DNA of 39,913 nt from Campylobacterota bacterium (GCA_034658775.1 JAYEFX010000050.1:1-39913); one strand, 5' to 3'. Shown: positions 1-39,913, counted from the first letter of the stretch. Made by a program: numbers and translations. The notes: generated from the sequence alone by a model not told the origin.

Positions 1-1191
1 CGTAAGATCATTGATCCCCATTGGACCACGAGCATGAAGTTTATTCGTTGAGATCCCCACTTCGGCTCCAAATCCAAAAGCACCACCGTCTGTAAATCGT
101 GTACTGGCATTGGCATAAACACAAGCAGCATCAACTTGGTCTAAAAAAGTATTCACCGCACTGTAATCTTCAGAGATTATGCATTCACTGTGCCCTGAAC
201 CATGCAAAGCGATATGATTCATCGCATCATCAACATCATTTACGATTTTAATGGACAATTCATTGGCCAAATATTCCGTATCGTAGTCTTGGGCATTGAC
301 CGCTTCAATATCCAAAAGCTTGACACTTTCGTCACAACCTCTCATGATGGTGTTTTCTTGCATAAAAGCTTCATGAACAGCAGGTAATAAAATATTTGCA
401 ATCTCTTTATGCACTAGAAGAGTTTCCATTGCATTACACGCACTTGGTCGTTGACATTTGGCATTTAAACTGATCTCAATGGCCATGTGCGCATCTGCAT
501 TTTTATCAATAAAGGTATGACAAACCCCTTTATCATGTTTAATTACAGGCACGCTTGAGTTTGCACTAACGTATTGAATCAGTGATTCACCACCTCTAGG
601 AATAATCAAATCCACGTATTTATCTTGAGTGATAAGATTGGCCACCCCTTCACGTGAACTGTCTGGCAATAACGAAATACTTTGTGCAGGAAGATTATTT
701 TTTATCAATACCCCCTGAAGTACCTCAGCAATCACCTTATTACTGTATTGGGCTTCTTTACCCCCTTTAAGTACGCATACATTTCCACTTTTAAAACATA
801 ATGCCGCAGTATCGCTGGTTACATTTGGTCGACTTTCATAAATAATACCAATTACACCAATAGGTATTGTTACTTTTTGTATGTTTAAACCTTGCTCTGT
901 CTTCCAGCCTTCAAGAGTACGACCTACTGGTTCTTTCAGTGCTGCAATTTCACGAATTGCAGTACTCATTGCATGAATACGATCTTCGTTTAAAAGCAAT
1001 CGATCCATGAGAGCCGAACTTAAACTGTTTTGTTGACCATCAAGCAGATCTTTTTTATTTTCTATAACAATCGTATCACAATTATTCATCAACGCATCGG
1101 CCATCTGATTTAAAACAGAGTTTTTAACCTCTGCACTTAAATTAGCAATAATTCGACTTGAACTCTTTGCTTGTTCTAAAAATTCTTGCAT
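1..1191 (-). CDS. proA: gamma-glutamyl phosphate reductase (C-terminus cut off by the window edge; first 397 codons present)
   Basis: Absent from the ORF track because it runs off the left edge. Manual minus-strand translation from the ATG at 1189-1191 gives MQEFLEQAKSSSRIIANLSAEVKN...IPIGVIGIIYESRPNVTSDTAALCFKSGNVCVLKGGKEA...CNAMETLLVH...HGSGHSECIISED...ANASTRFTDGGAFGFGAEVGISTNKLHARGP. This is typical ProA. GGAG lies 8 nt upstream of the ATG. Confidence 0.9.
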   Translation of the reverse strand, partial: MQEFLEQAKSSSRIIANLSAEVKNSVLNQMADALMNNCDTIVIENKKDLLDGQQNSLSSALMDRLLLNEDRIHAMSTAIREIAALKEPVGRTLEGWKTEQGLNIQKVTIPIGVIGIIYESRPNVTSDTAALCFKSGNVCVLKGGKEAQYSNKVIAEVLQGVLIKNNLPAQSISLLPDSSREGVANLITQDKYVDLIIPRGGESLIQYVSANSSVPVIKHDKGVCHTFIDKNADAHMAIEISLNAKCQRPSACNAMETLLVHKEIANILLPAVHEAFMQENTIMRGCDESVKLLDIEAVNAQDYDTEYLANELSIKIVNDVDDAMNHIALHGSGHSECIISEDYSAVNTFLDQVDAACVYANASTRFTDGGAFGFGAEVGISTNKLHARGPMGINDLT

Positions 1192-1325
1192 TTTATTTTC
1201 TCCAGAAGGCTATGCAGTTGTATAGCCCTTTATTTGGCACGATTATACATCAATAAAGATAATCCTATGTTTAACTAAAATCAATTTAAAGTATCTATTT
1301 ACACAATTTTAGATATAATTTTAAA

Positions 1326-2240
1326 ATGAAAAATCAAGATTACAGTCTCATTGGTATTGTTAGTTTAATCATCGCCATGTTTATTTGGGCAAGCTCGTTT
1401 ATTGCACTGAAATCTGCCATTTCAGATATCGATGCTTTTTCCGTCATATTTTTACGCATGTTTATCGCTTCGTTATGTTTTGTCTATTTTATTAAAGATT
1501 TTATCAACTATGAATTCACTAAAAAAGATCTGCAATACATCTTGCTTCTAGTGATGTTTGAACCCGCTTTATATTTTATCTTTGAAGCCAAAGCCTTGGA
1601 AAACACCTCAGCCTCACAAGCAGGTATGGTCACCTCTTTAATGCCTATCCTTACTGCTATTGCTGCAGGAATTTTGCTCAAAGAGATCATTAGTAAACAA
1701 CTTGTTATTGGTTCTTTATTAGCTGTAGCAGGTGTGGTTTGGTTAAGTCTAGAAGCCACTAGCAGCGATATTGCACCCAATCCAATTTTAGGAAATTTCT
1801 TAGAATTTTGTGCCATGCTTTGCGGAGCGGGTTACACGATTGTTGCGCGCTATTTATCCAGAAAATTTTCCGCACTGTTTATTACTGCGGTTCAATCTTT
1901 TTTTGGTGCCATCTTCTTTTTACCTTTTTTTGTTTACGAATACAGCACAACAAACATGAGTTTCTCTTTTGAAGCAATCTCTTGGATTGTTTATCTAGGA
2001 GTTGTTGTAACCTTAGGAGGATACGGTTTGTATAATTTTGCGTTAACCAAAATGGAAGCCTCTAAAGCATCAATGTTTATTAACCTCATCCCAATTTTCA
2101 CACTGATTTTAGCCTATGTGATTTTAGGAGAAAAACTCACTATTACCGAACTTATTGCTTCAGCAATCATATTAAGTGGAGTGATCATTTCACAAATTCC
2201 CTATCATAAAATCAAACGCAAACGCAAAAAAACGGCATAA
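1326..2240 (+). CDS. EamA/DMT-family permease
   Basis: 304-aa polytopic membrane protein with about 10 hydrophobic segments in two similar halves and a K/R-rich C-terminal tail. This is the EamA-like layout. Confidence 0.8.
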   Translation: MKNQDYSLIGIVSLIIAMFIWASSFIALKSAISDIDAFSVIFLRMFIASLCFVYFIKDFINYEFTKKDLQYILLLVMFEPALYFIFEAKALENTSASQAGMVTSLMPILTAIAAGILLKEIISKQLVIGSLLAVAGVVWLSLEATSSDIAPNPILGNFLEFCAMLCGAGYTIVARYLSRKFSALFITAVQSFFGAIFFLPFFVYEYSTTNMSFSFEAISWIVYLGVVVTLGGYGLYNFALTKMEASKASMFINLIPIFTLILAYVILGEKLTITELIASAIILSGVIISQIPYHKIKRKRKKTA

Positions 2241-3137
2241 ATGGAACTGTTTTTATCCATATTTATACTTATGGCACTGGGCTATATGTTCAATAAATTT
2301 AAAATCTTTCCAGAGCAAACCCCTTTGGTTTTAAACCTGTACATCATTTATGTCTCACTTCCTGCTATGGTGCTGTTGCATGTTCCAAAGATTGTATTGT
2401 CTTTGGATATGTTCTTTCCTATTGTGATCCCTTGGGTTATCACACTTTTAGGAGCATTGAGCATTTTAGCTTTATCCAATATTTTTCACTGGAATAAACA
2501 AACTACAGGAGCACTATTACTCGTAGGTGTTTTAGGAAATACCTCTTTTTTAGGCATCCCTATTGTGGAGTTTTATTTAGGAACACACGCCTTACCTTAC
2601 GTGATGATTTATGACCAATTGGGTACTTTCCTTGCATTAAGTACCTATGGAGGTATTGTTATCGCTTTATATTCAAAAAATGGTAAAGTTCATGCACGAA
2701 CAATTTTAATAAAGATATTCACGTTCCCTCCATTTATGGCACTTATTGTTGCCTTTGCATTAAGTGGCTATACTTTTTATCCAAGCATCAATACTGTACT
2801 GTCCAATTTGGCCAATACTTTAGTTCCAGTAGCCCTGGTTGCCGTAGGTTTTAGTTTACGCTTAAAAATTCCTAAAGAAGATTTGTCTGCTTTTATCTCA
2901 GGTCTAGGAGTCAAACTTATCTTGCTACCTAGCTTTGCATTTATTATTGCAGGAGTCTTTAACTTGGAGGGTCTAGCAGTAGATGTATCCATACTTGAAA
3001 GCGGAATGGGTCCCATGATCACGGCAGGCGCAGTGGCTACAATAGCAGGACTATCCGCTCGATTATGTTCCGCCATAATTGGTTATGGGATACTCTTTTC
3101 GTTCTTAAGCACTTACGTAGTTGCTTATTTTTTATAA
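2241..3137 (+). CDS. AEC (auxin efflux carrier) family transporter
   Basis: 298-aa polytopic membrane protein. The N-terminus (MELFLSIFILMALGY...) and the C-terminal half are AEC-like. Its ATG directly abuts the TAA of the upstream permease (TAAATG), suggesting an operon. Confidence 0.7.
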   Translation: MELFLSIFILMALGYMFNKFKIFPEQTPLVLNLYIIYVSLPAMVLLHVPKIVLSLDMFFPIVIPWVITLLGALSILALSNIFHWNKQTTGALLLVGVLGNTSFLGIPIVEFYLGTHALPYVMIYDQLGTFLALSTYGGIVIALYSKNGKVHARTILIKIFTFPPFMALIVAFALSGYTFYPSINTVLSNLANTLVPVALVAVGFSLRLKIPKEDLSAFISGLGVKLILLPSFAFIIAGVFNLEGLAVDVSILESGMGPMITAGAVATIAGLSARLCSAIIGYGILFSFLSTYVVAYFL

Positions 3138-4277
3138 AAATTTCATCTTTTCAAAATTACGGTAAGGATTCCTTTGATCATTAAACCATCCACTTAAAAT
3201 CGTATTGTACAAGCTTTTATACTCCGTGGTGTAGATCATGTTATCTTTAATCAACTTACGCAAATCAGGATAGTGTCCATACATTCCCCCTTTGACTTTT
3301 CCGCCTATAACAAATTGAGAAGATGCTGTACCATGATCCGTACCCATACTTGCATTTTCTTTAACTCTTCGCCCAAACTCACTGTACGTTACAATCAAAA
3401 CATCATCAAACAGATCATTACTTTTGAGTTCCTTCACAAAACTTCCCAAGGCACTGTCCAAATCTTTGAGCAAGCTATTTTGTGTTGATAATTGATTCGC
3501 GTGGGTATCGTAACTTTTTTGTGCAATTTTTATAATGGGGATATCCAAGGGGGTTTTGATAATTTTTAACGCCTCTTTGAAATCTAAAGCAATCTGGCTA
3601 TCATCAAAAGTATATTTCAACTCATCCTTAGAAATATACTTTTTCAGTATCGTATTGGCACGAACAATCAAGTTTTGTTGCTCTTGCACATATTTTAGAT
3701 TTTCATTAAAACCATCAATACTTTTTACACTGGATATTCTATTGGATTGTTCTAAAAACTTATTGATATTTTTAATCTGTAAAACATTTAAATCATTTGA
3801 AAACAGTTTTCCTTTATTGCGTTTTCCAATCACCATAGCATCTATAGGAACAGAACTTTTCTTTGAATGTAAATATTGTGCCACCCACCCTTCATCTAAA
3901 AACTGATCACTCATGCTTGCTGTTTCAACTATCTCAATGGAGCGAAAATGAGACAAATTAGGTTTTGCATAACCCAATCCATTGATTATTGCCACATTGT
4001 TATCTTGATACAAAGCATGGATATTGGAAAGGTTTTTATTCAATCCAAATTGTTTGTTGATAATATTCATTTGGCTCTTAGGCAAAGCCAATGTTGGTCG
4101 TAAGTTGTAATACACTTTACTCGTATATGGAATCACGGTATTTAATGCGTCATTTCCCCCATGCAACTCTATGAGAACCAATGTTTTTTTAGAATTCTTT
4201 TTAGCATTAAGTAAAACAGGGTGCAACACATACCATGCCGCGATTGCAGATAATTTAATAAAACTTCTTCGTTGCAT
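3132..4277 (-). CDS. DUF1501 domain protein (sulfatase/alkaline-phosphatase-like fold) with a twin-arginine signal
   Basis: The N-terminus MQRRSFIKLSAIAA has a Tat-type RR motif. Family motifs are present: HGGNDALNTVIPY and SEFGRRVKENASMGTDHGTAS. Confidence 0.8.
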   Translation of the reverse strand: MQRRSFIKLSAIAAWYVLHPVLLNAKKNSKKTLVLIELHGGNDALNTVIPYTSKVYYNLRPTLALPKSQMNIINKQFGLNKNLSNIHALYQDNNVAIINGLGYAKPNLSHFRSIEIVETASMSDQFLDEGWVAQYLHSKKSSVPIDAMVIGKRNKGKLFSNDLNVLQIKNINKFLEQSNRISSVKSIDGFNENLKYVQEQQNLIVRANTILKKYISKDELKYTFDDSQIALDFKEALKIIKTPLDIPIIKIAQKSYDTHANQLSTQNSLLKDLDSALGSFVKELKSNDLFDDVLIVTYSEFGRRVKENASMGTDHGTASSQFVIGGKVKGGMYGHYPDLRKLIKDNMIYTTEYKSLYNTILSGWFNDQRNPYRNFEKMKFL

Positions 4278-4287
4278 ATTCTGTCTC

Positions 4288-5469
4288 CTATTTTAATTGA
4301 TATTGAGCTAAAAGATACGTTTTTAGCACTCTTTTTTTACTTTTGTTCTTTTGTACAACGCGCCGTATAAACTCTTGTCGTCCTACATAACTACTGCTGT
4401 CAATCCAACTTTGTCCCCCTTCCCAACCTTTTACATTAGGAGGGTTAAACAATATTTGCCCTAAATTTTTTGCAGTTCTTAAAACAAATTTATAATGCTT
4501 TTCTTCAAGAACCATGTTAAGATTTTTAATTGTTCCTACGATAAGTTCTGTAGGTGATTTTATCAGTGAGTTGTTGCTGTGCCAAAAATCATCACTTAGA
4601 AGAATATCTTTTACAACGGCTTTAATATCATAATTGGATTCTCGAAACGTATTGGCAATTTTTTCTATTAAAACTTTATTTGGCCTTTGTGAAATAAACT
4701 CTGCATGCAGTTTTTCAACAATAAAGTTTGCAGTTTGTTTTTGCTCTAAAAGGATATCAACAATATCTTCCCCATCAAAATTTCCCTTTTGATTTAAAAA
4801 TATTTTTGAACCATAATCATGATGTTTTTTCACCTTTTTAAAAAGTGCTTTTTTACGATTAACTCTCCATCCAGTAAACGCTCGTGCCGCATTTTTCACA
4901 TCATCTTCACTGTAGTTTCCTTCACCTAAAGTAAACAACTCCATAAGCTCTCGTGCAAAATTTTCATTAGGACTTGTTTTTTTATTGGAGTTATTATCCA
5001 AATAGATCAGCATGGCCAAATCTTTACAACTGTCGTGCAACAACACAGAAAAATCTCCAATAGCATGTTGTCTAAAGAGCCTATTTTGCTCCATCATAAA
5101 ATAAGGGTTTTTTACCACACGGTATTCACTGACAAAATGATTGTGCCAAAAAAGCACCATTTTTTCTTGAAATGAATACTTAGAATTGGTCATCATTTTA
5201 TACCACCATATTTGCAACTGTTTCATCTTTTTTTGTTTTGTTATACGATGTTTTTTACGTTGTTCACGAGAAAGTGTTTTAAATTTTTTAGGCCGTAGCG
5301 ATACTTTTTGGATATCTGAAGGAAGAGAGATTGTAGGGTGTTTCCCAACATTGCTAAAAAGATACTCTACGGCTTCTTTTTTAGTCAATGTTGTAAAAAG
5401 GTTTAGATCGTTTTGTGTATATCCAAACGATGTCCGATTTAAGAGATGCTTGGATTCATCTAAAGTCAT
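4288..5469 (-). CDS. DUF1800 domain protein
   Basis: The N-terminal HLLNRTSFG motif and WHNHF, ELFTLG, FTGW and PNVKGW blocks are typical of DUF1800. It lies 10 nt upstream of the DUF1501 gene on the same strand. No signal peptide is visible. Confidence 0.75.
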   Translation of the reverse strand: MTLDESKHLLNRTSFGYTQNDLNLFTTLTKKEAVEYLFSNVGKHPTISLPSDIQKVSLRPKKFKTLSREQRKKHRITKQKKMKQLQIWWYKMMTNSKYSFQEKMVLFWHNHFVSEYRVVKNPYFMMEQNRLFRQHAIGDFSVLLHDSCKDLAMLIYLDNNSNKKTSPNENFARELMELFTLGEGNYSEDDVKNAARAFTGWRVNRKKALFKKVKKHHDYGSKIFLNQKGNFDGEDIVDILLEQKQTANFIVEKLHAEFISQRPNKVLIEKIANTFRESNYDIKAVVKDILLSDDFWHSNNSLIKSPTELIVGTIKNLNMVLEEKHYKFVLRTAKNLGQILFNPPNVKGWEGGQSWIDSSSYVGRQEFIRRVVQKNKSKKRVLKTYLLAQYQLK

Positions 5470-5491
5470 GCGCTATCCTTTGTATTAAAAC

Positions 5492-6382
5492 TTATCCTTT
5501 AAGTAGGTCCTTTAAACTATGCTGGGGATCTTTCCCTTGCAAAATATGCAATACTTCATTGGCTATGGGAGTGTAAATATCATGTTGCTGCCCTAAAAGA
5601 TGAATTGCTTTGGCTGTTGGCACACCCTCTGCAACCTCCCCTAAATCTTCAAGTATCTCTTCTAAACTTTGATTCTTTGCCAAACCAAGTCCCACTCTAA
5701 AATTTCTACTCATAGTACTGCTGGCTGTTAAAAACAGGTCCCCTGCTCCACTAAGTCCTAAAAATGTATCTTTTTTTGATCCAAAATGGTTACCAAAACG
5801 CTCCATCTCTACTAAACCTCGAGAGATAAGGCTCGCTCGTGCATTATTACCCAACTCAAGCCCATCGCATATCCCACTGGCTATTGCCAATACATTTTTA
5901 TACGCTCCCGCTATTTCCGCACCAATGACATCTGCACTGTAATACGTTTTAATAAATTGCGGAAAAAATTCTAAAAATTGGTAATAAAAATCTTCTTGCG
6001 CACTATTAATAACCAATGCCGTGGGTAAACCTTGCATCACTTCTGTTGCAAAAGAGGGTCCTGAGATAAAACCTAAATTTTCTCTTGGCACATATTGTTC
6101 ATATATCTCTTGTAAAAATGACCCACTACTCGCCTCAATCCCTTTGGCTGCCACCAACACTTTTTGCCCACTGTAGATGAAATTGTTCTTTAACCATGCT
6201 CGAATCTCTTGAGCGGGGATGGCAATAACCAAATACTCACACCCTAAGGCTGTTTGAAGATCGCAAAAGTGTTCTATATCGCGTACCTTACGAGAAGTAA
6301 TAGCTGTTGGGTTTTTTGTATTTAAAGCAAAGTGTAAAGCTTGACCCCATTTTCCTGCACCAATAACAGCTATATTTGACAT
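5492..6382 (-). CDS. gpsA: NAD(P)H-dependent glycerol-3-phosphate dehydrogenase
   Basis: N-terminal Rossmann motif IAVIGAGKWGQAL. GpsA-like blocks include GPSFA.EV and GDL.LT..S..SRN...G. Confidence 0.9.
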   Translation of the reverse strand: MSNIAVIGAGKWGQALHFALNTKNPTAITSRKVRDIEHFCDLQTALGCEYLVIAIPAQEIRAWLKNNFIYSGQKVLVAAKGIEASSGSFLQEIYEQYVPRENLGFISGPSFATEVMQGLPTALVINSAQEDFYYQFLEFFPQFIKTYYSADVIGAEIAGAYKNVLAIASGICDGLELGNNARASLISRGLVEMERFGNHFGSKKDTFLGLSGAGDLFLTASSTMSRNFRVGLGLAKNQSLEEILEDLGEVAEGVPTAKAIHLLGQQHDIYTPIANEVLHILQGKDPQHSLKDLLKG

Positions 6383-6395
6383 AAATATCTCCTTC

Positions 6396-7820
6396 TTATG
6401 CTAATCGTTGCTTTAACAACTCATTTACTTTTTGTGGATTAGCGCTACCTTTACTGGCTTTCATAACTTGACCTACAAAAAATCCAAATACTTTGTCTTT
6501 CCCACCTTTAAATTGGTCAACTTTATCTTGATTAGCAGCTAAAATCTCATCAATAATGGTTAAAATAGCACCATCGTCACTTACTTGCTTAAGTCCTAGT
6601 TTTTCGATAACAGCATCTACTTCTACGTCATTTTCCATAAGATAATCCAGCACCTCTTTAGCTGCTTTACCCGAAATGGTTCCATCTTCGATTTTAGCTA
6701 CAACTCCAGCTAGTTTTTTTGCATCAACAGGAGAGGTTTCAAGCGTCACCCCATCTTTTAAACGACCCAGTAATTCAACCGTCAACCAAGTAACCGCATT
6801 TTTTCCACTGATCCCGCAAGAGAGCATCTGCTCAAAATAATGGGCCATCTCCAACGATGCAGTGATTACACCTGCAGAATACTCTTTAATTCCATATTCT
6901 CTAACCAATCTGGCTTTCTTTTCATCTGGCAATTCAGGAATTTGCGTATATTTTTCCATCATCTCATCACTGATGATTACTGGCAATAAGTCTGGATCGG
7001 GGAAATAACGATAATCCGCTGCATCTTCTTTCCCACGCATGCTTCGTGTTTCACCAGTATCTACATCAAATAGTCGTGTTTCTTGAACCACTTCTTGTTC
7101 GTACACACCATCTTCCCATGCTTCAATTTGCCGCTGCACTTCATAATGAATCGCTTTTTCAATAAACTTAAAAGAGTTCATGTTTTTAATCTCACAACGC
7201 GTGTAAAGTTTTTCATCACCTTTTGGTCGAATCGATACATTTACATCACAACGAAAAGATCCCTCTTGCATATTTGCATCACTAATTCCAATATAGCGCA
7301 CAATACTATGCAGTTTTTTAAGATATAAAATTGCCTCTTGCGCACTACGCATATCTGGTTCGGACACAATCTCAAGCAGTGGTGTACCTGCACGATTCAG
7401 ATCCACTTTTGAGTGATTTCCATCATGGATATTTTTACCCGCATCCGTTTCAAGGTGCGCTCGGGTTACACCAATGGTTTTATGCGTTCCATCTTCAAAA
7501 TCAATGATCAATTCACCTAAACCAACAACCGGTACTTCAAATTGAGAGATCTGATAACCTGTAGGTAAATCCGGATAAAAATAGTTTTTTCGATTAAAAA
7601 TTGAACTGCGATTGATTTGAGATTTTACTGCTGTTCCTAGCTGAATAGCTTTATGCACCGCTTCAATATTTAAAACGGGCAAAGCACCAGGTAAGCCCAT
7701 ACAAACAGGACAAATGTTGGTATTGGGTGCTTCTCCAAAACTTGTAGCACAACTGCAAAACAATTTCGTATTGGTATTTAATTGAGCATGAACTTCTAAA
7801 CCGATAACAACTTCAAACAT
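6396..7820 (-). CDS. gatB: Asp-tRNA(Asn)/Glu-tRNA(Gln) amidotransferase subunit B
   Basis: [24 protein letters not shown]...[19 protein letters not shown]...RCDVNVS. This is an unmistakable GatB signature over the full 474 aa. Confidence 0.95.
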
Positions 7821-7834
7821 ATATTTTATTCCTT

Positions 7835-8659
7835 TTATTTTAACACTTCAATATCTGCAGTGATTTTTATTTTTTCAAAATGATCTTTAACGTACGCCGA
7901 TTCTCTCTCATACATCATGTTTTCAAAAATCTTATCTTTAACTTTTTCAAACGGTATAGTTTTATAATCCCGTTTCTTTTTGAGGTACAGCATCACAAAA
8001 CCATTATTGGTATTTAGTGCAGGAGTATATGTGTTTATCTGGGTACTATTGAGTAAAAAGGTGATTTGTTGGTTCAGATTTGTTTGATCCAATCGTCTAT
8101 TTTTACGCGTCACCAGATCGGTTTTAAGCATTGGATTTTTTGCTACATTAATCAATACCTCTTTATTTTTGGACCCATACTCCACAACATCAAATGCCGT
8201 TGCAGAACTGAAAAGATTAGGGTTGTTTTCATAATAGATTTTCGTGTCCGCAAGCGTTACTCTTTTAATCTTCCCCATAGCAATCTTGCCAATAAGCTTC
8301 TCTTGCAACATTTTTTGTTTTGTTTGTACTTCATAAATTCGATAATCGCCATATTGTTGTTGCGCTTTTAGTTTAAAGTTTTCAACAGACAAACCATTTC
8401 CAGCAGAGACTTTTTGAAGATAATTAGCATACTCCTCTTGGTCTATTTTTACACCATACTTTCGAACCTCTTGTTCAAATAATGTAGTATCAACCAATTT
8501 ATCTACAGCTTGTTGCTGGGTAAGTTTCCCAAGCTTCATCGCTCTTTGAATATCATACGTGGTAATAATATCATCATTAACCGTAATGGCAATAGTACTT
8601 AAACTTTGTGCTTGCAATAAGCCAATACTCAATATCGTAGCTAAAAATAGTTTTCTCAT
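7835..8659 (-). CDS. SurA-N-like periplasmic chaperone (no parvulin domain visible)
   Basis: Signal peptide [19 protein letters not shown]. The start [17 protein letters not shown] is SurA-N-terminal-like. The 274-aa length leaves no room for a PPIase domain. Confidence 0.55.
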
Positions 8660-8701
8660 TAACTTTCCTTGATTTATTTATTGCTCTTTATTATAAAGAT
8701 T

Positions 8702-9268
8702 CTATTTTACCATAAGAATAGTAAAATCATTGTGTAAGTAATCACTTTTTGTTTTTAAGGTTGGCGTTAAATATTGACAAAAACCAATCACATCATCAAC
8801 GCTGGCATTATTGTAACTGGTGTTGGATAAAAAATTAAACACAAACCCTTTTGTACTGTGTTCAAAACAACGCTGAATAAAACTATACATCTGTTGTACA
8901 GATAAGATATTCAGTGCACCACTGCACACATAATAATCACTTAAGAGCAATTCATCTTCAAGCACATTAATTCGCTTAAAAGTACAACTAGGATGCTGTT
9001 CTTGTGCCAGCAATATCATCTGCTGTTCACAATCAATACCTGTGTATTTTTGGGGCATCAAATCATGCTGTTTTAGGTAGTTTACATAGTGTCCCATTCC
9101 GCATCCTGCATCAACAATATCGCACTTTTGAATATCTTCAATAAACCCACTTAACGCAGCAAAACGAAGGTATTGGGTCTCTTGAGAATTCCAATGCACC
9201 CCTTGAGCACAGTTACCATGCTGCGCAATGCTGCTGCTGTAAAAATCTTTATTTTGTGCGTATGCCAT
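8702..9268 (-). CDS. class I SAM-dependent methyltransferase
   Basis: Motif I-like IVDAGCGMGHY followed by an acidic loop (YTGIDCE). 188 aa. Substrate unknown. Confidence 0.6.
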   Translation of the reverse strand: MAYAQNKDFYSSSIAQHGNCAQGVHWNSQETQYLRFAALSGFIEDIQKCDIVDAGCGMGHYVNYLKQHDLMPQKYTGIDCEQQMILLAQEQHPSCTFKRINVLEDELLLSDYYVCSGALNILSVQQMYSFIQRCFEHSTKGFVFNFLSNTSYNNASVDDVIGFCQYLTPTLKTKSDYLHNDFTILMVK

Positions 9269-9703
9269 CTACTTGATTTGTTCTAAACTCACACCATTGT
9301 CTTTTAAAAATTTTGAAATTACTTCTGAATTATTATACTCATACGGTGTTTCATACACAATTCTTTTTATCCCTGTAGCAATAATGTTTTTCGAACACTC
9401 ACTGCAAGGCTCAAGCGTGACATAAATAGTCGCATCTGCTATACTTATCCCTTCACGTGCCGCCCAAATAATAGCGTTCATCTCAGCATGTATCTCATAC
9501 GTTTTTGACCATTCATGATGCTCTTTTGTGTATTGATCTTCCCAATGCTCACAACAATTTATAAATCCAGCAGGGGTACCATTATACCCCGTAGAGAGGA
9601 TTCGACCATCTTTGACAATCACTGCCCCCACATGTTTGGACACACACTTTGAGGCTGTAGCCAGTTCTTTAGCAATATTTATAAAATTTCTATCGTTTAA
9701 CAT
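9269..9703 (-). CDS. dCMP deaminase / ComEB-family cytidine-deoxycytidylate deaminase
   Basis: Zinc-binding motifs HAEMNAI and PCSECSKNI. 144 aa. Its stop codon directly abuts the methyltransferase start. Confidence 0.8.
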   Translation of the reverse strand: MLNDRNFINIAKELATASKCVSKHVGAVIVKDGRILSTGYNGTPAGFINCCEHWEDQYTKEHHEWSKTYEIHAEMNAIIWAAREGISIADATIYVTLEPCSECSKNIIATGIKRIVYETPYEYNNSEVISKFLKDNGVSLEQIK

Positions 9704-9767
9704 CTGTACCCTTTAAGGGATCTATTATAGCATAAGTGGTGTAAAAAAATATTCTTTTAAAGATAGA

Positions 9768-10427
9768 TTGGGTTATACTTTTAGCCAAAGGATTCTTATT
9801 TTGGACATTATCAATTTAGCCCTATTGGCTATTTTTATTCCCACTTTCTTTTTTGTGTCACTAACACCGGGTATGTGCATGACTCTATCGTTGAGCATGG
9901 GGATGAGTATTGGTCTTAAACGTACCTTATATATGATGTATGGGGAGCTTTTAGGGGTGGGCATCGTAGCAACTCTTTCGGTTATTGGCGTAGCAGCAAT
10001 CATGCTTCAATACCCTTTTATATTTGCCATATTAAAATATGCAGGGGGAGCCTACTTAATCTTTTTGGGAATTCAAATGTGGTTATCAAAAGGAAAAATG
10101 TCGCTCAACACCCAATCTCAAAGCTTTAATATCTCCAACAAAAGTTTGGCTTTGCAAGGCTTTGTGACCGCCATCGCCAATCCTAAAGGGTGGGCATTTT
10201 TTATTGCTCTTTTGCCCCCTTTTATTGATAAAGAGTTGGCTCTTGCTCCACAATTATCCATTTTGATATTTATCATTTTAACCTTGGAGTTTATCTGCTT
10301 ACTTATCTATGCAACAGGGGGCAATACTTTACGTAAACTTCTGCAAGACTCATCCAATGTACGATTAATCAATAAAATTGCAGGCTTGATGATGATGGGT
10401 ATTGGAGTCTGGTTAGCGCTTACTTAA
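9768..10427 (+). CDS. LysE/RhtB-family amino-acid exporter
   Basis: About six TM segments, a TPG motif near the N-terminus and NPKGWAFF in the middle. The longest ORF starts at TTG 9768. An in-frame TTG at 9801, preceded by AAAGGA 8 nt upstream, gives a more typical N-terminus, so the start is uncertain. Confidence 0.75.
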   Translation: MGYTFSQRILILDIINLALLAIFIPTFFFVSLTPGMCMTLSLSMGMSIGLKRTLYMMYGELLGVGIVATLSVIGVAAIMLQYPFIFAILKYAGGAYLIFLGIQMWLSKGKMSLNTQSQSFNISNKSLALQGFVTAIANPKGWAFFIALLPPFIDKELALAPQLSILIFIILTLEFICLLIYATGGNTLRKLLQDSSNVRLINKIAGLMMMGIGVWLALT

Positions 10428-10473
10428 GATACAATAGTGTAGAATACGAAAAAATTTACACAAGGAAACAAAC

Positions 10474-10758
10474 ATGGCAAAAGCTAGTGCACGACATATA
10501 TTAGTTGGATCAGAAAAAGAATGCAATGCATTAAAAGAACAAATCAACAGTGGAGAGATCACTTTTGAAGATGCTGCAAAAAGCAATTCACAATGCCCTT
10601 CAGGAGCTGAAGGTGGAGAGCTTGGAACATTTGGTCAAGGTCAAATGGTACCCGAGTTTGATAAAGTAGTATTTAACGATGAAGTGGGTGTGGTTCATGG
10701 ACCCGTTCAAACACAATTTGGATACCATTTACTTGAAGTAACTTCACGAGAAGATTAA
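10474..10758 (+). CDS. ppiC: parvulin-type peptidyl-prolyl cis-trans isomerase (PpiC-like, no signal peptide)
   Basis: 94 aa. ARHILV...CPSGAEGGELGTFGQGQMVPEFDKVVF...GPVQTQFGYHLLEV matches the small Par10/PpiC family. Confidence 0.85.
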   Translation: MAKASARHILVGSEKECNALKEQINSGEITFEDAAKSNSQCPSGAEGGELGTFGQGQMVPEFDKVVFNDEVGVVHGPVQTQFGYHLLEVTSRED

Positions 10759-10772
10759 AAACCTTCCTTAAT

Positions 10773-10808
10773 AAAAAAGCCAACCCTAATACAGGGTTGG
10801 CTTTTTTT
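10773..10808. terminator. bidirectional rho-independent terminator between ppiC (+) and the Mrp gene (-)
   Basis: AAAAAAGCCAACCCT-AATAC-AGGGTTGGCTTTTTTT. This is a GC-rich 9-10 bp stem flanked by an A-run and a T-run. Confidence 0.8.
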
Positions 10809-10828
10809 ATGCTTTAATTTTAGAAGGG

Positions 10829-11983
10829 TTAGTTACAACCACATCCTCCACCTTGCTTTTGTGCTGCTGCGTGAGCTTGTCCTTCAGTCGAACAAGCACT
10901 TACACCTGCAGGCATTGTAGGTTGGATTGCTGAATTATCAGCATCCCCATCTTTAATCTGATCCCATAAAAGCTGTGCTGCTTTTAAGTATCGTTTCCCC
11001 GTAACACTATCCGGAGCAAAATAAACCACAGGTTTACCTTCATCTCCACCTTCACGAATGGCAGGTTCAATTGGGATATTTGCTAATACTCCAGTTTTAT
11101 ACTCTTTTGCTAAGTCATCACAAGTACCTTGTCCAAAAATATCGCTTTCAGTGTCACAATTAGGACAAATAAAACCACTCATATTTTCAACCACACCCGC
11201 AATTGGGATATGAAGTTTAGCAAACATATCCAATGATCTTCGTGAATCATCAAGAGCAACATGCTGAGGCGTTGTTACATTAATTCCAGCACTTACAGGT
11301 ACGCTTTGCGCTAAAGTTAACTGTGCATCACCCGTTCCAGGAGGCATATCTATAAATAAGATATCCAACTCTTCCCATAAAATATCTCTTAATAATTGCT
11401 CAATTGCTTTCATGATCATAGCCCCTCGCCAGATCAAAGCTTGTCCCTCTTCCATTAGTGATCCCATTGACATAACATCAACACCATAAGCATTAAATGG
11501 CTTAACCTTATTTCCAATAATCTCTGGTTGTTGCCCAGAAAGACCCATCATACGAGGAATATTTGGACCATAAATATCAGCATCTAAAACACCTACTTTT
11601 AATCCTTGCATCGCGGCTGCCACTGCTAAGTTTACCGTTGTCGTTGTTTTTCCAACTCCACCTTTTCCTGAACTTACCATCACAAAATGTTTCACTTGAG
11701 GAGCGATATTTTTTCCACTCATTGAGTTACTTTGTTGCTTTGGAGCTGCTGGTTTCGTGATAATTACTTCAGCCGTAATACCAAGAACAGCAATCTCTTT
11801 TGCAATCTCTTCTTTTAACTGTGCTTCAACTTCAGGTGCTGTTGAAGTGATATCCACATGCACACGTGCCGTATTATTTTCTACTACCACATCTTTCACA
11901 AATCCAAACTCTACGATTGATTTTGTAAATCCTGGGTACTTTACAGCTTCAAGTTTCGCTTTTATGTCAGCTACTGTTGCCAT
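10829..11983 (-). CDS. apbC: Mrp/ApbC/NBP35-family Fe-S cluster carrier ATPase with N-terminal DUF59-like domain
   Basis: Deviant Walker A SGKGGVGKTTTTVNLA, the CPNC motif (FICPNCDTESDIFG) and an N-terminal DUF59-like segment. It also has an unusual Cys-rich C-terminal tail (see findings). Confidence 0.9.
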   Translation of the reverse strand: MATVADIKAKLEAVKYPGFTKSIVEFGFVKDVVVENNTARVHVDITSTAPEVEAQLKEEIAKEIAVLGITAEVIITKPAAPKQQSNSMSGKNIAPQVKHFVMVSSGKGGVGKTTTTVNLAVAAAMQGLKVGVLDADIYGPNIPRMMGLSGQQPEIIGNKVKPFNAYGVDVMSMGSLMEEGQALIWRGAMIMKAIEQLLRDILWEELDILFIDMPPGTGDAQLTLAQSVPVSAGINVTTPQHVALDDSRRSLDMFAKLHIPIAGVVENMSGFICPNCDTESDIFGQGTCDDLAKEYKTGVLANIPIEPAIREGGDEGKPVVYFAPDSVTGKRYLKAAQLLWDQIKDGDADNSAIQPTMPAGVSACSTEGQAHAAAQKQGGGCGCN

Positions 11984-12128
11984 TTTAATTCCTTATAATA
12001 TTTATTTTTGTGTATCATAATCTAAATAAGATAATTTTTGTCTTAATTGAACAACTTATTTTCAATATAAAGTTTTTGTTACCTTGGATGTAATATAATT
12101 GATTACTATTAAAGATAAAGGACCTGCA

Positions 12129-15100
12129 ATGAGTTTCATAAAAAGTGTTAAATTTTGGATCACCGTCGTTGTTTCTCTTTATGCTATTGCTGGGTTTATT
12201 GTTTTACCCAAAGTAGCGCTCAAAGAGGTACAAAAATACACACAAGAAAATTTTGATCAAAAAATTCTTATTCAAAACATTACTTTTAACCCTTTTACTC
12301 TTAATTTAGCGTTGCACAACGTGCAAATACAAGATAAAAAAACCAAAGAAAATCTTATTAGTGCAGATGAAATTGGCGTTAACATTGAGTTGTTCAGCTT
12401 GGCTACGGATACGATAAACTTAGATAACATTGAACTTATTCACCCAAAAATAAACGCTGTTTTAGCAAAAGATGGTCAACTAAATCTTGCTCTGATTCAA
12501 CCAAGACAAACAGATAAAAAGGAGCCTAAGGCCGATGAAAAGCCCATGAAACTACCGTTTTTTAGCATCGATACTTTCACCTTAGAAAATGCTACGATAG
12601 ATTTTACGGACAATACATTAAAAGAGCCTTTTTCAACGCATATCTCAGAGTTTAGCTATGTATTTCATGATCTTAGCACTCAGCCAAACTCTTTGGCTTC
12701 GCATGAATTAAGTCTGAACATCGATAAGCACACTACATTAAAAATAGACGGCGGACTGTATCTTGACCCTTTGCTTATCTATGGGAATGTAGATTTGACC
12801 AATTTTCAAACCAATTTACCCATAGCCTATTTACAAGAAAAATTAAATTTTCACGTTCCTAATACTCTTGTTGATGTAAAACTTGGGTTTATTGCAGATT
12901 TAAAGCAGCTTTCCAATCCTCAAGTTACGTTAAAAGATGCCTTTGTAGGTTTTGAAGAATTACAAATCCAAGATAAAGCTACAAAAAGTACTCAACTAAA
13001 GCTTGATGCTTTTAGACTCAATGAGATGCAATTTGATCTGCAAAATCAAAAAGTTCTTATTGATTCCATTCATTTAGATCGTTTCTATGCCAACGCACTT
13101 ATCAACAAAGATAAAAGTATTAATATTGCACAACTGTTTCAATCAAATACAGCAAAAGTTAAAACAGAAGTAAAAGAGGTCAAAAAATCAAAAAGTCAAG
13201 AAACAACCGTAGAGAAAATAGAAGAATCCAAACCATGGGAGCTTCTGGTTGAAGCCATTGTACTTAAAAATTCAACTGTAGATTTTACAGATAATTCTCT
13301 TGCAAAATCTTTTAAGACTCAACTTTCTAATATAAACTTTTCTCTTGAAGAACTCACTCTTAAACAAAATGATACGTTTAAATACGATTTATCATTAAAC
13401 CTTTTAGACAACGCCACATTTAAAAACAACGGAACACTCAGTTTATTTCCTCTTGGTATTCAATCCCATTATGTACTAAGTGATGTTGTCATCCCAAAAC
13501 TCAACTCATACATTCAGCCCAATATCAATTTCAATATTAACAGTGCTACAGTAGGAGCCAAAGGGGATTTTGAGCTCCTAAGTGATAACAATATAAAAAT
13601 CACCAAAGGGGTCATAAATCTCAGCAATCTTAAACTTTCCCCAAAGAGATCAACACAAAACCTCATTACTTTAAAATCCCTTCAAACTTCTGGACTTAAC
13701 CTTGATCTAAATGCACAAAAGATTTCCATTGCAAACGTAACGCTGGATCAACTGTTTTCCAATGTAAAGATGCAAAAGAATAAAAAAGTAAATCTTGAAA
13801 CCATGTTTGCAGCACCTAAAAAAGCAAAAAGAGTGCAAAAATCAAGTGTAAAAAAAGCAACTAAAACAAAACCTTGGAAGCTTAATATCAAGCAAACAAA
13901 GCTTAAAAACTCATCCGTGTTATATACAGATTATTCTCTTGCTAAAAGATTTAAAACAAGAATCTCTCAAATCTACACCACCATTAATGATATCAGTTTA
14001 GCAAAAAACAACAAGTCAACTTTCACCACCTCGCTAAGAATCAATAAACGTGCCAAAATCAATCTCAATGGTAACTTGATCTTAGATCCATTGGTTGTTC
14101 AAAGTAAGTACAAAATAAGCTCTTTGTCCCTACCCATGTTGCAACCTTACATAGATGAAACACTGAATATCAATCTTAAAAAAGCACTCTTGTACACCAA
14201 TGGATCATTTACATTTAAACAACGAAACAGTTATTTTTCTTTGTATTCCAATGTAAGTTTAAACAATCTGTCCGTAGATCATAAACTTAGCAAAAAAAAT
14301 CTCCTAGAGGTCAAAAAAATAAAAGTTGATGCCATCAATCTTAAAAAAGACAAGCTCACCATAAAAGCAATAAAAATCACCCAACCCAACATCACAGCAA
14401 ATATTTATAAAAACCAAAGTACCAATTTTAGTGAAATAGTCAAAGAAAATAAAAATAAAAAAACCAACATCAAAACAAAAAAAACCTCCAAAAAAGCAAA
14501 ACCATTTAGTTACGACATAGGACCGATCGCAGCTTCTGGAGGTAAAATACATTTTAGTGATGAAACACTTCCTTTTGATTTTAAAACAGATATTCATGAT
14601 CTTGAAGCAAAGGTATCGGGTCTGTCTACTGATCTTTCAAAACCAACTAAGATAGATGCTAAAGGTCAAATTGATCAATATGGATTAGCCGATATTAATG
14701 CTACATTAAATACCTCAGATCCCATGCTAAACACTCAAGTAAATGTTTACTTTAAAAACATCTCCATGCAAAACTACACCCCATATTCGGGGAAATTTAT
14801 TGGTCAACGATTAGCCAATGGTGCACTGAATTTGGATTTGAACTACAACATCAAAGAATCTCAACTTGAGGCAAGCAACTCCATAATTTTAGAAAAACTT
14901 GAATTAGGAGAGGCGGTTGAAAGTAAAGATGCAGTTAGCTTACCCTTGGGCTTAGCCATTGCTTTACTTGAAGATTCCAATGGCGTCATTGATATTGATC
15001 TACCCATAACAGGAGATATCAACAACCCTGATTTTGCATTTGGACCTATTATTTGGGGCGCATTTGGACGATTAATTGTCAATATTGTGACCTCCCCATT

Positions 15101-15722
15101 TAAACTTCTTGGGTCAATCTTGGGAGTGAGTCCCCAAGAGATTAGTAAAGTAATTTTTGAGCCAGGGCTTAGCACCATCACCCCACCGGCAAAAGGTTCT
15201 TTAGATAAAGTACTTAAAGCACTTAATAAACGTCCAAATCTTAGTTTGGTCTTGCAACCTAGCTACACACAGGATATTGACTTATATGCACTACAACTGC
15301 AAAAACTTGATGCCCACTTAATAAAAGAGCTTGAAAAAGATATTATTGATAAAGATGAAGTTCAAGATGAGCTTGAAGATTTATACAAAGAATCTATTGA
15401 CAAAAAAGAGCTTAAAGAAATCGAAAAAAGTTTTATCAAGGTGATTAAAGATAAAAAAACAAATAAAAGCAAAGAGAGTTTTGATCAAGATGCATACATC
15501 GCTAAAATCAAAGATGATTTGGTCAAAATACAAAAACTTGATGCAGCTGCTTTAGAAACTTTGGCCAAAAAACGAACCGACATGATTTCCACATATCTTA
15601 TTGACCAAAAGAAACTTGAAGCTTCACGAATTAGCGTTAAACCTGAAGTGATAAAAGCCGATATTAAAGATAAAAAATGGGCATACTATAAACTTGATAT
15701 TAGTGTCGGGGAAAAGAAGTAA
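12129..15722 (+). CDS. very large DUF748-repeat membrane-anchored protein (AsmA-like superfamily)
   Basis: The track ORF starts at TTG 12099. The ATG at 12129 (MSFIKSVKFWITVVVSLYAIAGFIVLP, an N-terminal TM anchor) has AAGGA 6 nt upstream and is preferred. There are four internal repeats of the DUF748-type block (...IDFTDNTL.., ..VDFTDNSLAKSF.., ..VLYTDYSLAKRF.., ..IHFSDETLPFDF..). Confidence 0.75.
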   Translation: MSFIKSVKFWITVVVSLYAIAGFIVLPKVALKEVQKYTQENFDQKILIQNITFNPFTLNLALHNVQIQDKKTKENLISADEIGVNIELFSLATDTINLDNIELIHPKINAVLAKDGQLNLALIQPRQTDKKEPKADEKPMKLPFFSIDTFTLENATIDFTDNTLKEPFSTHISEFSYVFHDLSTQPNSLASHELSLNIDKHTTLKIDGGLYLDPLLIYGNVDLTNFQTNLPIAYLQEKLNFHVPNTLVDVKLGFIADLKQLSNPQVTLKDAFVGFEELQIQDKATKSTQLKLDAFRLNEMQFDLQNQKVLIDSIHLDRFYANALINKDKSINIAQLFQSNTAKVKTEVKEVKKSKSQETTVEKIEESKPWELLVEAIVLKNSTVDFTDNSLAKSFKTQLSNINFSLEELTLKQNDTFKYDLSLNLLDNATFKNNGTLSLFPLGIQSHYVLSDVVIPKLNSYIQPNINFNINSATVGAKGDFELLSDNNIKITKGVINLSNLKLSPKRSTQNLITLKSLQTSGLNLDLNAQKISIANVTLDQLFSNVKMQKNKKVNLETMFAAPKKAKRVQKSSVKKATKTKPWKLNIKQTKLKNSSVLYTDYSLAKRFKTRISQIYTTINDISLAKNNKSTFTTSLRINKRAKINLNGNLILDPLVVQSKYKISSLSLPMLQPYIDETLNINLKKALLYTNGSFTFKQRNSYFSLYSNVSLNNLSVDHKLSKKNLLEVKKIKVDAINLKKDKLTIKAIKITQPNITANIYKNQSTNFSEIVKENKNKKTNIKTKKTSKKAKPFSYDIGPIAASGGKIHFSDETLPFDFKTDIHDLEAKVSGLSTDLSKPTKIDAKGQIDQYGLADINATLNTSDPMLNTQVNVYFKNISMQNYTPYSGKFIGQRLANGALNLDLNYNIKESQLEASNSIILEKLELGEAVESKDAVSLPLGLAIALLEDSNGVIDIDLPITGDINNPDFAFGPIIWGAFGRLIVNIVTSPFKLLGSILGVSPQEISKVIFEPGLSTITPPAKGSLDKVLKALNKRPNLSLVLQPSYTQDIDLYALQLQKLDAHLIKELEKDIIDKDEVQDELEDLYKESIDKKELKEIEKSFIKVIKDKKTNKSKESFDQDAYIAKIKDDLVKIQKLDAAALETLAKKRTDMISTYLIDQKKLEASRISVKPEVIKADIKDKKWAYYKLDISVGEKK

Positions 15723-15737
15723 AGAGATTTACTTCTT
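15714..15737. terminator. compact hairpin at the convergent junction of the DUF748 gene and the cytochrome-like gene
   Basis: AAGAAGTAAA-GAGA-TTTACTTCTT. This is a perfect 10-bp stem with a 4-nt loop, followed by TTT. Both stop codons (TAA 15720-15722 on +, TAA 15729-15731 on -) lie in the stem arms. Confidence 0.55.
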
Positions 15738-16016
15738 TTTATCGTAGTGATAATATACCTCATTGAGATACTGCTGAACATCTATTTGTTCTTCGGGAAA
15801 CCATCCAACGTCAAAAAAACCATCGCAAGAACTCACCCAGCCTTTTAGCTCAAAATCATTCTTTGCTTTTTTCTCTTTTGCATCAAAATTTGAACCTTTG
15901 TTGTGACACTTTTGGCACTTCGCATCAAGATACAGCTCTTCTCCTGTAGTGGCTTGTGCAGACATTGAAGATGCACTTGCATACGAAACCATTGCCAATA
16001 TAACGAACACTTTCAT
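15729..16016 (-). CDS. small secreted protein with a single CxxCH haem-c attachment motif
   Basis: Signal peptide MKVFVILAMVSYASA. CQKCH occupies aa 34-38 (nt 15903-15917, checked by back-translation). 95 aa. Confidence 0.5.
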   Translation of the reverse strand: MKVFVILAMVSYASASSMSAQATTGEELYLDAKCQKCHNKGSNFDAKEKKAKNDFELKGWVSSCDGFFDVGWFPEEQIDVQQYLNEVYYHYDKKK

Positions 16017-16091
16017 AGTATCCTCCTTGTATTTTAAGAATACTATAAAAGTTTATCCTAATGAAAATTAATGCAATCTATTATTTTATAA

Positions 16092-16733
16092 CTAAATCTT
16101 ATTTTTATCTAGCCAACTTTCCAATTGGATCAACGATTCAATCTCCTTTGGAGCAGTTTGCAAAATGGATGCCATACTTTTTACCCCCATGGAAAGAAGA
16201 TATTGCAAGTTATCATCAAATGTTGCTTCCTCAATCACATAAATTGAATCTTTATGCACTTCAAAAAGGTAACCACCATTGGGTATGGGTGTCATGGATA
16301 AAGTAACCGTGTAGTGATCTTTTATGATACTTTCTTCTTGAGAGTACATCAGTCCAATATTATACCCTTGCGTCGCAAAACCCTTGATAGCTACGACTAA
16401 AACCTGATTGTCTCCCTCTTTTGAGGAATTGAAAATACCAATAATATCTTTTATTGTAGAGCATCCTGGAATCTTACAAATATTCGATTGAAAAAAATTA
16501 GCCAATCTTGTTTCAACTAAATGCCCTACCATATACAATATGGCCAAAAGTAATCCAATTCCAAAAAGAAGCCATAAGAATTCATAATTTTGAGGAACAA
16601 ATCCCACTAAAGTAAATAATTTACTCACCAATATATCTATCTTGCCATACAGCCATAAAATTATCATCGCAATTGCAGCAATAGGCAATACCCAAAATAA
16701 ACCTTTAAGTATAAGTTCCATAAAATGTTTCAT
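16092..16733 (-). CDS. DUF502-family membrane protein
   Basis: 213 aa with two N-terminal TM segments and a soluble C-terminal domain (...TPIPNGGYLFEV...), which is the DUF502 layout. Assigned from memory of the family. Confidence 0.55.
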   Translation of the reverse strand: MKHFMELILKGLFWVLPIAAIAMIILWLYGKIDILVSKLFTLVGFVPQNYEFLWLLFGIGLLLAILYMVGHLVETRLANFFQSNICKIPGCSTIKDIIGIFNSSKEGDNQVLVVAIKGFATQGYNIGLMYSQEESIIKDHYTVTLSMTPIPNGGYLFEVHKDSIYVIEEATFDDNLQYLLSMGVKSMASILQTAPKEIESLIQLESWLDKNKI

Positions 16734-16800
16734 CTGTGTTTATCCTTTTTTGAATACAGTATTATAATTTATTATATCATATTACCATAAAGAGTTAAAA

Positions 16801-17499
16801 ATTAAAACAGCACCTTTTACAGGATTTCATCATCAGACCATAAAATTTCTAAAAAGTATTCAAAAAAACAATAATAAACCATGGTTCGAAGCGCATAAAA
16901 GTGATTATGAGCATATTATCAAATACCCTAGCATGGCATACATCAATGAGATGGGGGAACACCTCATCGCATTGGTCCCATCCATAAAAGCCTATCCAAA
17001 AGTAGGAGGGTCATTATTTAGAATCTATCGAGACGTTCGTTTTGCAAAAGATAAAACACCCATGAAAAGTAAAATTGGTTTTTTATTTTGGCAGGGCAAT
17101 GCTCATCGCATGCAAAGTGCTAGTTTTTATATGCATTATGACAGTTTTGAGGTTTTCTATGCTACGGGGATTCGTAGCTTCAAAGCACCCCTTTTGAAAA
17201 CCTATCGAGAGTATATACGTGATGTCAAAAATGCACAAGCACTGCATAGCATCTTAAACGATCTGGTAGAAAAAGGGTATCAGCTTCCACCTCCACACTT
17301 TAAGCGTTATCCTAAAGGGTTTAAACAAGAAGATCCATACAGCTATTTAAGTTTGTTTAATGCTGTGTATGCGTACAAAATATTTCCCTTGGATGATACT
17401 TTTTTTAAAAATGAGGAGTTTATTGATAGAGGTTTTGCCATCTATGAAGATATGCTTGATCTTCATACTTGGGTGCATGAACTTACACTAAGTGCCTAG
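16801..17499 (+). CDS. DUF2461 (TIGR02453) family protein, probably initiating at a non-canonical ATT
   Basis: The track ORF starts at ATG 16933. The in-frame upstream sequence IKTAPFTGFHHQTIKFLKSIQKNNNKPWFEAHKSDYEHIIKYPS encodes the conserved family N-terminus (F.GF...FL..L..NN.K.WF...K..YE). No ATG, GTG or TTG occurs between the in-frame stop (16765-16767) and 16933. ATT 16801 has AAAGAG 6 nt upstream. Confidence 0.6.
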   Translation: MKTAPFTGFHHQTIKFLKSIQKNNNKPWFEAHKSDYEHIIKYPSMAYINEMGEHLIALVPSIKAYPKVGGSLFRIYRDVRFAKDKTPMKSKIGFLFWQGNAHRMQSASFYMHYDSFEVFYATGIRSFKAPLLKTYREYIRDVKNAQALHSILNDLVEKGYQLPPPHFKRYPKGFKQEDPYSYLSLFNAVYAYKIFPLDDTFFKNEEFIDRGFAIYEDMLDLHTWVHELTLSA

Positions 17500-17539
17500 T
17501 TTACTCCATGCCCTGCCCTAACATCACTAGATAAATACT

Positions 17540-18085
17540 TTATAAACTTCCGACATAGGTAAGTTGTGCATTTGCCGCTCCATGCTTAAAAAATACAACC
17601 AGTGGAGCAGGAGCACCCTTTTGGCTTGTATTTTTACTAATCCATATTTTATATTCCACCCCTTGATCGTAAGTATTTTCGTATCCCACGCCCGTTGTTT
17701 TCAATCTTTGTATTCGTGTGATACGCACTGGATAGGTGTAATTTCGTGCATTACTGTGTGCTTTTTTAAAAGAGTAACGATAGGTATCATCATCCAATTG
17801 ATTTGCATTGTTTGTTAATAAACTACGATGCATCAAAGGGACAACCATACCCGAACTTTGATAGTATGAATTATTTTGCAAGATATTTAAAAACTGATTT
17901 AACACCTTATTTGCACTTTGCTGTTGATCTTTAGACATACTGCTTTGTATGCGGTTTTGTTGCACTGCACTTGGGTTTTGAATTTTTTGCACACCATTAA
18001 GAATATCGCCTAAGTCACTTAAGCTAAAAGCAAAAGCAGATGTTCCTAGTATCAACAGTGTATTTACAATAATCTTTTTTTTCAT
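17540..18085 (-). CDS. hypothetical secreted protein
   Basis: Signal peptide MKKKIIVNTLLILGTSAFA, AGGAG RBS, and a possible -10 TATACT upstream. No family recognised. Confidence 0.6.
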   Translation of the reverse strand: MKKKIIVNTLLILGTSAFAFSLSDLGDILNGVQKIQNPSAVQQNRIQSSMSKDQQQSANKVLNQFLNILQNNSYYQSSGMVVPLMHRSLLTNNANQLDDDTYRYSFKKAHSNARNYTYPVRITRIQRLKTTGVGYENTYDQGVEYKIWISKNTSQKGAPAPLVVFFKHGAANAQLTYVGSL

Positions 18086-18296
18086 TTTCTCTCCTGTGAG
18101 TCATATCCATAAGTATAGTAAAAACTTATTCCTAAAAAGTTCTTTTTACTCTAATGGGTGATTAATTTTGAAAAGAGGTTCAAAAGTAGGGGATAGTGGT
18201 TGCTTAGTAAATAGTTGAGCACTCATCTGGTACAGTAACGGCTCAATATTTCGACGGTGTAACCTTATTTTCTCCTCTGATTTATTATGTTCAATA

Positions 18297-19829
18297 CTAT
18301 ACCTTATCTATTTTTTCATTAATAAATTCCATAAATGGAATAATATTATTATGATTACTAGCTTGTTCTAATGCCTGCATATATCTTTGTCTTTCATCTT
18401 TTTTGATAATTATCCAAGGTTGCCCATACGATACCAATATACAATTCATTATAAATCTTGATATTCTTCCATTTCCATCTACATATGGATGAATAAATCC
18501 AAAAATAAAATGTCCCAAAATTGCTTTAGATAAAATATTTTCATCTTTTTTAATAACTTCAAAATATTTCTCCATAGAATCAAGTACAGCTTCTTTTGGA
18601 GGTGGGACATGCTCTGAGCCTCTTAAGTATATAGCGGTATTTCTATAGCCAATTAAATCACTTGCTTTGAGAATATTAGCTTGTACACTTGGCAAGAATA
18701 ACTTTTTATATAGTTTAGATTGTAAATCTGAAATATTATTTTCAATTTTTTCTTTTGATTCTAAACACTCTATGATATGTGACTTTAACTCTTCAAAGGC
18801 TTCAAAGTATCCTTTTGCGGCAAGAGCGTCACGAGTTTCTTTATCCTCTTCATTTTGTGCTGGATCCCAATTCTCATGTTTAATCTTTTCTATAAGTTCT
18901 GTTGTTACTTTGTATCCCTCTATAGATAAAGAGTGATAAGCATCTTGAGTATATTTTTCGTCCAATTCAGATAGTAGAATTTTTATATCTATTTTTTTTG
19001 CCTTAACATTACTATTCAATTCATTTATATTAGTAGAATATTTTTTCCATAACTCTTCAACTCGTGCTGCATAAGGACTTCTTAGTAATTGAGTACTATC
19101 AAATATAGGTTTTGTAGTATGAAAGGGATTAAAAGGAGTGATTTTAGGTCCAACTAATGAGGTATAGGTATCACTTATATTCTTGGCATCTTTTTCTCTT
19201 CCTAGATAAGTATAAGCACCAGATAATCTTGCTGCGGAAGTATCCATTCTTTTAAGGCTAATAAGCGAGTTAATTACTGTTGATACATCGCGAACTGATT
19301 TTAATGCTATTTCCATTTCTAAAGGATTATTTATAAAACTATTATTATCACTTTTACATAATGCATCTTCAATTCTAAAAATATTGACATCTCTTCTTTT
19401 ATCAAAATCTTTTGGAAAATTATGTTTATCTTCATATACAAACAGACTCATATTATTAGGAAGTTTAGTGGTTGATGATGATGGTCCTTTCTTTATTATT
19501 ACTGTTAACTGTTTTGGGATGGAGTTTTTTTCGGTATGAAGCATTAATGAGTCATGAGGATTTAAACAGTATCCATTTTTCCCAAATCTGTCACTTAAAT
19601 ATTTTGAAAAGAATAACCATGCATTTATGTACCAAACAGTTGTATCTCCTGATTGTGTACTTGGATCTTGTATACAATACCAACCTTTAACTATTGAAAA
19701 TAGATAGTCATTTTCTTTTAGTATTGTTATACTTTTGGCATCAAGCTTTTCTGATTTAAATACATTCCCTTCTTTCTCTTGTATCTTCCGTAAAGAGGAT
19801 AGTGCTTTTGCAAGAATTTTATTAATCAT
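18297..19829 (-). CDS. Fic-domain protein (510 aa) with an AbiEi-like N-terminal module and an intramolecular inhibitory motif
   Basis: Fic active-site motif HPYVDGNGR at aa 447-455 (nt 18465-18491, back-translated and verified). Inhibitory-helix motif SLSIEG at aa 300-305 (nt 18915-18932). N-terminal pattern LFSIVKGWYCIQDP / GYCLNPHDSLMLHTEKNSIPKQLTVIIKKG / IFRIEDALCK. AGGAA RBS 6 nt upstream of the ATG. Confidence 0.9.
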   Translation of the reverse strand: MINKILAKALSSLRKIQEKEGNVFKSEKLDAKSITILKENDYLFSIVKGWYCIQDPSTQSGDTTVWYINAWLFFSKYLSDRFGKNGYCLNPHDSLMLHTEKNSIPKQLTVIIKKGPSSSTTKLPNNMSLFVYEDKHNFPKDFDKRRDVNIFRIEDALCKSDNNSFINNPLEMEIALKSVRDVSTVINSLISLKRMDTSAARLSGAYTYLGREKDAKNISDTYTSLVGPKITPFNPFHTTKPIFDSTQLLRSPYAARVEELWKKYSTNINELNSNVKAKKIDIKILLSELDEKYTQDAYHSLSIEGYKVTTELIEKIKHENWDPAQNEEDKETRDALAAKGYFEAFEELKSHIIECLESKEKIENNISDLQSKLYKKLFLPSVQANILKASDLIGYRNTAIYLRGSEHVPPPKEAVLDSMEKYFEVIKKDENILSKAILGHFIFGFIHPYVDGNGRISRFIMNCILVSYGQPWIIIKKDERQRYMQALEQASNHNNIIPFMEFINEKIDKV

Positions 19830-19842
19830 TTTAAATTCCTTG

Positions 19843-19905
19843 TATTTACATGTTTATATTGTATCATAAATACATGGTTTATCAAATTATATTTACATGT
19901 TTATA
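19843..19905 (-). repeat. three phased operator-like repeats in the fic promoter
   Basis: Perfect 16-bp direct repeat TATTTACATGTTTATA at 19843-19858 and 19890-19905. A degenerate middle copy (ATAAATACATGGTTTAT) is centred at 19871-19876. The TACATG cores start at 19847, 19871 and 19894 (24 and 23 bp apart). Each unit is an imperfect palindrome (TATnnACATGTnnATA). Confidence 0.65.
19858..19866 (-). promoter_or_regulatory. putative extended -10 promoter of fic (TGaTACAAT)
   Basis: The minus strand reads TGATACAAT about 29 nt upstream of the ATG. The predicted transcription start falls inside the proximal repeat. The TGnTAnAAT form is the usual promoter shape in Campylobacterota. Confidence 0.45.
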
Positions 19906-20120
19906 ACTTTCTTAGGTAGAAACATAACGTTTGTCGTAACCAATAATTTTCCCGCTATGCTAAATTATTGCGTTCCTCATACTTATTAAGTGATCTATTG
20001 TAAAATATCATGTTTTTTAGATCTTAAAACTCAATAAGATATGATTTTGATGCATGATTTATACCTGTATATAGATCATTCCTCACTCCCAAATGAAGAG
20101 ACTTAGAATGATCGTAAGTG

Positions 20121-20656
20121 TTATTTTTTAGCTAATATTGCGTCAATATCGCTACGAATTTGTGATTGGGCAACCATACCTGAATACATCTGTCGCACAA
20201 CCCCTTTTTGATCAAATAAGATCATGAAAGGGATCATCCCTTTCCATTGGGCTGCACTCATAATAAATCCTGTAAAATCTTGCATATCGGGATGATCTGC
20301 AACTTGATAATTTAACTTTTTTTCTTTAATAAATGCATTTAACTCTTCAGGGCTCATTGGTTTTTGAACCTGTAAAGCAATAATTTCAAAATCTTTTTTA
20401 TAATCATCTTGAATCTCAATCAAATGAGGGATCTCCATCAAACAAGGGGGACACTTTTTACCAAAAAAGTTGAGTAAAATAACTTTCCCTTTTGCCTCTT
20501 TAAAATCTAAACCCGCTTCACTGGCTGTTATATTTATCTGCTTCCCATTTGAGTCAGGGAAAGAAAAATCATACGATGTTGGTGCTGGCTCTTGCGCCAT
20601 TAAGGAGGAAGAGATAATAAGTGCAATGCTAAATAAAAATAGTTGTATTTTCTTCA

Positions 20657-20657
<1 letters not shown>
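20121..20657 (-). CDS. TlpA/ResA-like periplasmic thiol:disulfide oxidoreductase
   Basis: Signal peptide MKKIQLFLFSIALIISSSLMA and a thioredoxin-fold CPPC motif (FFGKKCPPCLMEIPHL). The start overlaps the thiC stop by 1 nt (TAATG). Confidence 0.8.
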
Positions 20658-22015
<1,358 letters not shown>

Positions 22016-22044
22016 CTAAAATATCCTATTTAAATTTTATGCAG

Positions 22045-22053
22045 ATTATACCA
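22045..22053 (-). promoter_or_regulatory. putative extended -10 promoter of thiC (TGGTATAAT)
   Basis: The minus strand reads TGGTATAAT, ending 29 nt upstream of the thiC ATG, with an AGGA RBS in between. Confidence 0.45.
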
Positions 22054-22227
22054 AAAATAGTTTAGTTTCTCTTAATATTCCAAACTAGCTGGACATTTTT
22101 AGACAAAGATTATTCAAACTTCTACAGTTTTTTTACATATTTAGCACATTTTTAAGTCGCATTAAAGAGTTATGGAAGCCATTTTTAAGTACAATACGTA
22201 ACTTTTTTACACACTTAAGGAGTTTAT

Positions 22228-23364
22228 TTGTCACAAAACATATCATTGGTGATACTTTGTGCTGGAAATTCAACCCGTTTTGGACTTGATACCAAAAAGC
22301 AATGGTTACGAATTGAACATGCGCCATTATGGCACTTTGTAATGCAAAAATTGCGTCACTACTATGGATTTGATTCCGTGATAGTTACTGCACATAAAGA
22401 TGAAGTTAACTACATGCACAATTTTATTGATGATTCAAACATCAGAATTGTAGCAGGTGGAAACACACGACAAGAATCGATGAAAAACGCTTTACAGCAC
22501 ATAGACACTTCTCATGTAATGGTTACGGATGTAGCACGTGCCTGCATTAGTGAACAAAATATTTTGAATCTGATCAAACATATCGATGATGCCGATTGTA
22601 TTGTCCCTTTTATGTCCGTAAGCGATACGGTCATTTTTGAAAATTCTACTATCGATCGAGATGAAGTAAAACTGATCCAAACACCCCAATTATCAAAAAC
22701 ATCCATTTTAAAAAATGCGCTAGAATGTAACACTCACTATACAGATGACAGCTCTGCTATTCAATCAGCAGGGGGAACAATTAAGTATGTAGTAGGGGAG
22801 CAGTGTGCAAAAAAGCTCACTCATGCAAAAGATTTGCAAGATTTATCTTGCCTTAATGCCCCCTCTCCCAATACCTTTACCGGATTTGGTTACGATGTGC
22901 ATCAATTTGAACAAAACAAACCGATGTTGTTGGGGGGAGTAACTCTTGATGTTGCGTATGGATTCAAAGCACACAGCGATGGAGATGTTCTTATTCACTC
23001 TATCATTGATGCACTTTTAGGTGCTTGCGGAGCAGGAGATATTGGAGAATTTTTTCCAGATACAGATGCGCATTATAAAAATGCCAATTCAGCAAAGCTG
23101 CTCACACACATCACAACTTTTATCCGTAATATAGGGTATGAAATTATCAATATTGATGTGAGCATTATTGCCGAACAGCCCAAAATAACCCCTTATAAAA
23201 GCAGCATTAAAGAAAATCTGTCAACACTTTTAAACCTACCCAAACAATTTATCAATATAAAAGCTTCCACTTCTGAGAAAATGGGATTTATTGGGAAAAA
23301 AGAAGGCGTTGCAGTGCACAGCATTGCAACATTAAAATACTATAACTGGAGAACACAATCATGA
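22228..23364 (+). CDS. ispDF: bifunctional 2-C-methyl-D-erythritol 4-phosphate cytidylyltransferase / MEcPP synthase
   Basis: TTG start with AAGGAG 5 nt upstream. The IspD N-terminus is LVILCAGNSTRF. The IspF half has GYDVHQF...HSDGDVLIHSIIDALLGA. The fused form is typical of Campylobacterota. Confidence 0.95.
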   Translation: MSQNISLVILCAGNSTRFGLDTKKQWLRIEHAPLWHFVMQKLRHYYGFDSVIVTAHKDEVNYMHNFIDDSNIRIVAGGNTRQESMKNALQHIDTSHVMVTDVARACISEQNILNLIKHIDDADCIVPFMSVSDTVIFENSTIDRDEVKLIQTPQLSKTSILKNALECNTHYTDDSSAIQSAGGTIKYVVGEQCAKKLTHAKDLQDLSCLNAPSPNTFTGFGYDVHQFEQNKPMLLGGVTLDVAYGFKAHSDGDVLIHSIIDALLGACGAGDIGEFFPDTDAHYKNANSAKLLTHITTFIRNIGYEIINIDVSIIAEQPKITPYKSSIKENLSTLLNLPKQFINIKASTSEKMGFIGKKEGVAVHSIATLKYYNWRTQS

Positions 23365-24257
23365 ATATTTTAATCATTGATGATGAAATTTATTTAGCAC
23401 AAAAAGTGCTTTCACGACTTTTAGAAGAGGGACACAGTTGCGATACTGTTATGACTTCACACGATATTAACGAAAATAAAAAATACGATACAATTTTACT
23501 CTCAACAAACCTTTCAAGTACAGAATGCGATAAGATTATTAAAAAATACAAAGATGCCATTATCATTTTATTGGTCACCTATATTTCTGATGCTACTGTA
23601 ACCAACCCTATAAAAGCAGGAGCTGATGATTATTTGGTAAAACCATTTATGATGGATGAGCTAATTCGAAAAATTCATCACTATGCCCAGTTTAAAGCAC
23701 TTAAAGAGCAAGTCGCCATGAACGATAGCTATTTTGACTTTTTATTTTGTGATGTTGATCTTCCTTGTGATGAAAACCAATGCAAATTTCCAATTTTAAT
23801 AGAAACCAATGATCAAAAATATGCAGATAAGTTGCTCTTCTCTATCGCACGAAGAGTGGATTTACCTATCCACTTTGTTTCTCTTTCCTTGCAAAATTAC
23901 ACGGACAGTTTTAGTCAGTACACAGATCATATCATCTACTTAACCCAGTACCATAATCTTAAAAAATCAGCAAAAGACCTGCTGCTTAAGAATTTACAAA
24001 ACCACAACTATATTATTTGTTCCATGGATAATGAAAATGAATTTGATGGGCAAAAAGTTCAAATGAAAAATGACAATCAGTTGGTCACCAGTGATAACAT
24101 CATGACCATCAATGATTATGTAAAACTTATGGTATTGTCTTTTCAGTCAAAATATCCCGATACCGAACTGTCTAAAAAACTTGGTATTTCCCGTAAATCA
24201 CTTTGGGAAAAACGTAAAAAAATGGGTATTGAAAAAACAAAATCCAAAAGCAGTTAA
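23361..24257 (+). CDS. HP1021-type atypical (orphan) response regulator with a C-terminal HTH
   Basis: Receiver-like N-terminus MNILIIDDE...DTILLS(48)TNL...DDYLVKPF, with Ser where the phospho-acceptor Asp should be. The C-terminus LSKKLGISRKSLWEKRKKMGI is a Fis-type HTH. The start overlaps the ispDF stop (ATGA). The position next to ispDF matches H. pylori HP1020/HP1021 (from memory). Confidence 0.75.
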   Translation: MNILIIDDEIYLAQKVLSRLLEEGHSCDTVMTSHDINENKKYDTILLSTNLSSTECDKIIKKYKDAIIILLVTYISDATVTNPIKAGADDYLVKPFMMDELIRKIHHYAQFKALKEQVAMNDSYFDFLFCDVDLPCDENQCKFPILIETNDQKYADKLLFSIARRVDLPIHFVSLSLQNYTDSFSQYTDHIIYLTQYHNLKKSAKDLLLKNLQNHNYIICSMDNENEFDGQKVQMKNDNQLVTSDNIMTINDYVKLMVLSFQSKYPDTELSKKLGISRKSLWEKRKKMGIEKTKSKSS

Positions 24258-24260
24258 ACC

Positions 24261-24731
24261 ATGAACATGCGAAAGTTTTTTTTAACCGTTGGGTACAGTG
24301 GTCTTAGTCCAAAAGCACCAGGTACCGTAGGAAGTTTTGTCTCCTTACTCATCGCCCTTGCGCTTCTTCCTTATGTGCATCTATCCACCCTATTTTTACT
24401 CGCCCTTCTTATTACCGTGATTGCCGTAAAGCAAATCGATATTTATGAAAAAGACGTAGGCATTCATGATGGAAAAGAGATCGTTATTGATGAGCTTGCA
24501 GGGATGTGGATAGCACTTAGTATCTCTGGAGCTACTACAGATAACTGGCTTATACCAGCCATTTTATCTTTTATGTTTTTTCGTCTTTTTGATATTTGGA
24601 AACCCTCTATCATAGGAAAGATAGATCGCAATGTAAAAGGTGGCTGGGGAGTGATGGGGGATGACCTATTAGCAGGTATCTTTGGTGGTATTTGTGCGGC
24701 TGCAATATATGGAATTTACCTAAACTTTTAA
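24261..24731 (+). CDS. pgpA: phosphatidylglycerophosphatase A
   Basis: GLSPKAPGTVGS...DEL.GMW...FFRLFDIWKP...GWGVMGDDLLAG matches PgpA over its full length. Confidence 0.85.
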   Translation: MNMRKFFLTVGYSGLSPKAPGTVGSFVSLLIALALLPYVHLSTLFLLALLITVIAVKQIDIYEKDVGIHDGKEIVIDELAGMWIALSISGATTDNWLIPAILSFMFFRLFDIWKPSIIGKIDRNVKGGWGVMGDDLLAGIFGGICAAAIYGIYLNF

Positions 24732-24787
24732 TAATAACTAAAAAGGTTTTTTGATACAATAATATATTATTTGTTAGAGGAGTTAGT

Positions 24788-25804
24788 GTGTCAAAATATG
24801 TAATTGCATGTATCGAAAGCGATATTGAGGTTTTAGATACGTTATACAATAAGATTTCACGCATTGTAGATTCAGACTACATTATTCAAAGCTATGTTAA
24901 TGCAGAACAAGCACTCATTGGGTGTTATAATTACATCATCACTGGAAGTGAGATTCTAATTACAATCACAGGAAATAATACTTCTGCACTTACATGTGAA
25001 GACTTTATTTTACAATTGTATAAGCACTCACCCAGCACAAAAAATATTCTATTTAATGATATTCTTACCGTACAATGTATGGAAAAGCTTATCAATGAAG
25101 CCAGTATACATAAAGTTATACCAAGAGATTTTAATAAAATTGATTTTGAACTCATGCTTCTAGAAACCATTGGTCTTAATGCCCAAGAGAAAAGGTTAAA
25201 AGAGTATCAACATGTTATTGAATCTGCTGTTGATAAACGAACCAAAGAGCTGCATGATATCAATGTTAAACTGGAGATCTTGGCTACTACAGATTCATTG
25301 TCAGGTGTTAAAAATAGACGTAGTTTTTTTGAATCATGCCGACCAATGATCCATTATACACGAAGAGAGCGTAAAAAGTTGGCCGTTTTGATGATGGATA
25401 TAGATAGATTTAAATCCGTTAATGATCTATACGGTCACTCTGTTGGAGATGAAGTACTTAAACTTATGGCAACCACTACCAATACACTTTTACGCTCATC
25501 CGATATCTTTGCGCGTATGGGTGGGGAAGAGTTTGCAGCGGTGCTTCCTGGGACATCACAACGTGGCGCAATGAAAGCAGCCCAAAACATTCGTCAAGAG
25601 ATTGAAAACCTCTGCTACACAACTACGCAAGATCAAAAGATCACCTTTACCGTAAGTATTGGTGTTGCCATATTACAAGCTACTGATGCTGAATTAGAAG
25701 TGATTTTGCATCGTGCTGATTTAGCTTTATACGAAGCCAAACAAACAGGAAGAAATAAGGTGGTACTAGCACCAGAAGATCTGCACGAAGAGTTGCAAGC
25801 ATAA
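24788..25804 (+). CDS. diguanylate cyclase (GGDEF) with an N-terminal pseudo-receiver domain
   Basis: GTG start with GAGGAG 5 nt upstream. GGEEF at aa 245-249 and an RSSD I-site exactly 5 residues upstream (nt 25493-25534). The N-terminal 120 aa are REC-like but lack the acceptor Asp (ILITITGNN). Confidence 0.85.
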   Translation: MSKYVIACIESDIEVLDTLYNKISRIVDSDYIIQSYVNAEQALIGCYNYIITGSEILITITGNNTSALTCEDFILQLYKHSPSTKNILFNDILTVQCMEKLINEASIHKVIPRDFNKIDFELMLLETIGLNAQEKRLKEYQHVIESAVDKRTKELHDINVKLEILATTDSLSGVKNRRSFFESCRPMIHYTRRERKKLAVLMMDIDRFKSVNDLYGHSVGDEVLKLMATTTNTLLRSSDIFARMGGEEFAAVLPGTSQRGAMKAAQNIRQEIENLCYTTTQDQKITFTVSIGVAILQATDAELEVILHRADLALYEAKQTGRNKVVLAPEDLHEELQA

Positions 25805-25838
25805 AAAAAGACAAAGATGCTATACCTTTGTCTTTTTT
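25803..25838. terminator. bidirectional rho-independent terminator between the GGDEF gene (+) and purM (-)
   Basis: AAAAAAAGACAAAG-ATGCTATAC-CTTTGTCTTTTTT. This is a 9-bp stem flanked by an A-run and a T-run. Confidence 0.8.
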
Positions 25839-25855
25839 ACACTTTTTAATTACAT

Positions 25856-26851
25856 CTATATAAGATCAACGCCTTTTTCACCTTGAGCAATTTGACCAAT
25901 AATATATCCATCTGTATTTTTTAATACCTCTTCAACATTACTAGGATTTACGACAAGGATCATCCCTACTCCCATATTAAAAGCTCTAAACATCTCAGAC
26001 TCTTCCACATGCTGTCCCATTAATTCAAAAATAGGCAAAATTCGGATATCTTCTTTATTGACAACTGCTTTTAAATTATCCGGTAATACTCGAGGTAAAT
26101 TCTCAACTATTCCACCACCTGTAATATGTGCCAATGCATTAATGTGCTTTTTATTTTTCTTAAACTCATCAACGTAAATTCGAGTAGGTTCAAGTAAAGT
26201 ATCAATCAAGGGTTTTCCATTAAAATCGTCGTCAAATTTCATCCCCAATGTATCAAATAAAAGTTTTCGAACCAGTGAAAATCCATTTGAATGAATACCA
26301 CTACTTGGTAAAGCAATTAGAATATCTCCACTTTTAACCTCCTGAACTCTATTCATTTCAGATTTTTCGGCAATTCCTACACAAAAACCAGCAAGATCAA
26401 AATCGCCATCACTGTACATCCCTGGCATCTCTGCTGTTTCTCCACCAATAAGTGCACATTGACTTTGAATACACCCTTGCGCTATCCCCTTGACAACTGC
26501 TGTTGCTTCGTCTACTTCAAGCTTTGCCGTTGCGTAATAATCCAAGAAAAACAGAGGTTCACCAAAATTACAAATCAGATCATTTGAACACATTGCTACT
26601 AAATCAATACCAACCGTATCAAACTTTTGACTCTCTATGGCCAATTTTAATTTGGTTCCAACACCATCCGTTCCAGCTAAAATAACAGGCTCTTTGTATC
26701 CAGTAGGAAGCTCAAATGCACCTGCAAAAGAACCAATCCCACCTAGAACACCAGGAATCATCGTCGATTTTACATGCGGTTTAATATTTTCAACAAAACT
26801 GTTTCCCGCATCAATATCAACACCGGCATCTTTATATGAAAGCGTACTCAT
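25856..26851 (-). CDS. purM: phosphoribosylformylglycinamidine cyclo-ligase (AIR synthetase)
   Basis: MSTLSYKDAGVDIDAGN...GTDGVGTKL...GGETAEMPG. Classic PurM. Confidence 0.95.
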   Translation of the reverse strand: MSTLSYKDAGVDIDAGNSFVENIKPHVKSTMIPGVLGGIGSFAGAFELPTGYKEPVILAGTDGVGTKLKLAIESQKFDTVGIDLVAMCSNDLICNFGEPLFFLDYYATAKLEVDEATAVVKGIAQGCIQSQCALIGGETAEMPGMYSDGDFDLAGFCVGIAEKSEMNRVQEVKSGDILIALPSSGIHSNGFSLVRKLLFDTLGMKFDDDFNGKPLIDTLLEPTRIYVDEFKKNKKHINALAHITGGGIVENLPRVLPDNLKAVVNKEDIRILPIFELMGQHVEESEMFRAFNMGVGMILVVNPSNVEEVLKNTDGYIIGQIAQGEKGVDLI

Positions 26852-27057
26852 TAGGCTTTTGATTCAGTTTCTGGTTGTTCAATGTCGCATTTTTTTGTAA
26901 TGATACAAAGGGGACAAAAATCAGCTAATCCAGCAATCAGAGGAATAACTCCCAAATAAAACCATGGGTTGCTCAAGAAAAAACCAACGGCAATCAAAAT
27001 TAACCCCAATGCGATTCTAAACTTTCGACAAAATGCTCTAATTTTGTTATAATTCAT
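26851..27057 (-). CDS. DUF2892 (YgaP-like) small membrane protein
   Basis: 68 aa with two TM helices and a C-terminal ...GLADFCPLC motif typical of DUF2892. The stop overlaps the purM start by 1 nt. Confidence 0.6.
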   Translation of the reverse strand: MNYNKIRAFCRKFRIALGLILIAVGFFLSNPWFYLGVIPLIAGLADFCPLCIITKKCDIEQPETESKA

Positions 27058-27106
27058 ATATATCCTTTAATTTAATTTATTAATTCATTGTATTTTAAAA
27101 AATCTT

Positions 27107-27115
27107 TGGTATTAT
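27107..27115 (+). promoter_or_regulatory. putative extended -10 promoter (TGGTATTAT) of the speE-like/coaE/dapF operon
   Basis: TGGTATTAT ends 46 nt upstream of the ATG at 27162. An AAAGAAAGG RBS region follows. Confidence 0.4.
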
Positions 27116-27161
27116 AGCGAATAATTAACTAATACAATATAAAAAGAAAGGCTTAAATAGC

Positions 27162-27716
27162 ATGGCAAATATAGAAAATAAAAATTTTACTTTTAATGAA
27201 ATGAGAGTACATGTTCCCGTATGCACACACAAAGATCCTCAAAAGGTTTTGATCATTGGATCTGTAGATGAAGAGTTTAAATCAGAAATGGAAAAACATC
27301 CTGTAGAAGCTGAATATGGAGAGATGGAACTGTTAACATCAAAAAATGAACAAGAGTTTGATATTATCATTTTAGCAAAAGACAAAATTGATCCAATGCT
27401 GATGGCAAACATCAATAAAATCTTAAAAGCAGATGGAATTTTAACCATTAAAACACCAAGTTATCACAAAGACGAACAAGAGTTGAAAAACAATTTAACG
27501 CTATTGGGTGAAAGCTTTTGGATTGCAATGCCCTATTCATTTGGACACAACACAGCAATTTTAGCCTCTAAAAAGTACCATCCAACAGCTGATATCAATC
27601 TTCAACGATCAGATCTGCTTGATGATTTGAATTATTACTCTACGGAGATTCATCATGCATCATTTGTTTTTCCTGCGCATATTCACCAAAGTTTAACCGG
27701 CATTGCAAAACGATAA
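27162..27716 (+). CDS. short, divergent spermidine-synthase-like protein
   Basis: PQKVLIIGSVDEE sits where SpeE has P.kVLiIGGGDGG. FDIIILAKDKIDP sits where SpeE has yDvIi.D..DP. The C-terminus YYSTEIHHASFVFPAHI resembles SpeE ...y.n.eiH.aaF.lP. It lies next to coaE, as speE does in H. pylori (from memory). At only 184 aa it has no N-terminal domain. Confidence 0.5.
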   Translation: MANIENKNFTFNEMRVHVPVCTHKDPQKVLIIGSVDEEFKSEMEKHPVEAEYGEMELLTSKNEQEFDIIILAKDKIDPMLMANINKILKADGILTIKTPSYHKDEQELKNNLTLLGESFWIAMPYSFGHNTAILASKKYHPTADINLQRSDLLDDLNYYSTEIHHASFVFPAHIHQSLTGIAKR

Positions 27717-28293
27717 TTTCAAATACGCAGTGGCTCTTACCGGTGGTATTGCCACAGGGAAGAGCACTGCAGGAAGTTTGTTTAAACTGCATGGATTTTT
27801 AACCATCGATGCGGATGCTATTGCACATAAACTGCTTGATCTTCACAGCTTGGATATTGCAGCAATGTTTGGCGCACACTATGTCAAAGAGGGAAAAGTT
27901 CAACGAAAAGAGTTGGGAAAACTGATTTTTAATAATCTCAAAGAGAAGAAAAAACTTGAGCTGTTTATTCACCCAAAGATAAAAGAGCAAATCATCCAAG
28001 AGGCTAAGATTTTTGAGGCACAAAAAAAGCCTTATTTTATTGATATCCCTCTATTTTTTGAAACAAAGAATTACAATATTTCTAAATCTTTGGTTATCTA
28101 CATCAATAAAGAGTTGCAAATACAACGGCTCATGAAAAGAGATACCATAAGCCAAGAGGAAGCTTTGAGTAAAATCAATAATCAAATGGATATTGAAGAT
28201 AAAAAAGCGCAAGCGGATATGGTTATTGATAATTCACTCAATTTAAAACACCTTCAAAAAGAGGTAGAAAAAATAGTTAAGGAGCTAAAATGA
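27703..28293 (+). CDS. coaE: dephospho-CoA kinase
   Basis: P-loop ALTGGIATGKST and a CoaE-like lid region. 14-nt overlap with the upstream gene. Confidence 0.9.
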   Translation: MQNDNFKYAVALTGGIATGKSTAGSLFKLHGFLTIDADAIAHKLLDLHSLDIAAMFGAHYVKEGKVQRKELGKLIFNNLKEKKKLELFIHPKIKEQIIQEAKIFEAQKKPYFIDIPLFFETKNYNISKSLVIYINKELQIQRLMKRDTISQEEALSKINNQMDIEDKKAQADMVIDNSLNLKHLQKEVEKIVKELK

Positions 28294-29027
28294 CGTATAC
28301 TAAATACTCTGCAAGTGGTAATGACTTTGTTATCTTTCACACTTTTATCACTCAAGATTACAGTAAACTTGCACAACAATTGTGTAATCGCCAAGAGGGC
28401 ATTGGTGCAGATGGATTGATTGTATTGGTTCCGCATAATGAGCATGATTTCAAATGGTTATTTTACAATAAAGATGGTAGCAATGCTGATATGTGTGGAA
28501 ATGGTACGCGTGCCTGTGCTCATTATGCTGTTGACAATGGCTTAGCCTTAAATCAATTAACGTTCTTAACCAATGCAGGAGAGATTAGCTGTACAGTAGA
28601 TAAAGATATTGTTCAAACGCAAATGACACCAGCAAAAATAATTAAAGAGGAATTTGAACAACATGGATACACTTGGCATATTATTGATACTGGTGTTCCT
28701 CATTTGGTCACCATAGTGGATGATTTAAATACTTACGATAAAACCTTAGCTTCAAAAATGCGCCATGAACACAATGCAAATGTAAATTTTGCAAAAATAG
28801 TTGATGGAGAAATTTTTGTACGCACCTATGAACGTGGTGTTGAAGATGAAACACTCGCCTGTGGTACAGGACTGATTGCTTGTTTTTTACGAGCCCATAA
28901 TTTAAATTTGGTAGAAAAAGAAACTTTTGTCTATCCAAAAAGCAATGAACAACTTACCGTAACCAAAACAGATACCACTGTTTTGTTTAAAGGTAAAGTA
29001 CGAAAGGTTTTTCAAACGTGTATATAA
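28290..29027 (+). CDS. dapF: diaminopimelate epimerase
   Basis: YSASGNDFVIF, with the catalytic Cys motifs MCGNGTRACAHY and ETLACGTG. ATGA overlap with coaE. Confidence 0.9.
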   Translation: MTYTKYSASGNDFVIFHTFITQDYSKLAQQLCNRQEGIGADGLIVLVPHNEHDFKWLFYNKDGSNADMCGNGTRACAHYAVDNGLALNQLTFLTNAGEISCTVDKDIVQTQMTPAKIIKEEFEQHGYTWHIIDTGVPHLVTIVDDLNTYDKTLASKMRHEHNANVNFAKIVDGEIFVRTYERGVEDETLACGTGLIACFLRAHNLNLVEKETFVYPKSNEQLTVTKTDTTVLFKGKVRKVFQTCI

Positions 29028-29743
29028 AAAAATTACTATTATTAATAACTCTTCTAGGCACACTAAATGCCACAGGATTACCAAAAAGCTATTACAAAAT
29101 AAACGATACCAAACAAAAGACAACCGCCTTTTTTAATCATTTGTATCCTATGATCGTACTGTCTAATAATAAAATATTAAAAGAGCGTGCCTTTGTAGAA
29201 AGCTATTTCAAAAACAACACCCTAAAAGATACGATTAACAGTAATGATCATGCTAAGATTCTTAAGTTGGCAAAAAAGTATAAAATTAAACAAACCAATA
29301 ATTTAAAAGAATATTTAGATAAAATCAATACCGTTCCTCCATCCATGGCATTAGCACAATCTGCAGTTGAAAGCAACTGGGGGAAAAGTAGATTTACAAA
29401 ACAAGCCAATAATATTTTTGGAGTATGGACGTACAAAGGTAAAGGACTGGTTCCACTTAGACGAAAAGCAGGAGAGAAACATAAAATTAAAATTTACAAC
29501 TCACTGCAAGGTTCTCTGGAAGGATACATGAACCTTCTTAATAAAGGAACCGCTTATAAAAAATTTAGACGTGTACGAAAAGCGCAAGAGCAATCTAAAG
29601 GGGAACTTACAGGTTTAGCATTATCGCAAACCATGATTCACTACTCTGGGATTGGAGAAAAATATTTAAAGATTTTACGAAGTCTTATTCGAAAATATGA
29701 TTTAAAGCGTTTTGATACGCAATATTATAAAAAGGTCAGCTAA
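29018..29743 (+). CDS. secreted glucosaminidase-domain (Bax/FlgJ-C-like) peptidoglycan hydrolase
   Basis: GTG start, signal peptide VYIKKLLLLITLLGTLNA, and LAQSAVESNWGKSRF...NIFGVW typical of the mannosyl-glycoprotein endo-beta-N-acetylglucosaminidase domain. Confidence 0.75.
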   Translation: MYIKKLLLLITLLGTLNATGLPKSYYKINDTKQKTTAFFNHLYPMIVLSNNKILKERAFVESYFKNNTLKDTINSNDHAKILKLAKKYKIKQTNNLKEYLDKINTVPPSMALAQSAVESNWGKSRFTKQANNIFGVWTYKGKGLVPLRRKAGEKHKIKIYNSLQGSLEGYMNLLNKGTAYKKFRRVRKAQEQSKGELTGLALSQTMIHYSGIGEKYLKILRSLIRKYDLKRFDTQYYKKVS

Positions 29744-29750
29744 AAGATTA

Positions 29751-29782
29751 GCAAACAGCGCGATTTAAATATCGCTGTTTGC
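29751..29782. terminator. hairpin at the convergent junction of the glucosaminidase gene and prfA
   Basis: GCAAACAGCG-(12 nt)-CGCTGTTTGC. This is a perfect 10-bp stem. The prfA stop codon (29765-29767) lies in the loop and the last prfA codons form the 3' arm. There is no strong U-tract on either strand. Confidence 0.45.
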
Positions 29783-30832
29783 CATAAGTTGCGCTTGATA
29801 ATCCGCAATTAAAGGGTCAATAATCTCATCAAAAAGACCATCATTCATAATCGCTTCAAGTCGGTATAGCGTTAAGTTAATACGATGATCACTGATTCGA
29901 CCTTGAGGATAATTATAGGTTCTAATTCGTGCACTTCGATCGCCTGATCCCACTTGTGCTTTTCGATCGGCTCCCTCTTTTTCCATTTTCTCTTGCATCT
30001 CTAAGTCGTACAATCGAGCTTTAAGAACTTTCATCGCTTTCTCTTTATTTTTATGTTGCGATTTTTGATCTTGGTTGGTAACCACTAATCCTGAGGGAAG
30101 ATGGGTGATTCGTACCGCGGAATCCGTAGTATTAACCGACTGACCTCCACATCCACTAGCACGCATTACATCAATTTTAAGATCCGTTGGGTCAATCTCA
30201 ATCTCAACATCATCCACTTCTGGGATAATCGCTACAGTGATGGCTGAAGTGTGTACTCGACCTTGAGATTCTGTTGCAGGAACTCGCTGAACACGATGCA
30301 CTCCACCTTCAAATTTAAATCGAGAATATACACCCTCACCTTTAAACAATGCCACCATCTCTTTATAACCACCGGATTCAGATTCGCTGGTGTTCATAAT
30401 TTCAACTTTCCAGCCTCGATTTTCTGCGTATCGAACGTATCCTCTAAACAGATCCGCAACAAATAAAGCCGCTTCATCTCCACCTGTACCTGCACGAAGT
30501 TCAATGTAGATATTTTTATCATCATTAGGGTCTTTAGGCACCATTAAAATTTTGATCTCTTCTTCAATCTCAATTTTTCGAGGTTCTAATTCTTTAAGTT
30601 CCTCTTTTGCCAATTCTCCTAGCTCTTTATCATCAAGCAACATTTTATTTTCATCAATATCTTCAGTAACTTGAAGGTATTCTTTTGCCGCAGTAACAAT
30701 AGGTTCAATACTCGATTGTTCTTTAGATAAGTCGGTCATTCTTTTGATATCATTAAGAATATCAGGGGAGACCAATAATTCATTTATTTCATCAGATCGA
30801 TTAATAAATATTTGAAGTTTTTCTTTTAACAT
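29765..30832 (-). CDS. prfA: peptide chain release factor 1
   Basis: PAT tripeptide ([14 protein letters not shown]) and GGQ motif ([11 protein letters not shown]). 355 aa. Confidence 0.95.
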
Positions 30833-30887
30833 TTAGTTTGCCTTTTGGTTGTATGTACGAAAGTACGATGGAACAGCGTAGGTAAAT

Positions 30888-30914
30888 AATCATGCAACAT
30901 TACGTTGCATGATT
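30888..30914 (-). terminator. hairpin between rpsT and prfA (possible partial terminator or attenuator)
   Basis: AATCATGCAAC-ATTAC-GTTGCATGATT. This is a perfect 11-bp stem 23 nt downstream of the rpsT stop. It is followed on the minus strand only by a weak TATTTA tract. Confidence 0.4.
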
Positions 30915-30936
30915 GAATAATTGTTAATATTTATAA

Positions 30937-31197
30937 TTATAGAGCGTTAACTTTTGCTTGTAATCGACTTACTTTTCGTGCTGCATTACCTTTTTTGATA
31001 ATATTTTTACTCACACAATGGTGAAAGTATTTGTTTGCAGTTTTCATTGCTTCGCCAGCTTTTGTTGTATCCGCAGCCTCAACTGCCTCTAATACACTTT
31101 TAGTGATATTTTTAATTCTAGCTTTGTAGAATTTGTTTCTTTCTGTTTTTACTAATGTTTGCTTTGCTCTTTTCGCAGCAGATTTATGATTTGCCAT
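30937..31197 (-). CDS. rpsT: 30S ribosomal protein S20
   Basis: MANHKSAAKRAKQTLVKTERNK... 86 aa. Classic S20. Confidence 0.95.
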   Translation of the reverse strand: MANHKSAAKRAKQTLVKTERNKFYKARIKNITKSVLEAVEAADTTKAGEAMKTANKYFHHCVSKNIIKKGNAARKVSRLQAKVNAL

Positions 31198-31292
31198 AGT
31201 TATTAACCTCTTTATAAAATTTTTAAGGATAGAATACTACTCAAAAGAAGTTTAAAGTTAGTTTAAGCATAATACAAATTTAAAGGTTTTTT

Positions 31293-32636
31293 ATGAAATT
31301 ATTTGGTACAGATGGTGTTCGAGGTAAAGCGGGTGATTTTTTAGATGTAATTACTGCTGTAAAATTAGCCAAAGCAGCAGGGCTTTATTTTAAGAAAAAG
31401 TCTACACGAAAAAGCAATAGGATACTATTGGGTAAAGATACAAGACGTAGTGGATACATGATTGAAAATGCTCTTGTTGCTGGTTTTACGTCTGTTGGCT
31501 ACCATGTGATTCAAATTGGACCTATGCCCACACCCGCTATTGCCTATCTAACAGAAAGCATGCGTTGTGATGCAGGTATTATGTTAAGTGCGAGTCATAA
31601 TCCATTTGAAGATAATGGTGTAAAGTTTTTTAATTGCAGTGGCGATAAACTAAGTGCCGATTCAGAAAAAGAGATTGAAGATATTTTCTACAATACTAAT
31701 TTACTGCAAGAGAATCAATGCACAGGGAAAAACATAGGTTCTGCAAAACGGATTGACGATGTTATTGGACGATACATTGTTTCAATTAAATCTTCATTTC
31801 CTTCAGAACTCTCTTTAGAAGGGATGCGTATTGTATTGGACTGTGCAAATGGTGCCGCGTATAAAGTGGGTCCAACTATTTTAGAGGAGTTAGGAGCGGA
31901 TCTCATTACAGTACACAACAAACCCAATGGATACAACATCAATGAAAACTGTGGTGCACTTCATCCAAATGAATTGGGGAAACTGGTTCAAGAGTACCGG
32001 GCGGATATCGGTATTGCGCTTGATGGTGATGCAGACAGATTGGTTGTAGTGGATGAGAGAGGAGATGTTGTAGATGGAGACAAACTTTTAGGGGTATTGT
32101 GCCATTTTCTAAATGACAACAATAAACTCATTGGAAATGCCTGTGTAGCAACTGTGATGAGCAATAAAGCACTTGAAGACTATCTAGCAAAAGATGGCAT
32201 AAAACTTATTCGTACCGATGTGGGTGATAAAAATGTGCTTGAGGCGATGAAAAAACAAAACATCAATTTTGGTGGTGAACAAAGTGGGCACATTATCTTT
32301 GGTGATGTTGCAAAAACAGGTGATGGTTTAGCTTCTGCATTGCAAGTCTTGGCATTGTTAATACAAAGCAAACAAAAAGCCAGTGCGATACTAAACCCTT
32401 TTGAACTTTATCCACAAATACTCAAAAACTTAGAGGTTTCTAAAAAAATCCCACTGGATCAAATTGAGGGTCTTGAAGAGATTTTAGAACCCATTCGAAA
32501 AAATGGGATGCGTGATCTGATTCGATATTCTGGAACAGAAAATAAACTTCGCATACTTGTTGAGGGTAAAGATAAAATAGCTGTCAATGATGCAATTAAG
32601 ACTCTGGAGCAATTCTTTAAAAAGGCACTGGCATAA
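31293..32636 (+). CDS. glmM: phosphoglucosamine mutase
   Basis: [14 protein letters not shown], the active-site SASHNP, and GDGDADR. 447 aa. Confidence 0.95.
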
Positions 32637-33088
32637 ATTCAACAAAACGATATTGGATTGCTTTTGTACTCTTTGCAGTACTCTTCGCTCTTGATCAAGC
32701 TATCAAATTTATTTTTGTTGGGCAATGGGAATGGCACAGCTCTTGTATCTCGCTGGTCTTAGCATACAATTATGGTGTTGCCTTTTCAATGTTTGCATTT
32801 TTACAAGAATATTTAAAATATATCCAAATAGCTATTTTGATTGCTGGTGCAATTTATCTGTATCTTCACAAAGAACTTATACCAATCTACTTATACCCTA
32901 TTGTTCTACTGAGTGCTGGGGGTATAAGCAATATTCTTGATCGTTTTATTCATGGGGGAGTTGTTGATTATGTGTACTGGCATTGCGGTTTTGATTTTGC
33001 TATTTTTAACCTTGCAGATGTGCTTATAGATATTGCCGTTGTGATGCTTTTATGGATCAATTACAAACAGAGCAAACAAAACGCTTAA
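32633..33088 (+). CDS. lspA: lipoprotein signal peptidase II (start codon unresolved; proposed ATA overlapping the glmM stop)
   Basis: The track gives only the 99-aa C-terminal part from ATG 32789. The same frame is open from 32621 and encodes [25 protein letters not shown]...[15 protein letters not shown]..., which is the conserved LspA N-terminal half. The C-terminal part has ISNILDRF and FNLADVLID (the catalytic Asp regions). Confidence 0.8.
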
Positions 33089-33164
33089 CCACTTTTTTAG
33101 CTATTTTTTAGTACAATCATCTGTTTTACAATAAATAAATTTAATCAACTAAAAAAGGTTTTAT

Positions 33165-34273
33165 ATGCTTTTAACTCCAGGGCCTACGCCTGTACCTGAA
33201 TTCGTTCGAACGGCCATGGCGGATGTTACCATTCACCACCGTACACCAGAATTTGAAGCAATATTTGAAAAAACACGAAATTCACTCTTAGAACTTCTTG
33301 ATATGCCCGAATGCGTCATGATCGCATCAAGCGGTACTGGTGCAATGGAAGCGTGCATTACAAATCTGTGTCATCAAAAAGCATTAACCATCAATGCAGG
33401 AAAATTTGGTGAGCGTTTTGGAAAAATATGCGATGCTTTTACTATCCCTAAAACCGAACTAAAATACGATTGGAATACCCCTGCATCAATTGACGAAGTA
33501 CTTAATGAAATTAAAAATGATGACCAAATTGATGCGGTATGTATTCAAATTTGTGAAAGTGCAGGAGGATTACGCCATCCTGTTGAACAAATCGCACAAG
33601 CGGTTAAACAAATCAACCCAAATATCTCTATCGTAGCTGATGGAATCACAGCAGTAGGTGTAGAAAAGATTGACACCACAAATATTGATGCACTTATCAC
33701 GGGAAGCCAAAAAGCATTAATGCTGCCTCCTGGACTTTCAATGATTGGATTCAGTGAAGCAGCCGTAACTAAAATAGAAAAAAAACCAGCAGGATATTAT
33801 TTCAATCTTTTAAGTGAGATTAAAAAACAAAAAACAAACACTACAGCGTATACTGCTGCTACAACACTTATCATCGGATTGGGTGCAATTTTAGAACGTA
33901 TTGAAAATATGGGTGCCCAAAAGTTGTATGAACAAACTGCATTGCGCTCACGTGCCACACAAGAAGCACTTAAAGCTATTGGAGAAAAAGTTTATCCAAA
34001 CAGCCCTGCAAATGCAATGACAGCAATTTATTCCCAACACTCTAATGAGATACGAAATATTTTAAAAACTCAATACAATGTAAATATTGCAGGGGGTCAA
34101 GATCATCTAAAAGGGAAACTTTACCGTATCAATCACATGGGATTAGTAGAAGACTACGAAGCAACATGGGTACTTAATGCTATTGAATTAGCGTTAGATC
34201 AAATTGGTGTTCGCCCCTTTGATGGAACTGCGTCTAAAGTATTTTCACAAATTATGTTTCAAGGAAATAATTA

Positions 34274-34274
<1 letters not shown>
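33165..34274 (+). CDS. class V pyridoxal-phosphate aminotransferase (serine-pyruvate/AGXT-like)
   Basis: MLLTPGPTPVPEFV N-terminus and PLP-lysine motif TGSQKALMLPPG. 369 aa. Confidence 0.8.
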
Positions 34275-36383
<2,109 letters not shown>

Positions 36384-36386
36384 TAT

Positions 36387-36938
36387 ATGAGATTAAAACT
36401 ACAGCATGCAGGTTACCTGTCCCGAAAAATTACTAAAGATTTAATCAACTGTGATTTTGTTGAGATACGAAAAGACAAAAATGCCATTGCCGCACAAATC
36501 CAAGATATGCTTGAAGAGGATATCGATAAAGAGTTGGCTTTAGATGAAAAAGTTTCGGATATTTTAGACAATCAAGAAGAGAGCATTGAGTTCTACAATG
36601 CAGACTATCGACAACTGTTTTGGATGACGAAAAAACGTCTTTCAAATGAATATCATGTAATTTTAAACAATGAAGATCGATTTAAAAATATTTCACACAC
36701 TGTTTCTGGATATCTATGGGATGAAGATTTTATTCACTTTACCGTTTCAGAAAATTTAGTCAACAATGTTATCTATAATGCAATTGAAGAGTTTATGCAT
36801 GGATTTGAAGAAGCAGATGAAATTGTTTATGAAAAGATCAAACACTATAAGCGAAAAATTATTCCAGGAACGGAAGAATATGATTTAATCTACCAACGAC
36901 TGTATGAGGAAGAACTCATTAGAAAAGGATTGATATAA
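36387..36938 (+). CDS. DUF507-family protein
   Basis: 183-aa acidic protein. The N-terminus MRLKLQHAGYLSRKITKDLI resembles DUF507. Assigned from memory, so moderate confidence. Confidence 0.5.
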   Translation: MRLKLQHAGYLSRKITKDLINCDFVEIRKDKNAIAAQIQDMLEEDIDKELALDEKVSDILDNQEESIEFYNADYRQLFWMTKKRLSNEYHVILNNEDRFKNISHTVSGYLWDEDFIHFTVSENLVNNVIYNAIEEFMHGFEEADEIVYEKIKHYKRKIIPGTEEYDLIYQRLYEEELIRKGLI

Positions 36939-38059
36939 TGCAAAAAGTTTGGATATACATTGAAAACGGTACATTTTTAGAAGCACAATCTTTTGGAGCG
37001 ACAGGTACAAGTGTTGGAGAGATTGTTTTTAATACCTCTTTGACTGGATATCAAGAGATAATTACAGATCCTAGTTACGCTGGACAATTTGTAACCTTTA
37101 CCATGCCAGAAATTGGTATTGTTGGAGTCAATGAAAATGATATGGAAAGTACAGGAGCCCATTGTAAAGGCATTTTAGTTCGGTCTTACAATCATGAGCA
37201 CTCAAATTTTAGAGCCCAAAGTGATCTAAATAAACTGTTAAAAGATCAAAATGTTTTAGGAATTTGCAATATCGACACTCGATTCTTAACAAAAATGATT
37301 AGAGATGAAGGTGCCATGATGATGATAGCATCAACTGAAATCTCCGATAAAGAGACATTGGCAAAACAACTTAAATCCTCTGCTAGAATCGAAGAGATTA
37401 ACTACATCGAACAAGTAAGTACAAAAAAGAGCTACGTGCATAAAAATGGTGCGTGGAATCATGAAACTCTTTCATTTAACCCTGCAGTCATGAGCGATAA
37501 AAAAATTATAGCCATTGATTTTGGTATCAAACGAAATATTCTTAATGAGCTCGTTGAATCAGGGCTTGAAGTTGAAGTTGTACCAAGTAATTTTAAGGCT
37601 GAAGATTTAATTGAAAAATTTAATCAAGGTGAAATTGGGGGTATTTTCTTATCCAATGGACCAGGTGATCCTCTAACTTTAACCAAAGAGAAAGAGCAAG
37701 TACAACTTCTAATTGAACAAAATATTCCTATGTTTGGAATTTGTTTAGGGCATCAAATGCTTTCCATTGCACATGGTTTTGATACGTATAAATTAAAGTT
37801 TGGTCAACACGGAGGTAATCATCCTGTGGCCAATCCTCAAAAAGTAGTTGAAATCACTGCACAAAATCATAACTACAATGTACCTGATGAGATTACAAAA
37901 ATTGCTGATGTTACCCATCTAAATTTATTTGACAATACCATTGAAGGGGTAAAATACCATAACAAAAATATATTTTCAGTACAACACCATCCAGAAGCAA
38001 GTCCTGGTCCACATGAAAGTAAATATATTTTTAATGAATTTGCACAAACTGTAAAATAA
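36938..38059 (+). CDS. carA: carbamoyl-phosphate synthase small (glutaminase) subunit
   Basis: GEIVFNTSLTGYQEIITDPSY, the catalytic GICLGHQ, and HHPEASPGP. Confidence 0.95.
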   Translation: MQKVWIYIENGTFLEAQSFGATGTSVGEIVFNTSLTGYQEIITDPSYAGQFVTFTMPEIGIVGVNENDMESTGAHCKGILVRSYNHEHSNFRAQSDLNKLLKDQNVLGICNIDTRFLTKMIRDEGAMMMIASTEISDKETLAKQLKSSARIEEINYIEQVSTKKSYVHKNGAWNHETLSFNPAVMSDKKIIAIDFGIKRNILNELVESGLEVEVVPSNFKAEDLIEKFNQGEIGGIFLSNGPGDPLTLTKEKEQVQLLIEQNIPMFGICLGHQMLSIAHGFDTYKLKFGQHGGNHPVANPQKVVEITAQNHNYNVPDEITKIADVTHLNLFDNTIEGVKYHNKNIFSVQHHPEASPGPHESKYIFNEFAQTVK

Positions 38060-38067
38060 CTCTTTTT

Positions 38068-38095
38068 ATTTGAAACACTTTTTAGTGTTTCAAAT
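38068..38095. terminator. hairpin at the convergent junction of carA and the CPA2 antiporter gene
   Basis: ATTTGAAACAC-TTTTTA-GTGTTTCAAAT. This is a perfect 11-bp stem. The antiporter stop codon (38082-38084) lies in the loop. No canonical U-tract. Confidence 0.5.
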
Positions 38096-39695
38096 CACAT
38101 TTCATCGCTTTGCTCACTAAGAGTTTTGCGACACTTTCATTTTCATTGATGTATTCTTTAATTTCCAAATCTTCTAGATCTTCAATTTGTTCTTTGTGTG
38201 AAATTTTTACTACAATGGGTATATCTTTGTTGATGGATTTAATTGATTCACAAATCAAGCGTACCTTTTCATCATTATCAATAGCAACAATTACCGCAAT
38301 GCAATCCTTGACCCCTACAGACTCCAATACATGCTTTGATGCTGCATTTCCAAACATTACACTGGCATGATTATCCAATCCCTCTTGAACATGTTGACGC
38401 TCTTGGTCTATCGCCACATAGGAGAGCCCTTTTTTTGTAAGTTGCTTAACAATTTTTTGCCCCAATAAGGAGTACCCACAAACGATAACATGATGATTAA
38501 ATTGAGTAGAAACAATAGGATCGTGCATAATTTCACTGTTGTGCTTAAAAAATATATTTGTAAAGGCACGAACATAACGAATTGCTAGTGAGGTAAAAAT
38601 CAATGAAACCACAACAACGGCAATTAATATCTGATTGATTTGATCATCAAGTAAATTTGAAGAAGATGCAAGTGCTAATACAGCAAATGAAAATTCACCA
38701 ACTTGTGCCAAGGCAAGTGCTGTTTTCATAGCTCTTTTTGCAAATGAAAAAATTGTAACAAATGCAAATATAATCACTGCTTTACACAATAAAATACCAA
38801 TTGTTAACAAAATAATACTAACAAAATTATCTAAAACTATATCCATATTAATCTGCATACCTACAGAGATAAAAAACAATCCAAGCAACAGATCTCTAAA
38901 TGGCACAAGATCTGCTTCTATTTGATACTTGTATTTAGTCTCTGCAATCATCATACCCGCAAAAAATGCTCCCAATGAATAGGAAAACCCAAAAGCATGT
39001 GCTAACAATGCGGAGGATAATACTATTAAAAGTACAGCTGCGATAAAAAGTTCTTCCGTTTTGCTGTCCGTTACAAGTTTAAAAAAATATCCCAATAGGT
39101 ATTTACCAAAAATAAACATCACAAATAGCACTATAATTCCGGAATACAAAGTATCCAATAGCATGTTAGAAATTGAAGCAGTCGGATTCGCAAAAAATGA
39201 AATCATCAATAAAATAGGGATAACCGCTAAATCTTGAAATAAAAGTATACCAAGAGAGTACCTACCGTAAGGTCTATGGATATCACCATTTTCATTAAGT
39301 ACTTTTAATACAATTGCTGTAGAAGATAAGGCTAATGCCGTACCTATAATAATGGAGGTTTTTGTATCTATACCAAAAAAAGTATTTGAGACAAACCCAA
39401 AAAATGCAGCACTTAAAAACATCTGTAAGGTACCGTAAACAAATACCTCTTTTTTCATTGATTTTAAATGATGCAATGAGAATTCCAATCCAATGGTAAA
39501 CATCAAAAAAACTATACCAAATTCTGCAATTTCACCAAGAATGTGTTGGTCAATATTTATAAAATCAAAACCAATAGTGATTAGTGCACCCGTAAGTATG
39601 TATCCCACAATAGGCGAAACATGAAATCGTTTTAATAATAAATTCAATGATAATGATATAGCTAAAGTTATAACTATAATGGCTAATAAGTTCAT
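38082..39695 (-). CDS. CPA2-family monovalent cation:proton antiporter with a C-terminal RCK/TrkA-N domain (KefB/KefC-like)
   Basis: About 12 TM segments followed by a Rossmann-like HHVIVCGYSLLGQKIVKQL. The track ORF starts at 39746. The ATG at 39693-39695 (MNLLAIIVITLA...) has GGAG about 7 nt upstream and is preferred. Confidence 0.85.
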   Translation of the reverse strand: MNLLAIIVITLAISLSLNLLLKRFHVSPIVGYILTGALITIGFDFINIDQHILGEIAEFGIVFLMFTIGLEFSLHHLKSMKKEVFVYGTLQMFLSAAFFGFVSNTFFGIDTKTSIIIGTALALSSTAIVLKVLNENGDIHRPYGRYSLGILLFQDLAVIPILLMISFFANPTASISNMLLDTLYSGIIVLFVMFIFGKYLLGYFFKLVTDSKTEELFIAAVLLIVLSSALLAHAFGFSYSLGAFFAGMMIAETKYKYQIEADLVPFRDLLLGLFFISVGMQINMDIVLDNFVSIILLTIGILLCKAVIIFAFVTIFSFAKRAMKTALALAQVGEFSFAVLALASSSNLLDDQINQILIAVVVVSLIFTSLAIRYVRAFTNIFFKHNSEIMHDPIVSTQFNHHVIVCGYSLLGQKIVKQLTKKGLSYVAIDQERQHVQEGLDNHASVMFGNAASKHVLESVGVKDCIAVIVAIDNDEKVRLICESIKSINKDIPIVVKISHKEQIEDLEDLEIKEYINENESVAKLLVSKAMKCDLKH

Positions 39696-39791
39696 GTAAG
39701 CTCCTAGACTATTTTTACGATTATAGCAAAAAGATATAATATACAATTGAAGAAAAAAAGATAAGCGAAAATAATTTTAAATAAATAAAAA

Positions 39792-39840
39792 AAGCCTCAA
39801 ACTAAATTAACTGTGTGGTAGTTAACTTAGTTCAAGGCTT
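39792..39840 (-). terminator. rho-independent terminator downstream of the 5S rRNA gene
   Basis: The minus strand reads AAGCCTTGAACTAAGTTAAC-(9 nt)-GTTAATTTAGTTTGAGGCTT followed by TTTTTTTATTTATTT. This is a long imperfect stem (with G-U pairs) plus a U-tract, about 25 nt after the 5S 3' end. Confidence 0.6.
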
Positions 39841-39864
39841 GGTGTAATAAAAAATTCTCAAAGT

Positions 39865-39913
39865 AGGCAGCGACTTACGTTTCCGTCAAGGGGACCCTGC
39901 AGTATTATCAGCG
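39865..39913 (-). rRNA. rrf: 5S ribosomal RNA, 3' portion (5' part lies beyond the window edge)
   Basis: The minus strand reads CGCTGATAATACTGCAGGGTCCCCTTGACGGAAACGTAAGTCGCTGCCT. This aligns by eye with the E. coli 5S 3' half CGCCGATGGTAGTGTGGGGTCTCCCCATGCGAGAGTAGGGAACTGCCAGGCAT. Confidence 0.85.

Follow-up and report, generated by a model that had tools for sequence, protein, structure and literature searches.

The window analysed here is a stretch of 39,913 nucleotides from a Campylobacterota bacterium (GCA_034658775.1 JAYEFX010000050.1:1-39913). Its ORF listing contains an ATG-initiated ORF of 510 aa on the minus strand (18297..19829), lying, as an earlier note on this DNA had it, between a 181-aa ORF (17540-18085) and TlpA-like and ThiC ORFs (20121-22015). 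The features assigned to this locus are as follows.

18295..19915, minus strand: conserved mobile unit of operator, promoter and ORF, ending at the stop codon (blastn)
18297..19829, minus strand: ORF of 510 aa, AbiEi-like N-module and class II Fic domain (ORF listing, homologues, AF2 model)
19843..19902, minus strand: putative operator of three direct repeats, R1–R3 (repeat search, shuffle test)
19890-19902, minus strand: operator repeat R1, AAACATGTAAATA
19867-19880, minus strand: operator repeat R2, AAACCATGTATTTA
19843-19855, minus strand: operator repeat R3, AAACATGTAAATA
19858..19885, minus strand: sigma-70-like promoter interleaved with R1–R3 (promoter scan, best-scoring site with TG)
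19885-19880, minus strand: –35 element TTGATA (promoter scan)
19866-19858, minus strand: extended –10 element TGATACAAT (promoter scan)
19837..19841, minus strand: ribosome-binding site AAGGA, 8–12 nt 5′ of the ATG (sequence)
19662..19829, minus strand: winged helix-turn-helix (wHTH), aa 1-56, H1-S1-short H2-H3-S2-wing-S3 (AF2 secondary structure)
19152..19643, minus strand: NTase-like fold resembling the AbiEi C-terminal domain, aa 63-226, with a long helix, a mixed beta-sheet and a six-helix bundle (Foldseek)
18960..19151, minus strand: linker, aa 227-290, with a conserved NPF and a helix at aa 252-271 (alignment A1, HMMER alignment to FICD chains)
18300..18959, minus strand: Fic core, FICD/HYPE-like, class II, aa 291-510 (Pfam, PDB sequence search, Foldseek)
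18915..18932, minus strand: SLSIEG, aa 300-305, inhibitory-helix motif [ST]xxxE[GN] with Glu304 (alignment on FICD TVAIEG)
18465..18491, minus strand: catalytic loop of the Fic domain, HPYVDGNGR at aa 447-455, with R458 after it (motif and alignment)

The gaps beside the gene measure 211 and 291 nt and rank about fourth and second among the intergenic regions of the window, the longest of which has 310 nt (26852-27161); their description as among the longest was thus correct. The gene is also more AT-rich than its neighbours, as had been judged by eye: its GC content (0.291) and GC3 (0.170) are both the lowest among the 33 window ORFs of at least 150 aa (GC mean 0.357, sd 0.029; GC3 mean 0.283, sd 0.044), and a GC scan of the window gave four adjacent 500-nt windows at or below 0.30. 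A search of both flanks for a partner ORF found none that was plausible, only ORFs of 21-44 aa, in agreement with the solitary gene first described. Likewise, no DUF1814/AbiEii toxin ORF was found beside the window gene or beside its homologues at 17 other loci.

The unit defined by DNA homology is larger than the ORF. When the window was compared by blastn with four homologous loci (L087, L086, L001 and L003), identity of 80-87% was limited to a segment running from 19915, 19905 or 19875 to 18295-18307, that is, to the promoter and the ORF up to its stop codon. Homologues of 71-89% identity lie at unrelated loci: at rnpA, at selB, at csgG/batD, in a TacAT/SIR2 region and in an integrase/ParB element. 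No neighbour gene was conserved across the 18 loci (the window and 17 others). We conclude that the promoter-plus-ORF unit is horizontally mobile; composition and the unrelated contexts of close homologues both fit the island that the earlier note had proposed. Searches around the 1.6-kb unit for target-site duplications and terminal inverted repeats found none. An Rfam search of 17400-20700 returned a single match, to CRISPR-DR, which was below threshold (E 0.29) and was treated as noise.

That this is an ordinary core gene, inherited vertically at its native locus and AT-rich by accident, is hardly credible. In its favour, the neighbours are of housekeeping type and the locus shows neither an integrase nor an IS nor flanking repeats; yet its GC and GC3 are at the bottom of the 33 ORFs, close homologues occupy five unrelated loci with homology that stops at the promoter and the stop codon, and the family is widespread on plasmids. 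The neighbours themselves cannot be called conserved core context, as had been assumed, because downstream of thiC the nearest genomes compared lack tlpA and the 181-aa ORF as well as what follows the latter. ThiC-anchored loci in GTDB genomes keep ispDF-thiC and miss everything downstream, and a TlpA-anchored scan of metagenomes gave relatives of 23-26% identity only.

The 510-aa protein has homologues along its full length (40-89% identity) that keep all domains, and its full-length AF2 model is of high quality (pLDDT 92.7, pTM 0.89). The C-terminal half matches Pfam Fic (PF02661) with an E-value of 7.8e-13 and 49.5 bits, the cutoff being 24. In a PDB sequence search, the best solved relative of the protein was FICD (E 6e-19), and in Foldseek with the full-length model FICD chains again came out on top (E 2.7e-10 to 3e-9, prob 1.00), with CdFic at a TMt of 0.77. 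Both motifs read from the translation lie where the earlier note had placed them. The catalytic loop agrees with the pattern HxFx(D/E)GN(G/K)RxxR, being HPYVDGNGRISR at aa 447-458 with Tyr replacing Phe; H447, P448, Y449, D451, G452, N453, G454, R455 and R458 are invariant among 45 homologues, as are all six residues of SLSIEG. In the model, SLSIEG falls within the helix 282-303, N-terminal to the Fic core and on the same polypeptide, and it aligns on TVAIEG of FICD. The protein thus has the catalytic loop, the intramolecular [ST]xxxE[GN] helix and the Fic fold of class II Fic proteins, and the architecture recognised from the motifs holds. Kinship with FICD reaches into the linker, where sequence homology starts at about aa 241 (HMMER alignment); of the linker NPF, P235 and F236 are invariant and N234 is near-invariant (alignment A1). 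Sequence and model together support a FICD-like class II Fic domain with an intramolecular inhibitory helix, whose predicted activity is AMPylation or deAMPylation under control of the glutamate. Where class II Fic proteins have kept this glutamate, as FICD and EfFic have, they may be chiefly deAMPylases, so the enzyme is not necessarily a toxin.

The N-terminal half was modelled separately, because Foldseek with the full-length model gave Fic matches only. The model of this N-module (pLDDT 92) had 1ZEL as its first-ranked PDB match, the structure of Rv2827c, an AbiEi homologue of M. tuberculosis; the alignment covers the whole 238 aa in 287 columns with a TMq of 0.56 and prob 1.00, at an E-value of only 7.8e-3 and an rmsd of 5.9 Å. 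No other AbiEi-family entry figured in the top 50 matches, from which the S. agalactiae AbiEi structure was absent. 1ZEL was followed by NTase-fold proteins: the DUF1814 NTase JHP933, MenT1, ANT(2'')/ANT(4') and poly(A) polymerases, with 5KQJ also among them. AbiEi itself likewise resembles NTase-fold proteins such as 5KQJ (PMC7319586). The elements of the wHTH (aa 1-56) come in the order published for AbiEi (PMC3985639), and the domain closes with invariant G49-W50 and a near-invariant Y51. The layout of aa 63-226, compared by description, matches that of the AbiEi C-terminal domain (PMC7319586). By the predicted model, therefore, the N-module has the two-domain AbiEi fold, a wHTH plus an alpha/beta domain with a six-helix bundle. 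The second domain has no conserved catalytic acidic pair: aa 85-150 contains no conserved D/E in the alignment of 45 homologues, and the only invariant polar residues of aa 63-226 are R81, S94, Q107 and R201, with E173 near-invariant.

At the level of sequence, the AbiEi resemblance is faint. The earlier note expected AbiEi_3/AbiEi_4-type profile matches, and these did not materialise: the window protein and its N-terminus matched no AbiEi model of Pfam, NCBIfam or PADLOC at E<=10, and so the protein is not a member of the curated AbiEi families (Pfam AbiEi_1/3/3_N/4, COG5340, PADLOC AbiEi). PDB profile searches, whether started from either of two N-module alignments or from a divergent member, gave noise only and did not recover 1ZEL, and BFVD viral structures gave nothing significant with the N-module. 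Diverse family members did give weak matches in PADLOC, where AbiEi models made up 4/7 and 11/14 of the families matched in two sets (15 of 21 together); these matches are sub-threshold (best E 2e-4) and run collinearly, starting at aa ~11-37 and ending at aa ~78-113. Other members also matched Pfam AbiEi_3_N below threshold (E 0.12).

One could read these data as a generic winged helix plus alpha/beta domain without common descent, which would make the gene product simply a Fic protein whose DNA-binding accessory domain has no kinship with AbiEi. The modest Foldseek E-value and rmsd, the absence of S. agalactiae AbiEi from the top 50 and the failure of every curated AbiEi model to pass its threshold speak for this view. 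We nevertheless consider it improbable, since 1ZEL ranks first over the entire module with NTase-fold proteins next, and since the weak PADLOC matches fall predominantly and collinearly on AbiEi models. The interpretation of aa 1-~230 as an AbiEi-like module, composed of a winged helix and an NTase-like domain, is thus partly supported by model and sequence: the likeness first suggested stands, as judged from the AF2 and Foldseek search and from the 11/14 PADLOC families, with an extent of about 230 aa in place of about 165.

Upstream of the ORF, the CATGTA cores of R1–R3 are spaced by 23 and 24 nt. The window contains here a 19-nt repeat (18/19 identity) of a length that was reached by none of 500 dinucleotide shuffles, whose maximum was 15. 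Direct repeats just 5′ of the ORF, in 2-7 copies with a period of 23-24 nt, are present at 18/18 loci examined, which come from Campylobacterota, Bdellovibrionota, Bacteroidota and Alpha-, Beta- and Gammaproteobacteria; the repeat motif varies with lineage, and the period is retained. In 11 of the 18 loci, the autocorrelation at period 23/24 was reached by at most one of 500-1000 shuffles. For the three-copy array of the window this test was not significant; autocorrelation is insensitive to arrays of three copies whose spacing alternates between 23 and 24 in AT-rich DNA, and the longest-repeat shuffle test was used instead. The arrays overlap the promoter at all 18 loci and would form a putative operator, with the repeats direct and not inverted. 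At five loci (L001, L003, L085, L087 and L090), TGnTAnAAT stands in the same position between the last two repeats.

The AbiEi–Fic fusion, first taken for an oddity, turned out to be common: a database survey gave at least 1053 N-module clusters at 50% identity and 76 plasmids that carry the module, and the family spans at least six bacterial lineages. The N-module profile was searched against 1.84 billion representative proteins, and the best 150 matches that we inspected included no sequence bridge to AbiEi families. Short N-module matches among those listed resemble contig-end fragments and therefore give no evidence of a stand-alone N-module; hmmsearch of all ORFs of 98 sequences also found no stand-alone remote relative. 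On the plasmids the module is fused to Fic every time, and the sole label is 'Fic family protein'. The carriers, 39 of which are conjugative, include p5482 of Bacteroides thetaiotaomicron VPI-5482, with the gene for WP_011109635.1, besides plasmids of Agrobacterium and Rhizobium and megaplasmids of Vibrio. No N-module homologue was found in 50,697 phage records. Genes for restriction-modification, TA modules (HicAB, MNT/HEPN, TacAT), IS elements and integrases are frequent neighbours of the homologues; like the solitary mobile unit, its variable loci and its carriage on plasmids, this is circumstantial evidence for a TA or abortive-infection function.

On two plasmids the gene is located within the transfer region: in pVb1762 it follows traN, and in pAoF64/95 it separates traAFBH from traM/traR. 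Such placement is compatible with roles other than TA or defence. In one of these, the protein would regulate transcription in mobile elements and not be a toxin; the AbiEi-like module would bind the array, and maybe other sites, while Fic would serve as a regulatory or sensor domain, a deAMPylase or auto-AMPylase tuning DNA binding. The repeat array at every locus, the invariant inhibitory Glu and the position of the gene in or beside conjugative transfer operons favour this possibility; FICD with an intact Glu is, moreover, chiefly a deAMPylase. Against it, the HPYxDGNGRxxR loop is complete and invariant, which argues for transferase chemistry being maintained, and the gene often stands alone amid housekeeping genes, where no target of regulation is evident. 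In the 40-kb window, no regulon is visible, because the exact operator 13-mer occurs nowhere but at the gene's own promoter. We regard a purely regulatory role as rather unlikely.

The gene could also encode a transferred effector or interbacterial toxin, similar to CccR or the T4SS-translocated VbhT, delivered by conjugation or secretion and autoregulated in the producer. The conjugative carriers, with two copies inside tra regions, point in this direction, as does CccR from Yersinia pseudotuberculosis, a secreted protein that unites Fic with a DNA-binding domain and acts as repressor at the promoter of its own gene; its Fic domain AMPylates FtsZ and arrests growth. However, neither a secretion signal nor a BID-like domain was detected in the protein, and T6SS/T4SS genes adjoin neither the window copy nor most chromosomal copies; delivery to other cells thus appears quite improbable. 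The likeness of CccR to the 510-aa protein is the presence of Fic and a DNA-binding domain in one polypeptide; CccR differs in its N-terminal Fic, its other DNA-binding fold and its secretion by a T6SS, and, as far as the account consulted extends, a repeat-array operator is not noted.

Known systems offer several further comparisons. FICD/HYPE and other class II Fic proteins (SoFic, CdFic, BT_2513) share with the 510-aa protein the Fic core and the N-terminal [ST]xxxE[GN] helix. FICD, its closest solved relative by sequence and structure, differs by a transmembrane segment, by TPR domains and by its action on BiP in the ER; the 510-aa protein has the AbiEi-like N-module instead. In class I FicT/FicA (VbhT/VbhA), a Fic toxin is reportedly neutralised by an inhibitory-helix glutamate. 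The helix in those pairs resides on a separate small antitoxin and not on the enzyme itself, and the antitoxin-like part of the 510-aa protein is an AbiEi-type module, unlike FicA. SoFic-type proteins combine Fic_N with a C-terminal winged helix, in contrast to the AbiEi-like N-module and the Tyr for Phe in HPFx(D/E)GNGR seen here. The full-length SoFic arrangement (Fic_N, Fic and C-terminal wHTH) is absent: with 24.6 bits the NCBIfam SoFic equivalog stayed below its cutoff of 550, and PADLOC SoFic matched aa 259-506 (E 1.9e-24) over the Fic core only (profile 27-259 of 361). SoFic is also a solitary Fic protein, one that provides abortive-infection anti-phage defence and is toxic by AMPylation in infection (PMC12249575); it has a small downstream antitoxin, AS1, whereas the window gene has no partner ORF and its DNA homology stops at the stop codon.

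AbiEi of S. agalactiae and Rv2827c (1ZEL), which stand for the antitoxins of type IV AbiE/MenAT toxin-antitoxin and abortive-infection systems, share with the protein the N-terminal wHTH with the same element order and, over aa 63-226, the long helix, strand row and six-helix bundle of an NTase-like fold. Repeats of ~23 bp in the AbiEi promoter mediate autorepression (PMC3985639, PMC7319586). The sites of AbiEi and Rv2827c form one or two inverted pairs, as opposed to 2-7 direct copies in the present family, and the AbiEi gene shares a bicistronic operon with a separate DUF1814/AbiEii NTase toxin gene, as opposed to a covalent Fic fusion; sequence similarity of the family to AbiEi is under every curated threshold. 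Another precedent comes from Campylobacterota as well: in H. pylori ICEHptfs3, an AbiEi-like V21 is paired with fic1 (V22.1), fic replacing the AbiEii-like toxin gene, and the two uncharacterised genes, overlapping and not fused, are proposed to form a TA pair (preprint PMC12443045).

This analysis establishes the domain architecture, the folds, the conserved catalytic and inhibitory motifs and the repeat array at all examined loci. New are the unrelated loci of the 71-89% homologues, the confinement of DNA homology to promoter and ORF, and the array at 18/18 loci; the literature that we searched contained no description of a fusion between an AbiEi-type module and a class II Fic domain or of its repeat-array operator. 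The family is uncharacterised, and the N-module is an unannotated domain with no Pfam entry.

To these observations we attach the reading that we hold most likely, at an even chance: a self-contained, mobile one-gene module whose autorepressed and auto-inhibited Fic enzyme would behave selfishly, in the manner of a TA system, or serve in defence. We infer self-binding to the repeats, autorepression, toxicity, a trigger and a target for the 510-aa protein. The active site of the Fic AMP-transferase would be blocked by its own inhibitory-helix glutamate, E304, and the N-terminal half would consist of a winged helix and a catalytically degenerate NTase-like domain. Several protomers could use their winged helices to bind head-to-tail along the direct repeats of 23-24 bp, among which lie the –35, the –10 and the start of transcription of the predicted promoter; binding would repress transcription and keep the enzyme scarce. 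A trigger, for which phage infection, loss of the element or an altered oligomeric or DNA-bound state are candidates, would lift auto-inhibition, Fic would AMPylate a cellular target, and growth would arrest. The outcome would be a single-polypeptide TA-like addiction or abortive-infection module. CccR, SoFic and the H. pylori pair of V21 and fic1 are precedents for this reading. Against it count the repeats, which are direct where those of AbiEi and Rv2827c are inverted, the lack of homologues in the phage records, the copies inside transfer regions and the deAMPylation that may prevail in class II enzymes with an intact glutamate.

A more elaborate version, which we consider unlikely, makes DNA the control scaffold of a one-protein TA/Abi system. 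Here, protomers would polymerise head-to-tail on an array of 3-7 direct repeats of 23-24 bp at their own promoter, and the array-bound oligomer and the pseudo-NTase domain would together keep Fic inactive. AMPylating monomers would be freed when the array is lost or diluted, or when the AbiEi-like domain senses a nucleotide or a signal derived from phage. Were this version true, AbiEi-type modules would be general-purpose regulators of toxins besides DUF1814 nucleotidyltransferases.

None of the three ingredients, Fic enzymes, AbiE systems and Fic-based defence, is new in itself. Should the mobile, autorepressed one-gene module prove true, AbiEi-type regulation would reach beyond nucleotidyltransferase toxins, and the family would provide a single-polypeptide example of TA logic as well as a defined protein-DNA system, with lineage-specific 23-24-bp iterated sites, in which to study Fic activity versus oligomeric state. 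Its presence on conjugative plasmids of well-studied organisms makes it directly testable. Even if the mechanism is false, the family still contains an unannotated domain outside Pfam that is worth naming.

The Fic gene occupies the following stretch of the window (ORF listing of the window):
18297-19829, minus strand, 510-aa ORF, the Fic gene
17540-18085, 181-aa ORF flanking the Fic gene
20121-22015, TlpA-like/ThiC pair flanking it on the other side

Both its GC content (0.291) and its GC3 (0.170) are the minimum among the 33 window ORFs of at least 150 aa (mean 0.357, sd 0.029, and mean 0.283, sd 0.044, respectively), and the windowed GC calculation proposed in the earlier note gave four successive 500-nt windows at or below 0.30. 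The gene described there as an AT-rich ORF between these neighbors is a compositional outlier within the window. The long flanking gaps were also borne out: at 211 and 291 nt they rank approximately fourth and second among window intergenic gaps, and neither flank yields a plausible partner ORF, as had been claimed. The longest gap (26852-27161, 310 nt) overlaps the GC-poorest 500-nt window, 27001-27500 (0.276).

The protein's C-terminal half is a Fic domain of class II that resembles FICD. Pfam Fic matches aa 394-465 (E 7.8e-13), chains of human FICD/HYPE are the closest solved relatives in a PDB sequence search (E 6e-19, aa 241-504), and the AlphaFold model of the full-length protein (pLDDT 92.7, pTM 0.89) retrieves FICD as the top Foldseek match (E 2.7e-10), followed by C. 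elegans Fic-1, BT_2513, CdFic and SoFic. HPYVDGNGR and SLSIEG were re-located at aa 447-455 and 300-305, where they had first been reported, and in the PDB alignment SLSIEG falls onto the inhibitory TVAIEG of FICD. Among 45 full-length homologues (40-89% identity) the catalytic loop (H447, P448, Y449, D451, G452, N453, G454, R455, R458) is invariant and the inhibitory motif S300-G305 wholly so, so that the Fic chemistry and the intramolecular brake are both under selection.

The N-module was modeled separately (aa 1-238, pLDDT 92). It opens with a winged helix (H1-S1-short H2-H3-S2-wing-S3), the element order published for the AbiEi wHTH (PMC3985639), after which come a long helix, strands in a row and six helices, as in the published AbiEi C-terminal domain (PMC7319586). 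When the AlphaFold and Foldseek comparison suggested earlier was run against the PDB, the full-length protein led to FICD and the N-module to 1ZEL, the AbiEi homologue Rv2827c of M. tuberculosis (E 7.8e-3, probability 1.00, query-normalized TM 0.56, 287 columns); then came the DUF1814 nucleotidyltransferase JHP933, viral poly(A) polymerases, ANT(4'), MenT1 and ANT(2'')-Ia (5KQJ). The AbiEi Pfam or HMM matches expected for aa 1-230 did not appear: the window protein itself has no AbiEi match in Pfam, NCBIfam or PADLOC, profile searches of PDB sequences with the N-module found no AbiEi relative, Pfam has no model for the module, and none of the curated membership tests assigned it to AbiEi. When family members were searched singly with PADLOC, sub-threshold matches were to AbiEi models in four of seven families matched by 18 members and in 11 of 14 matched by 26 very diverse members (best E 2e-4). 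These matches are collinear (aa 11-78 with profile 6-67, 32-87 with 30-82, 37-113 with 38-112) and begin at the recognition helix to continue in the second domain; in Pfam, AbiEi_3_N was the family matched by the largest number of members, at an E of only 0.12. We conclude that the N-terminal ~230 aa are a remote AbiEi-type module, with an AbiEi-like fold and a weak resemblance in sequence. The first assignment is partly borne out, by the fold and the weak family matches but with no HMM match of the window protein itself.

Within aa 85-150, S94, Q107, L123 and P139 are the sole invariant residues among the 45 homologues. The lack of a conserved acidic pair there argues that the NTase-like domain is probably inactive as a transferase. 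Across this domain (aa 63-226; 19152-19643) the invariant polar residues are R81, S94, Q107 and R201, with E173 near-invariant; this set might outline a pocket for a ligand in a pseudo-enzyme.

The AbiEi-like–Fic fusion is common and not unique. Searching 1.84 billion representatives with a profile of the N-module gave at least 1053 clusters (50% identity, E<=1e-3). Of the top matches listed, about half are 500-530 aa long; short ones resemble fragments from contig ends. Proteins with the full-length architecture are found at 40-89% identity to the window protein, named sources being Sulfurimonas, Sulfurospirillaceae, Malaciobacter, Deltaproteobacteria, Bdellovibrionaceae, Erysipelotrichia and Duganella, under labels, where named, such as 'Fic family protein', 'cell filamentation protein Fic', 'Fic/DOC family', 'fido' and 'hypothetical protein'. 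PLSDB has 76 plasmids with the N-module, of which 39 are conjugative; among the 76 are p5482 of B. thetaiotaomicron VPI-5482, Agrobacterium and Rhizobium plasmids and Vibrio megaplasmids. Annotated plasmid matches fall under 'Fic family protein' genes apart from one 'hypothetical protein', and a few are unannotated. The module is absent from 50,697 phage records. On p5482 (NZ_CP092642.1, a 33-kb conjugative plasmid) the full-length member WP_011109635.1 (1528-3036) directly follows a recombinase gene, near an ArdC-like gene, and ~33-kb plasmids almost identical to it are present in Parabacteroides, Phocaeicola and other Bacteroides.

Genomic contexts vary widely, and the Fic gene acts as a mobile unit that travels alone. 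Close homologues (71-89% identical to the window protein) adjoin rnpA-yidC or selB-selA, lie between csgG/LPP20 and batD genes, stand beside a TacA/GNAT pair, SIR2 and AAA_15 genes, or are within an element with an integrase, a TnsD-like gene and ParB. Distant members are preceded by an integrase and followed by a type I R-M system; adjoin an IS, an AAA_15/21 gene and a small Fic/HTH pair; adjoin HicAB, or MNT/HEPN with a type IIG R-M enzyme; stand beside an IstB fragment; or are solitary amid housekeeping genes. Plasmid copies lie inside or at the edge of the transfer regions of conjugative plasmids, after traN (Vibrio pVb1762, L093) or between traAFBH and traM/traR (Agrobacterium pAoF64/95, L094), adjoin a resolvase with ArdC near, or are near HipA and DUF262 genes. 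Classical two-gene TA modules (small Fic+HTH_3, HicAB, MNT/HEPN, TacA/GNAT) are often found 1-6 kb from family members, as at L091 1118-2210, L099 8769-9387, L100 5874-6616 and L086 6947-7793.

No neighbor is conserved across the homologue loci examined. In blastn of the window against these loci DNA similarity is confined to ~19915-18295, that is, ~85 nt of promoter plus the ORF, ending at the stop codon; no flanking duplications or terminal repeats were found around this unit. The nearest genomes (Sulfurimonas, Sulfuricurvum and 'Arcobacter' MAGs, thiC loci L005-L012; ThiC 69-88% identical) keep ispDF-thiC synteny, which breaks directly downstream of thiC: the overlapping tlpA-like gene and the 181-aa, 188-aa and 213-aa ORFs are absent there. 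Those with ThiC at 80-88% identity also lack the Fic gene and everything beyond. A metagenome scan with TlpA gave relatives at 23-26% identity only.

The 75 nt before the Fic start codon (gene strand) hold three direct copies of a ~14-nt motif, a putative operator, whose CATGTA cores are spaced 23 and 24 nt and which are interleaved with the region's best-scoring sigma-70-like site:
19890-19902, minus strand, repeat R1, AAACATGTAAATA
19885-19880, minus strand, predicted -35 TTGATA, between R1 and R2, overlapping the first base of R2
19867-19880, minus strand, repeat R2, AAACCATGTATTTA
19866-19858, minus strand, predicted extended -10 TGATACAAT, between R2 and R3
19843-19855, minus strand, repeat R3, AAACATGTAAATA

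R3 covers the expected transcription start. A 19-nt repeat (18/19 match) was reached in 0 of 500 dinucleotide shuffles (maximum 15). Upstream of the homologue, all 17 other loci examined carry two to seven direct repeats, spaced at 23 or 24 nt, that end just before the start codon, and among the 18 loci the motif varies by lineage:
L001, L003, L086, L087, L090 (close relatives), A(A/C)CATGTA(A/T)ATAT
L100, AAATACATGTAAT
L091, L098, L099, L092, TTCTAGTAAAT-type
L085, AAAACAAAAGTAAT
L101, AAAACATAGTAGAC
L093 (Vibrio, seven copies), CGTAACTGAAAGTAAT
L094 (Agrobacterium, seven copies), AAAnTAGTG
L095 (Sulfitobacter), AAACCTAAA
L097 (Variovorax), AAA(C/T)CTAGCA
L096 (B. thetaiotaomicron), ACGAGTA(A/T)(A/T)TGCACG

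Period-23/24 autocorrelation was matched by at most one of 500-1000 shuffles in 11 of the 18 loci; by this crude test three-copy arrays in AT-rich DNA, the window's included, are not significant. The N-terminal helices and wing co-vary with motif classes, a pattern that descent alone could explain. On the simplest reading the protein's own winged helix would bind the array, because only the ORF travels with it. In the arrays of the window (19843-19902), L086 and L096, GTAAAT and GTATTT versions alternate with a 47-nt super-period, and binding units may be pairs of non-identical sites. The L093 and L094 arrays, in or at transfer regions, are the longest, which hints at a link of such copies to conjugation or plasmid establishment. 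Directly upstream of the operator lies a ~70-nt conserved element (19922-19998, minus strand) with a perfect 9-bp stem, CAATAATTT / AAATTATTG, and a 12-nt loop. It recurs at 3739-3805 and 5776-5853 of L086, whose contig has an 85%-identical Fic homologue that is not adjacent; mean column identity is 78% in the three-sequence alignment. The z-score of the fold reaches only -1.1, and Rfam gave no match.

In the model with the best support, the Fic enzyme is autorepressed and auto-inhibited, and it is carried as a selfish module of one gene. Several protomers would occupy the direct-repeat array and occlude the promoter, Glu304 would block productive ATP binding, and a trigger would free activity against a cellular target, leading to growth arrest. 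Each of these elements has a precedent. AbiEi and Rv2827c autoregulate via ~23-bp repeats (PMC3985639, PMC7319586); CccR, which combines Fic with a DNA-binding domain, acts as a repressor of its own promoter and AMPylates FtsZ; SoFic provides Fic abortive-infection defense with dimerization-dependent activity (PMC12249575); and in H. pylori ICEHptfs3 a fic gene replaces the AbiEii-like toxin gene beside an AbiEi-like gene (PMC12443045). The main rival, a protein that is primarily a regulator, or deAMPylase, of mobile-element functions, is favored by the invariant inhibitory glutamate and by the gene's location, on some plasmids, within transfer regions. Against it stand the invariant catalytic loop, the frequent isolation of the gene amid housekeeping genes and the exact 13-mer of the repeat having no other copy in the window.

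The window gene is typical of its large family. Taken one by one, the parts of this family belong to kinds already known: a class II Fic domain, an AbiEi-type module and, more broadly, Fic-HTH fusions (Kinch et al. 2009). Our literature search found no paper describing the AbiEi-like–Fic fusion or its repeat operator; the iterated operator is the new finding. The p5482 copy is a ready experimental system in a model gut bacterium. Without being a categorical surprise, the family is widespread, sharply bounded and open to experiment, and it offers a specific, testable protein-DNA prediction.
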